Assembly: GCA_027492205.1 (NCBI GenBank) | Contig: JAOZFN010000006.1 | Span: forward strand, 71,369-135,368 | Direction of reading: 5' to 3' | Length of the DNA: 64,000 nt | From: Thermoproteota archaeon | GTDB taxonomy: Archaea; Korarchaeota; Korarchaeia; Korarchaeales; Korarchaeaceae | In this document: positions 1-64,000 of the stretch, one piece after another | Layout: every line of letters begins with the position of its first letter | Position numbering within the stretch: position 1 is the first letter of the stretch | Translations under genes and position numbers: made by a program | The notes under the pieces: generated by a model | Databases searched by the model: none | What the model was told of the DNA's origin: nothing | What the model saw: only the letters and a program-made list of their open reading frames with translations

Positions 1-2
1 GC

Positions 3-1631
3 GGCACACCCAAGTGGGCCAGGCTGACGACCGCTCACGGGCGGGTCGAGGGATCGGAAAACGCCACGATTGAATTGGTGGCAACACTCCCACCCGTGGA
101 GAACCCGACGAACTTCTCGATACCGCCGCCGAGGCCGGGGGAGGGCTCGAACTACACGTTCGAGTTCTCCGCCTCGGCAAACGGTAAGGCGTACGCGAAG
201 CTGGTCGCGACCATCGGCGTGAGCTACCCGGCTGATTTCAAGAAGGACGAGGAGCATAGCACTTCCACGCACGAGGTGTGGGTGTACGACCCGGGGAGGG
301 TTGAGAGCCGCTCGGCGCGCTTCTACATAGTGGTGGGGGACAAATACAGGGACGTGGGCGTCCCGGAGGTCAGGATCAACCTCAACCACTCATCCCTGAC
401 AGTTAAACCAGGCGACCAGGTGTCGTTTGAGTTTACGCTCAAGAACGCAGGGACCGGAGACGCGTTCAACGTGTCCATATGGCTGAGCGTCCAGCCGCCT
501 CTGCCTCAGATCCTGGTTGTGAGCCCAGAGGTTCCCGGCCTGACGGGTAAACCATTCACGGGCTCCATGACGACTCCAATGCTGGTCCCGAGACTGCCCA
601 AGGACGCCGTTACTGAGAAGATCAAGTTCAAGGTGATATTCCCCGAGGACATCACGATAATGGGCTCGTACTTCAACGCGACGATCTTGGTGGAGTGGCA
701 GGACAAGGTGGGCAAGAACTTTCAGGCCAAGGTGAGCAAGGTCATCATCGTCAGCGAGCCGGAGCTGCCGGCGATATCGATAAGCAAGCAAGCATCTCCG
801 TCGGAGGTGAGCGTCAACGGGACGGTCAACGTGATCGTCAAGGTCATGAACGAGGGCGGGGCGCCCGCGACCGACGTGACCGTGACTGACACATTCCCCG
901 AGGAGTACTTTGAACTGGTCCAGGGAAAGACATCGGCCTCGGTCAAGAACCTTGCCCCGGGGAAGAGCATGACCCTCTCATACAAGCTGAAGGCCAAGAA
1001 GGAGGGATCGGCCACGCTCCCTGCGGCCGAAGTGCAGTACAAGGAGAGGGACGTTCCCCAGCTCAAGTACTCCAACACCCTCATCGTAAGGATCGTGAAG
1101 CCCGCTGTTGGCTTGGAGCTGATAACGTCCCCCCCGAGCAGGCTGATAGTGGGCGACCTGGCCGAGATGGTCTTCAGCGTGTCGAACGACGGGAGCGGTC
1201 AGGCCAGGGACATAAAGCTGACCCTGGAGATCCCACCGGGGATAGACCTCCTCGAATCCGAAGGGCCGGTGACCACGCAGGAGAGGACCGAGGAGGGAGG
1301 TTGGAGGGTCACATTCAGGGCGGACAGCATAGACCCAGGCGCCTCAGTTGAGTTCAGCATGAGGATGAGGGTCCAGAGGATGGGGGCCTACAACATCTCC
1401 ATGATCAACGCGACGTTCAAGGGCGAGGCCGGAGAGCAGGAGTACAAGATTGGGGGAGCTGACGCGCTGGAAGTCTCATTCCTCGTGGAGGTCCCCAGGT
1501 CCCAGAAGATCATAGTCACTGCCGCTTTGATAGGCATGGTGGGCGCCGTGGCCGCGGCCTCATTCTTCGCGGCCAGGGGAATGCCCAGCCGCTACGCCTC
1601 TAGGAGACCCCGCCTCGGACTGCCGAGGTAG
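3..1631 (+). CDS. Cell-surface protein with repeated Ig-like DUF11/CARDB-type domains and C-terminal membrane anchor (5' partial)
   Basis: Frame is open back to the window edge. Repeated 'TLKNAGTGDAFNV', 'VMNEGGAPATDVTVTD' and 'VSNDGSGQARDI' motifs. Hydrophobic C-terminal helix followed by a basic tail. Confidence 0.7.
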   Translation, partial: GTPKWARLTTAHGRVEGSENATIELVATLPPVENPTNFSIPPPRPGEGSNYTFEFSASANGKAYAKLVATIGVSYPADFKKDEEHSTSTHEVWVYDPGRVESRSARFYIVVGDKYRDVGVPEVRINLNHSSLTVKPGDQVSFEFTLKNAGTGDAFNVSIWLSVQPPLPQILVVSPEVPGLTGKPFTGSMTTPMLVPRLPKDAVTEKIKFKVIFPEDITIMGSYFNATILVEWQDKVGKNFQAKVSKVIIVSEPELPAISISKQASPSEVSVNGTVNVIVKVMNEGGAPATDVTVTDTFPEEYFELVQGKTSASVKNLAPGKSMTLSYKLKAKKEGSATLPAAEVQYKERDVPQLKYSNTLIVRIVKPAVGLELITSPPSRLIVGDLAEMVFSVSNDGSGQARDIKLTLEIPPGIDLLESEGPVTTQERTEEGGWRVTFRADSIDPGASVEFSMRMRVQRMGAYNISMINATFKGEAGEQEYKIGGADALEVSFLVEVPRSQKIIVTAALIGMVGAVAAASFFAARGMPSRYASRRPRLGLPR

Positions 1632-1689
1632 GGGGACAAACCTTTTTTATCGCGGCAGTGGGTGACGACGCCGAGCAGGTGGTTGATCT

Positions 1690-2010
1690 ATGGGGCTCGA
1701 GTACGTGTACGCCGCCCTGTTGCTCCACGAACTGGGCAAGGAGATAGACGAGAACTCGGTCAGCTCCGTCCTCAAGGCCGCCGGGGTTGAGCCCGATCCC
1801 GCCAGGGTTAAGCAGCTCGTTGAGGCTTTGGAGGGAGTGGACATCGAGGAGGTGATCAAGTCCGCGGCGGTGCCCCCCGTGGCCGCCGCGCCGACGCCCG
1901 CCGCGGAGGCGACAGCGGAGGAGAAGCCAACAGAGGAGAAGAAGGAGGAAGAGAAGAAGGAGGAGGAAGAGGAGGCGGCCATAGCCGGGCTCGGCGCGCT
2001 GTTCGGCTGA
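1690..2010 (+). CDS. rpl12: 50S ribosomal protein P1/L12
   Basis: [11 protein letters not shown] N-terminus, Ala-rich hinge, acidic tail ending GLGALFG. Confidence 0.97.
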
Positions 2011-2062
2011 GCCCCCTAACTACCTTATTTTATTCGATCGGTCAGCGCCCTTCCCGATTAAC

Positions 2063-4807
2063 ATGGCGAGGAGGCCGGACCCTGGAGAGTCCCTCAGGCT
2101 CGAATTCTTCGAGGAGAGGGGCTACGTGCGCAAGAGATGCCCCAAGTGCGGGGAGTACTTCTGGACGCTGGACCCTGACAGGGAGGTCTGCGGCGAGGCG
2201 CCCTGCGAGCCGTACGGTTTCATAGGCGGCGGACTATCGAGAAAGCTGACGATTGAGGAGGCCCGCGAGGGATTTCTCTCGTTCATGGAGTCCCGCGGGC
2301 ACACTAGGATAAGGAGATACCCGGTGGTGGCCAGGTGGAGGGACGACCTCTTCCTCACCAGCGCGTCTATAGTGGACTTCCAGCCATACGTAACGGCCGG
2401 CCTCGTTCCTCCCCCGGCCAACCCGCTCACGATCTCGCAGCCCTGCATACGGCTCAAGGACATCGACAAGGTCGGCCTGACCATGGGCCGCCATCTCACC
2501 ATATTCGAGATGATGGCACACCACGCCTTCAACAGGCCCGGGCAGGAGATCTACTGGAAGGAGAGAACCCTCGAGCTGTTCCACGAGTACGCGACCAGGG
2601 TTCTTGGGATACCGGAGGAGGAGATAATCTACAAGGAGGGCTGGTGGGAGGGGGGAGGCAACGCGGGCCCTGACGTGGAGCCAATAGTGAGGGGACTCGA
2701 GATAGCGACCTTGGTGTTCATGGAGTACAAGGTCACGGACAGCAGATACGAGAAGATGGACACCAGGGTGGTGGACACGGGGTACGGGCTGGAGAGGATA
2801 GTCTGGCTCTCCCAGGGGACTCCAACCGCATTCGACGCGATCTACGGGAGTCTGACGGACGCCTTCCTCGACAGGCTGGGGGTGCGGCGGCCGGACGTCG
2901 ACCTCCTGAACCGCTACTCAACGCTCTCCTCGCTGACCGCAAAGGTCGAGAGGGGGAGTAAGCTCCGCGAGCTCAGGAGGGCAATAGCGGCTCAGCTGGA
3001 GGTGGACCCGGAGGAGCTTGACGCCGCCCTGACTCCCCTCGAACTCGCCTACTCGGTCCTGGATCACACGAAGACGATCGCCTTCATGCTGGCAGACGGA
3101 CTCGTTCCGTCGAACACCAAGGAGGGCTACCTCGGCAGGCTCGTGATTAGGAGGGCCCTGAGGGCCATGAGGGCCCTGGAGGCCGAGGTCCAGCTGGCCG
3201 AGCTGGTCGACCTCCAGCTGAACTACTGGGGCAGGCAGTTCCCCGAGCTCCTGGAAAAGAGGGAGAGGATCTTGGACATGGTTCAGGTCGAGGAGCAGAG
3301 GTTCAGGGAGACCCTCCAGAAGGGGCTCCAGCTGATAGAGAGGGAGCTCAAGCGGAGGAGAGAGAAGGGCCTCACGCTCGACTTCCTGACGGAGCTCTAC
3401 GACTCTCACGGCGTACCCCCTGAGCTGGCCGCAGACGTCGCCAAGAGGCACGGGATAGAGCTGGAGGTGCCGGACAACTTCTACGAGCTGATAGCCGCCA
3501 GGCACGAGGCGCCTGAGGTCAGGCCCCCGGAACTCCCCAAGTACGTTGAGGAGGTGGAGGCGCTCCCGAAGACCGAGCTCCTCTACTACGAGGACCCCTA
3601 CGCCCTGAGGTTCGGGGCGAGGGTGGTCGGCGTCTTGGGTGGGGAAGCCGTGGTGCTGGACAGGACGGCCTTCTACCCCGAGGGGGGAGGCCAGCCCTCC
3701 GATGTGGGGTTCCTCAGGCTGGAGGGCGGCGGGGCCTTGGAGGTGGTCAGGGCGGAGAAGGTCAAGGACCGGGTCGTCCACTACGTCAAGGGAGACCTGT
3801 CCAAGGTGGCGGTGGGGCAGAGGGTCGAGGGGGAGATAGACTGGCCGAGGAGGCTCTCCCTCATGAGGCACCACACAGGCACCCACGTCCTGCTCGAGTC
3901 CGCGAAGAGGGTGCTGGGCGACCACGTCTGGCAGTGGGGAGCCCAGAAGGGAGAGAAGGAGAGCAGACTCGACATAACTCACTACAAGTCGGTGAGCGAC
4001 GAGGAACTCAGGAGGATAGAGTTCCTGGCCAACCAGATTGTGATGGAGAATAGGCCGGTCAGGACGAAGTGGATGCCCAGGCAGGAGGCCGAGAGGATAT
4101 ACGGGTTCGAGATCTACCAAGGCGGCGTCGTCCCGGACCTCACCCTGAGGATCGTGGAGATAGAAGACTTCAACGTGCAGGCGTGCGCCGGGACTCACGT
4201 CAGGAGGACTGGCGAGATAGGGCCCATCAAGGTCTGGAGGGCTAGGAGGATTCAGGACGGAGTCGTGAGGCTGGAGTTCAGCTCCGGGATGGCGGCCGTG
4301 GAGAGGCTCTTGGAGGCCTACGACAGGGTCAAGAGGATCTCCGCGCTGGTGGGGTCCCCGCTGGAGAAGGTGGAGTCCGCGGTCGAGAGCCTCGTCAACG
4401 AGAACCGCGATCTCAGCAAGAGACTCACAGCCGCCCTGGAGAGGCTCTTGGAGTTCAGCATAAGGGAGAGCTCGCCCAGGGAGGTGAGCGGCCTGGAGCT
4501 GCGGGTAGTTCCCGTGGACCTCACCGACAGGAAGGCGCTCACCGACGCCGCCGACTCGTTCGCCCGCTCCAATCCGAGAGCGGTCCTCTGCCTGCTGGGA
4601 GGGTCCGGCCAGAGGCAGGTCGTCCTGGCCGTCGGAGAGGAGGCCGCGAAGAGGGGGCTACATGCGGGCAAGCTCCTATCGAGCGTCCTCAAGAGGGTTG
4701 GAGGCAGGGGAGGCGGCCAGGAGAGGATGGCCTGGGGCTCCGTGCCCGCCGAGGTCACGCCCGAGAGACTGGCGGAGGAGATAGCGGAGGGGATGAGGAG
4801 TCTCTGA
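2063..4807 (+). CDS. alaS: Alanine--tRNA ligase (archaeal, full length)
   Basis: CxxC N-terminus, SQPCIR, HLTIFEMMAHH, DTGYGLER, editing HHTGTH...CAGTH, C-terminal GGRGGG DHHA1 domain. Confidence 0.97.
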   Translation: MARRPDPGESLRLEFFEERGYVRKRCPKCGEYFWTLDPDREVCGEAPCEPYGFIGGGLSRKLTIEEAREGFLSFMESRGHTRIRRYPVVARWRDDLFLTSASIVDFQPYVTAGLVPPPANPLTISQPCIRLKDIDKVGLTMGRHLTIFEMMAHHAFNRPGQEIYWKERTLELFHEYATRVLGIPEEEIIYKEGWWEGGGNAGPDVEPIVRGLEIATLVFMEYKVTDSRYEKMDTRVVDTGYGLERIVWLSQGTPTAFDAIYGSLTDAFLDRLGVRRPDVDLLNRYSTLSSLTAKVERGSKLRELRRAIAAQLEVDPEELDAALTPLELAYSVLDHTKTIAFMLADGLVPSNTKEGYLGRLVIRRALRAMRALEAEVQLAELVDLQLNYWGRQFPELLEKRERILDMVQVEEQRFRETLQKGLQLIERELKRRREKGLTLDFLTELYDSHGVPPELAADVAKRHGIELEVPDNFYELIAARHEAPEVRPPELPKYVEEVEALPKTELLYYEDPYALRFGARVVGVLGGEAVVLDRTAFYPEGGGQPSDVGFLRLEGGGALEVVRAEKVKDRVVHYVKGDLSKVAVGQRVEGEIDWPRRLSLMRHHTGTHVLLESAKRVLGDHVWQWGAQKGEKESRLDITHYKSVSDEELRRIEFLANQIVMENRPVRTKWMPRQEAERIYGFEIYQGGVVPDLTLRIVEIEDFNVQACAGTHVRRTGEIGPIKVWRARRIQDGVVRLEFSSGMAAVERLLEAYDRVKRISALVGSPLEKVESAVESLVNENRDLSKRLTAALERLLEFSIRESSPREVSGLELRVVPVDLTDRKALTDAADSFARSNPRAVLCLLGGSGQRQVVLAVGEEAAKRGLHAGKLLSSVLKRVGGRGGGQERMAWGSVPAEVTPERLAEEIAEGMRSL

Positions 4808-5460
4808 TGCCCGTCCGGATAGACCTCGTGGGGAGGGCCGCCAGGGAGGTCCTCGTCCTAGCCGCCCTGTCGCTCCCCAAGAGGAGGTCCGTCGACTTAG
4901 TGGGCGACAAGCTAGCCCTCACCAGGGCGGAGAGGGCGGCCGTCGAGAGGCTCGTCAGGTGGCCCGAGGAGGTTGCCCTCGCCGCCTCGAAGTTGACCCC
5001 CCCGAGCCTGGCGTCCGGCAGGTCGATCGGAGTCGACGGCTACAACGTGCTGATCACAGTCGAGGCCATGCTCCTGGGTGAGCCGGTCTTCCTTTGCACC
5101 GACGGGCTTCTCCGAGACCTTAGAGGGGTTTTCTCGTCATACAGGCCGTCGGACGTCACCGAGAGGGCGATAGAACTCATCGTGGACGCGCTCGGCGGGC
5201 TGAGTCCCGCCGAGGTGGTCCTCGCCTTCGATGAGCCGATGAGCCGCAGTGGAGAGCTGGCCGCCATGGCCAGGGAGAAGATTTCCGAGGCCGGGCTGAC
5301 CGGGACGTCGGTTACACACCGCCAGGTGGACACCCTGATATCGGGCTTCGAGATCGCCGCGAGTTCGGACGTGGCGGTGATCGAGAGGGCCCGCGCTGTG
5401 ATAGACCTGCCGGCGCTGGTGGCGGATTCCATCGGGTGCAGGCCTAACGTTATCTGGTAG
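4807..5460 (+). CDS. DUF434-family PIN-like protein
   Basis: 'LVGDKLALT', 'VDGYNVLITVE', 'DGLLRDL', 'SRSGELA', 'ASSD' motifs. Start overlaps the alaS stop. Confidence 0.75.
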   Translation: MPVRIDLVGRAAREVLVLAALSLPKRRSVDLVGDKLALTRAERAAVERLVRWPEEVALAASKLTPPSLASGRSIGVDGYNVLITVEAMLLGEPVFLCTDGLLRDLRGVFSSYRPSDVTERAIELIVDALGGLSPAEVVLAFDEPMSRSGELAAMAREKISEAGLTGTSVTHRQVDTLISGFEIAASSDVAVIERARAVIDLPALVADSIGCRPNVIW

Positions 5461-5495
5461 CTTCCGCGATCATCTCGCGGGAGGTTGGAGGAGAG

Positions 5496-6563
5496 ATGCC
5501 GCCCGCGCTTCCCTGGACCGTCAGGCTCGAGGGCGACAAGGTCGTCCTGATAGATCAGACGGCCCTCCCCGAACGGCTCAGGTTCGTGGAGTGTCGGGAC
5601 GTCGAGTGCGTGGCCCGCGCCATAGAGACCATGGTGGTCAGGGGCGCCCCGGCCATAGGGGCGACGGCCGCGTACGGGCTGGCCCTGGCCGCGATTACGT
5701 CCCCCTCTAGGGACCCCGGGGGTCTCATGAGGGACCTCGAGGCCGCGGCCGAGAGGCTGAGGAGGACCAGGCCCACCGCGGTCAACCTCTTCTGGGCCAT
5801 CGAGAGGATCATGAGGGCCGCAAGGTCCGCGTCGGAGTCCGGGGATGCGGGTGAGATAAGGAGGACGGTCGTCTCGGAGGCCGAGAGGATAGCCCAGGAG
5901 GATGTGGAGGCCAACAGGTCTATAGGGAGACACGGAGCCCAGCTGATCGAGGACGGCATGACGGTGATGACGATCTGCAACGCGGGCACCCTCGCGACGG
6001 TGTGGTACGGGACGGTGACCGCGCCAATATACACGGCCTGGGACGAGGGCAAGAGGTTCTCCGTGATCGCGCTCGAGACGAGACCCGTCCTACAGGGGGC
6101 GAGGCTCACCGCCTACGAGCTCCACGCCGCCGGGATACCGGTGACCCTGATAGTCGACGGGGCCGCCGCGCACACGATCCGCGAGAGGGGGGTGGACCTC
6201 ATCCTCGTCGGCGCTGACAGGATCCTGAGGGACGGGACGGTCTACAACAAGATCGGCACCTACTCGCTCGCCCTCGCCGCCAGGGCTCACGGCGTCCCCT
6301 TCTTCTCGGTGGCCCCCACCAGCACCTTCGATCTGGAGTCAAGTCGCTCGGACGTGAAGATAGAGGAGAGGAGGCCGGAGGAGGTCACCACGGTGAGGGG
6401 CGTGAGGATAGCCCCAGAGGGTATCGACGTCTACAACCCGGCGTTCGACATGACGCCCCCCCACCTGCTCACGGGGATAGTCACCGAGAGGGGGATACTC
6501 TACCAGCCGCTCAGGTTGAGCATAGCCAGGGCGTTCAAAGAGTCAGCGGACGCCGGTCACTAG
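5496..6563 (+). CDS. mtnA: Methylthioribose-1-phosphate isomerase (eIF2B-like family)
   Basis: MVVRGAPAIG, RPTAVNLFWA, TICNAG, ETRPVLQGARLT, GADRI, NKIGTY, NPAFD motifs. Confidence 0.92.
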   Translation: MPPALPWTVRLEGDKVVLIDQTALPERLRFVECRDVECVARAIETMVVRGAPAIGATAAYGLALAAITSPSRDPGGLMRDLEAAAERLRRTRPTAVNLFWAIERIMRAARSASESGDAGEIRRTVVSEAERIAQEDVEANRSIGRHGAQLIEDGMTVMTICNAGTLATVWYGTVTAPIYTAWDEGKRFSVIALETRPVLQGARLTAYELHAAGIPVTLIVDGAAAHTIRERGVDLILVGADRILRDGTVYNKIGTYSLALAARAHGVPFFSVAPTSTFDLESSRSDVKIEERRPEEVTTVRGVRIAPEGIDVYNPAFDMTPPHLLTGIVTERGILYQPLRLSIARAFKESADAGH

Positions 6564-7643
6564 GATTCTCGGGAGGGCCCACAGATCCGTGACCTGGGGG
6601 GCGCCGAGGGGAATCTCGGCCTCCCTCCCCCTCCTGTTCACCCACACCCCCCTCACGCCGGCGGACTGCGCCGACAGGACGTCCGACTTCAGGACGTCCC
6701 CGACCGCGATCGCCCCGTCCGGCCGCGCGCCCACCACCCTCAGGGCCCGACGAAACGCCTCCGGACTCGTCTTGTTGACCCCCAGGTCCTCTGACGTAAG
6801 GACCGCCTCGAAGTAGTGCTCTAACCCTATGGCCCTTAGCTTCTCCCTCTGCCAGCGGGATCCGCCGTCAGTCAGGAGCACCAGCCTGATCCCCCTCCTC
6901 CTGAGCTCTCTCAGGGACGCGACGTCTGGGTAAGGCCTCACGATCTCTAGGACCTCCCGCCAGTACTCTTCCTCCGCCTCCTCCGGCGGGGGAATCGCGC
7001 CGAGCCTGGCCCCAAGCCTCTCAAAGAGCAGGCGCTTCGAGTACCTCTCCGGTGAGTCCCCCAACTCTGCGTAGATCTCCCTCCTGACGGCCTCGTACTC
7101 CGACACGAGGGTCTCGGGGTCGACCCCCCACTTCGGCGCGAGCTTCCTGAGGGCGTCGTGCCTCTTCACGTCGTAGTCGCAGAGCGTGCCGTCTAGGTCC
7201 ACGAAGACCAGATCACCCCGCTCGTAGTACTCCGGCGTGAGCCCCAGCTTCCTAACGGCGCGCTCGCACTCCCTCCTGGCGGATGTGAGGTCCCGTCCGA
7301 GGTACTTGAGGTGCGTCTCCGCTCGGGAGTCGCTGCACCCGAACCGCCTGACCGGCTCCCCCGTCACCTCCTCCGCTAGGAGGTCCTCCAGTCTGGGGTC
7401 GTCCGTTCGGCCGACTATGGCCGTCATCGGGGCGAACTCGATCCTGCTGGTGAGCCAGTCGACGTGCCACCTCACGCGACTCGGCCTGAGGAGATGCCTC
7501 CTTATCCGCGCGGACAGCCCCCTCATCGCCCGACCGACGTAGGCGTAGTAGCCGGCCTCGAAGCCAAAACTGCCGAGTGCCCCGACCCGGTACTCTCCCC
7601 CCTTTCTGCAAGAGATCAACAGTGCGTAGACGCCGGAGTCCAA
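6543..7643 (-). CDS. Fusion of DUF123 GIY-YIG (Uri) nuclease domain and HAD-superfamily hydrolase
   Basis: N-half: GVY...YAYVG...RIRRH...WHVDWL...FGCSD...THL. C-half: DLDGTL, LLTDG, K, GDxxxSD. One uninterrupted frame. Confidence 0.8.
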   Translation of the reverse strand: MDSGVYALLISCRKGGEYRVGALGSFGFEAGYYAYVGRAMRGLSARIRRHLLRPSRVRWHVDWLTSRIEFAPMTAIVGRTDDPRLEDLLAEEVTGEPVRRFGCSDSRAETHLKYLGRDLTSARRECERAVRKLGLTPEYYERGDLVFVDLDGTLCDYDVKRHDALRKLAPKWGVDPETLVSEYEAVRREIYAELGDSPERYSKRLLFERLGARLGAIPPPEEAEEEYWREVLEIVRPYPDVASLRELRRRGIRLVLLTDGGSRWQREKLRAIGLEHYFEAVLTSEDLGVNKTSPEAFRRALRVVGARPDGAIAVGDVLKSDVLSAQSAGVRGVWVNRRGREAEIPLGAPQVTDLWALPRILVTGVR

Positions 7644-7710
7644 GGTAACCTCCTCTCTTCTGGCCGCCAGCCTTGGGCCTAGAAAAAGGGAGAGAGGGAA
7701 AAATCGCGCG

Positions 7711-8709
7711 TCAACCGAAGCCTGGCGGCCTCACGTTCACTACGTCCTTGTTGACGAGGGTGGGCGGGACCTTGCCCTCCTTAAACGCGATCAGGTTCTC
7801 GGCCACTATGTCGGCCATCTTGGACCTGGTCTCTATGCTGGCGCTGGCGGCGTGCGGGGCGAGGACGACATTCTTGAGCTGTAGCAGCGGGTCGTCGGGC
7901 GGTATAGGCTCCCGCTCGAACACGTCCAGCGCGGCCCCGGCGATCCAGCCCTCCTTCAAGGCCCTGTAGAGGGCCTTCTGGTCGACCACCTTGCCCCTGG
8001 CCGTGTTGATGAGGAAGGCGGTGGGCTTCATCATCTTCAGCTCCCCCTCCCCTATCATGTGATAGGTCTCGGGGAGGAGCGGCACGTGGAGGCTCACGAA
8101 GTCCGACTCCTTGAGGAGGGTCTCCAGGTCCACCCTCTTGGCGCCCACTTCCTTCTCTATCTCAGGTCTCGGCACCACGTCGTAGTAGAGGATCTTCATG
8201 CCGAACCCCTTGGCCCTCCTCGCGACGGCCTGACCTATCCTCCCCATGCCGACGATGCCTAGGGTCGCGCCGTGCACGTCTGTGCCCAGCATCATGAGCG
8301 GATGCCAGGCCACCTTCCACTGGCCGGATCTGACGTAGTGGTCGGCCTCGACTAGCCTCCTGGCGACTGCCAGCAGGAGGGCGAACGCGAAGTCCGCGAC
8401 GGTCTCAGTCAGGACGCCCGGCGTGTTGGTCACGTAGATTCCCCTCTCGGTGGCGGCCTTCACGTCGATGTTGTCGAATCCAACGGCGTACTGGGAGATT
8501 ATCCTCAGGTTCGGCGCGGCGTCCATCACCTCGGCGTCTATCGGGTCCGTCAGCAGCGAGACGAGCGCGTCCTTGTCCTTGACCCTCTCGATTATCACGT
8601 CCTTCGGGGGCGGGGCCTCCTCCGGCCAGAGATCGACCTCGAAGTGCTCCTTGATCTTCTTGAGGCCCCTCTCGGGGATCTCCCTGGTCATGAACAGCTT
8701 GGGCTTCAT
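7711..8709 (-). CDS. gyaR: Glyoxylate reductase (D-2-hydroxyacid dehydrogenase)
   Basis: [40 protein letters not shown] motifs. Confidence 0.9.
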
Positions 8710-8752
8710 GGGCTCACCCAGGCTCGCCGGCGAGTTTAACCTATAAACAGGC

Positions 8753-9388
8753 TCACCTGAAGACGAAGCCGGTCTTCATGTACCACATGTAGAGGTCCAG
8801 CTCGGCCAGGCTGAGGCCAGCCTCTGCTGCAACCCCCCGAAGGATCTCCTCCAGCTGGAGGTACCTCCCCCTCGTCAGGCTCCTGGGAATGTCCCCTATG
8901 AGCCCATACTCGCGCATGACCCTCACTATGTGCCGGTCGATTATGGCTACGTCTTTCCTCCCGGTGTTCCTCAGGAAGTGGCTGGACTCCTTCATCCCCA
9001 GCCCCCGCACGTTCTCCCTCAGCCACTCCCTCGCCCTCTCAGAGCTCAGCCTAGGCACCACCTCCCTAATGCGCCGGAGGAGGGGTCTGTTCGACACTAC
9101 GTACTCGGCCCGGGTCCTCGGGAACCTGTGTCCCATGGAGCGCAGGATCTCTTCGACCTCGCTCACTGGGGCCTCAAAGAGCGCGCCGGTCTCCCACAGG
9201 CGGCTGGCCATCCGGAAAGCCTCGACGGCCTTGAAGTTGGCGGCCAAGACGCAGAAAGCCAGCTCTCTGGCCCACAGCCTCCAGTCCCCTCGCCCTATCT
9301 CCTCGAACTCCCTGATCCTCTCCCTCACCGTTCTCCCGACCCCGGGATCTTTTGCGAGTTCCTGAACGGCGTAGACGAGCCCTCTCAT
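8753..9388 (-). CDS. ogg: 8-oxoguanine DNA glycosylase/AP lyase (Ogg2 type)
   Basis: [16 protein letters not shown], Hh[14 protein letters not shown], catalytic [14 protein letters not shown]. Start chosen at ATG 9388. Confidence 0.85.
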
Positions 9389-9444
9389 TTGGTCAAACTT
9401 TCTCACGCGCGACATTATTATCCCCGCGCCGCCGCGCAGCGGGG

Positions 9445-10494
9445 ATGCCAAGGGCCAAGAAGAAGGTGGAGCCCGAGGAGGGAGAGGGGGGAGAGGGGGC
9501 CCAAGAGGAGCCCGAGTCCCCCCCGCTTGACGAGCTGGACGGGGCCGAGGCCATCGAGGAGGTCGACCTCACCACCCTGAGCGGGGTCGGGCCGACCATA
9601 GCGAAGAGGCTCACGGAGGCTGGCTTCACGACCCTCGAGTCGATAGCCCTCACGTCCCCGGCGGAGCTCTCCGCCGCGGCCGGGATCCCTATGTCCACGG
9701 CCAGCAAGATCATCGCGTCGGCCAGGAAGATACTGAAGGTCGATGTGATGACCGCCTTCGATTACTACCAGAAGAGGAAGAGCGTTCAGAGGATAACGAC
9801 CGGCACCAAGGCCCTAGACGACTTGCTTGGAGGGGGGGTTGAGACCCAGGCTATAACGGAGATTTACGGCCCCTATGGGAGCGGGAAGACTCAGCTCTGT
9901 CATCAGATGGCCGTGACGGTTCAGCTGCCCGTCGAGAGGGGCGGGCTCGGTCGCAGGTGCCTCTACATTGACACCGAGGGGACGTTCAGGCCCGAGAGGA
10001 TCGTTCAGATAGCTGAGAGATTCGAGCTCGACCCGGAGACTACCCTGAAGAACATTCTGGTAGCCAGGGCCTTCACCGCCGACCACCAGATGGTCGTGAC
10101 GGAGAAGGCGGAGCCGTACCTGAAGAAGTACAACATCGGCCTGATCATCGTGGACTCGCTGATAAGCCACTTCAGAGGGGAGTTCGTCGGCAGAGAAAAC
10201 TTGGCCGCGCGTCAGCAGAAGCTGAACAAGTACCTCCACAAGCTCCTGAGGTACGCCCTGGGGTACAACCTGGCGGTGCTGGTTACCAACCAGGTCCTCG
10301 CCCAGCCGGATGCCTTCTTCGGGGACCCCAACAGGCCGGCGGGAGGCCACGTCTTGGGGCACGGGGTGACCGCCAGACTCTACATAAAGCGGGCCAAGGG
10401 GAACCGCAGGCTGGTCAAGCTGGTCAAGAGCCCCTACCTGCCAGAGGACTCGGCGGAGGTCGCGATCACAGGGGGCGGCGTCGAGGACGTGTGA
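9445..10494 (+). CDS. radA: DNA repair and recombination protein RadA
   Basis: HhH N-domain, GGVETQAITE, Walker A GPYGSGKTQ, YIDTEGTFRPER, LAARQQKL. Start ATG 9445. Confidence 0.97.
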   Translation: MPRAKKKVEPEEGEGGEGAQEEPESPPLDELDGAEAIEEVDLTTLSGVGPTIAKRLTEAGFTTLESIALTSPAELSAAAGIPMSTASKIIASARKILKVDVMTAFDYYQKRKSVQRITTGTKALDDLLGGGVETQAITEIYGPYGSGKTQLCHQMAVTVQLPVERGGLGRRCLYIDTEGTFRPERIVQIAERFELDPETTLKNILVARAFTADHQMVVTEKAEPYLKKYNIGLIIVDSLISHFRGEFVGRENLAARQQKLNKYLHKLLRYALGYNLAVLVTNQVLAQPDAFFGDPNRPAGGHVLGHGVTARLYIKRAKGNRRLVKLVKSPYLPEDSAEVAITGGGVEDV

Positions 10495-10505
10495 GGGCCC
10501 ATCAA

Positions 10506-10715
10506 ATGAGGCGGCAGGTTCGAGTTCGGCTGGAGGGAGAGGAGGTATCGGTCGACGCCCACATGAGGATATCTGAACTCATGCGCGAACTCGGCTATCA
10601 CCCTGAGGCCCACGTTCCCTTCGTGAACGGATCTCCTGCGCCTGAGAGAATGTACCTCTCCAATGGGGACGATGTGAGGTTCGTCAGGATCACCGTGCAC
10701 CACCCGGGCGTGTGA
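10506..10715 (+). CDS. ThiS/MoaD-like ubiquitin-fold protein lacking C-terminal Gly-Gly
   Basis: 'ISELMRELG...VNG...LSNGDDVRFV' beta-grasp signature, directly upstream of a TtuA/NcsA gene. Ends HHPGV. Confidence 0.7.
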   Translation: MRRQVRVRLEGEEVSVDAHMRISELMRELGYHPEAHVPFVNGSPAPERMYLSNGDDVRFVRITVHHPGV

Positions 10716-10721
10716 TGAACC

Positions 10722-11702
10722 TTGCGTCCCGCCTGTGACCGGTGTGGATCGAGAGAGGCCATTCACACGGTTCATCTCACCAACGAGAACCTCTGCGGCG
10801 AGTGCCTCGTTCAAGACGTCCGGAGAAGGGTATTCTCGCTGCTCGACAGGCTCGTCGAGGACGGAGATCGGGTCGCCGTGGCGCTCTCGGGCGGGAAAGA
10901 TAGCTCCCTCACGCTGCACCTCTTGGCGGAGTACCAGAGCGTCGAGCGAAGGAAGTTTGACCTGATGGCCATCACGGTGGACGAGGGGACCGCTTACAGA
11001 AGGTCCGGCATAGAAGCCGCCCGCAAGCTGACCCGAAGGCTGGGCGTGGGGCACGTCGTTGTGGGGATGAGGGACATCCACGGGATAGACGTGGCGGAGG
11101 TCAGGGCGATCCTCCCCAGGCGCTGGAGGAGGTCGGCCTGTACCTACTGCGGAGTCCTGAGGCGGTGGGCAATTAACAAGGTGGCCAGGGAGGAGGGCGC
11201 CACCAAGGTGGCGACCGGCCACAACCTAGACGACGTACTTCAGACTCACCTAATGAACCTGGCTCGGGGCGACGTCCCCGCCATGGTGAGGTCCGGTCAG
11301 GGGGTAAAGTCTCCGTCTCCCCTCATGGTTCCGAGGATCAGACCGCTTGCTGGGGTGAGGGAGAGGGAGGTGGCGGCCGCCGCCCTCCATCTGGGCCTCC
11401 CGGCGCACTTCGGTAAGTGTCCCCTGACCACTGGCATGAGGGTTGGGGTCAGGAGGTCGATCGACGAGCTCGAGCTCGCCATCCCCGGCATCAAGGAGGA
11501 CCTACTCTCGGGCCTGTGGGCCGTGATAGGAGAGGTTAGGGCCTCCGGGGCGATTGGTGTCGAGTTAAGGTCGTGTAAGCTGTGCGGTGAGCCAACGACT
11601 GGTGAGATCTGCAAGACTTGCCAAATGAAGCTGGAGCTGCAGGACCTGGCCCACAGGCCCCTCCTCTTTCCGCGTCAACCCCAGGCTAACTCAAATTATT
11701 AG
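10722..11702 (+). CDS. tRNA 2-thiouridine synthase, TtuA/Ncs6/NcsA (TIGR00269) family
   Basis: N- and C-terminal Zn fingers, PP-loop SGGKDS, CTYC, GHNLDD, downstream CP cysteine. Confidence 0.88.
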   Translation: MRPACDRCGSREAIHTVHLTNENLCGECLVQDVRRRVFSLLDRLVEDGDRVAVALSGGKDSSLTLHLLAEYQSVERRKFDLMAITVDEGTAYRRSGIEAARKLTRRLGVGHVVVGMRDIHGIDVAEVRAILPRRWRRSACTYCGVLRRWAINKVAREEGATKVATGHNLDDVLQTHLMNLARGDVPAMVRSGQGVKSPSPLMVPRIRPLAGVREREVAAAALHLGLPAHFGKCPLTTGMRVGVRRSIDELELAIPGIKEDLLSGLWAVIGEVRASGAIGVELRSCKLCGEPTTGEICKTCQMKLELQDLAHRPLLFPRQPQANSNY

Positions 11703-11717
11703 CAACTGAGGCAACGA

Positions 11718-12515
11718 TTGGTCGAGGTAGTTGGCGAAATGGGCTGGCTGAAGTTCTCCATACTCGGTGAACCGGCAGGGGGCTACGGGCTGGCCATAGC
11801 CGGGTACCCCGGGGTGGCCAATGTCGGGGCAGGCGTGGTCACCTACCTCTCGGAGGAGCTGGGAGCCGAGCCGCTGGCGAGGCTTTACTCGGAGTACCTG
11901 TTCCTCCCGGGTAACGTTGCCGGCATATCGATATCCGAAGACGGCAGCTTCGAACTGCCCTCGATTGACATTTATCACACCAGAGAGGAAGTCTCGAGTG
12001 TCGGGAGACTCCTCTTGATCACGAGTCAGGTCCAGCCGGTCCCTTGGGGCCAGCTCGAGGTCGCGTCCAAGCTCTTGGGGAAATTGAAGTCCCTCGGGGC
12101 CAGCTCGCTTCTCGTCGTGACCGGCTTTGCGGATCCGGACATCGCGGGGCGGGTGCTGGCCTTTGGAACCAATTCAGACCTGCTCCAGAGGATCATCTCC
12201 GCCGGCGCCGAGGAGAAGACTCCCATGAAGTCCATAGTCGGTCTGGCAGGAGCCACTCTCGCGTCTGCCAAGCTCTTTGACCTGCCGTACGTTTCCTTGA
12301 CGGGGGTCTCCGAGACCTCGGCCCCAGACTTCAGGGCGGCAGGGGAGGTTCTGAAGATTCTGAACTCAGCCCTGGACCTTCAACTAAACTTGGGGAGCAT
12401 AGAAAGGAGGATAAGAGAGTTCGAGGAGATGAAGAGGAGCATCCTACGTCAGCTTGAGGAGCAGATATCCTCCATGACATCGACCGGTTCGGATGAGACG
12501 GGATACGTGGGGTGA
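11718..12515 (+). CDS. PAC2-family proteasome assembly chaperone (paralogue 1)
   Basis: GYPGVANVG, QVQP, IVGLAG, PDFRAA motifs, coiled C-terminus ending YVG. Confidence 0.8.
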   Translation: MVEVVGEMGWLKFSILGEPAGGYGLAIAGYPGVANVGAGVVTYLSEELGAEPLARLYSEYLFLPGNVAGISISEDGSFELPSIDIYHTREEVSSVGRLLLITSQVQPVPWGQLEVASKLLGKLKSLGASSLLVVTGFADPDIAGRVLAFGTNSDLLQRIISAGAEEKTPMKSIVGLAGATLASAKLFDLPYVSLTGVSETSAPDFRAAGEVLKILNSALDLQLNLGSIERRIREFEEMKRSILRQLEEQISSMTSTGSDETGYVG

Positions 12516-12862
12516 TGGCTACGCCCATCGAGAGGCTCAAGAGGAAGCTCACGATAGAGAACCTCTGGCTATACATACTCACTCTACTCAAGGACGGGCC
12601 GAAGTACCCCTACGAAATACCGGATCTCATGGAGAAGAGATTTGGCTGGAAGCCTGCGCGCGTAACGGGCTACATCGTCATGAAGAGACTCGAGATGGAC
12701 GGGTACATCCGCATAGTGAGGAGGAAGAGCAGCCAGGGGAGAGTCAGGAACTACTACGAGCTAACCGACAAGGGCAGGGAGGCGCTGAGGGAGGCAGAGA
12801 ACTTCCTGAGGGGCCTCGTGAACTCCCTCTTCGGACCGGGAGAGGAGAGTGTGGGGAGTTGA
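12515..12862 (+). CDS. PadR-family transcriptional regulator
   Basis: ILTLLKDGPKYPYEI...Y..MKRLE.DG...RNYYELTDKG. Confidence 0.9.
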   Translation: MATPIERLKRKLTIENLWLYILTLLKDGPKYPYEIPDLMEKRFGWKPARVTGYIVMKRLEMDGYIRIVRRKSSQGRVRNYYELTDKGREALREAENFLRGLVNSLFGPGEESVGS

Positions 12863-13902
12863 GGATTTGGATAGACGTGATGACCCCCAAGCAGGCCAGG
12901 GTGTTCTCTCAGGTCTATCGAGTCGCCAGATCTAGGGGCCACGAGGTCCTCCTGACGACCCGCCTCCACGGAGAGACCACGCAGATTCTCTCTATGGAGG
13001 GGGTCCCTCACATCTCCGTTGGTAGACACGGAGGGAGGGAACTGCTCTCAAAGCTCAAGGCGTACGCCCACAGGGCCCTGGATCTAGTCGATCTCGTAAC
13101 CGAGTTTGAGCCACACGTCCTGATGAGCCTGTCCTCTCCAGAGGCAGTCAGGGTGGCATTTGGCCTTGGCGTGAGGGTGATCTCGCTGAACGACACCCCC
13201 CACTCCGTACACGTGGGGAGGTTAACTCTCCCCCTCACCGACCGCCTCGTCTACCCGGCGGCAGTTCCCGCCTACAGGTGGCTCAGTCTAGGCGCGAGGG
13301 CTGAGACGCTGAGACCCTACTACGGGGTAGACGAGGTGTCTTGGGTTCTCCCGGCCTTGGAGCGACTCCGATTTAGATGCAGAGAAGGGGGCTTGGCCGT
13401 AGTTAGACCTGAGGAGTCGCACGCGGCATATCTGACCGGCGGAGCCGGCCAAGCCAGCGTCGTTGAGCCGTGCCTCGAGTTCCTCCTTGACAGAGGGTAC
13501 AGGGTCGTGCTCCTCCCTAGGTACGATGACCAGGGTGAGTACTTTCGGAGGAGGTACGGAGATCGCGTTGTGATCCCCGACAGGGCGGTTGATCCCGTCC
13601 CCCTCTACTCCACTGCGGACGTCGTCATCTCGGGGGGCGGCACCATGTCGAGGGAGGCGGCGATGTTCGGGACGCCCGCCATCTCTCTATTTCCGCTGGA
13701 AGACCCACTGTACGTCGACGAGTTCCTTGCATCTCTGGGGCTGCCCCTATTCAGATCCAGGGATCCGAGGGACGCGCTGACTCTCCTGGGGAGAATCGTC
13801 CACGACCCCGACGAGTTCAGAGTCGACCCTCGACCCGTGCTCTCCCTACTCGAGAGCCCGGTGGAGGTCCTGCTCCAGGAGGCAGAGCGCCTAGCGGGAT
13901 GA
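12859..13902 (+). CDS. DUF354-family glycosyltransferase-like protein
   Basis: RIWIDVMTPKQ, GRHGG, SPEAVRVAFGLG, RPEE..AAY, GGGTMSREAA. TTG start overlaps the padR stop (TTGA). Confidence 0.82.
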   Translation: MRIWIDVMTPKQARVFSQVYRVARSRGHEVLLTTRLHGETTQILSMEGVPHISVGRHGGRELLSKLKAYAHRALDLVDLVTEFEPHVLMSLSSPEAVRVAFGLGVRVISLNDTPHSVHVGRLTLPLTDRLVYPAAVPAYRWLSLGARAETLRPYYGVDEVSWVLPALERLRFRCREGGLAVVRPEESHAAYLTGGAGQASVVEPCLEFLLDRGYRVVLLPRYDDQGEYFRRRYGDRVVIPDRAVDPVPLYSTADVVISGGGTMSREAAMFGTPAISLFPLEDPLYVDEFLASLGLPLFRSRDPRDALTLLGRIVHDPDEFRVDPRPVLSLLESPVEVLLQEAERLAG

Positions 13903-13911
13903 GCGCCCTCC

Positions 13912-15231
13912 CTATGGGGCCATCCTGAACCTCCTCAAGACGCTGTCCGCGAGCACGGTCAGGGGCTCACTGACCGGCGTGAGGAGTGGGTGATAGGCGA
14001 ACTCCGTGGTCAAGAGATCCTGAAGACTCATCCCACTCAGTATCGCCAGCGCGGCCGATGATACCCTCCCCCACACCTCCCTGGCACCCCAGAACTGAGC
14101 CCCGATCAGGCGTCCCTCCTTGGTGGCAACCAGCCAGGAGAGTACCCTATCCACGCCGGGGGCGAACCTCTCCAAGTCAAGCGTAGAGAGTCTGCCGGTA
14201 ACGTGCTCCAGCCCCCACCTCGTGGCTTGGGTGGCGGACAGGCCGACGCCGCCCAACAGGCGATCTCCGACGTGAATCACGTATGGAGAGAGGGCGCCGC
14301 GATACCTCAGGTCCCCCCCAACGGCGTTTCGGCCAGCTATCCTCCCCTGAACAAGGGCCGTGGAGACTAGCCCGGTGACCACGGGACGACCTGTGACGTA
14401 CTCCCTGACCTCCGCCACGTCTCCGGCGGCGTAAACTCTCGGGGCGGCCCTCATCCTGTCGTCAACCCTGATTCCACCGGTCTCCCCTACGGGTATACCC
14501 GCCTCCGCCGCCAGCTTGGAGTTCGGCCTCACGCCCGCCGCGACTATGACGGTATCCGCCTCTATCACACGGTCTCCCGCCAGAACCTCGGAGGCCCTCC
14601 CGGTGGGCCCCCTGATCTCCTTGACGGGAGACTTCAGCAGCACCCTCACGCCCAGCGAGCGCAGGTACTTGGCCACGGTCGAAGCCACCGGCGGGTCCAC
14701 CTTCCCCGGCATGAGCTGCTCCATCATCTCGACGAGCCACACATCCTTTCCACCCTTGGCGAGCGCGCCGGCCACCTCCAAACCCGTGGCGCTGCCCCCA
14801 ACGACGACTATCCGCTCTCCCATGTGCTTCAGGATGTACTCCGCATCCTCGACGTCCCAGAGGAGCCTCACCCCCTCGAGATCTAGCCCCGAGATCGGCG
14901 GCCTCGTGGGCCTGAGCCCAGTCGCTATAACGAGAGCGTCGTACTCCAGCGACTCCTGAGAGCCGTCCTTGGAGAAGTGAACCTTCTTTCCCTCCAAGTC
15001 GATCCCCTCTACCTCGGCTGATGTGATGACCTCTATACCGGGCCTCGGAACCCTGTCAACGACGCTCTCGAGAGGGATTTCCCCCGCCACCACGTAAGGC
15101 AGGGCGCACGGGTGGTAAGATGGGTAAGGGTGTCTCTCTAGGACGATCACTTCGCTCTCGGGGCTGTCCTTCTTGGCGAACCCGGCTGCTGTCTGCCCGG
15201 CCGTCCCGTTCCCGACGACGACTACTCTCAT
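13912..15231 (-). CDS. NADH oxidase / CoA-disulfide reductase family flavoprotein
   Basis: GxGxxG-like FAD fold, redox Cys in SYHPCALPY, ATG motif, VYAAGD, FAYHP. Confidence 0.85.
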   Translation of the reverse strand: MRVVVVGNGTAGQTAAGFAKKDSPESEVIVLERHPYPSYHPCALPYVVAGEIPLESVVDRVPRPGIEVITSAEVEGIDLEGKKVHFSKDGSQESLEYDALVIATGLRPTRPPISGLDLEGVRLLWDVEDAEYILKHMGERIVVVGGSATGLEVAGALAKGGKDVWLVEMMEQLMPGKVDPPVASTVAKYLRSLGVRVLLKSPVKEIRGPTGRASEVLAGDRVIEADTVIVAAGVRPNSKLAAEAGIPVGETGGIRVDDRMRAAPRVYAAGDVAEVREYVTGRPVVTGLVSTALVQGRIAGRNAVGGDLRYRGALSPYVIHVGDRLLGGVGLSATQATRWGLEHVTGRLSTLDLERFAPGVDRVLSWLVATKEGRLIGAQFWGAREVWGRVSSAALAILSGMSLQDLLTTEFAYHPLLTPVSEPLTVLADSVLRRFRMAP

Positions 15232-15283
15232 CGTCCCGCCCGTCAACACCATAGGTTAAAAGCCCGCATGCGTCGGCAGGGCG

Positions 15284-16072
15284 ATGCCCCACCTAGAGCT
15301 GGTCAGGGTTGCTGAGGTGAAGCCCAAGCGCAAACTGGTGCTCGTCCAGGGGGTGCCGGGGCTGGGGCTAGTTGGAAAGATTGCGGTTCAGTACCTCATA
15401 GACAACGCCGGCCCGAGGCTCGTAGCTAGGATCTTCAGCGACTATCTCCCGCTCCCCGACGGGAGCGCGGGAGTCCGCGTCTCGGACGGGGACGTGGTGC
15501 CCCCCACTTATGACCTCTACTACCTCAGCCAACCCAGCGCTGAGGTGGACTTCCTCCTCCTCACCTCAGACGTTCAACCCATTCCGTGGGGCCAGTACTC
15601 GGTTGGCGAACTCGTTCTCGACTATGCTCAGGAGCTGGGGGTCGAGGAGCTACTGACCTTCGGCGGCTATGTGCCGGGGAGCCCCGATGTGGAGGGCGTG
15701 TTCGCCGCCTCCAACGACGACTCGCTCTGGGAGAAGCTGGAGGCGGCTGGGGTGATGAGGCTCCAGGGGGGGTTCGTCACGGGTGCAGCAGGTTTGCTGG
15801 TTGGGCTGGGTCACCTGCGGGGCATCCCCAGCGCCTGCGTCTTGAGCACCACCGAGGGGCAGAGACCGGATCCCAGGGCCTCTAAGAGACTCATCCTCCT
15901 GTTAGGGAAGCTGTATGGGTTGAACGTCGATCTTTCCGGGCTGGACGAGCTGATAAAGGAGGAGGAGTCCGTGAGATCCCTGCTTGAGGAGAAGGCTAGG
16001 CAGGCCTTGGAGAGAAGGCGGGAGTGGGAGGAGAGAAAGGAAGGCGAGGAGGGTCTCCCATATCACCTGTGA
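15284..16072 (+). CDS. PAC2-family proteasome assembly chaperone (paralogue 2)
   Basis: GVPGLGLVGKIA, SDVQP, TFGGY, GAAGLL, PDPRAS motifs. Ends YHL. Confidence 0.85.
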   Translation: MPHLELVRVAEVKPKRKLVLVQGVPGLGLVGKIAVQYLIDNAGPRLVARIFSDYLPLPDGSAGVRVSDGDVVPPTYDLYYLSQPSAEVDFLLLTSDVQPIPWGQYSVGELVLDYAQELGVEELLTFGGYVPGSPDVEGVFAASNDDSLWEKLEAAGVMRLQGGFVTGAAGLLVGLGHLRGIPSACVLSTTEGQRPDPRASKRLILLLGKLYGLNVDLSGLDELIKEEESVRSLLEEKARQALERRREWEERKEGEEGLPYHL

Positions 16073-16077
16073 GGGCC

Positions 16078-16671
16078 CTACTCCACCTTGACCTTCTTCT
16101 CCCTCACCTTGGTCCTCTTGCCCTCCCTCTTCGGCAGCCGCACCTCCAATATGCCGTTGCTGTAAGTGGCCTTCGCCCCCTCGGGCTTCACCTCGGCGGG
16201 CAGATCCACCTTAGCGCTGTAGGGCTTGGCCCTTATCGTGAGCCTCCTCTCGGTCGCCGACACGTCTATGTCCTCCTTGCTGACCCCAGGGATCTCTGCC
16301 ACGACCACGATCTCGTCCCCAAAGTCCATGACGTCGAGTACGGGCTCCCTCGTAGCTTCCTCCTCTCTCCTAGTCTCGATCTCCTCGATCTCGCTCTCCC
16401 TAACCTCTTCTCTGGTGGGGACGTTTCCGAACCTCCTTATTATCGGCTTTCCGTCGGGTCCGATGGTCATGTAGTAGCCGTATACGAATGGAGCGCGGAA
16501 CTCCATCCCGCTGGGAGTCTTGAACACCGGAAGCCTGTCCTCCAGCTCTTCTAGGTCATCGAGGGACATTAGCTCCTCCAGCTGCCTCTCCATGTCCTTC
16601 TGGACCTCTCGAATGAACCTCATGATCTCCCTAATCCACTCCTCAAAGGGGTCCCTGCTGCTCTCGCCCAT
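16078..16671 (-). CDS. hsp20: Small heat shock protein Hsp20 (archaeal type)
   Basis: PFVYGYYMTIGPDGKP..FGN, EPVLDV, EIPGV.KEDI, ATYSNGILEV, IxI-like VKVE tail. Confidence 0.93.
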   Translation of the reverse strand: MGESSRDPFEEWIREIMRFIREVQKDMERQLEELMSLDDLEELEDRLPVFKTPSGMEFRAPFVYGYYMTIGPDGKPIIRRFGNVPTREEVRESEIEEIETRREEEATREPVLDVMDFGDEIVVVAEIPGVSKEDIDVSATERRLTIRAKPYSAKVDLPAEVKPEGAKATYSNGILEVRLPKREGKRTKVREKKVKVE

Positions 16672-16717
16672 CGCACCGCCTCTCGGTTATGGGGGGTACC
16701 CCACCTTAACTGTTTTC

Positions 16718-19411
16718 CTAGCCCATGCTCACCGAGGGCATCACCACCGAAGTTCCGCCCCTCTTCTCGATCGTGTAGAGTGAGCTGGCGACCTCCTCAA
16801 ATTCTCCAGAGTGGGTGACAACGATCACCTGGGGCAGGTCCAGCTCTCCAATGGCTGACACGAGCTCCCTCCTCCTCTCTGAGTCGAGGTGAACCGTCGG
16901 CTCGTCGAGCAAGATGGACTCCAGCGAGGTCCCGGCCATGGCCTTAGCCAGCCCCAGCCTGAGGGAGAGGGCGAGAGCGACCTGTTCTCCACCGCTGAGC
17001 TGGCGGAAGGAAAACCTCTCACCCCCTCTGATTAGGGAGACCTCGTAGTCCTCCGACAGCTCCAGGCGGTCAAAGTCGACGCCGAACTTGGAGAGTATCT
17101 CGTTGGCGTAGTGCTCCAGCACGGGCCTCGCCGCCTCCCTGAGGGCCCTCTGTATGCCCTCTCTCCCGAAGGACCGCCTGACCTCTTCTAGCGCTCTGAC
17201 AAAACTCACCAGCTTATCCCTTTCCTTCTTCGCCTCACCGAGCGAGCTCTTCAGGCGTTTTACCTCCGCGAGCTGTCTCATGAGCTCTTCCCTCTTCCCC
17301 CTCAGGTTCTCCCTCTTGGCCACGAGTTCTTGGACCTCCTCCCTCAGGCGTGTGAGTTCTTCCAAGAGCTCAGAGTAGCGGTCCTCGTCGAAGCCAAGGG
17401 CTTCTATGCTGACGCTTATCTCGCTCAGCCTCCTCTCGATCTCATCCTCCCTCCTCTTCTCTTCGCTCAGCAGGGCGCTGAGCTTCCCCCTACTCTCAAT
17501 GCGCTCCTCAAGTTCCTTGAGCCTCCTTCTCGCCTCCTTCGCCTGCCTCAACGCCGAGTCAACGTCTCGGACCGCCGCCCCCAGCTTCGCGAGGAGTTCG
17601 TCCCTCCTCCCCCTGATCTCGTTAATCTCGTGCTTGAGGGTCTCGATCCTCGCAAGTCGGTCTTCCTCCCTGGGACTGAGTCTCTTAACCAGAGACTCGG
17701 CCGCTCCCAGCTCAACGAGCCTGTTCTGAAGCTCTGACAACCTCGCTTGGAGTTCTGCTCGACGCGCGGCCATTTCATCCCTCTTCCGAAGGTCGGCCTC
17801 GAGCGCACGCAGCTCCCCCTCGAACTCCTCTACCTTCTCAACCAGGGCCGCTCTCTCAGCTATCGCACTTTGAAGGTCTGCCTCCTCCGCGAGTCTCTCA
17901 AACTCCTCCAGGGCCTCCCTCAGTTCCGAGATGCGAGACAGCTCGGCCTCCGCGCTGCCGAACTCAGCTTTACCCCTCTCGAGTTCGGCCCTAAGCCTAC
18001 CCCTTACCCTGCTGACGCCCCCCGCGTCCAGCCGAGATCCGCAGAGGGGACACTCATCTGGGGCGCTGTCAAGCGCGCTCAGGAGTTCCTGCGGAAACTT
18101 CATCCACCCCTTGGCGTACTCGATCCTCTTCTCCAGTTCGGTGAGAGCCCTTCCCACGCGTCTTGCCTCGGAGAGGAGCCTCCCACCCTCGCGACAAAGC
18201 GAGTCGAGGTCTCCCAACCCCAGGTAGGGAGGCAGCCTCTTCAGCAGCCCTCGCAGCCTACCCTCAACCCTCTGCAGGCGCTCCCTAGCCTCTCTCAACT
18301 GGGCCCAGAGCCGCTCAGCTCTTTGGGCCTTTGCCTCCACCATCACTAGGCTCTTTGAGACGCTCTCAAGCTCAAGCGAGATCCTCTCATACTCCTTACG
18401 CAAGGCCCCCAGGCGCTCCACGTTCCTCCTCGCCTCATCCAGAGACCTCTGCTCGCGCTCTAGGCTGGAGAGCTCGGCCCTCAAGGCGTTTTCCGATCTG
18501 ATCAGCGAGTCGAGTTCCGTCAGAAGCGGCTCAAGCTCGGCGAGCGACTTTAATTCGTCAAGCCGAACTAGCTCCTGATCCAAACTTTCAAGCTGCGAGC
18601 TGATCTGGGAGATCTTCCTCCTACAATCCCTCAGGTCGAGTTCAGCTTGCTCTCTGGCCTGCGTGAGCTTCAGGTAGGCGTCCCTCAGCGCCCGCAGCTT
18701 CTTCTCCTCACGCTCGACCGACTTAAGCCTCGTCTCTAGGCTGCCCAGCCGGCCCTCGATCCCCTCAAGCTCAGCCTCCACGCTTGAGAGGTCCTCCCTC
18801 AACTGGTCCGTCGCCTTCAGCTGTCTCTCCAGGGTGGAGATCTCGCCCTCCAGCCGCTCGAGTCGCGACCTGAACCTGCCCAGCGCCTCCCCGAGGTCCC
18901 TCTCCATCCTGTCGAAGAGCTCCCCTCCCAGCAGGCGGTTTATCGTTTTCATCCGCTCGGCGGCCTTCTTTTCCAGGAAGCCGAAGATCTCCCCCTGCCT
19001 GACGTACATCGCCGTGACGAAGGCCTCTGGATTAGTTCCAAGTATCCTGGCCAGCTCCGCACTGACGTCCCTCTGCGAGGTCTGCAGCAGGCTCCACCCC
19101 GAGTCCCGCCTAATCATCAGACGCGCCTGTGGGCCTGAGCGATCCCTCTTCCGCCAGACCAGGTACCACCTGCCGCCCTGCTCGAACTCGAGCTCGACCT
19201 CCATGGAGCTGGAGCCTCTTCGAGTGAGGTCAGAGGTGACGCCCCTGAATAGCTCCGGAAACAGCGCGTAGGCGATCCCCTCCAGTAGGGAAGTCTTCCC
19301 GGCGCCGTTCTGACCGATTATTGCGTTGACCCCGAAGTCGAACACCACCTCGGTCTCCGCGTGAGACCTGAAGTTCCTGAGCCTGACTCGCCTTATCCTC
19401 AAGGCGCCCAC
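16718..19411 (-). CDS. rad50: DNA double-strand break repair ATPase Rad50
   Basis: Walker A GQNGAGKTS, Q-loop RQGEI, Zn hook CPLCG, signature LSGGEQ, LDEPT. Confidence 0.93.
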   Translation of the reverse strand: MGALRIRRVRLRNFRSHAETEVVFDFGVNAIIGQNGAGKTSLLEGIAYALFPELFRGVTSDLTRRGSSSMEVELEFEQGGRWYLVWRKRDRSGPQARLMIRRDSGWSLLQTSQRDVSAELARILGTNPEAFVTAMYVRQGEIFGFLEKKAAERMKTINRLLGGELFDRMERDLGEALGRFRSRLERLEGEISTLERQLKATDQLREDLSSVEAELEGIEGRLGSLETRLKSVEREEKKLRALRDAYLKLTQAREQAELDLRDCRRKISQISSQLESLDQELVRLDELKSLAELEPLLTELDSLIRSENALRAELSSLEREQRSLDEARRNVERLGALRKEYERISLELESVSKSLVMVEAKAQRAERLWAQLREARERLQRVEGRLRGLLKRLPPYLGLGDLDSLCREGGRLLSEARRVGRALTELEKRIEYAKGWMKFPQELLSALDSAPDECPLCGSRLDAGGVSRVRGRLRAELERGKAEFGSAEAELSRISELREALEEFERLAEEADLQSAIAERAALVEKVEEFEGELRALEADLRKRDEMAARRAELQARLSELQNRLVELGAAESLVKRLSPREEDRLARIETLKHEINEIRGRRDELLAKLGAAVRDVDSALRQAKEARRRLKELEERIESRGKLSALLSEEKRREDEIERRLSEISVSIEALGFDEDRYSELLEELTRLREEVQELVAKRENLRGKREELMRQLAEVKRLKSSLGEAKKERDKLVSFVRALEEVRRSFGREGIQRALREAARPVLEHYANEILSKFGVDFDRLELSEDYEVSLIRGGERFSFRQLSGGEQVALALSLRLGLAKAMAGTSLESILLDEPTVHLDSERRRELVSAIGELDLPQVIVVTHSGEFEEVASSLYTIEKRGGTSVVMPSVSMG

Positions 19412-20589
19412 CCCTCGTAGATCCTCTCGAGCTCTCTGATGAGCTCCCTGCTCCCCTTACCCTCTAGATACAGCCTGTAGATCTCTATGGCGAGCCTCCT
19501 CACATTCTCGGCAGGTATTATCTCCTCAAAGACCCTCTCAACGTCGATCTTGGGCTCTATCGAGACTTCAGCCCCCTCGAGCCTCTCGTCCAGGCGCCTG
19601 AGCCTCACGAACACCTTAAGGACTCTCTGGCCGAGGGAGTCTCTGAGGGCGTCCTGGAAGTCCTTCACGTCTCTGGGGTCCAACCTGGCGGAGGACAGGG
19701 ACACCCTGACCACCGGGGGCTTGGCCCAAGTCCCACCCGCGACCCTCGCCTCGATCTTGGAGGCCAGCTTCTCGAGCCCCCTCGCGCTGTCGACCCTCTC
19801 CCTGAAGACGAGAAACGGCCTTATCGAGCCGAGGTTCACCGGAGAAATGCTCGCCTCCTCGCCGTCGAGCTCGACGACGTAGAATCCCTTACCGTAGACC
19901 TCGAGCTTGTCGGCCTCCCGCTCCTCCACCACCTCCAGTGAGCCGGAGTAGGCTATCGGTCTCCTCTGCGACGTCCTTCTCGGAAAGTTCCTGTCGTGGA
20001 CGTGGCCCATGGCGTAGTAGCCGAAGGCCAGCCTGTCCAGTACCGTCCTGTCGATCTCCGCCTTCTGAGGCGGAACGATCGGCTTGACGGCCTGGTGGAG
20101 GATCAGCACCACCTGGGCCGAGCCCATCTGGACCCGCTTGGAGATGGCGTCCAGGGCCGACTTGAGCGCCTCCACCTCCTGCCGCGGGGTGTACGGGAGG
20201 CCGGCGACGAAAACGCCGTCGAGCCGCTCAACGGGGCGCGAGTAGCTCAGGTTCACCAGCCCACCCTCCAGCGCCTTCTCGAACAGGGGGAGGGGCGAGG
20301 ACCTGCCGCCCCCTGGCACCGGACCCAGGTCGTGGTTCCCCGCGACCGCGAAGACCCTCGCGCCGGAGTCCACGATCCTCTTCAGCCCCACGAAGGCGCT
20401 CACCAGCGTGGTCGGGGAGGGCCTGTAGGAGTCGAACAGGTCGCCCGAGAACACGACGAACTCAGGCCTGGCCTCGATCGTCCGATCCACCGTCTCGTTG
20501 AACGCCTCGAGGAAGTCCCTCTCCCTCTCCTCCAGACCGTACTGCCTCCTTCCCAGGTGGGCGTCGGCCAGGTGAACGAACCTCACCAA
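19399..20589 (-). CDS. mre11: DNA double-strand break repair nuclease Mre11
   Basis: DAHLG, GDLFD, GNHD, HQ, GHVH, YSGS motifs. Confidence 0.93.
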   Translation of the reverse strand: MVRFVHLADAHLGRRQYGLEERERDFLEAFNETVDRTIEARPEFVVFSGDLFDSYRPSPTTLVSAFVGLKRIVDSGARVFAVAGNHDLGPVPGGGRSSPLPLFEKALEGGLVNLSYSRPVERLDGVFVAGLPYTPRQEVEALKSALDAISKRVQMGSAQVVLILHQAVKPIVPPQKAEIDRTVLDRLAFGYYAMGHVHDRNFPRRTSQRRPIAYSGSLEVVEEREADKLEVYGKGFYVVELDGEEASISPVNLGSIRPFLVFRERVDSARGLEKLASKIEARVAGGTWAKPPVVRVSLSSARLDPRDVKDFQDALRDSLGQRVLKVFVRLRRLDERLEGAEVSIEPKIDVERVFEEIIPAENVRRLAIEIYRLYLEGKGSRELIRELERIYEGWAP

Positions 20590-20595
20590 GGGGGC

Positions 20596-22263
20596 TCACC
20601 TCACCAGGTCGGCGTACCCGCCGGGGGGGCTGCCGGGACCTCGACCCCCGGCCCTGGCCCACTCCTCGGTGGCCCTGAGGCTCTCCCCCCCTCTGACCCC
20701 GCCGAACAGGTCGACCTTGACGATCGCGGGGAGCCTCACCATGGGGCCGACTATTACCGCCTCACCCACGTTCAGGGACGGGAGGTACCCGATCAGGTCC
20801 TCGCTCAGGAATTCCGTGGCCCTGCGGACGTAGGCCTGGTCCTCGGGCTCGACGACCTTGAGGATTATCTTGTTGATCATCTGGGATAGCACGTCGGGGT
20901 CGAGCCTCTTTGGCCTCTGGCTCACCAGCGTGAGCCCTACACCGAACTTCCTGCCCTCCCTCGCCACGCGCGAGGCGGCGTGCCTCGTGTAGGTGTCCCT
21001 GTCTCCGGGGATGAGTATGTGCGCCTCCTCCAAGACCACCATGACCGGGAGGGGAGGCGCGTCCTCGGGCGGCCTCCCCCCGGCCCGTCGGGCGGCGATC
21101 GCCTGCTTGGCCCTGGATAGCAGCGTAGTGAGCGTGTGCCCCACCAGAACGTCGGCGGCGTCCTCCCCGAGGGGTCCCATGTCAACCACCACGGCTCGAC
21201 CGTTGTCCAGCAGCGACACGATCTCGGGGGCGGCGGCAGAGAGGAGCGCCCTCTTGGTCTCCTTCAGGTGGGTGAGCCTCGACAGCAGGCCGTAGAGGCT
21301 GTTCCTGGCGTCCCTGTCCACCGCGAAGCTCACCCCGGGCCCCAGCGGAACGGAGCCCGAGGCCTCGCCAGCTTCGACGGCGTCCTTCACGACCTCGGCG
21401 ATCGCTATCATCCCATCCAGTATATTCCCCGGCTCCGGATCGTCCACACCCGCCTCTCTGACCACGGAATCGAGCAGGTCCCTCCCTCGGAGCGACCACG
21501 CGGCCCTCCAGAGCCTCCTCAGGTAGATGTACTGCCTCGCCGCCTTCTCGAAGTTTATGCCGAGGAGGTAGGAGAACTCCGAGAGGCTCAGCGAGTTGAC
21601 GTTGATCTTCGGATCGACGGTGACCACGCTCCCCGAGGCGCCGGGGCTAAGCGTCATGCCGCTGTATTCGGAGTGCGGGTCGAAGAGGAGGACGACCCCG
21701 TTGAGCTCCAGGACCTTCTCCACGATCACGGCCACGGCGTTCGACTTCCCTGCTCCGGTCACCGCCAGCACGGCGAGGTGTCGAGAGATCATCTCGTTCG
21801 GGTCGAGCAGGACCCTCACGTCCCCGCGGGTGAGCAGGTGCCCGATGTCCACACCGGGCCCCCGCGGCGCGAAGACCCTCCTGAGGGCCTGGGCCGGGGC
21901 CCTGTAAACCCCGGCGCCGCTGGGTGGAGGCGTCCTGGGGAGGACCAGGCCGACGTCCCCGTCTCCGCGCTCCACAACTCGCCCTAAGAGCTTGACCCTC
22001 GCCCTGGACCAGTGGGAGGGCTCTCCAACGAGCTCTATGATCCTGTCGGCCTCGGAGGCGGACAGCAGGCTCTTCCCGGAGAGCTCCCTGCTCCCACGCT
22101 CCACGTGGGTTATCATCCCCAGGATCCACGAGCCGTCCCCGTGCACCACGGCCACGTAATCTCCGATCTCCGGCACGACACCCTCCTCTGCGACGAACTC
22201 CACCTGGGAGGGGGTGGTCACCTCCACGACCGTACCCAGCCTGTCGACCTCCCTCAGACCCAC
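20596..22263 (-). CDS. herA: Bipolar DNA helicase HerA
   Basis: HAS barrel N-terminus, RHLAVLAVTGAGKS, DPHSEY, LEEAH, REGRKFG, SQRP. Confidence 0.92.
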   Translation of the reverse strand: MGLREVDRLGTVVEVTTPSQVEFVAEEGVVPEIGDYVAVVHGDGSWILGMITHVERGSRELSGKSLLSASEADRIIELVGEPSHWSRARVKLLGRVVERGDGDVGLVLPRTPPPSGAGVYRAPAQALRRVFAPRGPGVDIGHLLTRGDVRVLLDPNEMISRHLAVLAVTGAGKSNAVAVIVEKVLELNGVVLLFDPHSEYSGMTLSPGASGSVVTVDPKINVNSLSLSEFSYLLGINFEKAARQYIYLRRLWRAAWSLRGRDLLDSVVREAGVDDPEPGNILDGMIAIAEVVKDAVEAGEASGSVPLGPGVSFAVDRDARNSLYGLLSRLTHLKETKRALLSAAAPEIVSLLDNGRAVVVDMGPLGEDAADVLVGHTLTTLLSRAKQAIAARRAGGRPPEDAPPLPVMVVLEEAHILIPGDRDTYTRHAASRVAREGRKFGVGLTLVSQRPKRLDPDVLSQMINKIILKVVEPEDQAYVRRATEFLSEDLIGYLPSLNVGEAVIVGPMVRLPAIVKVDLFGGVRGGESLRATEEWARAGGRGPGSPPGGYADLVR

Positions 22264-23444
22264 TCTCCCAACGCCTCCCTTCCGGTGAACTCCGGCACGA
22301 AGCCGATCGACCTGAGGCCTGCCTCCATGTCTGACCTCGTTATCTTCGCCAGCTCGTGGGCCCGCCTGAGGGGGTAGGGGTATCCCAGGACGGCTATGCC
22401 GGCCAGATTCCCGACAAGCTCGTCTACCTCGTCTTCCTCAAGGTCCCCAAGTATCTCCAACTTCACGGGCGCCGCCGACCGGGCCAGCCTGGCGTAGAGG
22501 GTGGTCAGCCGGACGGCGGCGCCCACCCCAGGGCCGACGATGGCCCTGGCCGCCCTGAGGATGTGCCTGCCGACCTCCACTTCCCTCACTCGGCAGGGGG
22601 TTCTTCCCGGCCCCCTCGTGTACCTCTGGACTATGACCAGGTCGGGCTTCGTGGACCTGAAGTGCGACCTCGCCGAGGACCTCTTCGCCACCGCCACGAC
22701 CCTCACGCCCGCCCTCTCGGCTGCCGCCACTAGGGCGAGCAGCGAGACCCCTTGCTCCAGCCGCTCCATGGCGGAGACCGCCAGCAGGGGCTTTCTCCCC
22801 TCGCCCTCCCCGTCACCCCCCACTATGTCTCTCGCCGCCTCCTCGAGAGTTGCCTGCGTCGCCGCCGTGGCCGTGATCACGGTGAGGGCAGACGCCAGCG
22901 GGAGGTTCCTCACGACCCTAAGGAAAGCCGAAACGATGAGTTCCCTCTCCTCCTCGCTGAGGCCCGCATATCCCCCGGGGCGGGCCCCTCTGAACACCGG
23001 CTCCGCAGCGAGGTTGGCCTCCAGGGACCCATCAAGCAGGACGTAGTCCACCTCACGCCCGATCGCGAGCACCGCGGCCATCTTCGCCTCCAGGGCCTCC
23101 CTGTATATCCGAACCCTATCCTCCGCCTTGAAGAAGTCAATCACACCGACCTGGAACACTCGACGCGGCTCGGGCCTCTCCCCGGCCCTGAAGGCGACGG
23201 AGGCGGAACTCACGGCGAAGAGGCTCTGGCCCAGGTTCACCTCCACGAGGTGGCTTCCGCCGTCTATCCCCGCTATGGAGCCCATCCTCTCCAGAGCGTC
23301 CCTCGGGCTCAGATCCGTCCTTACGGGAAGCCACGCGGCGGATAGCTCTTCGAACCTGGGGCCGACCCCCAGGGCCCTCTCGATGTCGCCCCTCGCGCTC
23401 AAGAAGGCCTCAACTATGTCCATGAAGCGGGCCTCTTCGGCCAT
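22254..23444 (-). CDS. nurA: 5'-3' nuclease NurA
   Basis: GIDGG, LLDGSL, VAKR, GYPYPL..AHE motifs. Adjacent to herA. Confidence 0.9.
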   Translation of the reverse strand: MAEEARFMDIVEAFLSARGDIERALGVGPRFEELSAAWLPVRTDLSPRDALERMGSIAGIDGGSHLVEVNLGQSLFAVSSASVAFRAGERPEPRRVFQVGVIDFFKAEDRVRIYREALEAKMAAVLAIGREVDYVLLDGSLEANLAAEPVFRGARPGGYAGLSEEERELIVSAFLRVVRNLPLASALTVITATAATQATLEEAARDIVGGDGEGEGRKPLLAVSAMERLEQGVSLLALVAAAERAGVRVVAVAKRSSARSHFRSTKPDLVIVQRYTRGPGRTPCRVREVEVGRHILRAARAIVGPGVGAAVRLTTLYARLARSAAPVKLEILGDLEEDEVDELVGNLAGIAVLGYPYPLRRAHELAKITRSDMEAGLRSIGFVPEFTGREALGEWV

Positions 23445-23508
23445 TCGGCATGACTCCCCTGACCTGCCTTTTAAGGTGAGGGAGTGGTCCGTCAGCTCGG
23501 TGCGGTGG

Positions 23509-24900
23509 ATGGCCAGGGAGCTCGCCGCCTTCTTCGAGCCGGAGTCGATAGCGGTGGTCGGGGCGTCTCGGAGTCCTGAGAAGCTCGGTCACGTGGTCCT
23601 GAGGCAGCTGCTCGAGGGCTTCAGGGGCCGGGTCTACCCGGTCAACCCCAAGGCGGAGGAGATACTCGGCGTCAGGTGCTATCCCAGCGTCGCCGACCTG
23701 CCTGAGCCCGTCGACCTGGCAGTGGTCGTGGTGCCGGCCCCGGTTACCCCGAGGGTCGTGGAAGACTGCGGGAGGAGGGGGGTCAAAGCCGCCATAGTGA
23801 TCTCGGGGGGATTCTCGGAGGTCGGGAACGAGGAGCTAGAGCGCGAGCTGAGGGAGGCGGCCAGGAGGAGCGGGGTCAGGCTGATCGGCCCGAACTGCAT
23901 GGGGATATACAGGCCCAGCGTCGGGCTCGACACCCTCTTCACCCCTTCCGACAGGCTTCCGAGGCCCGGCCCAGGGGACGTGGCGATACTCACCCAGAGC
24001 GGGAGCTTCGGCGGCGCAATCCTGACGTGGCTGGCCATGGAGGGGAGGGGGATAAGCGCCTTCGTGAGCTACGGCAACAGGGCTGACGTGGACGAGGCCG
24101 ACCTGCTCCGCTACTTCGCCGAGGATCCGGAGACTAGGGTGATAGCGATCTACGTCGAGGGCCTCAGGGACGGGAGGGGGTTCATGGAGGCGGCGCGGGA
24201 GGTGACCCCCTCGAAGCCCGTGGTGGTGTTCAAGGCGGGCAGGAGCCAGAGGGGGGCGAGTGCAGTCAGGAGTCACACGGGATCCCTGGCCGGATCCGAC
24301 GCGGCGTACGAGGCGGCTTTCAAGCAGTGCGGCGTCGTCAGGACTTACTCGACGGAGGAGTTCTTGGACGCCTCGCGGGCCCTGGCCAGGCTGCCCACGC
24401 CCAGGGGGCCAAGGGTCGGAATAATCACGAACGGGGGAGGATACGGGGTCATAGCCGTCGACGCGCTGGAGGAGCGCGGAATGGAGGTCCCTGAACTGGA
24501 CGAGGCCACCGCCGAGAGGCTCAGGGAGAGGCTCCCGCCCTTCTACCCCGTGGGAAACCCCCTAGACCTGACCGGAAGCTCGACGCCGGAGCAGTACCTC
24601 GCCGGTATGGTGGAGATGGCCAGGTCTGACGTGATCGACGCGCTGACAGTGATGGCGCTCTACTCGGTGCCGCTCATGGAGCCGAGGAGGACGACCGACT
24701 ACATCCTCCAAGTGCTGAGGGACTACGGCAAGCCCATAGTCGTCGTGTCGCTGGACGTCACGCCGGAGGTGGCCAGGGAGAACTCCAGGCTGGAGGCGGA
24801 GGGCGTGCCTGTGTTTCCGTCCCCCGAGAGAGCGGCCTCCGCGCTGGCCGCCCTCTGGAGGTACGCTAGGCTAACGCAGCCCCTGAGGCTCAGGCGGTAG
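23509..24900 (+). CDS. Acyl-CoA synthetase (ADP-forming) alpha subunit
   Basis: IAVVGAS, YPVNP, GPNCMG, QSG, phospho-His SHTGSLAG, NPLDLTG. Start ATG 23509. Confidence 0.9.
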   Translation: MARELAAFFEPESIAVVGASRSPEKLGHVVLRQLLEGFRGRVYPVNPKAEEILGVRCYPSVADLPEPVDLAVVVVPAPVTPRVVEDCGRRGVKAAIVISGGFSEVGNEELERELREAARRSGVRLIGPNCMGIYRPSVGLDTLFTPSDRLPRPGPGDVAILTQSGSFGGAILTWLAMEGRGISAFVSYGNRADVDEADLLRYFAEDPETRVIAIYVEGLRDGRGFMEAAREVTPSKPVVVFKAGRSQRGASAVRSHTGSLAGSDAAYEAAFKQCGVVRTYSTEEFLDASRALARLPTPRGPRVGIITNGGGYGVIAVDALEERGMEVPELDEATAERLRERLPPFYPVGNPLDLTGSSTPEQYLAGMVEMARSDVIDALTVMALYSVPLMEPRRTTDYILQVLRDYGKPIVVVSLDVTPEVARENSRLEAEGVPVFPSPERAASALAALWRYARLTQPLRLRR

Positions 24901-26242
24901 CGGCCGTAAACGCCACGTCCCTGACCGCGATCACCGGCGTCACGACGGGCGGCCCGAACTCCGCCCACCAGTGGGTCATCTGTCTGGTCTCCCTGCCGAC
25001 AGCGTACACGTTGGACAGCAGGCGGAGGACGTTCTCGCTGAGCCTGAGCCCCCTGACCTCCCCCTTTATCTCGCCGCCCTCGACGAGGAAGACCCCATCC
25101 CTTATCACAGCCGAGAAGTCCCCGGTCCTGTAGTTCTGGAACCTGAGGTAGGTGGCGTTCCTCACGACGACCCCCCTGCCCAGGTCTTCGAGGATCTCCC
25201 CCTCGGTCCTGTCTCCGGGTGACATTGTGAGGAACCAGGGTCTGGGGAACACCCAGCCCGCGTTCGCCGTGGATCTGACCCTGAAGTGGGCCGCCGTGAG
25301 CCTGTTGTGGAGCAGGGTCTTCAGGACCCCGCCCTCGATGATCACGTTCCTCCTCGTGGGCAGGCCCTCCAGGTCGAACGACCGTGAGGCGTACCCGCCG
25401 TCGATCAAGGGGTCGTCGACGATGGTCACCAGCTCGGTCCCTACCCTCTGGCCCAGCTTGTCGACGTAGGGGGTCATCTGCATCAGGGCCCGGAGGCCAG
25501 ACGCCATGGAGCCGAACACCCCCAAGAGGGTGGTCATGGCGCTCCACCAGAAGGCGGCGTTGTGCCTCCCGGCCGGGAGGTCGACCACCTTGCTGGCCAG
25601 GACGGCATCTCTACCCGCCTCTGACCCGGCCCTCCGCGGGTCGAGCCCGTCCAGTGACCTGGAGCAGGTGACCCCGTGTCCTGTGGCCTCATCGTCCACC
25701 AGGGCCCTGACCTCCATGTTGACCCTGCTGAAGCGCTCGCAGACCTCCGCCCCCCCGGAGGTGAGGAGGCACTCGTGGCCCGCGTAGGACCTGACCACTC
25801 CCGCCACCCTCTCGGCGCCCTCCGCCAGGGCTGAGTCGATCCCCTCCTTGGCCGCGTCCACCAGCTCCTCCTGAGCCTCCTCTAGGCGAGGGTCGTAGGT
25901 GCCCTGAATCACTGGGTAGTCGAACGGCCCCTCCGGAAGTGGGACATAGACGTCCCTAGCCGGCACCCTCTTCAGCCGCTCAAACGCCCGCTCGACGAAG
26001 CCCTCCAGGGACCTCTCCTCCGGTGGGGAGGTCGTGGAGACCACGGCCACCCTCCTGTCGAGGGCGATCTGCACCTCCACGAGCGTCTCGATCCAGGTCT
26101 TCACCACGTCGACCGAGCTGTTGGAGAACCTCACCTGCCTAGCCCCGTTCGACACCACGTGCACGGCCACATCGTCGGCTCCCCTGGCCTGAGCGAGCTG
26201 GAGGATTCGCTCGGCCAGCCCGATGCTCTCCTCGTGGAACAT
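24890..26242 (-). CDS. TldE/PmbA family protein
   Basis: DDP...SRSFDLEG, STANAG, TGDFS motifs. Downstream of TldD. Confidence 0.85.
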   Translation of the reverse strand: MFHEESIGLAERILQLAQARGADDVAVHVVSNGARQVRFSNSSVDVVKTWIETLVEVQIALDRRVAVVSTTSPPEERSLEGFVERAFERLKRVPARDVYVPLPEGPFDYPVIQGTYDPRLEEAQEELVDAAKEGIDSALAEGAERVAGVVRSYAGHECLLTSGGAEVCERFSRVNMEVRALVDDEATGHGVTCSRSLDGLDPRRAGSEAGRDAVLASKVVDLPAGRHNAAFWWSAMTTLLGVFGSMASGLRALMQMTPYVDKLGQRVGTELVTIVDDPLIDGGYASRSFDLEGLPTRRNVIIEGGVLKTLLHNRLTAAHFRVRSTANAGWVFPRPWFLTMSPGDRTEGEILEDLGRGVVVRNATYLRFQNYRTGDFSAVIRDGVFLVEGGEIKGEVRGLRLSENVLRLLSNVYAVGRETRQMTHWWAEFGPPVVTPVIAVRDVAFTAATA

Positions 26243-26243
26243 C

Positions 26244-27665
26244 TCAAGTACCTCCCAGACCGACGCCCCTGAGCCTGACGCTGGGTCCGCCCGTCCACAC
26301 GGGAACCCCCTGACCCGGGTCCCCCTTGCCGCAAGTGGCCGCCTCGAACTCTAGGTCCTTGGCGACGGCGTCCACCGACATGTAGAACGCAGGGGTGGTG
26401 ACCTCCAGCACGGGGTTCAGAACGGGCTCGGCGAGCCGCCCGCCCCTTATCGCGTAGGCCTCCGAGCCGACGTACCTCTGGTTGTATCTGCGGTCGTCTA
26501 TGTTCCACTCCATGAACCTCTTCAGGTAGACCCCCTCGGAGACGCCCTCGATGAGTTCCTCCACGGACACGTCGCCGGGCGCTATGTACGTGTTTGCCAT
26601 CCTCACTATGGGCTCCCTGTCGAACCTGTTGGCCCTAGCGGCGGCGTTGCTGCTGACGCCCATCTCGGCCGCGGTCTCCCTGTTGTGGAGGAACTCGTTT
26701 ATCAGGCCCTCCCTCATCAGGGCCCTCGGCCTGGCCCTGACTCCCTCGTGGTCGTAGAGATAGAATCCGTAGCTGCCCGGTATAGTCGGGTCGTCTATCA
26801 CGGTCACCGCGGGGGATCCGATCCGCTGCCCCAGCATGTAGGGCTTCACGAAGGACTCCCCGGCCTGGGCGGCCTCTCTCCCCAGTATCCGATCGGCCTC
26901 GTACGGGTGGCCGGTGGACTCGTGCGCTATCAGGCCGGCGACCTGGGGCCCAACTATCACGTCCACCTTAACGCCCCTCGGGGCGGGGACACCCTTCTCC
27001 AGCCTCTCCTTCATGGAGTCCGACAGGTACGCGACCTTCTCGTCCAGGCGCCAGCCGTCGACGATCTCCCATCCGCCGCTCCCCCCCGGCTGGGTGAACT
27101 CCTGCGTGGCCCCGGCCCCGGAGATGTGGGTGAGCCTGACCATCAGGGTCACCCGTCTCACGTCCCCCTTGACCTCGGCCCCCTCGCTGTTCACGAAGTG
27201 GACCACCGACCTGGAGGATAGCAGCCATAGCACCCGGGCGGCTATCCCCCTCTCGGCGGCCGGGGAGTCCACCGACTTCATGTACTCCACTTTCTCGTCT
27301 ACCGGCACCTCCATGGGGTCTACCCTGTACGGTGAGGAGAACTCCGTCCTCCCAAAGCTCTCCCTCGAGAGAGCCACCTTCTTTCCGACCTTGGAGGCGG
27401 CTAGGGCGTTCTTGTACGCCTCTTCGATCATGGAACTCAGGGAGTCGGGTCTGTTCGTTGACGCAAAGCCAAGCCCGCCGTTTACGAGCATCCTGACCGA
27501 GATGCCCGAGGTCGAGTCCAGCGAAAAGGCCTCAACGACTCCGTTCCGCATGAACAGTCCATCGGACACGTCTAGCTGGGCCCTCACCTCGAAGTACGTC
27601 GCGTCATATCTTCTGGCCATCTCCTGAGCTCTATCAACCAGAGAGAGCAGGCTATCCAGCTCCAT
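26244..27665 (-). CDS. tldD: TldD family metalloprotease
   Basis: HESTGHPYEAD, DDPT, YDHEG, RMANT, CGKG. Confidence 0.88.
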   Translation of the reverse strand: MELDSLLSLVDRAQEMARRYDATYFEVRAQLDVSDGLFMRNGVVEAFSLDSTSGISVRMLVNGGLGFASTNRPDSLSSMIEEAYKNALAASKVGKKVALSRESFGRTEFSSPYRVDPMEVPVDEKVEYMKSVDSPAAERGIAARVLWLLSSRSVVHFVNSEGAEVKGDVRRVTLMVRLTHISGAGATQEFTQPGGSGGWEIVDGWRLDEKVAYLSDSMKERLEKGVPAPRGVKVDVIVGPQVAGLIAHESTGHPYEADRILGREAAQAGESFVKPYMLGQRIGSPAVTVIDDPTIPGSYGFYLYDHEGVRARPRALMREGLINEFLHNRETAAEMGVSSNAAARANRFDREPIVRMANTYIAPGDVSVEELIEGVSEGVYLKRFMEWNIDDRRYNQRYVGSEAYAIRGGRLAEPVLNPVLEVTTPAFYMSVDAVAKDLEFEAATCGKGDPGQGVPVWTGGPSVRLRGVGLGGT

Positions 27666-27718
27666 TGAGCCGTTTGACCCGGGAGTCCAATAATAAACTT
27701 CCGAGGGAGCGTTAGACC

Positions 27719-28459
27719 ATGCCCAAGCTGGGGAGGCTCCTTCACCTGAGGATGCAGCCCGATGAGGTTCCGGAGAGGGTCGTTCTGACGGGCGATCCCG
27801 GTAGGGTGGATAGGATCGCCGGGCTGCTCGACGAGCCCAGGGTCCTGGCCCACAACAGGGAGTTCCGGTCTGTGAAGGGGGAGTACGAGGGCGTGGAGAT
27901 TCTGATCTGCTCGACTGGAATTGGGGGGCCCTCGACCGCGATCGCTGTCAACGAACTCCTAGAGGCCGGCGCGGAACTCCTGATCCGGGTGGGGACGACC
28001 GGCGCCCTCCAGAGGGGGATCGAGATAGGGTCGCTCGTCGTGCCCCACGGCTCCCTCCGGATGGATGGGGCCTCGGAGTTCTACGCCCCCGCGGAGTACC
28101 CGGCGGTTCCCGACCCGAGGCTCGCGCTTGCGCTGTCGAGAGAGGCCAGGCTGAAAGGGCTCACGGTTTACGAGGGCGTAATCGCGACCCTGGACGCCTT
28201 CTACGTGGACGAAGAGTGGCTGATCGAGCAGGCCGGTGAGCTCAACCTACTCTCCGTGGAGATGGAGTGCAGCACGATATTCGTCCTCTCTCGTCTATTG
28301 GGCGCCAGATCGGCCGCCGTCCTGGTGGTCGATGGGAACATCGCCGAGGGGACGGGCAAGGCGGAGATCAGGCCGTCAGCCTCTGAGCTGCCTGAGGAGT
28401 CGCAGGACGCGCTGATGCGCGCGGCCGAGGTCGCGCTCAGAGTTCTCTCCTCGGAGTAG
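27719..28459 (+). CDS. Uridine/purine nucleoside phosphorylase (PNP_UDP_1)
   Basis: GDPGR, REF, STGIGGPS, RVGTTG, VEME. Confidence 0.88.
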   Translation: MPKLGRLLHLRMQPDEVPERVVLTGDPGRVDRIAGLLDEPRVLAHNREFRSVKGEYEGVEILICSTGIGGPSTAIAVNELLEAGAELLIRVGTTGALQRGIEIGSLVVPHGSLRMDGASEFYAPAEYPAVPDPRLALALSREARLKGLTVYEGVIATLDAFYVDEEWLIEQAGELNLLSVEMECSTIFVLSRLLGARSAAVLVVDGNIAEGTGKAEIRPSASELPEESQDALMRAAEVALRVLSSE

Positions 28460-28476
28460 CTCCCACGCCGACTCAA

Positions 28477-28487
28477 GATTTTTATCC
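28477..28487 (+). promoter_or_regulatory. Putative TATA box upstream of pspA-like gene
   Basis: TTTTTAT about 30 bp upstream of ATG 28517. Confidence 0.4.
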
Positions 28488-28516
28488 CGTGGCGGGGTGT
28501 GAGAATCAGATTGCCC

Positions 28517-29227
28517 ATGACTGGTTTCTGGGATCGCCTGGTTGCAAGCATAGAGGCGAAACTCAACAAGCTTCTGGACCGCTTTGAAGACCCGAGGGAG
28601 CAGCTGGACTACGCCTACGACAAGCTGGTCCAGCAGCTCCACGACGTAGACATGGCCCTCGCGAGGGCCATGACGGCCCGGAAGAAGCTTGAGTTCAACG
28701 CCGAGAGGATTCGCGAGAAGGTTGAGGACCTCGACGAGAAGGCCAGGAGGGCCCTCGAGCTGGGCAGGGAGGATCTGGCCAAGAAGGCCCTCGAGCGGAA
28801 GCACGTGCTGCAGGCCGAGCTGGAGTCCCTCGAGCGGAAGATAGAGGAGATGAAGGAGGACGAAGAGAAGCTGAAGCAGGTCAGGGAGACCCTCCAGACG
28901 AGGATAGAACTCTTCCGCGCCAAGAAGGAGAAGCTCAAGGCCGAGTACGAGGTGTCCAAGGCTCAGGTCGAGGTCAAGGAGAGCCTCTCCGGCCTGTCCG
29001 ACGACATGCTCTCGGCGGCGAGGGCCATCGAGAGGGCGGAGAGCAAGGTGGAGGACATGAGGGCCCGCGCGGCCGCGATAGACGAGCTCGTGGCCGCAGG
29101 GGGAGAGCTGGACATTCTGGAGCCCGAGGAGAGAGATGAGATAGAGAAGGAGCTCAAGACCCTTGAGATTCAGAAGGCCGTCGAGGACGACCTGGCGAAG
29201 CTGAAGCAGGAGCTCGGAAGGGCCTGA
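28517..29227 (+). CDS. pspA: PspA/IM30 (Vipp1/ESCRT-III superfamily) protein
   Basis: Amphipathic N-terminal helix 'GFWDRL', 'LLDRFEDP', 'ALELGREDLAKKALERK', long coiled coil, 'VEDDLAKLKQELG' end. Confidence 0.88.
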   Translation: MTGFWDRLVASIEAKLNKLLDRFEDPREQLDYAYDKLVQQLHDVDMALARAMTARKKLEFNAERIREKVEDLDEKARRALELGREDLAKKALERKHVLQAELESLERKIEEMKEDEEKLKQVRETLQTRIELFRAKKEKLKAEYEVSKAQVEVKESLSGLSDDMLSAARAIERAESKVEDMRARAAAIDELVAAGGELDILEPEERDEIEKELKTLEIQKAVEDDLAKLKQELGRA

Positions 29228-29237
29228 GGGGGATCCA

Positions 29238-29627
29238 ATGAGGGACGCCCCATCCCTCATCCTCATCGGGGCGGCCGCGCTCTTCGGCCTCCTGGGCATA
29301 GTTTTCGCGGTGGCCGCGGCCTACAATCCGGTGAGGGTGTTCCCCTCCCTCATCTTTCTGTTCCTGGCGGGGGCCTCGATCTACCTCCTGAGGATCAGGC
29401 AGAGGTCCGGCGTGGCGCTTGGGCGCATCGAGGCCGAGACCCTCAGGGTGGCCAAGGAGAAGGGAGGAAGACTTACGGCGGAGGAGCTCGCCCTAGAGCT
29501 CGGCATTCCGGTCGACGTGGCTGTGAGCATCCTCAGGTCTCTCGAGAGGAAGGGCGTCGCCTACCTGGACTTTGAGGAAATAGAGGACAGGGGAGTGGAG
29601 GTCTACCGCTTCCCGGCACTGGGCTAA
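29238..29627 (+). CDS. Two-TM membrane protein with C-terminal winged helix-turn-helix
   Basis: Two hydrophobic helices, then 'GGRLTAEELALELGIPVDVAVSILRSLERKG...GVEVYRFP'. 10 bp downstream of pspA. Confidence 0.7.
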   Translation: MRDAPSLILIGAAALFGLLGIVFAVAAAYNPVRVFPSLIFLFLAGASIYLLRIRQRSGVALGRIEAETLRVAKEKGGRLTAEELALELGIPVDVAVSILRSLERKGVAYLDFEEIEDRGVEVYRFPALG

Positions 29628-29637
29628 CCTCCTGGCG

Positions 29638-29964
29638 TCACAGGACCTTGCTGCCGGGCGGCACCGGCTTGTCTGGCCTGAGCAGGACGGGCCTGCCGTC
29701 CACATCCGCCGCCAGCAGCATCCCCTGAGACCACACCCCCCTGATCTTCCTGGGCTGCAGGTTGGCCACTACGACTATCTGGGTGCCGACCAGCTCCTCG
29801 GGGGGGTAGTACTCGGCTATTCCCGCCACGATCTGCCTCTTTTCGCCTCCCAGGTCTATCTCGAGGACAAGGAGCTTGTCGGCCCCCTCCACCTTCTTGG
29901 CGGAGAGAATCTGCGCCACCCTGAGGTCGAGCTTCGAGAAATCTTGGTAGGATACGAACTCCAT
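29638..29964 (-). CDS. tRNA-binding OB-fold protein (Trbp111/CsaA/MetRS C-domain-like)
   Basis: DFSKLDLRVA, ADKLL, RQIVAGI, NLQPRKIRG..SQGMLLA. Confidence 0.9.
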   Translation of the reverse strand: MEFVSYQDFSKLDLRVAQILSAKKVEGADKLLVLEIDLGGEKRQIVAGIAEYYPPEELVGTQIVVVANLQPRKIRGVWSQGMLLAADVDGRPVLLRPDKPVPPGSKVL

Positions 29965-30091
29965 GGTTGACCCCCTCCCCCCGAGGGGCCGCACTTAAAT
30001 AGTGAGGCGCCGCAGTAGAGCGTGAGAAGGCGGGGCCCGAGGACAGCGAGCCTCGGAGACCACCGCCGTGTTGAAGGGAGTGAGCTGAGAC

Positions 30092-31366
30092 ATGAGCAAG
30101 ATGTCAGTTTCCGTGCTCAGTGGGCACAATGAGGTTGGACGCTCGGCCGTTCTCGTCGAGGCGGGCGATACTAGGATCCTTCTGGACTACGGGATGAAGC
30201 TGATCCCCAAGAGCCAGCCGCTCTTCCCGCCTGAGGTGGAGAACGTCGACGCGGTGCTGCTCTCCCACGCCCACCTAGACCACTCGGGCGCCATACCTGC
30301 GCTGTTCAGGTCTGGGGGGAAGTGGCCGAAGGTCTACGCCTTGGACATCACCAGGGACTACAGCGACGTCCTGCTGGCGGACGCCATCAAGGTGGCGAAG
30401 GCCAGGGGGCACACGCTGCCCTACGGGATGAGGGAGGTCAGGCAGTCCCTGGCGAACTTCAGGCAGGTGGAGTTCGGCGTCCCCTTTAGGGTTGGGGACG
30501 TCGAGATCACGGCCTACAACGCTGGCCACATACCTGGGAGCGCCATGTTCTACCTCAGGTACGACGGGAAGTCCGTACTCTACACGGGAGACCTCAACAT
30601 GCGCGAGACGAGGCTTATGCCCCCCGCGGACACGTCCATACCGAAGGTCGACCTCCTGATCATGGAGTCCACGTACGCGTTCAAGGAGCACCCCCGAAGG
30701 GAGGGGCAGGAGATGCTCCTGAAGGAGGTCGTTGACGAGACCCTAAGGAGCGGCGGCGTGGCGGTCATAGCGGGCTTCGCCATAGGCAGGCTGCTGGAGA
30801 TCGCCATGGCGCTGAAGGCCAGGGGCTTCAGGGGCAGGATGTTCCTCGACGGGATGGCCAGGAGGGGCGCCGAGATAACCGACGCCTACCCGGACAGGGT
30901 CAGGGACCCGGACATCCTGAGGTACGTCGAGAGGTTCATCAAGCCCGTGGACGGCTGGAGACTCAGGAAGAAGCTCGTCAAGAGACCCAACGTGATACTG
31001 ACCACCTCCGGGATGCTGGAGGGTGGACCGGTGCACTTCTACCTCAAGGAGCTGAAGGACGACCCCAAGAGCTCCGTCACCCTCACCGGCTACCAGATTG
31101 AGGGTACGGAAGGTAGGAGGCTCATTGAGGAGGGCAGGATGACCGTAGACGGCGAGGAGGTCGAGATACAGATGAAGGTGAACCAGCTGAACTTCTCCGC
31201 TCACGCCAGCGACAGCGGGCTGAGGAGGTTCGTCAAGCAGCTCGAGCCGGAGGCCATAATGACGATCCACGGAGAGTACTCCGCAAGGTTCGCCAAGGAT
31301 ATCACCGAGGAGTTCGGGATATCCGCAATCTCCCCCTCAGAGGCGGGCGAGGAGATACTGGTCTGA
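30092..31366 (+). CDS. beta-CASP metallo-beta-lactamase ribonuclease (aCPSF2-like)
   Basis: EVGRS, SHAHLDHSG, AGHIPGS, YTGD, ESTY, GYQ, FSAH. Confidence 0.9.
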   Translation: MSKMSVSVLSGHNEVGRSAVLVEAGDTRILLDYGMKLIPKSQPLFPPEVENVDAVLLSHAHLDHSGAIPALFRSGGKWPKVYALDITRDYSDVLLADAIKVAKARGHTLPYGMREVRQSLANFRQVEFGVPFRVGDVEITAYNAGHIPGSAMFYLRYDGKSVLYTGDLNMRETRLMPPADTSIPKVDLLIMESTYAFKEHPRREGQEMLLKEVVDETLRSGGVAVIAGFAIGRLLEIAMALKARGFRGRMFLDGMARRGAEITDAYPDRVRDPDILRYVERFIKPVDGWRLRKKLVKRPNVILTTSGMLEGGPVHFYLKELKDDPKSSVTLTGYQIEGTEGRRLIEEGRMTVDGEEVEIQMKVNQLNFSAHASDSGLRRFVKQLEPEAIMTIHGEYSARFAKDITEEFGISAISPSEAGEEILV

Positions 31367-31377
31367 GCCGCAGAGGG

Positions 31378-32517
31378 TCAGCCGCTCCGCCCGCCCCCCT
31401 CTTCCCTCTCCTTCCCGCGCCTCGCAACGTAGGCGAGGGGGTACTCCGCTAGAACCATTCGGTCGTCGAGCGGGGCAACCTCGACGAGTTCTCCCTCGAG
31501 GCCGAGCGACACGAGTTCCTCAGCCAGGTCAATCAGGGCCTCAGGGGCCACCCTTATCTCGCCCCGCTTGATCAGGATTCGCTCCTTCGGAACCCCCCTC
31601 CCCCTCAGTAGATCCAGCGCTAGGGAGAGCGCCTCTTCGTTCCCCTTCAACACGCCGTATACGAGGGACCCGCGCTCTTCCAGAGACTCGTAGGGCTCGG
31701 CGACGTTCTTGGCGCGCCTTCGCCACCTCATCCACATCTGGTGGTCCTTCTGCTGGGCTGGGCAGAAGTACCCGTCGATGCCCGTCTCTCGCTCGATGAA
31801 CTCCAGAACCCTCATGGCAGCCTCCCTGCTGCCCATGGCGGCCACCTCGCTGTCTGGCCTCGGCCTCATACCCATAGCCAGCAGGGACCGCCTGTTTCCC
31901 TCGGTGAACTCTAGCTCGTTCAGGTTCATGAACTCGGCCCCGGCCGAATCGAGGAACACCGCGAGGTCCCTCAGACGATCCTCCCAGGGGGAGCCAGGGA
32001 TGGCGGGCATCTCGGCGCCGACCCTCAGGTCGAACTCCACCGCCAGCCTGATCTTCTGCCAGCCGACCTCGTCCCAGATGTGGAACCTTATCTCGTCCAG
32101 CCCGGCGTCGACCCACCTGGCTAGGACCTCCTCTGTGATCCCCCATCCGTTGGTGTAGAGGTGGGCGTGGAATCCCTCCCCGAACTCACCCTTCAGAACA
32201 CGCAGGTAGTGCTCCACCCTCTTCGGAACCACCGAAGGCTCTCCACCCGTTATCCCGACTCCCCGAGCCTCGATGAGTCGAGCCTCCCTGAGAACGTCTT
32301 CGTCGGACTTCACCTCGACCTCATCGGCGTAGATCACATCTCTGTTCCGTCTCCAAGGGGAGATCGTGCAGTACGGACACTCGTCATACTTGGGACAGGC
32401 CCCGGTGACGAAGAGGACCATCTTCGCCCCTCGCCAACATATCTCGCAGCCCCTGCTCCAACCCCTAACCCTGAGCGCGCCTAGGTCGAGTTCCTCCGTC
32501 CAAGACCCCTCCCTCAG
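31378..32517 (-). CDS. Radical SAM protein, COG2108-like; start uncertain
   Basis: GCEIC..GAKMVLFVTG.C-x5-C-x2-C, ITGGEP, HLYT, LDEIRFH, NLNELE. Confidence 0.8.
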   Translation of the reverse strand: MREGSWTEELDLGALRVRGWSRGCEICWRGAKMVLFVTGACPKYDECPYCTISPWRRNRDVIYADEVEVKSDEDVLREARLIEARGVGITGGEPSVVPKRVEHYLRVLKGEFGEGFHAHLYTNGWGITEEVLARWVDAGLDEIRFHIWDEVGWQKIRLAVEFDLRVGAEMPAIPGSPWEDRLRDLAVFLDSAGAEFMNLNELEFTEGNRRSLLAMGMRPRPDSEVAAMGSREAAMRVLEFIERETGIDGYFCPAQQKDHQMWMRWRRRAKNVAEPYESLEERGSLVYGVLKGNEEALSLALDLLRGRGVPKERILIKRGEIRVAPEALIDLAEELVSLGLEGELVEVAPLDDRMVLAEYPLAYVARRGKEREEGGGRSG

Positions 32518-32750
32518 AGCTTCTTTCTGACCACGACCCTCCAGAAGCCCCCCCGATCCTCCAGCCTCGTTATCTTGTTGCCAGTCCTCTCGGCCCACTT
32601 CTGGATGTCCTCCAGCGACCTCAGGTCGTCTACGAGGAACTCGGCGCTCGTCCCCGGCTTGATCTTCTTAACGACCTTCGCGACCTTGACCACCGGGAGG
32701 GGCGACTTCCTCCCCCTCAGGTCCACCCTTGGCGGGGATGCGCGGGACAT
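32514..32750 (-). CDS. TusA/SirA-like protein with Cys-to-Ser change in the CPxP motif
   Basis: VDLRGRKSPLP, 'LVDD..S..DI..W...G' TusA fold signature. Confidence 0.8.
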   Translation of the reverse strand: MSRASPPRVDLRGRKSPLPVVKVAKVVKKIKPGTSAEFLVDDLRSLEDIQKWAERTGNKITRLEDRGGFWRVVVRKKL

Positions 32751-32774
32751 CCTCGCGCCGGGCCCACCCCTTTG

Positions 32775-33317
32775 CTAATTTACTTGCCTAACCCTGCTCC
32801 CCAGCGCCCGCCTGATCCTGTCGGGGGTGGCGGCCCTCGAGGTCGGCTTGTACATGAGGTAGGCGTCCTCCCCGTCGGCGTAGTACATCGGGATGACCCC
32901 CAGGATCTCGTACCCTATCTTCCTGTAGAGGGAGATGGCTGGCGTGTTCGACACGCGCACCTCAAGGTACATCAGGTCGACCCCCCTCTCCTCCACCAGA
33001 TTCCTCTCCGCCTCCAGCATAAGCCCTCTCCCAATACCCCTCCTCCTGTGGGCCCTGTCCACCGCCACGGAGAGGACGTGACCCATCCTGAGCGTGATGT
33101 CGTCCGTGAATCTCGTCTCGACCCTGCACATGATGTACCCGACTATGGAGCCGTCGGCGGCCTCTGCTACAAGGAACCCCTCGGGGCACCGCCTGTGATT
33201 TTCGACGAAGAAGTATGAGGGGTAATTCTCCGGGAGGAAGACCCGATTTAACCTCATAACGCTGCTGAGATCTTCAGATGGATCGAAGCGGCGGATCCTG
33301 TATTCGCCCCCCTCCAA
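32775..33317 (-). CDS. N-terminal protein acetyltransferase (Ard1/RimI GNAT)
   Basis: LPENY, GYIMCR, GHVLSVAV..HRRRGIG, LEVRVSN, YYADGEDAY. TTG start after a GGTGAGG RBS. Confidence 0.9.
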   Translation of the reverse strand: MEGGEYRIRRFDPSEDLSSVMRLNRVFLPENYPSYFFVENHRRCPEGFLVAEAADGSIVGYIMCRVETRFTDDITLRMGHVLSVAVDRAHRRRGIGRGLMLEAERNLVEERGVDLMYLEVRVSNTPAISLYRKIGYEILGVIPMYYADGEDAYLMYKPTSRAATPDRIRRALGSRVRQVN

Positions 33318-33389
33318 CAGATCCCCCTCACCGGGGTCGCGTCGAGCCACATTTTTAACCCCCCGCGCCGGGGAGAAATCCGAAAGGCG

Positions 33390-34490
33390 ATGTTCGAGCC
33401 CCTCTTTGACGATCCAATTCGTGCGGTGTCCAAGCACTTCAACGTCCTGGAGGTCAGAGAGGTCTCTGGAGGATACGACTTTCTCGTTACTCCCCTGCCC
33501 GGGTCCGACCTGAAGCAGGAGTTCCGCCTCCTCGTTGAGGATCTGGACGAGCTTGACATGCTACCTAAGCTCCTTCGAACGGAGCAGGGGGCCTACCTGA
33601 TCCTCGTCAGGAGGGTCAGGAGACCCAGCCCCCTGGCCGCATGGAAGAGCCTTCTCTCGCTCGTCGTGAGCGCCGCCACGGTTTGGATCAGCGGTTGGAT
33701 GTTGTCCTCCAGCTTCAGGGACCTCGTGACCAGAGTCGATGTTCAGTTCGTCAGCGAACTCGGGAGATCGATGAAGCTGATAGATCCGATCTTCTTCGTG
33801 ATCCCCCTGTTCGCCATACTGGGCGTGCACGAGCTGGGGCATATGATGGCCACTAGGTGGTGGGGGGGCGACTGGGAACCCCCTATATTCATCCCCGGGC
33901 CCCCTCCGCTGGGCACGTTCGGCGCCGTCATCAGAAGCGCAAAGGTCCCGGTAAACAGGGACGAGGTGTTTGACATGGGCATCTCCGGTCCACTCTCCGG
34001 CTTCATTCCCGCCGTGGCCGTCACGGTCATAGGCCTGCTGACCTCCCCGGTCCTGCCCTCGGAGGTTGCCGCTCAGCTGGCCAAGGAGGAGGGGCTACAA
34101 TTCGTTCCCACGCCCCTGCTGTTCGGCCTGATCCAGAGGGGCCTCTCGGTTCCCGAGGGGACTGCGCTAATCATGTCCCCCATCGCGTTCGCCGGGTGGG
34201 CGGGCCTCATACTGACGTTCCTCAACCTGCTGCCGGCTGGCCAGCTAGACGGAGGTCACGTCATATACGCCATAATTCCCAGCGGTAGGGCGAGGGCGGC
34301 CCTGGGTATGCTGGCCGTACTCGTGGCCATGATTTACAGCCCCTTCATGGCCCTCCTGGTGGCGCTGTTTACGTTCACGAGGCACCCTCCCCCGCTCGAC
34401 GAGGTGAGCTCGCTCTCGACCTCGAGGAAGGTCGTGGGCTCCCTGGTGTACTTAGCGGTACTCCTCCTAACGGCCCCGCTTCCCCTCTAG
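33390..34490 (+). CDS. Site-2 protease (peptidase M50)
   Basis: HELGH, GTFGAVI, SGP, NLLPAGQLDGGH, multiple TM helices. Confidence 0.92.
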   Translation: MFEPLFDDPIRAVSKHFNVLEVREVSGGYDFLVTPLPGSDLKQEFRLLVEDLDELDMLPKLLRTEQGAYLILVRRVRRPSPLAAWKSLLSLVVSAATVWISGWMLSSSFRDLVTRVDVQFVSELGRSMKLIDPIFFVIPLFAILGVHELGHMMATRWWGGDWEPPIFIPGPPPLGTFGAVIRSAKVPVNRDEVFDMGISGPLSGFIPAVAVTVIGLLTSPVLPSEVAAQLAKEEGLQFVPTPLLFGLIQRGLSVPEGTALIMSPIAFAGWAGLILTFLNLLPAGQLDGGHVIYAIIPSGRARAALGMLAVLVAMIYSPFMALLVALFTFTRHPPPLDEVSSLSTSRKVVGSLVYLAVLLLTAPLPL

Positions 34491-34943
34491 CCGACCGGTC
34501 CAAACCTCGGGGGGGACTATCCCCTTCTTCAAACTCTCTTCCATCATGCAGACTCCCCAAACGACCTTCATACCGGCCCTCAGACACGTTCGAATAGCCT
34601 CCTCGTCCTCCGATCCTGGCTGGAACCATATTTTCTCGATCCCGAGTTCCGCAGCCTCTTTGGCGATCCTTCGACTGACCTCAGGGGGCACCACAACGTT
34701 GACCACGTCCGGCCTCTCCGGGAGCCTGTCTAGAGACGGGTAGGCTCTGTCTCCGTCGACGGTCTCGGCTTTCGGGTTCACGGGATAGACCCTCTTGTAG
34801 CCCGCATCTTTGAAGAACTTGTAGAGCTTGTACCCCCACTTCTCAGGGTTTCTAGACGCGCCGACTACTGCTACGACGTTGTTCACGTTCAGAAACTCGC
34901 CTAGCAGGCTATTCAGGTTTGACGGAACGGGAGGCAGATCCAT
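34467..34943 (-). CDS. CoA-binding protein (YccU-like)
   Basis: AVVGASRNPEKWG, YPVNP, IWFQPG, C-terminal CM. Confidence 0.88.
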   Translation of the reverse strand: MDLPPVPSNLNSLLGEFLNVNNVVAVVGASRNPEKWGYKLYKFFKDAGYKRVYPVNPKAETVDGDRAYPSLDRLPERPDVVNVVVPPEVSRRIAKEAAELGIEKIWFQPGSEDEEAIRTCLRAGMKVVWGVCMMEESLKKGIVPPEVWTGRLEGKRGR

Positions 34944-35036
34944 TTCTCTTCAAACCGGCCAAGAGGTGAGGGTTATATAAATCACGGTTGCTCCGCAAAC
35001 CTGATATAGGCGTGGTGAGCCCCCCACACGATCGGC

Positions 35037-35276
35037 ATGAGTTCGCAGGTCACCGAGAAGAAGGTCAGGGCTCCAGATGTCACACCTGAACTCCTAGAGG
35101 AGATAACGAAGTACGTCCAGCGGGCGAGGGTCGTTACCCCTCAGTCGCTCGCGCTGAAGTACGACATCAGGGTCAGCGTGGCGAAGAGGCTCCTTCGACG
35201 CTTTGAGAAGGAGGGCCTGGTTGTCTACGTGGATGGAAACTCCAAGCTGAGGATTTACCGCGGCGCCAAGGCCTGA
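35037..35276 (+). CDS. rps25e: 30S ribosomal protein S25e
   Basis: 'VVTPQSLALKYDIRVSVAKRLLR...G...IY' winged-helix signature. Confidence 0.85.
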   Translation: MSSQVTEKKVRAPDVTPELLEEITKYVQRARVVTPQSLALKYDIRVSVAKRLLRRFEKEGLVVYVDGNSKLRIYRGAKA

Positions 35277-35361
35277 GAGCCCTCGCCCCCACCCGGGGCG
35301 AGTGTTTTATTATGGAGGAGCCCCACATAATCACAGGCCCCGCTTTTTCGCTACCCGGGAG

Positions 35362-35751
35362 GTGTGGGGGCTGGTTGAGTCCGTTGAGAGTTACGTGGTA
35401 GAGGTGGTAATGCCGTCAGGGACGGCTGATATCGAGATAAAGCGTCACTTATCCCCACTGACAGCCGAGAGGCTCTACAGGAATCTCCCCAAGAGGGCTC
35501 TGGTCGTCAGAGACGGCCCAAAGGTCTACCTCTTCGTTGAGATGACTTCAAAGCTGGAGAAGGGTAGGCGCGAGCTCCGCCGTGGGGAGGTCGCCTTCGT
35601 TCCCTCCAAGGAGGCCCTGCTCATCGCGCTGAAGAGGATGAGGCTCCCTGCACCCGTCCTGCTTCTGGGAAAGGTCGTCTCTGGCCTAGAAGCCTTTGAG
35701 TCAGCTGCCACGGGTCAGACCGCTCAGGTTAGGAGGAAGGAGGAGCCTTGA
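35362..35751 (+). CDS. Cyclophilin-like fold protein (DUF369/TM1367-like); start uncertain
   Basis: HLSPLT...LP, EK....GEVAF.P, PV.LLGKV..G. Confidence 0.6.
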   Translation: MWGLVESVESYVVEVVMPSGTADIEIKRHLSPLTAERLYRNLPKRALVVRDGPKVYLFVEMTSKLEKGRRELRRGEVAFVPSKEALLIALKRMRLPAPVLLLGKVVSGLEAFESAATGQTAQVRRKEEP

Positions 35752-36440
35752 TCCGGGGAACTGAGGCAATAGGCTGGGTGCTGAGGGAGCGTAACTCCTT
35801 CTACATCAGGCTGCCGTCCTGCATCCTGCTCAATCTGGAGTCCCGCCTGATCCTGCTAGACCCGGGATCGCAGCTGTCGGGGGAGGAGATAGGGGCGATA
35901 GAGAGGTTAGACGTCATAGCGGTGACTCAGGACCGAAGCTATCACTACAGCAGAGACCTCGTCGTGAGGCTCGCCAGGCAGACGGACGCGGCCGTGGTGA
36001 CGAATAAGGCGGTGTTCAAGGACCTGAGGAGGCTCGTTCCCGATGAGAATATCGCGCGGCTGAGGCCGGGAGATTCCGTAGACCTGGACGGACTCAGAAT
36101 CCACGCCCTCAGGGCGGTTCACCCTGGGCTGAACCCGCTTGTGTTTCTGATAGAGACCGACGGGGCCGCTGCGTTCCACGGGTCGGGGACCGCCTACTCA
36201 ACGGCGTTCCGGGCCTTCGCTCCCGTGGACATCGCATTCGTCCCGGTTGGAGGGACCTCCCCGACCGCCAGCGTCAACGACGCGATAAGGATAGCGAGAA
36301 TCCTCAGCGCCTCCACGGCAGTCCCAATAAACGGGAGCGAGGACGAACTGGCGAAGTTCGCCGAGAGGGCCAAGAAGGCCCTTCCCTCCGTCAACGTGAT
36401 AGTTCCGGAGGACGGGGCCGCCTACAGAATTCCCCTATAG
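35748..36440 (+). CDS. Metallo-beta-lactamase-fold protein with degenerate metal site
   Basis: ILLDP, then TQDRSYH in place of THxHxDH, HGSGT in place of HxGD, DIAFVPVGG, PIN in place of PxH. Confidence 0.65.
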   Translation: MIRGTEAIGWVLRERNSFYIRLPSCILLNLESRLILLDPGSQLSGEEIGAIERLDVIAVTQDRSYHYSRDLVVRLARQTDAAVVTNKAVFKDLRRLVPDENIARLRPGDSVDLDGLRIHALRAVHPGLNPLVFLIETDGAAAFHGSGTAYSTAFRAFAPVDIAFVPVGGTSPTASVNDAIRIARILSASTAVPINGSEDELAKFAERAKKALPSVNVIVPEDGAAYRIPL

Positions 36441-37415
36441 GCGCCCCGCGACGGAGTCCCATCCCCCTTCCCTCAGGGGGACGGCCTCGCCTTCCAGCTC
36501 GAGGTAGACCCCCTCCCCCGCCTCGACCCTCCCTATCTCAATCAGCTCGTACCCCCTGGAGCGAAGTCGCTGCCTCGCCGTTCTGAACTCGGCCGGGTCG
36601 ACGGACACGGCCAGGTGGAACTCCTCCCCACCGTAGAATACGGCGTCCACTGGGTCGACCCCCTCCGACGACATGAAGTCCTCCAGCTCCGGGTCCACGG
36701 GTAGTTCGACGACCACGATCCTGACGCCGCTCGCCTTGGCGATCGAGTACAGGGTCTTGAACAGGCCGTCGCTGCTGTCGGCCGAGGCCCTGACGCCCTC
36801 AAGAGACCCCAAGATCTTGCCCTGCTCGATCGAGGCCCGCGGCTCGTAGACGGCCGCCAGCGCCCTCTCTCTAATCCGATCTGGGGCGTCTATTTGGCCG
36901 AGGGCGATCCTGTACCCGAGCCAGGTCCACCCAAATGTTCCGGTGACCGCGATCACGTCGCCCGGCCTCGCCCCCCCTCTGGGCACCACTCGGCCCGCGG
37001 ACCTGCCCACGCCGACGCCCGTCAGGACAAGCTCGCCGGAGGAGTCAACGTCCCCTCCCATGAGCTGGGCATCCACCTCCTCCAGTCCCCACTCAATTCC
37101 CCGCGCCACCTCGTCAAGTTCAGCCCTCCCGAAGGAGCTGGGGATACACATAGACAGGAAGAAGTGCTGGGGCGTGGCACCCTTGGCGGCCACGTCGGAG
37201 AAGGTCTGGACGACGACCTTCCTCGCGAGTCTGCGCAGCCCCATGCCCGGGAGAAGGTCGGCGCTCTCGGTCACTGTGTCGATGTTCACCACGTAGGTTC
37301 CCTCAAGTCGGAGGGCCGTGGCGTCGTCCACGCCAATGGGGAGGAGGCCCCCTCTCTCGGCCCGGCTGATTGAAGCCAGCCTGGAGATAACCTCGACCTC
37401 GCTGAGTCCCCTCAC
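36435..37415 (-). CDS. thiL: Thiamine-monophosphate kinase
   Basis: GVDDA, NIDT, SDVAAKGA, GGD, DSSDGL, GGEEF, GW. GTG start after GGTGA. Confidence 0.88.
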   Translation of the reverse strand: MRGLSEVEVISRLASISRAERGGLLPIGVDDATALRLEGTYVVNIDTVTESADLLPGMGLRRLARKVVVQTFSDVAAKGATPQHFFLSMCIPSSFGRAELDEVARGIEWGLEEVDAQLMGGDVDSSGELVLTGVGVGRSAGRVVPRGGARPGDVIAVTGTFGWTWLGYRIALGQIDAPDRIRERALAAVYEPRASIEQGKILGSLEGVRASADSSDGLFKTLYSIAKASGVRIVVVELPVDPELEDFMSSEGVDPVDAVFYGGEEFHLAVSVDPAEFRTARQRLRSRGYELIEIGRVEAGEGVYLELEGEAVPLREGGWDSVAGRL

Positions 37416-37485
37416 GAACTCACCGTGCTCGGCAGCAGCTAAAGATTTTGAGCACTTTGGCGGGCCGCCGCTCCGGTGTCCTGCC

Positions 37486-38823
37486 ATGGGTGAGCGGGTT
37501 CGGCGGGTCGTGATCATGGGAGCCGCCGGCAGGGACTTCCACAACTTCAACGTCTTCTTCAGGGACAACCCAGATTACAGGGTTGTCGCCTTCACAGCCG
37601 CACAGCTCCCCGACATCTGGGGTAGGAAGTATCCCCCCGAGCTGGCCGGCAGCCTCTACCCCGACGGGATCCCGATCCTGAGGGAGGAGGACCTCCCAGA
37701 GATAATCAGGAGGGAGAAGGTCGATCTCGTTGTGTTCGCCTACAGCGACGTCTCCCACCAGTACCTGATGGAGAGGGCGGCCATCGCCCAGGCGGCCGGG
37801 GCCGACTTCATGCTCCTGGGACCCGAGAGCACCATGCTGAAGTCAAACAAGCCCGTCATAGCGGTTACGGCCGTCAGGACCGGCGCCGGCAAGAGCCCCA
37901 CCAGCAGGAGGGTCGCCGCCATCCTGAAGGAGAGGGGGCTGAGGGTAGCGGTGATAAGGCACCCAATGCCATACGGCGACCTGAGGAAGCAGATAGTTCA
38001 GAGGTTCGCCTCCCTGGAGGATCTCGACAGGCACGAGTGCACCGTCGAGGAGAGGGAAGACTACGAGCCCCACATCAAGATGGGCAATGTGGTGTTCGCG
38101 GGAGTCGACTACGAGAAGATCCTGAGGGAGGCCGAGAAGGAGGCCGACGTGATACTGTGGGACGGTGGCAACAATGACTTCCCGTTCTACGTGCCAGACC
38201 TCTGGATCACGGTCGCCGATCCACTCAGGGCCGGTCACGAACTCACCTACTGGCCGGGCTCCGTCAACGTCAGGGCGGCCGACGTGGTCATAATCAGCAA
38301 GGAGAACGTGGCCAGCGCCGACCAGATCGAGTGCGTGAGGGGCAACGTGATGAGGGTCAACCCGGGGGCCACCATAATAGAGGCCGCCATGCCCCTGACG
38401 GTCGACGCCCCCGAGCTCATCGAGGGCAAGAGGGTGCTGGTGGTCGAGGACGGCCCCACGGTCACCCACGGGGAGATGGGCTACGGCGCGGGCTACATGG
38501 CCGCCAGGAGGTTCGGCGCCGCCGAGATCGTTGACCCTAGGCCCTACGCCGTCGGATCGATAAGGGAGACCTACCAGAAGTACACCCACCTTGGGCCAGT
38601 CCTCCCAGCGGTGGGCTACAGCGACCGCCAGATGAGGGAGCTCGAGGAGACAATCAACAACGCCGACGCCGACACGGTCATCTTGGGGACGCCCACAGAC
38701 CTCAGCAGGTACCTGCGGATAGACAAGCCCGCGGTGCACGTGAGGTACGAGCTTCAGGAGATCGGCAGGCCGAACTTGGAGGACGTTATAGACGAGTTCC
38801 TCTCGAAGGTCGGCCTGAGGTGA
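37486..38823 (+). CDS. arcE: COG2403 P-loop protein, probable arginine synthetase ArcE (often labelled GTPase or cDPG synthase-like)
   Basis: GAAGRDFHNFN, AYSD, VRTGAGKS, RHPMPYG, EERE.YEPH, WDGGNND, EDGPTVTHG motifs match my recollection of the Thermococcus ArcE family. Confidence 0.72.
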   Translation: MGERVRRVVIMGAAGRDFHNFNVFFRDNPDYRVVAFTAAQLPDIWGRKYPPELAGSLYPDGIPILREEDLPEIIRREKVDLVVFAYSDVSHQYLMERAAIAQAAGADFMLLGPESTMLKSNKPVIAVTAVRTGAGKSPTSRRVAAILKERGLRVAVIRHPMPYGDLRKQIVQRFASLEDLDRHECTVEEREDYEPHIKMGNVVFAGVDYEKILREAEKEADVILWDGGNNDFPFYVPDLWITVADPLRAGHELTYWPGSVNVRAADVVIISKENVASADQIECVRGNVMRVNPGATIIEAAMPLTVDAPELIEGKRVLVVEDGPTVTHGEMGYGAGYMAARRFGAAEIVDPRPYAVGSIRETYQKYTHLGPVLPAVGYSDRQMRELEETINNADADTVILGTPTDLSRYLRIDKPAVHVRYELQEIGRPNLEDVIDEFLSKVGLR

Positions 38824-39602
38824 GTCGGTTGGGGAGCGAGAGGGAGCTGCGGATCTGGCGCCTGCCCTGGCCGGAGTTCGCGAACCTCCTAGGCGACACG
38901 GACTTGGTCATACTGCCGGTGGGGGTCGTCGAGGCCCACGGCCCCCACCTTCCACTGGGCACAGACTTCATGCTGCCCGAGAGGCTGGCGCAAGACCTGG
39001 CGCCCAGGCTCAACGCGGCCGTGGCGCCCGCGATTCCCTACGGCGTGGTGGGCTCCCTCTCGGCCTACCCCGGCACTATGGGAATATCCCAGTCGACGCT
39101 CGAGTCGCTCCTGTTTGAGGTCCTCAGGGCCCTCGCGGAGAACGGCTTTGACCGCGTCATTCTGATCAACGGGCACGGCGGGTCGGAGCACGTGGCAGCC
39201 ATCAAGTCCGCCACGAGGCGCGCGTGGAGGGAGCTGGGAGTCAGGACGGTCGTCGTCCACTGGTGGATCTACGCCGAGACCCTGGCCAGGGAGTCCATAG
39301 GCGGGGGCCACGCGGCGGGAGTTGAGGCCGCGGCGGTGATGGCCGCCTATCCCGAGCTCGTGAAGGCCGGCAAGCCGGCCGCCAGAGAGGTGTACAGGGT
39401 CCGCGAGGGCATTGAGCCCTTCCCCGCGCCCGGCTCAGTCCTCCTCTACGGGGACCAGCCTGCTGACGTCCCAAGTGAAGAGGTCTCTCGGGAGTTCTAC
39501 TCTAAGCTCTTGGATAGCCTCGCAGCCGAGCTCGAGAGGGTCTTAGACGGCTGGGACTATCAGGAGATACCGATTGGTGAGGGGGTTGAGGAAGAGGGCT
39601 AA
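38820..39602 (+). CDS. Creatininase-family amidohydrolase
   Basis: EAHGPHLPLGTD, INGHGG, GHA..E motifs. Confidence 0.85.
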   Translation: MSRLGSERELRIWRLPWPEFANLLGDTDLVILPVGVVEAHGPHLPLGTDFMLPERLAQDLAPRLNAAVAPAIPYGVVGSLSAYPGTMGISQSTLESLLFEVLRALAENGFDRVILINGHGGSEHVAAIKSATRRAWRELGVRTVVVHWWIYAETLARESIGGGHAAGVEAAAVMAAYPELVKAGKPAAREVYRVREGIEPFPAPGSVLLYGDQPADVPSEEVSREFYSKLLDSLAAELERVLDGWDYQEIPIGEGVEEEG

Positions 39603-40974
39603 GATCATCGCCACGCTGGGCCCCTCCTCGGCCAGTGGGGAGACCGTCGCAGCCATGATGAGGGCGGGAGCTGACGCCTTCAGGATAAACTTCTCGCACG
39701 GGAGCGAGGAAGACTGGAAGAATTACGCTAGGGCTGTTAGGAGCGCCGAGCGAAGGCTGGGGCGCTGGGTAGCCCTGATAGGGGATCTGACTGGTCCTTC
39801 GGTCAGGCTTGGCGACCTGATCAAGCCAATCTACGTGAAGAGAGGCGAAGTAGTCGAGCTGAGGATGGCGCGCGAGTCCGACGGAGAATACGTGCCCGTC
39901 CCCCTGGAAGAGTTCTTCGACGGCGTGGAGGAGGGGGATGAGCTGCTCGTCGACGAGGGGAGGGTGAGACTGAGGGTCTTGGAGGTGGGAGTCGATCGCG
40001 TGAAGGCTCAGGCGGTCGTCGACGGCGTCATCAAGTCCAGGAAGAGCCTGGCAATATTCGGCAAGGAGCTCGGCATACCCACCTTCACGGAGCGAGACGC
40101 CCGCTGCGCGAGGATCGCGATCGAACAAGGCTTTGACTACGTGGCCATGAGCTTCGTCCGCTCCGGCGCCGACGTGAGGCTCCTCAGAGACTTCCTGTCG
40201 ACTGAGGGCGGCGAGGAAGTGAAGGTGATCTCCAAGATAGAGACCAAGGCCGGTGTTGAGAGACTTGAGGAGATAGCGGCCGAGTCCGACGCCATAATGG
40301 TAGCGAGAGGGGACCTGGGCAACTTCTTTCCCCTAGAGGAGATCCCCCGCCTCCAGAGGGAGATCATAGACACTTCGCTGGACCTCGGGAGGCCCGTCAT
40401 CATAGCCACGCAGCTGCTGGAGAGCCTGATGTACAGCCCAGTCCCAACCAGGAGCGAGGTGGTCGACGTCATGGTGGCCGTCAGGGAGGGGGTGGACGCA
40501 CTCATGCTTGCGGGGGAGACCGCGGCGGGCAGGTATCCAGTCGAGGCCGTCAGGTGGATGAGGCGGATAATAGAGCGGACGGAGTTCGAACAGCGGCCCA
40601 TGCAGCAGGGTTTTGGAACCGCGGAGGGCTTATACGACAGATTTGCGAGGGGGATAGCGCTCTTGGCCGAGAGCCTCGGCGCCAAGATAGCGGTCTACAC
40701 AAGAAGTGGGCGGACTGCCGCGAGGATCTCCCGGTACAGGCCACCGACCGACATCCATGCTGGCTCGAGCAGCGAGCGCGTCGCGAGACAGCTCTCAGTC
40801 CTCTGGGGAGTCTCTCCCATCGTGCTCGGTCGATTAAAGAGCCGGGAGGAAGCTCTAGAGGCGCTGATCACCAAACTGAGGGAGGAGAGGGCGGTCTCCT
40901 TCGGTGACATTGTCGTGTTGGCTTACGGTATAAGAGAGGGGGCCACGGAAGCCGTCAGGATAGTTCAGGTGTGA
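39586..40974 (+). CDS. pyk: Pyruvate kinase
   Basis: KIIATLGP, RINFSHG, KIE, MVARGDLG, ATQ, PTRSEV.D, GETAAGRYP. Confidence 0.95.
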   Translation: MRKRAKIIATLGPSSASGETVAAMMRAGADAFRINFSHGSEEDWKNYARAVRSAERRLGRWVALIGDLTGPSVRLGDLIKPIYVKRGEVVELRMARESDGEYVPVPLEEFFDGVEEGDELLVDEGRVRLRVLEVGVDRVKAQAVVDGVIKSRKSLAIFGKELGIPTFTERDARCARIAIEQGFDYVAMSFVRSGADVRLLRDFLSTEGGEEVKVISKIETKAGVERLEEIAAESDAIMVARGDLGNFFPLEEIPRLQREIIDTSLDLGRPVIIATQLLESLMYSPVPTRSEVVDVMVAVREGVDALMLAGETAAGRYPVEAVRWMRRIIERTEFEQRPMQQGFGTAEGLYDRFARGIALLAESLGAKIAVYTRSGRTAARISRYRPPTDIHAGSSSERVARQLSVLWGVSPIVLGRLKSREEALEALITKLREERAVSFGDIVVLAYGIREGATEAVRIVQV

Positions 40975-41498
40975 TCTGGCTATTCTAGCCTTGGAGAATA
41001 GTTCTTGAAATGTCCACACAGAGAGGCATCCCGTGCGATAGAGGCGCTTCCTCCGAGATAACTTTGTTAGAGTTCCATAGATAGGTAAATTTTCTTCAAA
41101 CATATCCAAGGGGACCCGTCCGATCGAGGGGCCAGATTCACGCCTCGGACCTCTTAGTCGATTAACGTAAGACACCGAAATTAGGTGTGACCATCCAGCT
41201 CACCCGCATGGGTCGACCGCGCATCGAATAGTGATCTGGGCCGCCCCCGAGCCGCCAAGACAAGGGTTGAAAGACTCAATTAGTTAACGGCCGATTAGTG
41301 CTTTTTTGACCTTTAAATCCCCGCCTATTACGGGTATTAATCTAGCCAGAATTCACTTATACAATATCGCAATGTGTTCGGCCGAGAGCGCCTCCCACTC
41401 GTGGATCCAATTTCGATGTGAAGACCGTGGGCTCAACGACTCTCGCCTAATTTTGCAATCAACGAACAAGTCCCTCTGTGGAGGTTTGATGCGAAGAG

Positions 41499-41509
41499 CT
41501 TAAATATAG
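41499..41509 (+). promoter_or_regulatory. Putative TATA box of histone gene
   Basis: CTTAAATATAG preceded by a purine-rich BRE-like stretch, about 75 bp upstream of the start. Confidence 0.45.
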
Positions 41510-41580
41510 AAGGTCTTCTTACTAATCAGGCCCCGCGACGCCGGGGTCAAGGTGTAACAGGATATAGGGGGTGTATGTGT

Positions 41581-41811
41581 ATGCCTCAGAGGTCTGCCAA
41601 GCACCTGCCCCTGGCTCCGGTCTACCGGATAATCAAGGAGGCCGGCGCCGAGAGGGTGAGCGACGCCGCCAAGGAGAGGCTCGCCTACTACCTCGAGAAG
41701 TTCGGGTCCGAGGTCGCCAAGTACGCGGCCGACCTCGCCCGGCACGCCAAGAGGAAGACCGTTACCGACAGAGACATCGAGCTGGCTGTGGAGGCCGTTT
41801 GGAAGAAGTGA
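41581..41811 (+). CDS. Archaeal histone (HMf-like)
   Basis: LPLAPVYRIIKEAGAERVS...ARHAKRKTV...DIELA. Confidence 0.96.
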   Translation: MPQRSAKHLPLAPVYRIIKEAGAERVSDAAKERLAYYLEKFGSEVAKYAADLARHAKRKTVTDRDIELAVEAVWKK

Positions 41812-41849
41812 GCCGGCCTCCAACCCTTCTCCCTTTTTTGATAGTGAAT

Positions 41850-42272
41850 TCAGCTTTTTGTCGCCTGAACGCTCGTTGGGGGGTAGGATCCGAGCATTTC
41901 CTCTAGGAGGCTTATGATCTTCTCGGCCGAGCGAATGGCCGCCTCAGAGTCCAGCCTCGTACACGAACCCTCCTCTGGACCCGAGATCGGCCTCTCGAGC
42001 CTGGCATCGCAGGCCATGGTAATCCACACGGACTCCCCGCACGCCTCCTTAAGTATCCTCTGAAGGCTCTCCTTGTAGTCGGCGGGTATTCTGCTCAGGT
42101 GGTCGGACAGCGCTCCGGTGGGCTCGATGCCCAGGCTCTCCAAGAATCCCCTCAGCGCGACCTTAACAGACTCCTGGGACTTCCTTATGGACGAGGCGCA
42201 CTTGTCCTCTGAGTGGAGTTTCTTCGCCTCTTCTAGTATCTCCCTGGCCTCTTCTAACTTCACGCGGCTCAC
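41850..42272 (-). CDS. HEPN-like all-helical domain protein; start uncertain
   Basis: 'LEEAREILEEA...SQESVKVALRG.L...G' and 'DSEAAIRSAEKII' match the HEPN helical pattern. Confidence 0.55.
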   Translation of the reverse strand: MSRVKLEEAREILEEAKKLHSEDKCASSIRKSQESVKVALRGFLESLGIEPTGALSDHLSRIPADYKESLQRILKEACGESVWITMACDARLERPISGPEEGSCTRLDSEAAIRSAEKIISLLEEMLGSYPPTSVQATKS

Positions 42273-42336
42273 CCCGATGCGCCTGACGATAGTTTTCGTA
42301 ATAAGCTCTCCACCCACCCCCGCCACGGAGTTCAAT

Positions 42337-43386
42337 ATGCTCAAGTTCCCACCCGTCCCCCGGCGGCGCCCCCGGCCCTGTGGACTCACCATCCACCCAT
42401 CCCTGGGGTGCAACGTCGGGTGCGCCTACTGCTACCTGTGGGAAATGGGGCTGATCGTCCCGTCGCCTCAAGTGAATCCCCTCCCTCCCGGGCGACTCAT
42501 TCTCGAACTGAGAAGGAACCCGTACTTCGTAGAATCTCGAGGGGGGACCTTTTTGGCCCTTGGAAGTCTGGGGGAACCGTTCCTCACTCCCAAAATTGCC
42601 CAGAGGACGCTCGAATACCTGAGCGCGCTGAAGGCGCTGGGCAACCCCCTTCAAGTCTCGACAAAGCTGAAGCTCCCGCTGGACGACCGCCTGGCGGGCG
42701 TGAACGTCTTGGTGACCGTGGTCGCCTGGGAATCGTACAGGTCCTTGGAGCCGGCGGCTCCGCCCCCGTGGGACAGGCTGAACTCAGCGGCCGAGGCCGC
42801 CGAAGTCGGCGCCGTTCCCACGCTGTTCGTGAGGCCCATAATTCCCGGTGTCACCCTGAGCGAGCTGCCGGACGTCTTGGACTACGCCAGGAAGAGCGGC
42901 ATAGAGAGCGTAGTGTTTGGATCGCTCAGGGTGTCTCCCCAGATCCTTAAGAGGCTCAAAAAGGCCGGAGTCGACGTCTCAGAGATTGAGCGGCGTGTGA
43001 GGGCTCCCCTCCACGACGGAGAGCAGGTCTACGTCTCATCGGCCGACCTCAAGGCGTGCGCCATGGAGGAGGCCCGGAGGAGGGGGATGATCGCGCTGGG
43101 CTCAGCCTGCTGCGCCAGCGCCCTGGCTCATGGAGTACCGTGCTTCGATGCGAAGTGGCTCCACCACATGTGCACAGGCTGTCCCAACGACTGCCTCTCC
43201 AAGCTCCCCCGTGAGTCTGAGGTCCTGAGCCTGCTCGAGGAGTGGGGGCTGGAGGGCCGGGTTGAGGAGGACAGGGTGATACTCTCCCCGGACTCTTGGA
43301 GCAGGCTGAGGGGGCCGGACAGGCACAGGCTCGAGGTCCTCACGAGGAGAATGGTGGTGAGAGGTGGCGGGCCCGGCGGGACTTGA
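42337..43386 (+). CDS. Radical SAM protein (SPL/COG1533-like) with C-terminal Cys cluster
   Basis: RPRPCG.TIH, CNVGCAYCY, GS.GEP, STK, RPIIPG, C-terminal CC...C...CxxCxxxC. Confidence 0.8.
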   Translation: MLKFPPVPRRRPRPCGLTIHPSLGCNVGCAYCYLWEMGLIVPSPQVNPLPPGRLILELRRNPYFVESRGGTFLALGSLGEPFLTPKIAQRTLEYLSALKALGNPLQVSTKLKLPLDDRLAGVNVLVTVVAWESYRSLEPAAPPPWDRLNSAAEAAEVGAVPTLFVRPIIPGVTLSELPDVLDYARKSGIESVVFGSLRVSPQILKRLKKAGVDVSEIERRVRAPLHDGEQVYVSSADLKACAMEEARRRGMIALGSACCASALAHGVPCFDAKWLHHMCTGCPNDCLSKLPRESEVLSLLEEWGLEGRVEEDRVILSPDSWSRLRGPDRHRLEVLTRRMVVRGGGPGGT

Positions 43387-43443
43387 ACCCGCGACCACCG
43401 GCTCCGAAGGCCGGCGCTCTGATCCTTGCTGAGCTACGGGCCC
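43365..43443 (-). tRNA. tRNA-Arg(TCG), CCA encoded, no intron
   Basis: Reverse complement folds as a cloverleaf: GGGCCCG/CGGGCCC acceptor, CCGGC-CTTCGGA-GCCGG anticodon arm, GGTTCAAGTCC T arm. Confidence 0.96.
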
Positions 43444-43468
43444 ACTTCATCAGGGGGGTGCCCAGTAT

Positions 43469-44680
43469 TTACCCTTCTCCCCCCTTGAGTAGGCGCCTTA
43501 TCCTACCCTTCGATGCGTATGCGGCGGCGCTTCCGAGGATGGCGGCCAATATCAGCAGGACCGGCCAGACCTCCCCCCTGGAGAGGAGGTTGCCGATGTA
43601 CCCGAACAGGGCGGCCCTCGGTATGAGGGCCACAAGGTTCGCGGCGAAGAAGTGGAGCGGGTTCATCCCGGTGAGCCCGGCCGCGTAGGAAATGAGGTCA
43701 ATCGGGCTGAAGGGGATGAGCCTCGCGATCACCACGGCCAGCGGACCCCACCTCCTGAACCACCGGTCCACTGAGTCCAGGACCTCGCCCCTGAAGGCCC
43801 TCTCCACGAAGGGCCTGCCCGCCAGCCTCGCGATGTAGAAGTTGGCCATCGCCCCGAGGGCGGACCCTACTCCGCCCACCACCCCGACCGTCCAGGCGTC
43901 CATGCCGAGGGCGCCGGCGGCCACGAGGATGGCGTCTGCCGGAATGGGAGAGATCACCGACTGCACGATCATGGCCAGGATGAGCCCCGTCGGGCCCCAC
44001 CTCCTCACCCACGACGCCACCCTCTGCGTGAGTTGGTCGTGGTACAGGCGCCTCTCGAGGAGGACCCTGACGCTCCCCGCGTTGGCCACTACGGTCGGAA
44101 TGGATATCGCTAACGACAGGGTGGTGGGCTTGACTCCCTCCAGGGCCCTCGAGGCGACCACGATCCCAACGGCCGAAACGGCGAGGGGGATCAGGGACTC
44201 CCACCCGACCCCGGACGCCAGCGCGACAGGAACCCCGGCGGCGGAGGAGACGACGAGCGCCTCCCTCAGCCGAACTCCCATCGCGGTCAGGGCGGCGACG
44301 CTGAGGCCGGAGCCGCCGAACCCCATCATGCTGAGCCCCTGGACGATGCCGGCCACCGCACCCTCTGCCATCCCTATTCCCCTGAACTCCGAGGTCTGGA
44401 GGAGGCCCAACCTCGTCATGAGGGCGCCGGCGGCAGCCATCACGCTAATGCCTAGTACGGCCACTCCCCCGAGTATCCAGTCGACCCTGAAGCCCAGCTT
44501 AATCCAGATGAGGGTAATGGTCACCGAGGTGGCGAGGGCCGAGGCCTCAGCGGGCATGAGATCTCTCGAGACGATGATCCTAGGGTCCGCCAGCAGCCCC
44601 GCGATGGCCTGAGATCTCTGCGACAGCTGAGCGGCCAGCGGCAGCCACTCCAGCGCCGCGTCCACTACGAGCCTCCACAT
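43469..44680 (-). CDS. Fusion of degenerate UppP/BacA-like membrane domain and DedA/VTT (TVP38) domain
   Basis: N-half: 'LEWLPL' and 'GIVQGLSMMGFGGSG.S...G.....A...S'. C-half: 'SPIPA', 'GAMANFYIAR', 'ARLIPFSP.D.ISYAAG'. Confidence 0.72.
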   Translation of the reverse strand: MWRLVVDAALEWLPLAAQLSQRSQAIAGLLADPRIIVSRDLMPAEASALATSVTITLIWIKLGFRVDWILGGVAVLGISVMAAAGALMTRLGLLQTSEFRGIGMAEGAVAGIVQGLSMMGFGGSGLSVAALTAMGVRLREALVVSSAAGVPVALASGVGWESLIPLAVSAVGIVVASRALEGVKPTTLSLAISIPTVVANAGSVRVLLERRLYHDQLTQRVASWVRRWGPTGLILAMIVQSVISPIPADAILVAAGALGMDAWTVGVVGGVGSALGAMANFYIARLAGRPFVERAFRGEVLDSVDRWFRRWGPLAVVIARLIPFSPIDLISYAAGLTGMNPLHFFAANLVALIPRAALFGYIGNLLSRGEVWPVLLILAAILGSAAAYASKGRIRRLLKGGEG

Positions 44681-44742
44681 TTCTCGACCGCCCTCTGCCG
44701 TTAACCTACTTAAGATCATGCGCGCCGTCGCTCAGCGGGCAA

Positions 44743-45546
44743 ATGCCGCTGAAGTTCGGCGCCATGAACAACCCCGCGAGAGACGTGCTCGAAGAACTTC
44801 GGGCGCTCAGCGAGCTCAATCTCGACTACTTGGAACTCACGGTCGAGTGGCCTGGCGCGAGCCTCGAGAGGATCCGAGAGGTCGAGGGGGACATCCTGAG
44901 CCTCCTCTCCACGAGGGACATAGATGTGGTCGTGCACGCCCCCTGGTACCTAGAGATAGCGAGCCCCTACGAGGGGGTCAGAGAGGGGGCGATGAAGTAC
45001 GCGGAGGGACTACTCAACCTGGCCGCCGAGCTGAACGCGCCTTTCATGACGGTTCACCCCTACACCCCCGGCTGGCTCGCCAGGTACAGGGACGAGGCCA
45101 GGCGGCTCAACCTGGAGGCCATGAGGAGGCTGGTGGCCAGGGGAATGGAAGTCGGGGTCAGGGTCCACGTGGAAAACGTTGATCACGGCGCCTTCAGTTC
45201 TGTCTCAGACGTTCTCTACCTGCTAGGGGCCCTTCCGGAGATGGGATTTACCCTTGACTTGGGACACGCATTCTTGGGAGGGGTGGAGAAGGTCAGGTCT
45301 TACATCGAGAAGGCCAGAGGGAGGATACTCCATGTGCACGCCCACGACAACTACGGCAAGGGTGACGACCACATGCCCGTCGGTGCGGGAAGGGTCCCCT
45401 GGGAGAGGGTCTTGTCTCACCTCAGGAGCATAGGGTACGAGGGGACCGTTACCCTCGAGATCCACTGCAGCGACTTGGAGTACGTGGAGGTATCGAGGAG
45501 GAAGTTCATCGAGTACTGGGAGAGGGCCGGGGGGTCTGAAGGGTGA
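44743..45546 (+). CDS. Sugar phosphate isomerase/epimerase (AP endonuclease 2 TIM barrel)
   Basis: HAP, TVHP, VEN, DLGH, HAHDN.G..DDH, TLE. Confidence 0.85.
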   Translation: MPLKFGAMNNPARDVLEELRALSELNLDYLELTVEWPGASLERIREVEGDILSLLSTRDIDVVVHAPWYLEIASPYEGVREGAMKYAEGLLNLAAELNAPFMTVHPYTPGWLARYRDEARRLNLEAMRRLVARGMEVGVRVHVENVDHGAFSSVSDVLYLLGALPEMGFTLDLGHAFLGGVEKVRSYIEKARGRILHVHAHDNYGKGDDHMPVGAGRVPWERVLSHLRSIGYEGTVTLEIHCSDLEYVEVSRRKFIEYWERAGGSEG

Positions 45547-46385
45547 GGCTGGAGAGGGTGGCCTTCGTCGCCTCCAAGGTGGATCCTGCCGCAAACCTCA
45601 TGGCCGAGGAGCTCCTGAGCGAGACTGGTTCTGAGGAGTTCAGCGTGGGTTCCGTGAGGGCGTGGCTGTCCCGCCCGGAGGGTGAGGTTCTATACGCAAG
45701 GAGCGAGAGCGATCTGGGGGCCGACGGGGCCGATCTGATAGTCATACTGTCCAGGCACAGCGGGGTCCCCGGAAGCCCGGTCATCACGACGCACGTGTCC
45801 GGGAACTTCGGCCAGGCTCCCTACGGCGGGGAGCCGGAGGCCCTGTCGACGGCGTGCCCGCCCTTCATGAAGGCGTTCCTCCGCAGAGTCAACGACTCGG
45901 CCCTGGAGATCGGGTTTGAACCCGCGCAGGAGCCGACCCATCACGGCCCGACGCTCGAGACCCCTCTCGCGTTTGTCGAAGTGGGATCCAAGCCCGAGCA
46001 CTGGGAGATAAGGGAGGCGGCCAAGCTCGTCGTTCAGTCATCCCTGCAGGCTCTAACGGACTTGAGGAATTCTGAGGAGGCCGGCCCCACGTTCGGTTAC
46101 AAGCTGGCGGTCGGGTTCGGCGGCCCCCACATCAACCACTACTTCACGGAGATTCAGATCAAGTCCCCGGAGCTGGCCATCGGACACATCCTCAGGAGGC
46201 ACGACGCCTCCGCGGCGAGCGAAGAGGCGATCGCTCAAGCCTTCCGAAGGAGCTGCGGGCCCACCAACACGGCCATAGTCGACTGGAAGGGCCTCAGGGG
46301 AGAGGAGAGGGCGAGGATACTCGCCATTCTAGAGGACTTGGGCGTCAGGGTGCTGAGGGCGAGGAAGGTTGCCCACTCGCTTTGA
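45543..46385 (+). CDS. dtdA: D-aminoacyl-tRNA deacylase (archaeal DTD2)
   Basis: S..DPA, LSRH, TTHVSGN, EPTHHGPT, FVEVGS, GFGGPH, IVDWK. Confidence 0.88.
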   Translation: MRLERVAFVASKVDPAANLMAEELLSETGSEEFSVGSVRAWLSRPEGEVLYARSESDLGADGADLIVILSRHSGVPGSPVITTHVSGNFGQAPYGGEPEALSTACPPFMKAFLRRVNDSALEIGFEPAQEPTHHGPTLETPLAFVEVGSKPEHWEIREAAKLVVQSSLQALTDLRNSEEAGPTFGYKLAVGFGGPHINHYFTEIQIKSPELAIGHILRRHDASAASEEAIAQAFRRSCGPTNTAIVDWKGLRGEERARILAILEDLGVRVLRARKVAHSL

Positions 46386-46782
46386 GGGGGGGCCGAAGAC
46401 CGGAGGTCGCCCGGTCGGCCGGCGAGCGAGGCCCAGATACAAGACGCTCTTTATGTTCGACAGGACCGTTCCGAGGGATCTCTACTATTCCATTCAGAGG
46501 AGGCTCAACTACCTGGGCTACGGCGCGGTTTGGGCGCCCAGATCCGCCGTCAGGGGGAGGAGGAGACCTGAGGATCTAGTGGACTACTGCTTGGCGAGGG
46601 GCATACTGGTCCTCGCGACATTCGACAGGAGGGCTAGCCTGCCAGAGAGGGCGCGTGGGAAGGTGGTGCTCCTGCGGCTGAAGGGCGGGAAGTCTCGGAC
46701 CGTGAACAAGATAGTGGCGGACATCTTTTCGGCCGTCCGGTGGCTCACAAGAACTTCCCCAAGCGAGAGGATAGACTGCTGA
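46369..46782 (+). CDS. Putative PIN-like (DUF5615/Mut7-C-type) protein; start uncertain
   Basis: 'LFMFD..V....L..LGY', 'EDLV..C', 'LATFD' pattern. Confidence 0.5.
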   Translation: MPTRFEGGPKTGGRPVGRRARPRYKTLFMFDRTVPRDLYYSIQRRLNYLGYGAVWAPRSAVRGRRRPEDLVDYCLARGILVLATFDRRASLPERARGKVVLLRLKGGKSRTVNKIVADIFSAVRWLTRTSPSERIDC

Positions 46783-46855
46783 GTGAGCGGCGCCCAGTGC
46801 ACCGAACTTATATATTGTGCCCTCGGGGGGTCCGAGGAGGAGGGAAGGAGGGCCG

Positions 46856-47176
46856 GTGTTCGGCTCTAGGTCGTCTGCGGAAGAGGACTCGCAGGTAGAG
46901 GAGAAGGAGGTACGCATAGTTAGACTGGTTCTGGACATCGTGAAGCCGCACAATCCCACCATAATCGAACTGGCAGAGGCCCTCAATGAACTTCCTGGGG
47001 TCTCGAGGGTTGAGATAGATGTTCAGGACTACGACACCAACATAGAGAGGCTCAAGGTCATCTTGGACGGGGAGGACCTCGACTACGAGGAGATAAGCCG
47101 AGTGGTCAAGTACTACGGCGGGAACATAGCCAGCCTTGACGGCGTCACCTCGGTCTCTGAGGATGAGTCGGATTAG
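46856..47176 (+). CDS. DUF211-family protein
   Basis: RLVLDIVKPH.P.I, D..T, GG.I.SLD.V. Confidence 0.8.
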   Translation: MFGSRSSAEEDSQVEEKEVRIVRLVLDIVKPHNPTIIELAEALNELPGVSRVEIDVQDYDTNIERLKVILDGEDLDYEEISRVVKYYGGNIASLDGVTSVSEDESD

Positions 47177-47233
47177 CCTCGGCCCTGGCGGGCGCGCCTC
47201 CTTATTAACCCGGACAGGCGGCGCCGCGTCGGA

Positions 47234-48622
47234 ATGGGCGGCCTCCGGAGGGTGTACATAGAGACCCACGGTTGCACCGCGAACAGGGCGGACTCCGACA
47301 TCATGGCGGCGCTGCTCGAGCGCGCCGGATTTCAGCTGGTGGAGTCCCCCCAGGCGGCAGACGTGATAATCCTCAACACCTGCAACGTGAAGAAGCCCAC
47401 CGAGGACAGGATGGCGCACCGGATCTCCCGGCTGGCGAGCACTGGTCGGCCGGTGGTAGCCGCCGGCTGCATGGCCCTCACCCAGCCGGGGAGGCTCAGA
47501 CCCCACGCGAAGGTCCTCCTCGGGCCCAAGTCCGTGCACAGGGTGGTAGACGCCGTTGAGATTGCCCTGCGCTGGGAGAGGGCCGAGTTCCTCGAGAGAG
47601 ATCCGCTCGACAAGGCGGGCTTGCCGAGGACTCGTGGTAGGGTTATCTCGGCTCCCCTGCCCATAGCGGAGGGCTGCCTGGGAGCCTGCACCTTCTGCAT
47701 CACCAGACTCGCCCGAGGAAGGCTGAAGAGCTTCCTTCCGGACGCGATCGTCGAGAGGGCCAGGGAACTACTCTCCGGAGGTGCGGTGGAGCTTCTGATA
47801 ACGGCTCAAGATACGGCTGCCTACGGCTGGGACACCGGCTGGACCTTGCCGGGGCTGCTCGAGAGGATCTTGAAGATCCCCGGCGAATACAGGTTGCGGG
47901 TGGGGATGGCCAACCCGAACACGCTCGCGAGGGTGATCGACGACCTCCTCGTCACCATGAGGGACCCGCGGGTGTATCGGTTCCTGCACGTTCCCGTGCA
48001 GAGCGGGAGCGATGACGTGCTGAGGAGGATGGCCAGGGGTTACAGAGCCGAGCTGTTCGAGAGGCTGGTTTCGAAGTTCCGGGCCGCCTTTCGCGACACC
48101 ACCCTGGCCACCGACGTAATCGTGGGCTTCCCCGGGGAGACCGAGGACGACTTCGAGATGACCGTTGGGCTGCTGGAGAGGACGAGGCCGGATGTCGTGA
48201 ACATAAGCAGATACGGACCCAGGCCTGGCACTCCGGCCTCGAGGTGGAAGTCCCCCGATCCTGCGACCGTCAAGCGGAGAAGCAGACTGATTTCCGAGCT
48301 CGTCAAAGAGATCAGCCGTAGGGGGAACGAGGCCTACGTTGGCGATGAACTCACGGTTCTCGCCCTGGAGCGTGGCCCCAAGGGGTACCAGGGCAGGACG
48401 GACTTCTACAGACCCGTTGCCCTGGTGGGGTCCGACGTGGAGCTCGGCAGCTTCTACGACGTGGTCATCGAGGAGGCCAGGCCCACCTACCTGGTGGGCA
48501 GGGTACTGGCCAAGAGGGAGGTGAAGCCGCTGGAGGTCACGTCAACAGTCACTCGGTCGGGAAGTAGTCGTAGATTGGCCACTGGGCGGGACGGAATCCC
48601 TCGGCGGCGCGCGGCTCCGTGA
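47234..48622 (+). CDS. tRNA t6A methylthiotransferase (archaeal MtaB/CDKAL1-like)
   Basis: ETHGC..N, NTC.VK, AGC, GCLGACTFC, QDT.AYG, PVQSG, IVGFPGET, TRAM domain. Confidence 0.9.
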   Translation: MGGLRRVYIETHGCTANRADSDIMAALLERAGFQLVESPQAADVIILNTCNVKKPTEDRMAHRISRLASTGRPVVAAGCMALTQPGRLRPHAKVLLGPKSVHRVVDAVEIALRWERAEFLERDPLDKAGLPRTRGRVISAPLPIAEGCLGACTFCITRLARGRLKSFLPDAIVERARELLSGGAVELLITAQDTAAYGWDTGWTLPGLLERILKIPGEYRLRVGMANPNTLARVIDDLLVTMRDPRVYRFLHVPVQSGSDDVLRRMARGYRAELFERLVSKFRAAFRDTTLATDVIVGFPGETEDDFEMTVGLLERTRPDVVNISRYGPRPGTPASRWKSPDPATVKRRSRLISELVKEISRRGNEAYVGDELTVLALERGPKGYQGRTDFYRPVALVGSDVELGSFYDVVIEEARPTYLVGRVLAKREVKPLEVTSTVTRSGSSRRLATGRDGIPRRRAAP

Positions 48623-49643
48623 GCACCAATACGTAGAGGTTGCTGGAGTAGCCCGCCACGGAGTCCGCCAGGTTCGGTCTGCCCATCGCCTTGGCGACCT
48701 CTTCCGCGAGCCAGTAGATTGGGCTGTCCCTCGCGACTAGATAGTGGTTGAGCCCAACGGCGACCCTCTCGACCGCAAAGCCCATCTCCCCGAAGCTCCT
48801 GAATACCCGGCTGATGTGGGACCCGAGTTCGTCGGGCAGGATGCAGACGTATCCCCTGCGCCCCCTCTCTTTTACCAGCGCCTCCCAACCCCTCAGCGTG
48901 AATGTCTGGACCCCGGGGAGGGTGTACGTCGGATCTGCCACGAAGACGTCGTGTCTGTCTCGCAGATCCTCCGGGAGTGGCTTTGTCAGGTCGTGCTTCA
49001 CCACCCTGATGCTGAGCCCCTCTCGCCTCGCTATGTCCTCTATCCTCCGAATGACCCGCTCGTCGAGTTCGAACACGGTTACGCTGACGTCGAAGCTGGC
49101 AGCGAGCACCACGCTCTGGAAGTCGTCATCCCCCATCACCGCGACGCTCTTGCCGTCAAGGGGGACGTCAGACGCGATCTCCGCAATCCTCTCGAGGAGG
49201 CTCTCCTTCGACACTTGGAGCTGGTCGAACTCGTAGTTCACATCTATCTGGGGCACCAGTCCTAGGACGCCGGGGTCCGGAGAGGTCTTGCCGAATGGGT
49301 TGACCCTGAACTCGACCTCCCCGTTTGAACCGATTTCAACGAGGCCGACCTCTTCGAGCGACCTGGCCAGGTTGAGCGCCCTCTCCGGTATGAGAGGGAC
49401 CTCCTTAATGAGCCCTCTTAGGCTTCCAATCTGGTGGAGCCTGTACGCTAGAACCTCGTACTGAAAGAAGGACAGCCTGTGAACCAACTCCCACGAGAGT
49501 CGTCCCTCTTCCGGCGACTTCCTCCCGTACACCGTGCCCGCCGCCTTGACGGTGGACTCCATGTCGTAGCGGGAGAAGAGTTCGAAGGCCCTCCTCAGGG
49601 CCTCCCTGGGGGATCCCCCCCGGGGAGAGGCGGGATCACTCAT
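48549..49643 (-). CDS. bpsA: Branched-chain polyamine synthase-like (BpsA/DUF43) aminopropyltransferase
   Basis: EFDQ, GKSVAVMGDDD..S, ELDER, HDL, DVFVADP.YT motifs. Confidence 0.78.
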   Translation of the reverse strand: MSDPASPRGGSPREALRRAFELFSRYDMESTVKAAGTVYGRKSPEEGRLSWELVHRLSFFQYEVLAYRLHQIGSLRGLIKEVPLIPERALNLARSLEEVGLVEIGSNGEVEFRVNPFGKTSPDPGVLGLVPQIDVNYEFDQLQVSKESLLERIAEIASDVPLDGKSVAVMGDDDFQSVVLAASFDVSVTVFELDERVIRRIEDIARREGLSIRVVKHDLTKPLPEDLRDRHDVFVADPTYTLPGVQTFTLRGWEALVKERGRRGYVCILPDELGSHISRVFRSFGEMGFAVERVAVGLNHYLVARDSPIYWLAEEVAKAMGRPNLADSVAGYSSNLYVLVLTEPRAAEGFRPAQWPIYDYFPTE

Positions 49644-50001
49644 TCTTCCTTACCCTTCCCGCGCTTATCTCGACTATGCTATCGGTCTCCGGCTTCAGCC
49701 TCTCCCTCAAGAACTCCAGGGCCCTCTTCGCCCAGTCAGACTCTCCCGGGGCGAAGTCGACTATGTTCACGGTCGCGTAATCGTGTTCTGGCCACGTGTG
49801 AAGGGCAACATATCCCCTCTCGGTGAGCAAGAGCGAACTGACGCCGTACGGCTCGAACTCATGTATGTGAAGGGCCTTCACTTCTGACCCCACCACCTCC
49901 GCGAGCTCCCTCAGCATGGCCTCCATCTTCCTAGGGGAGTCGAGTATCTCAGACTCCCCGACGTTGTAGAACTCGACAACCACGTGGTTCTCCAGGGACA
50001 T
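49636..50001 (-). CDS. AdoMetDC (SpeD/SpeH)-like protein lacking the pyruvoyl-forming serine
   Basis: HVVVEF, HEFEPYGVS, HTWPEH.YA.V retained. ESH replaced by ERG, C-terminal catalytic Cys absent. Confidence 0.82.
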   Translation of the reverse strand: MSLENHVVVEFYNVGESEILDSPRKMEAMLRELAEVVGSEVKALHIHEFEPYGVSSLLLTERGYVALHTWPEHDYATVNIVDFAPGESDWAKRALEFLRERLKPETDSIVEISAGRVRKNE

Positions 50002-50048
50002 CTCGCCTGATGAGGTGATCCGACCTAAAAAAGGCCGCTGGGCGGGGC

Positions 50049-50732
50049 TCAAAGCCCCTCTGAAGATCCAGGAGTGAGCTCCACCACCTCAGCATCCACC
50101 TTCCGGGCCCTGATCTCGTCCCTGAGCTTGTCGGGAGAGCCCCACAGGACGGGGAATGTCCCGTAGTGGATGGGCAGGACCTTCGGACTGCCCAGGAGTT
50201 CGAGGGCTTTCGCCGCCTCTCTGGGCCCCATGGTAAAGTGCCCGCCGATGGGAAGGATGGCGAGCTCAGGGGAGTAGAGTTCACCTATCAGGCTCATCCC
50301 CGGGAATATGCCGGTGTCTCCAGCGTGATAGACCGTGAACCCGTCGGGGAACTTCACGACGGCGCCGGTCGGCGCCCCCAAGGGGGAGCTGTGGAGCGCC
50401 TCGGTCAGGATGACCTCGACGTCCCCGACCTTGAAGGGCCCCCCGATGTTCGCCCCCACGGCGTCTGCCCCCTTCTCAGAGGCGTGGTTCGCCAGCTCAA
50501 ATATCCCCACGACCTTCCCTCCCCTCGTCTTCGAGAGCCTTATGGCGTCCTCGAGTCCGTGGTCGCCGTGCCCGTGGGTCACGACGTAGGCCAAGACGCC
50601 GTCGGGCTCCCCCATGCCCTTGGGGTAGGCCGGGTTCCCCTGTATCCAGGGGTCAAAGAGAACCCTAACGCCCCCGGACTCGATAAGCACGTTTGCGTGT
50701 CCCAGAAAGGTCACCCTCCCCATGGTCTCCAC
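50049..50732 (-). CDS. Metal-dependent hydrolase, MBL fold (UPF0173-like)
   Basis: LGHA, DPW, THGHGDH, HSS, YHAGDT, PIGGHFTM, PIHY. Confidence 0.88.
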   Translation of the reverse strand: METMGRVTFLGHANVLIESGGVRVLFDPWIQGNPAYPKGMGEPDGVLAYVVTHGHGDHGLEDAIRLSKTRGGKVVGIFELANHASEKGADAVGANIGGPFKVGDVEVILTEALHSSPLGAPTGAVVKFPDGFTVYHAGDTGIFPGMSLIGELYSPELAILPIGGHFTMGPREAAKALELLGSPKVLPIHYGTFPVLWGSPDKLRDEIRARKVDAEVVELTPGSSEGL

Positions 50733-50759
50733 CTTGGAGTGTGGGACGGGCCTCAGATT

Positions 50760-51398
50760 TTAATCAAAATTAGACTCAGGCGCCCGGCGCTCTAACAGGG
50801 AGATGAGCGCGGAGAGGATGCCGATCCGCACCTCCGGGTCTCTCTCCTTACTCAGCGCGGCCCCCAGCTCGGAGGTGATCACCTCCCCGACCTCGGGCCT
50901 CGACTCCGCTATGCCTAGGAGGCTCCAGAGCGCCGAGAGGCGAACCTTCTTGACCTCCCACTCGGCCCTCAGCACCTTCAGAACCCCTTCAAGCGCTCTC
51001 CTGTTTCCAAGCTCCGCGAGCGCCCCCAAGACCTTGACCGCCGCCACGCGGAGGTCCGGTTCCACCCGCTCGAGCCACTTCTCGGCCGAGTCCATGGCGA
51101 GCCCCTCGAACTCTGGCGCGAGGTCCACGAGCAAGACCGTGAGGGCCGCCCTCAACCCGGGATCCAGCTCTTCGAACAGGCTGTCCGTCAGCCTGGAGAG
51201 GTCCTCCCATCCAGATGCGTGTGCTTCACAGATTCGGGTGAAGATCTCCCCTCGCTTCGTCTTCACAGTCGGACGTCTGCCCCTGGCAAGGGCGGCGGCG
51301 ATGGCCTCGAGTTCCTCGGCCTCGCCGACCCCTCCGGAGTTCAGAGCGGCTGCCTCCGCTGCGAGCCGGAGCGCAATAGCCCGACGACGACCTTTCAA
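50760..51398 (-). CDS. HEAT/ARM-repeat protein
   Basis: Repeated 'D..LR.AA...L', 'VRLSALWSL', 'DPEVRIGILSAL'. GGAGGTG RBS before the TTG start. Confidence 0.55.
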   Translation of the reverse strand: MKGRRRAIALRLAAEAAALNSGGVGEAEELEAIAAALARGRRPTVKTKRGEIFTRICEAHASGWEDLSRLTDSLFEELDPGLRAALTVLLVDLAPEFEGLAMDSAEKWLERVEPDLRVAAVKVLGALAELGNRRALEGVLKVLRAEWEVKKVRLSALWSLLGIAESRPEVGEVITSELGAALSKERDPEVRIGILSALISLLERRAPESNFD

Positions 51399-51575
51399 TC
51401 TCGCACCTCCGGAAAACTCTTAACGGTGATGATGGGAAAATACGATCTCCCTGTCGTCAACTTCGTGCTGCAGAGTGTCAAAAGGCCCGACAGACTTTAA
51501 TTACTTATCGAGGGGGGATAGTGGAAATCTGCCCGCCAGTCCGCTCGAGGGGCGGGCGGAGGGAGTTGGTGAAAT

Positions 51576-53288
51576 ATGGTGGAACAGAGCGTCGCAGAGA
51601 GGGTTGTCAGGGTAGCAGAGAGAGAAATACCAATTGGGGGCCCCACCCCGTCCGTGAGGGAGGGTGAGAAGCTCCTAAGGAGGACGCTCTCGCTGTGCCC
51701 CGAGTGCTACAGGCTGCTCCCGGCCGTGGTCTTTGAGAGGGACGGTAAGGTCTTCATTCGCAGAGTCTGCCCCGAACACGGGGAGATTGAGGAGCTCTAC
51801 TGGGGAGACGCTAGGTTCTACGAGAGGGCGTTCCGTTTCGAGGTTCCACCGATGAAGATTGAGCCGATCGTCCCCATGACTGCCCCGTGCCCGTTCAGCT
51901 GCGGCCTCTGCCCGGCCCACGGCGACATGACCGCCCTCGCGAACATAGTGCTGACCAACAGGTGCAACCTCGACTGCTGGTACTGCTTCTTCTACGCGGA
52001 GAGGGCTGGATTTGTCTACGAACCGTCTCTGGAGCAGATTAGGCAGATGGTGAGGGTTCTCAGGAGAGAGAGGCCCGTTCCAGGTCTGGCCGTCCAGCTA
52101 ACTGGGGGCGAGCCCACGCTGAGGGAGGATCTGGTCGACATCATCTTGATGATCAAGGAGGAGGGTGTAAGGCACATCCAGCTCAACACCCACGGCATAA
52201 CGTTCCTACAGAAGCCTGAGCTGATGAGGCAGGTCAGGCAGGCCGGAGTCAACACGATGTACCTGAGCTTCGACGGGGTCAGCCCGAAGACCAACGTGAA
52301 GAACCACTGGGAGATCCCCTACATCCTCGACATAGCCAGGGAGTCGGGCATGACCAGCATAGTGCTCGTTCCCACCGTGATAAACGGGTTCAACACGCAC
52401 GAGCTCGGAGACATCATTCGCTTCGCGGCCCTGAATATCGACGTCATCAGGGGGGTGAACTTCCAGCCCATCTCCCTGACCGGCAGGGTGCCTAGGTCAG
52501 AGAGGGAGAGGCTGAGGATCACGATCCCCGACGTGATAAGGCTCATCGAGGAGCAGACCAACGGCCAGATCCCGATGGACGCCTGGTACCCCGTGCCATT
52601 CGTGACATTCTTCAGCGACCTGGTCGAGGCCCTGACCGGCAAGCCCCAGTTCAAGATGACCAATCACCCGGCGTGCGGGGCGGCGACGTACGTGTTCCCC
52701 GAGTTCGAGCGCGTCGACGGGGAGAGGCGCGTGAAGAGGTTCGTCCCGATAACCGACTTCATAGACGTAGAGGGATTCAGGGAGTACGTGCTGGAGAAGG
52801 TAGAGGAACTCAGGGCCGGCGCCAACAGGTGGGTGACGCTCCTCAAGATCGCCGCCAACCTCTCCAGGTTCATCGACAGAGAGAGGCAGCCCGAGGGAAT
52901 CAACGTGCTGGCGCTCATGAGGCATGTCCTCCTCAGAAGGAACTACGATGCCCTGGCGGAGTTCCACTACAAGTCGCTGTTTCTCGGCATGATGCACTTC
53001 ATGGACCTCTACAACTACGATGTGCAGAGGGTTATGAGGTGCAACATCCACTACCTCTTGCCCGACGGGAGGGTGATCCCGTTCTGCACGTTCAACGTCC
53101 TGCCGGACCTCTACAGGGACTACATCCAGAGACGGCACGGAGTCCCCTTGGAGGAGTACGCCAGGACCCACGGGGCCAGGATGATCGGGCCTGAGAGCAA
53201 GTACAGGAGGGACGTGAAGAAGCTCGAGGCCGGAGAGCCCTACAAGAGGACCTACGCGCCCTTCATGCACCTCTGGAAGAAGTCCTGA
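51576..53288 (+). CDS. tes: Tetraether lipid synthase (Tes/GDGT-MAS) radical SAM enzyme
   Basis: N-terminal SLCPEC...CPEHG, CP..CGLC..H, TNRCNLDCWYCFFYA, QPIS..GR, HP.CG, MHFMD.YNYD..R..RC.IHY..PDGR.IPFC. Confidence 0.88.
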   Translation: MVEQSVAERVVRVAEREIPIGGPTPSVREGEKLLRRTLSLCPECYRLLPAVVFERDGKVFIRRVCPEHGEIEELYWGDARFYERAFRFEVPPMKIEPIVPMTAPCPFSCGLCPAHGDMTALANIVLTNRCNLDCWYCFFYAERAGFVYEPSLEQIRQMVRVLRRERPVPGLAVQLTGGEPTLREDLVDIILMIKEEGVRHIQLNTHGITFLQKPELMRQVRQAGVNTMYLSFDGVSPKTNVKNHWEIPYILDIARESGMTSIVLVPTVINGFNTHELGDIIRFAALNIDVIRGVNFQPISLTGRVPRSERERLRITIPDVIRLIEEQTNGQIPMDAWYPVPFVTFFSDLVEALTGKPQFKMTNHPACGAATYVFPEFERVDGERRVKRFVPITDFIDVEGFREYVLEKVEELRAGANRWVTLLKIAANLSRFIDRERQPEGINVLALMRHVLLRRNYDALAEFHYKSLFLGMMHFMDLYNYDVQRVMRCNIHYLLPDGRVIPFCTFNVLPDLYRDYIQRRHGVPLEEYARTHGARMIGPESKYRRDVKKLEAGEPYKRTYAPFMHLWKKS

Positions 53289-53344
53289 TTGCCCTCTGTC
53301 TCCCTCTTTCTCAATTTTTGTTCCCACCGTGGGAGAGGGTAGGG

Positions 53345-54481
53345 GTGAGCCGGGAGAGGCGCCACGTTGCCGTGGTGGGGGCCGGGCCGACGGGGATCAC
53401 GGCGGCGAATCTCCTCGCCGAGAGGGGTCTCGATGTGGTCCTGATATCCCGAGAGCGAGAGCCCGGCAGACCCACGATCTGCGGCGAGTTCATTCCGGAG
53501 CCAGGGTGGGCGAGGTCCATCCTCCCCGAGCACCTGTGGTGGGTCGTCGACTACACGTATGAGCTCCTGGATCTTCCGAGGACCACTCTGACGAGGATCG
53601 ACGTCCTGGAACTGAGGCTTGGATCGAGGAGGGTCGTCGAGCTGGAGTTCCCCTCCAGGGTCTTCGACAGGGCCAGATTCCTCCGCGCAGCCGCTCGCCG
53701 GGCCGAGAGGCTTGGCTCAGAGCTCAAGCTGGGAACCGCCGTGTCCGGGGTCGAGCTTCAGAGGGACGGCGTGAGGCTCTTCCTCAACGGGGGGAGGGGG
53801 GCCACCTCCCTGTACGTGGACTGGCTCGTGGCCGCGGACGGGGTCCCCTCCACCGCCGCCAGATCCGCGGGCCTGGGTCCGTATCGAGAGGTGGCCCTGG
53901 CGGTCAACCAGAGGAGGTCTCGGGTGAGGTACCCCGAGGACCGCCTGCTCATGTGGGTCGACTCCAGGGTGGCGCCCGGCGGGTACGCCTGGATAATCCC
54001 GAGGGGGAGGGGGACCGCAAATGTGGGGTTGGGTTACCCTCTCCCCTCCCCCCGCTCGGCGGCCGAGTACTTCTCGAACCTTGTCGCCAGGCTCCCTCAG
54101 CTATCCGACTCTTCGCCCGAGGATGAGCTCAGGGGCAGAATTCTCCCCGTGGCTGGCCTCAGGGACCGCCTTCACGTCGGTCGGCTTCTCCTCGCCGGTG
54201 ACGCCGCGGGGACGTGCATACCCTCCAACGGGGGCGGAATAAACACAGGGATGATATCGGGCGCGCTGGCCGGGAGCTCTATTGCCGACGGCGGAGGCGG
54301 AGCGGCCTACGAGTCAGCGATGAGGGCCCACATAGCGCCGATCCTGGGCAGGGCGCTGAGGTTCAGGAGGATCGCCACCCTCCTGATGAAATACGCGCCG
54401 GTCTGGGACCTGGTGTCGGCGATCCTTCCCAAAGGGCTGGTCAGGTCGGCGGTTACTCTCTCCGACTGGCCAGGGGCCTGA
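53345..54481 (+). CDS. Geranylgeranyl reductase family FAD oxidoreductase
   Basis: VVGAGPTG, CGE, DR, ADG, PGGYAWIIP, ANVG, GDAAG..P..GGGI. Confidence 0.82.
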   Translation: MSRERRHVAVVGAGPTGITAANLLAERGLDVVLISREREPGRPTICGEFIPEPGWARSILPEHLWWVVDYTYELLDLPRTTLTRIDVLELRLGSRRVVELEFPSRVFDRARFLRAAARRAERLGSELKLGTAVSGVELQRDGVRLFLNGGRGATSLYVDWLVAADGVPSTAARSAGLGPYREVALAVNQRRSRVRYPEDRLLMWVDSRVAPGGYAWIIPRGRGTANVGLGYPLPSPRSAAEYFSNLVARLPQLSDSSPEDELRGRILPVAGLRDRLHVGRLLLAGDAAGTCIPSNGGGINTGMISGALAGSSIADGGGGAAYESAMRAHIAPILGRALRFRRIATLLMKYAPVWDLVSAILPKGLVRSAVTLSDWPGA

Positions 54482-55700
54482 TATCTCTGAGCTTAATCCT
54501 CGCTCTCTTGGGCGGACTCCCCCAGACGACGAGCACCTCATCGCTCTCGAGCTTCCTCAGCTCTCGAAGGCTGTCCCTGTCGAAGAGTCTGAGTCCCCCC
54601 AAAACTTGAGACTGCCAGGAGACCCTCATCCCTGGGCAGAGAACCAGCACGGGGAAGGCGTCCCAAATCCTCGCATCGGCGCTCGAGTCCACGGCGAGGA
54701 TGAGGCCCCTCTCAGACATCTTGGAGATCAGGTCAATCAGCTCGGCCCTGAGTCTCCTGTCGGCGTCCCGAGACACAGACGCTGACAGCGCGGTAGCTAC
54801 GAGGAAGGATGGGTAGTCTGTGGAGAGCCCCTGCATTGCCACTAAGATGGCAGCCGACTCTCTGACCGTGGCGGGCTCAAGGGCTGAAAGGTCGACCACC
54901 AGCGCCCCGAACCTCGGCATCGCGTCTATTACCGAGACCCTCACCCCGCCGGAGAAGCTCCTTGCCAGCGTCCTAAGGTCAGGCGGAGAGGTGAGGTCCC
55001 TCGCCAGCGAGTCGAGTGACCTGTTCCTCAGCGCGGCCTCGACCGCCGCGGCGTTACCTCCGCAGGCCGCCGACAGTATGCTCGCGGCCTTGAGGTAGTG
55101 CTCTGGCCTGGCAGTGGGGCTGACCAGGTCCATATCCTCGGGGCCGACCTCTACATACGGAGAACCCAGCTCGTCGAGTTCCTCCTCTGCAACGCCGACC
55201 GTGTCCACCACCACAACCCTGAGGGGGGAGGCCGCGGCGGCCGCCGCCATCCTGAAGGCGACTCTGGCCGAGGACCTCAGGTCCGGACCGACGACGAGCA
55301 GGGACTCAAATGCCCGCGGGAGAGCGGGGATGCCACACCCCACCGACGCCTCCGCGACCCCTCCCCCCGAAGAACCTCGCTTCGCTCTTAAGAGGGGGGT
55401 TACGCCCTCAGTCCAGGGTTTGTACCCGGCGACGGCGGCCAGGGCGGCCCCCAGAAGCGGCGAGACCGTGTAGGCGATCGCCCCTCCGCCTATCAGCCCC
55501 AAGATGTCTGCCTGCCCGAGGCCCCTCCCCCTCCCTCCCCGAGTTGTCCAGGCCGAGGCTGTCCAAGCGAGGAGAACGGCCAGCGCCGGTGAGATCGCCA
55601 GACTGATGGGAGAATAGTGGACTTCGACGCTGAGCACGAAGAGGGCCGCGGCCAGGATAATGACTGCCTTGACGACCCGTCCTACAGCCAACACCGGCAC
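54453..55700 (-). CDS. Membrane-anchored protein with degenerate HerA/VirB4-like ATPase fold
   Basis: About 4 N-terminal TM helices. 'LLVVGPD', 'VVVVDTVG', 'LVVDLS', 'LRKLESDEVLVV' parallel HerA strands but Walker A and B are lost. Confidence 0.45.
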   Translation of the reverse strand: MPVLAVGRVVKAVIILAAALFVLSVEVHYSPISLAISPALAVLLAWTASAWTTRGGRGRGLGQADILGLIGGGAIAYTVSPLLGAALAAVAGYKPWTEGVTPLLRAKRGSSGGGVAEASVGCGIPALPRAFESLLVVGPDLRSSARVAFRMAAAAAASPLRVVVVDTVGVAEEELDELGSPYVEVGPEDMDLVSPTARPEHYLKAASILSAACGGNAAAVEAALRNRSLDSLARDLTSPPDLRTLARSFSGGVRVSVIDAMPRFGALVVDLSALEPATVRESAAILVAMQGLSTDYPSFLVATALSASVSRDADRRLRAELIDLISKMSERGLILAVDSSADARIWDAFPVLVLCPGMRVSWQSQVLGGLRLFDRDSLRELRKLESDEVLVVWGSPPKRARIKLRDIRPLASRRE

Positions 55701-55827
55701 CCGCTCTGCCGCAGGCCGGGGGGCACAGTTTTCAAAGCTTCCCAGCCATCCTGCCGGGACCGATGACTTAATAAGCCCCCTGTAAAACGGGCGTAATATA
55801 TCGTAAAACCCCGTGAAGGTGAAGCGC

Positions 55828-56262
55828 ATGATAGCTCAGCCCTGCGAACTCGTTGTAAAGACGCTGATCCCAGCGATAAGGGCGATGGTGGCGAGAGAGC
55901 TGGTTATGAACTCGGGGAAGAAGCAAGTTGAGGCGGCCGAACTCCTCGGAGTCACTCAGGCGGCCATTAGCCAGTACCTGAGGGGGACCAGGGGAGGAAA
56001 GCTGAGGCTGGACAAGTACCCAGAGGTGATCTCCATCGTGAAGAGGTTGGCCCGAGGATTGGCCGAGGGCAAGCTCGGGAAGGACGAGGCGGCGATCCTG
56101 GTCTGCGAGGCCTGCTACACGGCCCGTAAGCTCGGAGTCTTCTGCGACTCGGATGTCGGGTCCAGGGAAAAATACGCGGAGACGGCGCAGCTCATCTGCA
56201 AGTACGACGCCATGAGGCCTGAGCTACTCAAGAAGGTCTCTCCCAAAGGCTCTCTTGACTAG
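55828..56262 (+). CDS. HTH transcriptional regulator (COG2522-like)
   Basis: PCE......P.IRA..A..L, Q.EAAELLGVTQAAISQY...RG, C-terminal CxxC. Confidence 0.82.
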   Translation: MIAQPCELVVKTLIPAIRAMVARELVMNSGKKQVEAAELLGVTQAAISQYLRGTRGGKLRLDKYPEVISIVKRLARGLAEGKLGKDEAAILVCEACYTARKLGVFCDSDVGSREKYAETAQLICKYDAMRPELLKKVSPKGSLD

Positions 56263-56401
56263 CCCTAAACCAAAGTTACAATCCAAGAGGAAGGCCAACG
56301 GTCTCGCTCCGCCTGCCCTCAAGGGGCCAGAGAGATTGCTCAGACTCCAAAGGGGATAATATTTTTACGATTCATTGAGGGGGGGCTTCGGGTGTCGGCT
56401 C

Positions 56402-57748
56402 TTGGAGGAGGTTCCCAAGATACTTGTCGAGCCGCCCGGCCCCAAGGCCCGCAAACTCCTCGAACGGGATCAAAGGGTCATCTCGCCGTCCTACGTGAGG
56501 TTTTATCCCTTGGTGGTCGATCACGCTAAGGGTGCCCTCGTCTATGACGTTGACGGCAACGTGTACATAGACCTCAACTCGGGCCTGGCCGTCATGAACG
56601 TTGGCCACGGGCACCCCGAGGTCCTCAAGGCCATAAAGGAGCAGGCGGATCTCCTACTTCACTACTCGAACACGGACTTCTACTACGAGCCCTCCGTCAG
56701 GCTAGCCGAGAAGCTCGTCGAGATCACGCCGGGAGACTTCAGGAAGAGGGTCTACTTCGGGAACAGCGGGACAGAGGCAGTCGAGGCTGCGCTCAAGATG
56801 GCCCGCTGGCACACCAGGCGGCAGTACTTCATCGGCTTCATAGGGGCCTTTCACGGCAGGACCCTCGGCTCGTTGAGCCTGACGTCAAGCAAGCCCGTCC
56901 AGAGGGGGCGGTTCTCCCCGCTCATACCGAGCGTCGTCCACGTACCCTACCCCTACTGCTACAGATGTCCGTTCAGGCAACAGTTCCCGGACTGCGGGCT
57001 CTACTGCGTGGACTTCATCGAGGAGTGGGTGCTGAACAAGTATGTCCCTCCGGACGAGGTCGCGGCCTTCGTGATCGAGCCAATCCAGGGGGAGGGTGGC
57101 TACGTCCCGCCGCCCCGGGGGTACTTCGAGCGGCTCAGGAAGCTAGCAGACAGGCACGGGATCCTGCTGATAGTGGACGAGGTCCAGTCCGGCATGGGGC
57201 GGTCCGGCAAGTGGTGGGCCATCGAGCACTGGGGGGTGGTGCCCGACGCCATCACCTCGGCCAAGGCCCTCGGTGGAGGGCTGCCGCTCGGGGCACTGAT
57301 AGCGAAGGAGGAGCTTATGGACTGGGTCGGAGGGTCCCACGCCAGCACGTTCGGCGGCAACCCCGTCTCGTGCGCCGCCAGCCTCGCGACGATCTCCGTC
57401 ATCGAGAGGGAGAACCTGGTTGAGAGGGCAGCGAAGCTCGGAGAGGAGGTGAAGAAGCGGCTGGTGGACGCCATGAGCGAACACCCGCTGGTAGGAGACG
57501 TCAGGGGGAAGGGCTTCATGATAGGCGTCGAGCTCGTCAAGGACAGGGAGACCAAGGAGCCAGCGAAGAAGGAGGCGGCGGAGGTCATGATGCGGGCCTG
57601 GAAGAGCGGCGTAGCCGTGATCACGGCCGGCGTCAGCACAATCAGGATAGCCCCGCCCCTCAACATACCGGAGGAGTACCTCTGGAAGGCCATCGACATA
57701 ATCCTGGACAAGATGGGAGAGGTGGAGAGAGAGAAGGGGATGTCCTGA
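56402..57748 (+). CDS. Class III PLP aminotransferase (acetylornithine/GABA/ornithine-type)
   Basis: PPGPKA, NSGTEA, AFHGRT, EPIQGEGG, DEVQSG, SAKALGGG, STFGGNP. Confidence 0.9.
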   Translation: MEEVPKILVEPPGPKARKLLERDQRVISPSYVRFYPLVVDHAKGALVYDVDGNVYIDLNSGLAVMNVGHGHPEVLKAIKEQADLLLHYSNTDFYYEPSVRLAEKLVEITPGDFRKRVYFGNSGTEAVEAALKMARWHTRRQYFIGFIGAFHGRTLGSLSLTSSKPVQRGRFSPLIPSVVHVPYPYCYRCPFRQQFPDCGLYCVDFIEEWVLNKYVPPDEVAAFVIEPIQGEGGYVPPPRGYFERLRKLADRHGILLIVDEVQSGMGRSGKWWAIEHWGVVPDAITSAKALGGGLPLGALIAKEELMDWVGGSHASTFGGNPVSCAASLATISVIERENLVERAAKLGEEVKKRLVDAMSEHPLVGDVRGKGFMIGVELVKDRETKEPAKKEAAEVMMRAWKSGVAVITAGVSTIRIAPPLNIPEEYLWKAIDIILDKMGEVEREKGMS

Positions 57749-57765
57749 GGGAACTTACTACCATA

Positions 57766-57793
57766 AGGCGGGCGTCGAGCGCCCGTCTTTTTT
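57766..57793 (+). terminator. Hairpin plus U-tract terminator after the aminotransferase gene
   Basis: AGGCGGGCG-TCGAG-CGCCCGTCT stem followed by a T run. Confidence 0.55.
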
Positions 57794-57815
57794 ACCCTCG
57801 GTTTCGATACTGCAG

Positions 57816-58076
57816 GTGTCTCGGTTGGGAGGGTGGCCCAGGCGACTCGCCGCGATGGCGCTCGTGGCGGCGTTGGCGAGCACCACGGTAGCTCTAGCGA
57901 TCCCATATCAAGTCGTAGTCGTTTATCTACCTTATGAGAGGGTTTCCGAGGAGCACGTTGTCCATTGGACCGGGATAGGAGCACCTCAGCCGGCGCCCGA
58001 CCCCCCCGCGGCTATATGCGTGCCGCCTCATCCGCCGCTCAGGGGCCTGCTGACCTCCCTCCCCGCGCCGATCTGA
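57816..58076 (+). CDS. Small putative secreted or membrane Pro-rich protein
   Basis: Basic then hydrophobic signal-peptide-like N-terminus, Pro-rich C-terminus. Fills the intergenic space. Confidence 0.4.
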   Translation: MSRLGGWPRRLAAMALVAALASTTVALAIPYQVVVVYLPYERVSEEHVVHWTGIGAPQPAPDPPAAICVPPHPPLRGLLTSLPAPI

Positions 58077-58179
58077 CGCCGCCCCTCTCTACTGAATTTT
58101 TTATTTTATCTGAGAGAGACGGTGACCTACAAGGAGGCCTCGCCTCCTTAGCGGTACAAATTGGAGGGAGGGACGAGTC

Positions 58180-58407
58180 ATGGAGGCAAAGCTGGTTTCA
58201 GACGATGTAGCAGCCAAGCTGAGGGAGAGGGGATACGTCATCAAGAGGTACCCGACCAAGACCGTGGCCGAGTCCAGCTCGGGGTGCCTGGTGGTCTTCA
58301 AGCACGGCGGCTGGGTGTCCATATCCTACCAGGGCCGGGCGGTCAGCGCCCACCTGTCTCTCGATAAGGGCAAGCTTGAGGAGGAGGTTCGGGAGGCCTC
58401 CTCCTGA
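58180..58407 (+). CDS. Small hypothetical protein
   Basis: GGAGGG RBS, ATG start, codon usage typical of the window. Confidence 0.5.
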   Translation: MEAKLVSDDVAAKLRERGYVIKRYPTKTVAESSSGCLVVFKHGGWVSISYQGRAVSAHLSLDKGKLEEEVREASS

Positions 58408-58485
58408 ACTCACACTTTTCTTGCGGGGGTTCGACCCACCGGGCACGGGACGGTGCCGATTTTCGGCGACCTTACACGACCGCAT

Positions 58486-58495
58486 AATATAAAAG
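58486..58495 (+). promoter_or_regulatory. Putative TATA box of ino1
   Basis: AATATAAAAG about 35-40 bp upstream of the ATG, with a GGTGA RBS. Confidence 0.5.
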
Positions 58496-58528
58496 CGGGG
58501 ATCTTATGCTTTACGTGGGGGTGATTGG

Positions 58529-59608
58529 ATGGGCAAGGTCAGGGTGGCCTTGGCGGGCGTCGGGAACGTTGCCTCCGCGATCGTGCAGGGTGTCTATTTC
58601 TACAGGGATGCCCCGGATGACAGCTTCGTTCCGGGGCTGATGCACGTCAAGTTCGGCCCTTACCACGTGTCTGACATCGAGTTCGTGGCGGCCTTTGACG
58701 TGGACGAGAGGAAGCTGGGTAAGGACCTGTCTGAGGCGATATTCTCACCTCCTAACTGCGTGCCCAAGTTCGCGGACGTTCCCAAGCTGGGGGTCGAGGT
58801 CCTCAAGGGGCCCGTGCTGGATGGGGTGGCCCCGCACATGAGGGACTTCAAGTACGGCGAGGGCTTCAAGGTGGACGACTCCAGGCCCAGCGTCAACGTC
58901 GCCGATGTCCTGAAGGAGGTCGGCGCCGATGTGCTCGTGAACCTGGTTCCCGTCGGCTCCTACGAGGCCAGCAGGGCATACGCCAGGGCGGCGCTGGAGT
59001 CGGGCACCGGATTCGTCAATGGGATACCCGAGTTCATCGTCAGCGACTCAGAGTGGGGCAAGAAGTTCGAGGAGGCTGGCGTGCCCGCCGCGGGCGACGA
59101 CTTCAAGAGCCAGCTCGGCGCGACCATTCTCCACAGGGCCATCGTCGACTTGGCCGTGGCCAGGGGCCTCAAGATTATCGAGACCTACCAGCTGAACATA
59201 GGAGGCAACACAGACTTCCTCAACATGATCGAGGAGGACAGGCTCACCACCAAGAGGATCAGCAAGACGGAGGCGGTCACCAGCCTCGTCCCGTATGAGG
59301 TCAAGGCAAGGATCGGCCCCAGCGACTTCGTTCCATTCCTCGGCGACAGGAAGGTCATGTACGTCTGGCTCAAGGCCGAGCAGTTCGGCGGGTTCCCGAT
59401 CTACATCGACGTCAAGCTGAGCGTCATGGACTCGCCGAACGCCGCAGGCGTGGCGATCGACGCGATCAGGGCCGTGAAGATAGCGAAGGACAGGGGAATC
59501 GCCGGGCCTCTGGTCGGGGTCAGCGCATACTTCTTCAAGCACCCGCCCAAACAGTACCCCGACCCGGTGGCCAGGCAGATGGTCGAGGACTTCATTAGGG
59601 GAGGCTGA
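58529..59608 (+). CDS. ino1: myo-inositol-1-phosphate synthase
   Basis: GVGNVAS, AAFDVD..K, PVGS, GDDFKSQLGAT, QLNIGGNTDFLN, SKT, DSPN.AG, FKHPP. Confidence 0.95.
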   Translation: MGKVRVALAGVGNVASAIVQGVYFYRDAPDDSFVPGLMHVKFGPYHVSDIEFVAAFDVDERKLGKDLSEAIFSPPNCVPKFADVPKLGVEVLKGPVLDGVAPHMRDFKYGEGFKVDDSRPSVNVADVLKEVGADVLVNLVPVGSYEASRAYARAALESGTGFVNGIPEFIVSDSEWGKKFEEAGVPAAGDDFKSQLGATILHRAIVDLAVARGLKIIETYQLNIGGNTDFLNMIEEDRLTTKRISKTEAVTSLVPYEVKARIGPSDFVPFLGDRKVMYVWLKAEQFGGFPIYIDVKLSVMDSPNAAGVAIDAIRAVKIAKDRGIAGPLVGVSAYFFKHPPKQYPDPVARQMVEDFIRGG

Positions 59609-59707
59609 CCCCTCAACCCCCTTTTTGGAACAGTCTTTTCCAATTCTGAGCCTGCCCCGGGCCGACCGGGGTGTTAATATATTCGGGCGACCGCTGACCA
59701 ACCAACA

Positions 59708-60712
59708 ATGCCCATCAGGGCCAGGGCATCAGCTCCCTCTCAGGCATTCCTGCTTGGAGAGCACGCCGTCCTATACAGGCAGCCGGCTCTGGCAGCCTCC
59801 ATAGACGTGAGGTCTCACGTCACGGTGGAGGTGACTTCCAAGCCGGGAGTGGTGGAGATAGAGTCTACAGCCTTCGAGTCCGGTCTCCTGGCCAGGCTGT
59901 CTGGGGGGTACTCGCTGGTCGATGTGAGGGGGCACCCGGCGCTCGAGCCCCTGGCCAGGGGAATTGCCGGATTCCTTGGGAGATGGATGGGGCGCGACGT
60001 CGGTCTCAAGGTGGAGATCGACTCGGACGTACCGGTCAACAGCGGGATGGCGAGTTCCGCGAGCGTCTCGGCCGCGCTGGTGGCCGCCGCCTCTAGGGCC
60101 CTCGGACTGGACCTCTCCCGTGAGGAGATCTTGGAGGAGACCTACTCTTTCGAGACCATTATACACGGGAAGGCCAGCAAGACGGGCCCAGCCTGCGCGG
60201 TCCTCGGAGGCATAATATGGATAGAGTGGTCGGACGGAGGTATGTCCGCCGAACCCCTTGGCGAGGCGCCGAGTCTGAGCTTCGTCATGGGGATTACCGG
60301 GAGGCCCAGCAGGACCAAGGAGATGATTGAGAGGGTTGCCAAGCTGGCAGAGGAGGTGCCCGCTCCCCACGCCAAGATAGTCTCCGCGATCGGAGATCTC
60401 GTCCGCTCCGGAAAGGAGGCGCTGATTTCCGGCGACGCGGCCGCCTTGGGGCGCCTCATGAACGTGAACCACGGCCTCCTCGCCGCCCTCGGCGTCTCCT
60501 CACCCGAGCTAGACCGCATAGTCTGGGCTGCCAGATCCGCCGGCGCGCTTGGCAGCAAGCTCTCGGGCGCCGGCGGTGGAGGCTGCGCCGTCTCGCTCAG
60601 CGAGAAGGGTGCGGCCGAGAGGATAGCCTCGGCCATAGAGGAGTGCGGCTTCAGGTCTCTCCCCGCCCCCCTGGCCGAGGAGGGCGTTCGAATCGAGGAG
60701 GTGGTATCGTGA
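59708..60712 (+). CDS. Mevalonate-kinase-like GHMP kinase with divergent catalytic residues
   Basis: LGEHAV.Y, SGMASSA, E..IHG..S, N..LL..LGVS, KLSGAGGGGC. Confidence 0.75.
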   Translation: MPIRARASAPSQAFLLGEHAVLYRQPALAASIDVRSHVTVEVTSKPGVVEIESTAFESGLLARLSGGYSLVDVRGHPALEPLARGIAGFLGRWMGRDVGLKVEIDSDVPVNSGMASSASVSAALVAAASRALGLDLSREEILEETYSFETIIHGKASKTGPACAVLGGIIWIEWSDGGMSAEPLGEAPSLSFVMGITGRPSRTKEMIERVAKLAEEVPAPHAKIVSAIGDLVRSGKEALISGDAAALGRLMNVNHGLLAALGVSSPELDRIVWAARSAGALGSKLSGAGGGGCAVSLSEKGAAERIASAIEECGFRSLPAPLAEEGVRIEEVVS

Positions 60713-62547
60713 AGATATTCGCGCTTCATTCGGACAGGATCTGGTATAGGGTTAGGGATAGGGCCGTGGCCTCCGCCCCCGAGCCTGAGGAGCGCGAGGC
60801 CGAGTACGAGGAGGTTCTCGTCCTATTCACCGCCTTTGAGTCCTTTGACGACCAGAGTTCCGTTGACAGCGCGGTCTCAGAGGTCAAGACGCTGGCGAGC
60901 CGCCTCGGAGTGAGCGAACTCGTGCTGTATCCCTGGGTCCACCTCACCGAGGAGCCAGCCCCGTTCCAGAAAGCCCTGGATCTATACACCTCGCTGCTGA
61001 AGTCCTTGGCCGATACGGGCTTCACCGTTCACCCAGTGCCGATCGGCTGGTACAAGGAGTTCGAGATCAAGGTGAAGGGTCACCCACTGGCCGAGTCCCT
61101 GAGGACCATCCGCCCGGAAGGGGAGGGGGAGGCCTCGGTAGAGGAGGAGGCTGAGGAGGTCAGCAGGTTCGTAATTCTCTTTCCCGACGGAAGCGAGCGT
61201 GAAGTAGACGGCTGGGAGTGGATCGAGGACCCCGAGCTCAGGATAGTGGTGCGAAATGAGGTGTTCGGCAAGCCCCCATCCGGCAGGGAGCCCGAGCACA
61301 TACGGCTCATGAGGAGGCTGGAGCTGGTCGACTACGAGCCCTCCTCCGACGTCGGTCACTTCCGCTTCTACCCCGAGGGAACGCTGGTGAAGAGGCTCAT
61401 CGAGGACCTCGCGTTTGAGGTCGCCCACAGGATAGGGGCCATGGAGATCGAGACTCCCCTTCTCTACAGGCTCGACGACCCCGCCATAGCTGGCCAGGCG
61501 GCGAAGTTCAGGGAGAGGAACTACCAGATCCCCATGGGGAAGACCACCCTTATACTGAGGTTCGCCGGCGACTTCGGCCTCTTCTCCATGATGAGAGACA
61601 TGAACATCTCCTATAGGGATCTGCCCCTCAGCTTCTACGAGATCTCCCCATCCTTCAGGCTCGAGCAGAGGGGGGAGTGCGTCGGCCTGAGGAGGCTCAG
61701 GGCCTTCACGATGCCCGACATCCACTCCTTCGTGGCCGACGTGGATCAGGGGATGGAGATGTACGAGCGGTACTTCACGGAGTACCACCGCCTGCTGCGA
61801 GATCTCAACGTGGATTACGCGGTCGTGTTCAGGATCGTGGAGAGCTTCTACGAGAGGCTCAAGCCGGCAATCGTGAGGATGCTGTCGGCCGTAGGCAAGC
61901 CGGCCCTCATAGAGCTTCTCCCAAAGATGAAGCACTACTGGGCCCTAAAGCACGAGTTCCAGGTCGTCGACACCTCTGAGGGGAACGGCCAGCTCAGCAC
62001 GGTCCAGCTGGACGTGGAGGACTCTGAGAGGTACGGTATCTTCTACGTCGACAGGGACGGAAACAAGAGGCCGGGCGTCATAGTCCACACCTCCATGGGG
62101 AGCGTCGAGAGGCTGATGTACGCCATCTTGGAGACCGCGGCGAAGTCGACCGCCAGGGGGGAGAAGCCCTCCCTGCCGGTGTGGCTAGCGCCCACGCAGG
62201 TCAGGGTTATCCCGGTATCGCCGGACAACGCTGAATTTGCCCTCTCCCTCGCTGATAGATTGAATTCAAGCGGAATAAGGGCAGACGTCGATGATAGGGA
62301 GCTGACTCTGGCCAAGAGGATAAGAGAAGCCGAGAGAAGGTGGATTCCCTATGTCGTCGTTGTGGGCAAGCGGGAGCAGGAGACCGGGAGGCTCTCGATC
62401 AGGAGGAGGAGAGACGGCGCTGAATACGAGGCCGGCCTGGTGGAGCTGATCTCTGAGATCAAGTCTCTCACCGAGGGCAAGCCATTCAGGCCTCTAAACG
62501 TCCCTATGAGGCTGAGCAGGAGACCGGTGTTCGTGGGATCCTCCTGA
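60709..62547 (+). CDS. thrS: Threonine--tRNA ligase (archaeal type with N-terminal editing domain)
   Basis: YPWVHL, GWYK.F...KGHPLAE, SDVGH, RFA, FRLEQRGE..GLRRLRAFTMPD.H, GSVER, PVWLAPTQVR. GTG start overlaps the upstream stop. Confidence 0.95.
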   Translation: MKIFALHSDRIWYRVRDRAVASAPEPEEREAEYEEVLVLFTAFESFDDQSSVDSAVSEVKTLASRLGVSELVLYPWVHLTEEPAPFQKALDLYTSLLKSLADTGFTVHPVPIGWYKEFEIKVKGHPLAESLRTIRPEGEGEASVEEEAEEVSRFVILFPDGSEREVDGWEWIEDPELRIVVRNEVFGKPPSGREPEHIRLMRRLELVDYEPSSDVGHFRFYPEGTLVKRLIEDLAFEVAHRIGAMEIETPLLYRLDDPAIAGQAAKFRERNYQIPMGKTTLILRFAGDFGLFSMMRDMNISYRDLPLSFYEISPSFRLEQRGECVGLRRLRAFTMPDIHSFVADVDQGMEMYERYFTEYHRLLRDLNVDYAVVFRIVESFYERLKPAIVRMLSAVGKPALIELLPKMKHYWALKHEFQVVDTSEGNGQLSTVQLDVEDSERYGIFYVDRDGNKRPGVIVHTSMGSVERLMYAILETAAKSTARGEKPSLPVWLAPTQVRVIPVSPDNAEFALSLADRLNSSGIRADVDDRELTLAKRIREAERRWIPYVVVVGKREQETGRLSIRRRRDGAEYEAGLVELISEIKSLTEGKPFRPLNVPMRLSRRPVFVGSS

Positions 62548-62574
62548 CGCGCCGTCCCGCATTAAAGATCAGAG

Positions 62575-62651
62575 TGGCGGCGGGGGTGGGACTCGAACCC
62601 ACGACCGCCCGGTTAACAGCCGGGCGCTCTACCTAGCTGAGCTACCCCGCC
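62575..62651 (-). tRNA. tRNA-Asn(GTT), CCA encoded, no intron
   Basis: Reverse complement: GGCGGGG/CCCCGCC acceptor, CCCGG-CTGTTAA-CCGGG anticodon arm, GGTTCGAGTCC T arm. Confidence 0.96.
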
Positions 62652-62690
62652 CGGAGGGGGGGAGGAAAGCCCCATAAAAAGGGTTTCCCC

Positions 62691-64000
<1,310 letters not shown>

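Follow-up and report, generated by a model that had tools for sequence, protein, structure and literature searches.

A conserved Ser-less SpeD homologue in Korarchaeaceae and its possible role in a heterodimeric AdoMetDC

The Ser-less SpeD gene and its neighbours

The window analysed here (64,000 nucleotides of a Korarchaeaceae genome, G000; contig JAOZFN010000006.1, positions 71,369 to 135,368) carries on its reverse strand a gene of the SpeD/AdoMetDC fold (49636..50001; P0001, 121 aa, ATG start), the proposed non-processing subunit discussed below, whose product includes GVSSLLLTERGYVALHTWPEH. The ATG at 50001 was taken as the start because orthologues begin at the same MSLE or MALE; these shared starts speak for it against a TTG at 50052. 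P0001 belongs to the class 1b family (PF02675 AdoMet_dc, 78 bits, cut-off 25) and falls just below the cut-off of the NCBIfam equivalog TIGR03330 (72.6 bits vs 75.65). It resembles the canonical class 1b SpeD of T. maritima (TM0655; PDB 1tlu, 1tmi, 1vr7) in length and secondary structure, with 32-33% identity, and the top PDB match of its AF2 model (pLDDT 90) is T. maritima AdoMetDC (TM 0.81-0.84). However, in an ungapped HMMER alignment Glu62, the pyruvoyl Ser63 and His64 of T. maritima correspond to Arg62, Gly63 and Tyr64 (the codons of Gly63-Tyr64 lie at 49810..49815, reverse strand; tcc and ata on the forward strand, read as GGA and TAT), Arg62-Gly63 standing in place of the Glu-Ser self-processing site of 1tlu, and T. 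maritima Cys83 pairs with Pro85, which is preceded by a two-residue insertion. The earlier note had described the Ser, His and Cys as gone, and Gly63, Tyr64 and Pro85 bear this out; its register, which set ER against ES, was off by one (Arg62 at Glu62, Gly63 at Ser63), and the conclusion of loss stands. The absence of all three residues supports the view that P0001 cannot form a pyruvoyl group.

Directly downstream on the same strand lies a distant BpsA-family (PF01861) aminopropyltransferase-like gene (48549..49643; P0002, 364 aa), whose start overlaps the Ser-less stop by 8 bp (49636-49643), as noted before. The previous annotation of this gene as bpsA holds for the family, as P0002 matches PF01861 with 108 bits, but not beyond it, as there is no NCBIfam match and identity to solved or characterised BpsAs is 20-24%; judged by its sequence, P0002 is thus BpsA at family level only. 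It has the PF01861 domain, the GDDD motif and the full-length fold of that family: GDDD and DPxYT are kept in 7/7 orthologues, and the top nine Foldseek matches of its AF2 model (pLDDT 82) are Tk- and Tth-BpsA, aligned over the full length with TM ~0.6. The locus is bounded by a convergent MiaB/CDKAL1-like radical SAM gene (47234..48622, forward strand), the same convergent neighbour being found in genera g2, g3, g4 and g5. The MtnA and nucleoside phosphorylase genes mentioned in the earlier note are indeed in the window: the former, of the IF-2B/MtnA family, is at 5496-6560, and the latter, of the PNP_UDP_1 family, at 27719-28456. They lie 43 kb and 21 kb from the Ser-less gene, and we did not treat them as part of the system.

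Directly upstream, also on the reverse strand, is a gene for an MBL-fold metal-dependent hydrolase (50049..50732; NF001911). It precedes the Ser-less gene in g1, g3, g4 and g5, with an overlap of 4-11 bp in g3 and g4, which might suggest that the Ser-less protein and this hydrolase work together on something other than polyamines. Yet g2 keeps the hydrolase and the flanking genes at the same place without a SpeD there, and in G000 the two genes are set 47 nt apart by a spacer that contains a T-run. We consider such a partnership very improbable and read the hydrolase as conserved synteny.

Conservation of the Ser-less form and a second SpeD paralogue

The Ser-less form is invariant across 26 Korarchaeaceae genomes from four of the five genera (g1, g3, g4 and g5; 38-95% identity): Gly63 and Tyr64 are present in 26/26 and Ser63 in none, column 83 of the HMM table holds Phe or Tyr instead of Cys in 26/26, and E10, F49, S55, H68 and E72 are invariant. 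Because Ser63 is lacking in every one of these genomes, its loss reflects neither chance nor recent decay, and the recent pseudogenisation considered in the earlier note, under which orthologues would retain ESH, did not find support. The absence of Ser63, His64 and Cys83 is what a decaying pseudogene or a functionless relic might show; the frame, however, is intact in 26/26 genomes over this range of identity, 28 positions are invariant in a 17-sequence alignment, and dN/dS is 0.05-0.28 for most pairs (where dS is informative), which supports purifying selection on the Ser-less gene and makes decay a most improbable explanation.

A further speD of the kind that the earlier note had suggested looking for does exist in the genome: a Ser-containing SpeD paralogue, the proposed partner, lies on contig C16 of G000 (165222-165608), outside the window and about 44 kb away. 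It passes the NCBIfam AdoMetDC cut-off (81.1 bits). Among 16 genomes this paralogue always has S63, H64 and C83 (16/16 each) and never F49 or S55 (0/16 each), whereas H68 occurs in 14/16 (replaced by Thr in g4 and by Arg in g5) and E72 in 9/16. Both paralogues are present in 22 of the 31 Korarchaeaceae genomes, and four have the Ser-less paralogue only (G004, 95% complete in ~230 contigs; G002, 72%; G011, 82%; G022, 92% complete); no genome among the 31 has the Ser-containing clade alone. Neither paralogue was found in four of the five g2 genomes, and SpeE tracks this pattern (0/5 in g2 vs 16/16 in g3). Korarchaeota outside Korarchaeaceae have a single canonical SpeD, one chain with all the active-site residues compared, which scores 143-158 bits in Pfam vs 75-97 for the Korarchaeaceae paralogues; these canonical proteins have Thr at position 55, so a Ser there is not strictly necessary. 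In a tree of 94 rows and 120 columns the two SpeD clades are each monophyletic, with long stems, and match the genus structure; they are not sisters and the deep nodes are not separated, so that neither a duplication within the family nor a transfer is supported as their origin.

The invariance of the adenosyl-contacting residues, with the residues of the chemistry gone, and the co-occurrence with SpeE, a user of dcSAM, could also point to a pseudoenzyme acting without the paralogue, which would use its F49/E72 pocket to bind SAM, dcSAM or MTA non-covalently and so serve as sensor, buffer or carrier. Such a protein would still have to be a homodimer, because the class 1b pocket lies between two chains, and the complementary losses of the paralogue, above all that of H68 in g4 and g5, would be left unexplained; we therefore regard this as unlikely.

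The BpsA-like neighbour and comparison with known systems

The BpsA-like gene directly follows the Ser-less gene only in g1 and g4 (the start overlaps the stop by 4 bp in G007 and by 8 bp in both G000 and G001). In g3 and g5 the convergent MiaB-like gene comes directly after it instead, and a search for PF01861 gave no match in 13/16 g3 and 4/4 g5 genomes, with three weak g3 matches below the cut-off, although all g3 and g5 genomes searched keep the Ser-less gene. The link to BpsA is lineage-specific, with adjacency in two of the four genera. One explanation is that the Ser-less protein serves the BpsA-like enzyme in trans as a dimerisation or regulatory domain, comparable to the N-domain of animal spermine synthase, an inactive AdoMetDC class 1b fold that stands beside an aminopropyltransferase and is needed for dimerisation (PMC12803844). 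The gene overlaps and a Foldseek match between the Ser-less model and the N-domain of human spermine synthase (E 4e-6) are consistent with this, as is P0019, in which a Ser-less SpeD domain is joined to another C-terminal domain, SET-like by eye. The spermine synthase N-domain, however, is fused to a SpeE-type enzyme, whereas the korarchaeal ORF is free of any covalent fusion to an aminopropyltransferase: the Ser-less and BpsA-like genes are separate ORFs in different frames, overlapping by 8 bp and separate in g4 too, and the neighbour is of BpsA type. The Ser-less gene is, moreover, equally conserved in g3 and g5, and a service to BpsA would explain neither the invariance of the adenosyl-binding and processing residues nor their loss in the paralogue. 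A complex prediction for the BpsA-like protein (7-row alignment) and the Ser-less protein (17 rows) scored 0.00; the controls were not folded and it counts neither way. We judge this explanation improbable. Of the two roles that the earlier note had offered, scaffolding or regulating BpsA finds no support as a general one, the Ser-less gene being next to a BpsA-like gene in g1 and g4 but not in g3 and g5, and the evidence favours the other, heteromerisation with an active SpeD.

The Ser-less protein had also been described as catalytically dead and prozyme-like. Like the trypanosomatid prozyme, it is a paralogue without the pyruvoyl Ser that is presumed to pair with a catalytic paralogue, and the occurrence of both forms in one genome (22/31) together with the trypanosomatid precedent would fit an activator that forms a heterodimer with the Ser-containing SpeD and acts through conformation, giving no residues to the active site. 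The prozyme, however, is a class 2 protein, the korarchaeal one class 1b, and the prozyme of T. brucei, which relieves autoinhibition, has lost further ligand-binding residues (PMC5201418), whereas F49, S55, H68 and E72 are invariant in the Ser-less protein and it is the partner that is without them. The description as dead stands in that no pyruvoyl group is possible, but the likeness to a prozyme does not extend to the residues of the other half of the active site, all of which are kept; allosteric activation of this kind is quite unlikely. Since it keeps what the partner has lost, the Ser-less protein looks instead like a site-donating subunit.

A parallel is found in bacterial fusions. Work on such proteins (PMC10407285) describes a SpeD-SpeD fusion of V. 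vadensis that has AdoMetDC activity and is cut only once, regards the second domain of SpeD1-degraded SpeD2 fusions as defunct, and detects no SpeD fusion in extant archaea. In six bacterial tandem SpeD-SpeD proteins we found that the domain with the pyruvoyl Ser and Cys mostly lacks F49 and E72, and that the other domain has F49, H68 and E72 (6/6) and S55 (5/6) and lacks C83 (6/6) and S63 (3/6); P0067 shows the same split with the domain order reversed. In these fusions (e.g., that of Victivallis vadensis), as in Korarchaeaceae, a unit with Ser63 and Cys83 is paired with one keeping F49, H68 and E72, but the korarchaeal units are separate genes about 44 kb apart, in an archaeon. We know of no proposal that a degraded SpeD2 domain donates residues.

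We surveyed 163 SpeD domains in 156 proteins (P0001, P0003-P0007 and the best 150 representative matches). Twelve lack Ser63: six of them are korarchaeal, one (P0156) is free-standing, and the remaining five are parts of larger multi-domain proteins, namely P0019 and four tandem SpeD-SpeD proteins. A metagenome scan with P0156 returned 80 loci (best identity 52%), all of which have Ser63; in no case does a locus contain two SpeD genes. Taken with 80 genome-contig loci, this makes 160 loci, of which 12 are Ser-less, every one of them korarchaeal. A literature search, in which subscription journals were thinly covered, turned up no account of a prokaryotic SpeD that is both free-standing and Ser-less, nor of a class 1 AdoMetDC built as a heteromer.

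A possible heterodimeric AdoMetDC

Each paralogue keeps active-site residues that the other has lost, and therefore they probably function only as a pair. We propose, with about an even chance of being right, that the Ser-less and the Ser-containing SpeD form an AdoMetDC that is an obligate heterodimer, in which both chains share a single composite active site; it would be the unfused counterpart of eukaryotic class 2. The Ser-containing chain would give the pyruvoyl-forming Ser63, His64 and the proton donor Cys83; the Ser-less chain would contribute Phe49 across the dimer interface for adenine stacking, its Glu72 would bind ribose in the partner's site, and its Ser55 and His68 would be needed in trans for the self-cleavage of the partner. 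Of the two sites in each heterodimer, one would thus be composite and active and the other a dead pseudo-site, as in class 2 enzymes and the SpeD1-degraded SpeD2 fusions. In g1 and g4 the overlapping Ser-less and BpsA-like genes are probably translated together, and the supply of the limiting Ser-less subunit and of the putative dcSAM consumer would rise together. What was observed is how the residues are distributed and conserved, in which genomes the genes occur together and how they are ordered; that the chains dimerise, that residues are supplied in trans, that the pair is active and that its regulation follows is inferred.

We take F49, S55, H68 and E72 to be human F223, S229, H243 and E247, to be set against human S68 and C82, and the residue roles follow the description of the T. 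maritima active site. The assignment of the four residues to cis or trans rests on this human numbering and on PMC1282579. Section 19 of that paper places the pyruvoyl Ser and the Cys of eukaryotic AdoMetDC in the N-half, with the C-half contributing the processing His and the ribose-binding Glu, whereas the prokaryotic enzyme has the union of both halves' residues and its sandwich is built of two identical chains. The proposed korarchaeal pair would be like class 2 in having one active site per pseudo-dimer with residues from both halves; it differs in consisting of ordinary class 1b sequences, while class 2 is one fused chain without detectable sequence similarity.

Some observations speak against the heterodimer. 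The two genes are not adjacent, their clades are not sisters in the tree, the canonical korarchaeal SpeDs do with Thr55, and H68 is still present in the Ser-containing paralogue of g1 and most g3; since this paralogue also passes the NCBIfam cut-off, it might work alone. That it lacks F49 could also be the sign of a different substrate, for which the crenarchaeal SpeD-type arginine decarboxylase is a precedent. PdaD was not found in the G000 genome. A PLP decarboxylase adjoins deoxyhypusine synthase in the same genome.

A wider reading of the heterodimer, which taken as a whole we consider doubtful, is that Korarchaeaceae represent an unfused intermediate between the homodimeric AdoMetDC of prokaryotes and the fused one of eukaryotes. 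Its two class 1b chains would have subfunctionalised, each being inactive alone, and would build a composite active site between them; without Ser55 and His68 of the Ser-less chain, the Ser-containing one would be unable to self-process; expression of the Ser-less gene, translationally coupled to the BpsA-like consumer in two genera, would switch on dcSAM production; and the pyruvoyl chain paired with itself might have a second activity, e.g., arginine decarboxylation.

The AdoMetDC reaction commits a cell to making spermidine as well as the long and branched polyamines found in thermophiles; to our knowledge, all prokaryotic forms known until now are homo-oligomers in which a single kind of chain processes itself. 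If the heterodimer is real, annotation would change as well: the label 'AdoMetDC' would not suit the Ser-less gene, which should equally not be dismissed as dead, and the 'active' korarchaeal SpeD may be inactive alone. A pyruvoyl enzyme encoded by two genes, one of them for a subunit that donates to the active site without processing itself, would then be new in its quaternary design, and in Korarchaeaceae one could study in living cells the duplication and specialisation that have been proposed for the origin of eukaryotic class 2.

A conserved SpeD-fold protein without the pyruvoyl serine

The window holds a head-to-tail run of three genes on the minus strand, encoding an MBL-fold metal-dependent hydrolase (50049-50732; NF001911, 213 bits), the 121-aa SpeD-fold protein P0001 (49636-50001; PF02675, 78 bits) and the 364-aa PF01861 protein P0002 (48549-49643; 108 bits). 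The genes for P0001 and P0002 overlap by 8 bp, and a convergent gene for a MiaB/CDKAL1-like radical SAM protein (47234-48622) faces them. In an ungapped HMMER alignment with T. maritima AdoMetDC, whose numbering is used here, Arg62-Gly63-Tyr64 of P0001 stand opposite Glu62-Ser63-His64, and a Pro opposite Cys83, which bears out the active-site loss described in the earlier note, save for a register shift of one residue. The AF2 model of P0001 is confident (pLDDT 90); in structure comparisons T. maritima and Aquifex AdoMetDC score best (TM 0.81-0.84), and next come the human spermine synthase N-terminal domain and eukaryotic AdoMetDCs.

The relatives belong to the Korarchaeota, including Ca. Methanodesulfokora. 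Close orthologues, with E of at most 1e-27, turned up in 20 of 41 related genomes searched with P0001, among them every searched genome of the Korarchaeaceae genera g1 (that of the host genome G000), g3, g4 and g5, and none in the five genomes of g2. Across all fetched loci the Ser-less protein was present in 26 genomes, with 38% to 95% identity to P0001 and 28 invariant positions; Gly63-Tyr64 and the lack of Cys83 were common to 26/26. Pairwise dN/dS was 0.05-0.28 where dS was informative (the closest pair gave 0.49 from few changes, and three pairs were saturated). The checks on motif conservation and dN/dS proposed earlier thus agree in ruling out a decaying gene. The Ser-less and Ser-containing SpeD clades are each monophyletic (support 99 and 100) on long stems (0.95 and 1.58) in a tree that is silent on duplication within the family.

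The upstream hydrolase was considered as a partner of P0001 and rejected, because the HEAT-like, hydrolase and MiaB-like genes are arranged alike in g2, where SpeD is missing from the site, so that the adjacency reflects synteny rather than partnership. The P0001 ATG is separated from the hydrolase stop by 47 nt (50002-50048, minus strand) that include a GC-rich stretch and, after it, TTTTTTA; this T-run (50026-50032), which lies 25-31 nt before the ATG, may act as an oligo-T terminator for the hydrolase or as a TATA-like box behind a separate, near-leaderless Ser-less/BpsA-like transcript. The hydrolase and Ser-less genes overlap in g3 and g4, without a spacer. The MiaB-like and BpsA-like ORFs overlap at their 3' ends by 74 bp (48549-48622), and the former carries an Arg/Ser/Gly-rich tail absent from the g3 orthologue. 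Just past the locus lie the tetraether lipid synthase gene Tes (51576-53288; NF045702, 719 bits) and, next after it, a geranylgeranyl-reductase-like gene (53318-54478).

The Ser-containing paralogue and a putative composite site

G000 contains exactly two PF02675 genes. The second lies 44 kb outside the window on contig C16 (165222-165608), and its product has the sequence ...GESH...HTWPEH...SSCKD and scores above the NCBIfam AdoMetDC cut-off. This gene is the one Ser-containing paralogue that emerged from the suggested check for other speD genes. Among 31 family genomes, 22 have both paralogues, four only the Ser-less one (G004, 95% complete in ~230 contigs; G002, 72%; G011, 82%; G022, 92%) and four, all of g2, neither, while G018 of g2, 71% complete, carries a divergent Ser-containing form that matches weakly. 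This 112-aa protein (L142:1474-1812), with Gln-Ser-His and Cys and with Glu replacing His68, fits cleanly in neither clade, and neither a Ser-less partner nor SpeE was found in that genome. A convergent ~277-aa neighbour of the Ser-containing paralogue is conserved in g1, g4 and g5 (L001:1954-2781, L133:1881-2714, L140:1883-2722).

Key columns were tabulated with an HMM built from alignment A1, for Ser-less proteins of 26 genomes and Ser-containing proteins of 16. Glu10 is invariant in both. Phe49 and Ser55 occur in all 26 Ser-less proteins and in 0/16 Ser-containing ones (Arg, Lys, His or a gap at 49; Ile or Leu at 55); conversely, Ser63, His64 and Cys83 are present in 16/16 Ser-containing and in none of the Ser-less proteins. 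His68 and Glu72, found in all 26 Ser-less proteins, are kept by 14/16 (Thr in g4, Arg in g5) and 9/16 (Asp in six, Gly in one) of the Ser-containing ones. Korarchaeota outside the family have one SpeD with all key residues in a single chain (Thr at 55), scoring 143-158 bits against Pfam versus 75-97 for either family paralogue.

In the human enzyme, Ser68 and Cys82 as against Phe223, Ser229, His243 and Glu247 are presumably, by their matching offsets, the counterparts of T. maritima 63 and 83 as against 49, 55, 68 and 72. In eukaryotic AdoMetDC both sandwich halves are described as contributing site residues, the N-half giving the pyruvoyl Ser and the Cys, the C-half the His needed in processing and, on strand 12, the Glu that binds ribose, and prokaryotic AdoMetDCs as carrying the union of both sets in a sandwich of two identical chains (PMC1282579). 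Because of this half-wise origin, taken with our presumed human numbering, the complementary losses can be read as one composite site: the 'N-half' set would survive in the Ser-containing chain and the 'C-half' set in the Ser-less chain, each having lost the other's, and a heterodimer of both would hold a single complete site beside a dead pseudo-site. The likeliest role for P0001 is that of the non-processing subunit in a heterodimeric AdoMetDC, donating residues to the site. Alternatively, the Ser-containing chain could work alone in g1 and most of g3, where it retains His68, or its loss of Phe49 could, by analogy with the crenarchaeal SpeD-type arginine decarboxylase, mark a change of substrate.

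The division of residues proposed for the heterodimer resembles that between the domains of six tandem SpeD-SpeD proteins drawn from the best 150 representative matches. Phe49 and Glu72 are mostly gone from their pyruvoyl/Cys domain. In the other domain Phe49, His68 and Glu72 are retained in 6/6 and Ser55 in 5/6, and Cys83 is absent in 6/6, Ser63 in 3/6. In P0067, with reversed domain order, residues 49, 55, 68 and 72 are all lost from the Ser-containing domain, and such a single chain could, by its sequence, only work via a composite site. A SpeD-SpeD fusion of V. vadensis is reported to restore spermidine synthesis in E. coli and to be cleaved once only, and the authors of that study report finding no SpeD fusion in archaea (PMC10407285). 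The same 150 matches include P0019 (320 aa), a Ser-less SpeD domain (Ala63; F49, H68 and E72 kept) with a C-terminal part that is SET-like by eye, and P0156 (131 aa), a free-standing Ser-less SpeD (Gly63) whose nearest metagenome relatives, among the matches listed, all have Ser63.

BpsA linkage and polyamine pathway

A PF01861 gene directly follows the Ser-less gene in g1 (5/5 including G000) and g4 (1/1), overlapping it by 8 bp in G000 and G001 and by 4 bp in G007. In g3 and g5 the convergent MiaB-like gene takes this place, and the PF01861 profile had no match in 13/16 g3 genomes nor in 4/4 of g5, the remaining three g3 matches (~20 bits) being under the cut-off. The association with BpsA is genuine but confined to certain lineages. 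The earlier note had proposed a dead AdoMetDC that scaffolds or regulates BpsA, or heteromerises with an active SpeD; the heteromeric AdoMetDC subunit is favoured, and the coupling to BpsA stands as adjacency in g1 and g4 but not as a general role, since g3 and g5 are mostly without PF01861. Residues 137-274 of P0002 match Tk-BpsA (E 2e-16), the GDDD and DPxYT motifs are conserved, and its AF2 model (pLDDT 82) aligns along its whole length with Tk- and Tth-BpsA (TM ~0.6, 20-24% identity), well above generic methyltransferases. P0002 is a distant BpsA relative only; in two genera, translation of the Ser-less gene is probably linked to that of a putative BpsA-like consumer of decarboxylated SAM.

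SpeE parallels the SpeD pair (3/4 genomes of g1 plus G000, 16/16 of g3, 1/1 of g4, 3/4 of g5 and 0/5 of g2), which implies a need for decarboxylated SAM in all lineages with the pair, also in those that lack BpsA. G000 has an agmatinase-family gene, and pyruvoyl PdaD was not found in it. On contig C3 (L116:410-2487), 30 nt after a gene for deoxyhypusine synthase, comes one for a 351-aa PLP decarboxylase of the Orn/Arg-decarboxylase fold (PF02784, 48 bits), which could supply agmatine or putrescine in this PdaD-less genome. A search of largely open-access literature found no description of such a site-donating Ser-less SpeD subunit; the korarchaeal Ser-less/Ser-containing pair would be a variant on the theme of class 2 AdoMetDC, SpeD-SpeD fusions and the prozyme.
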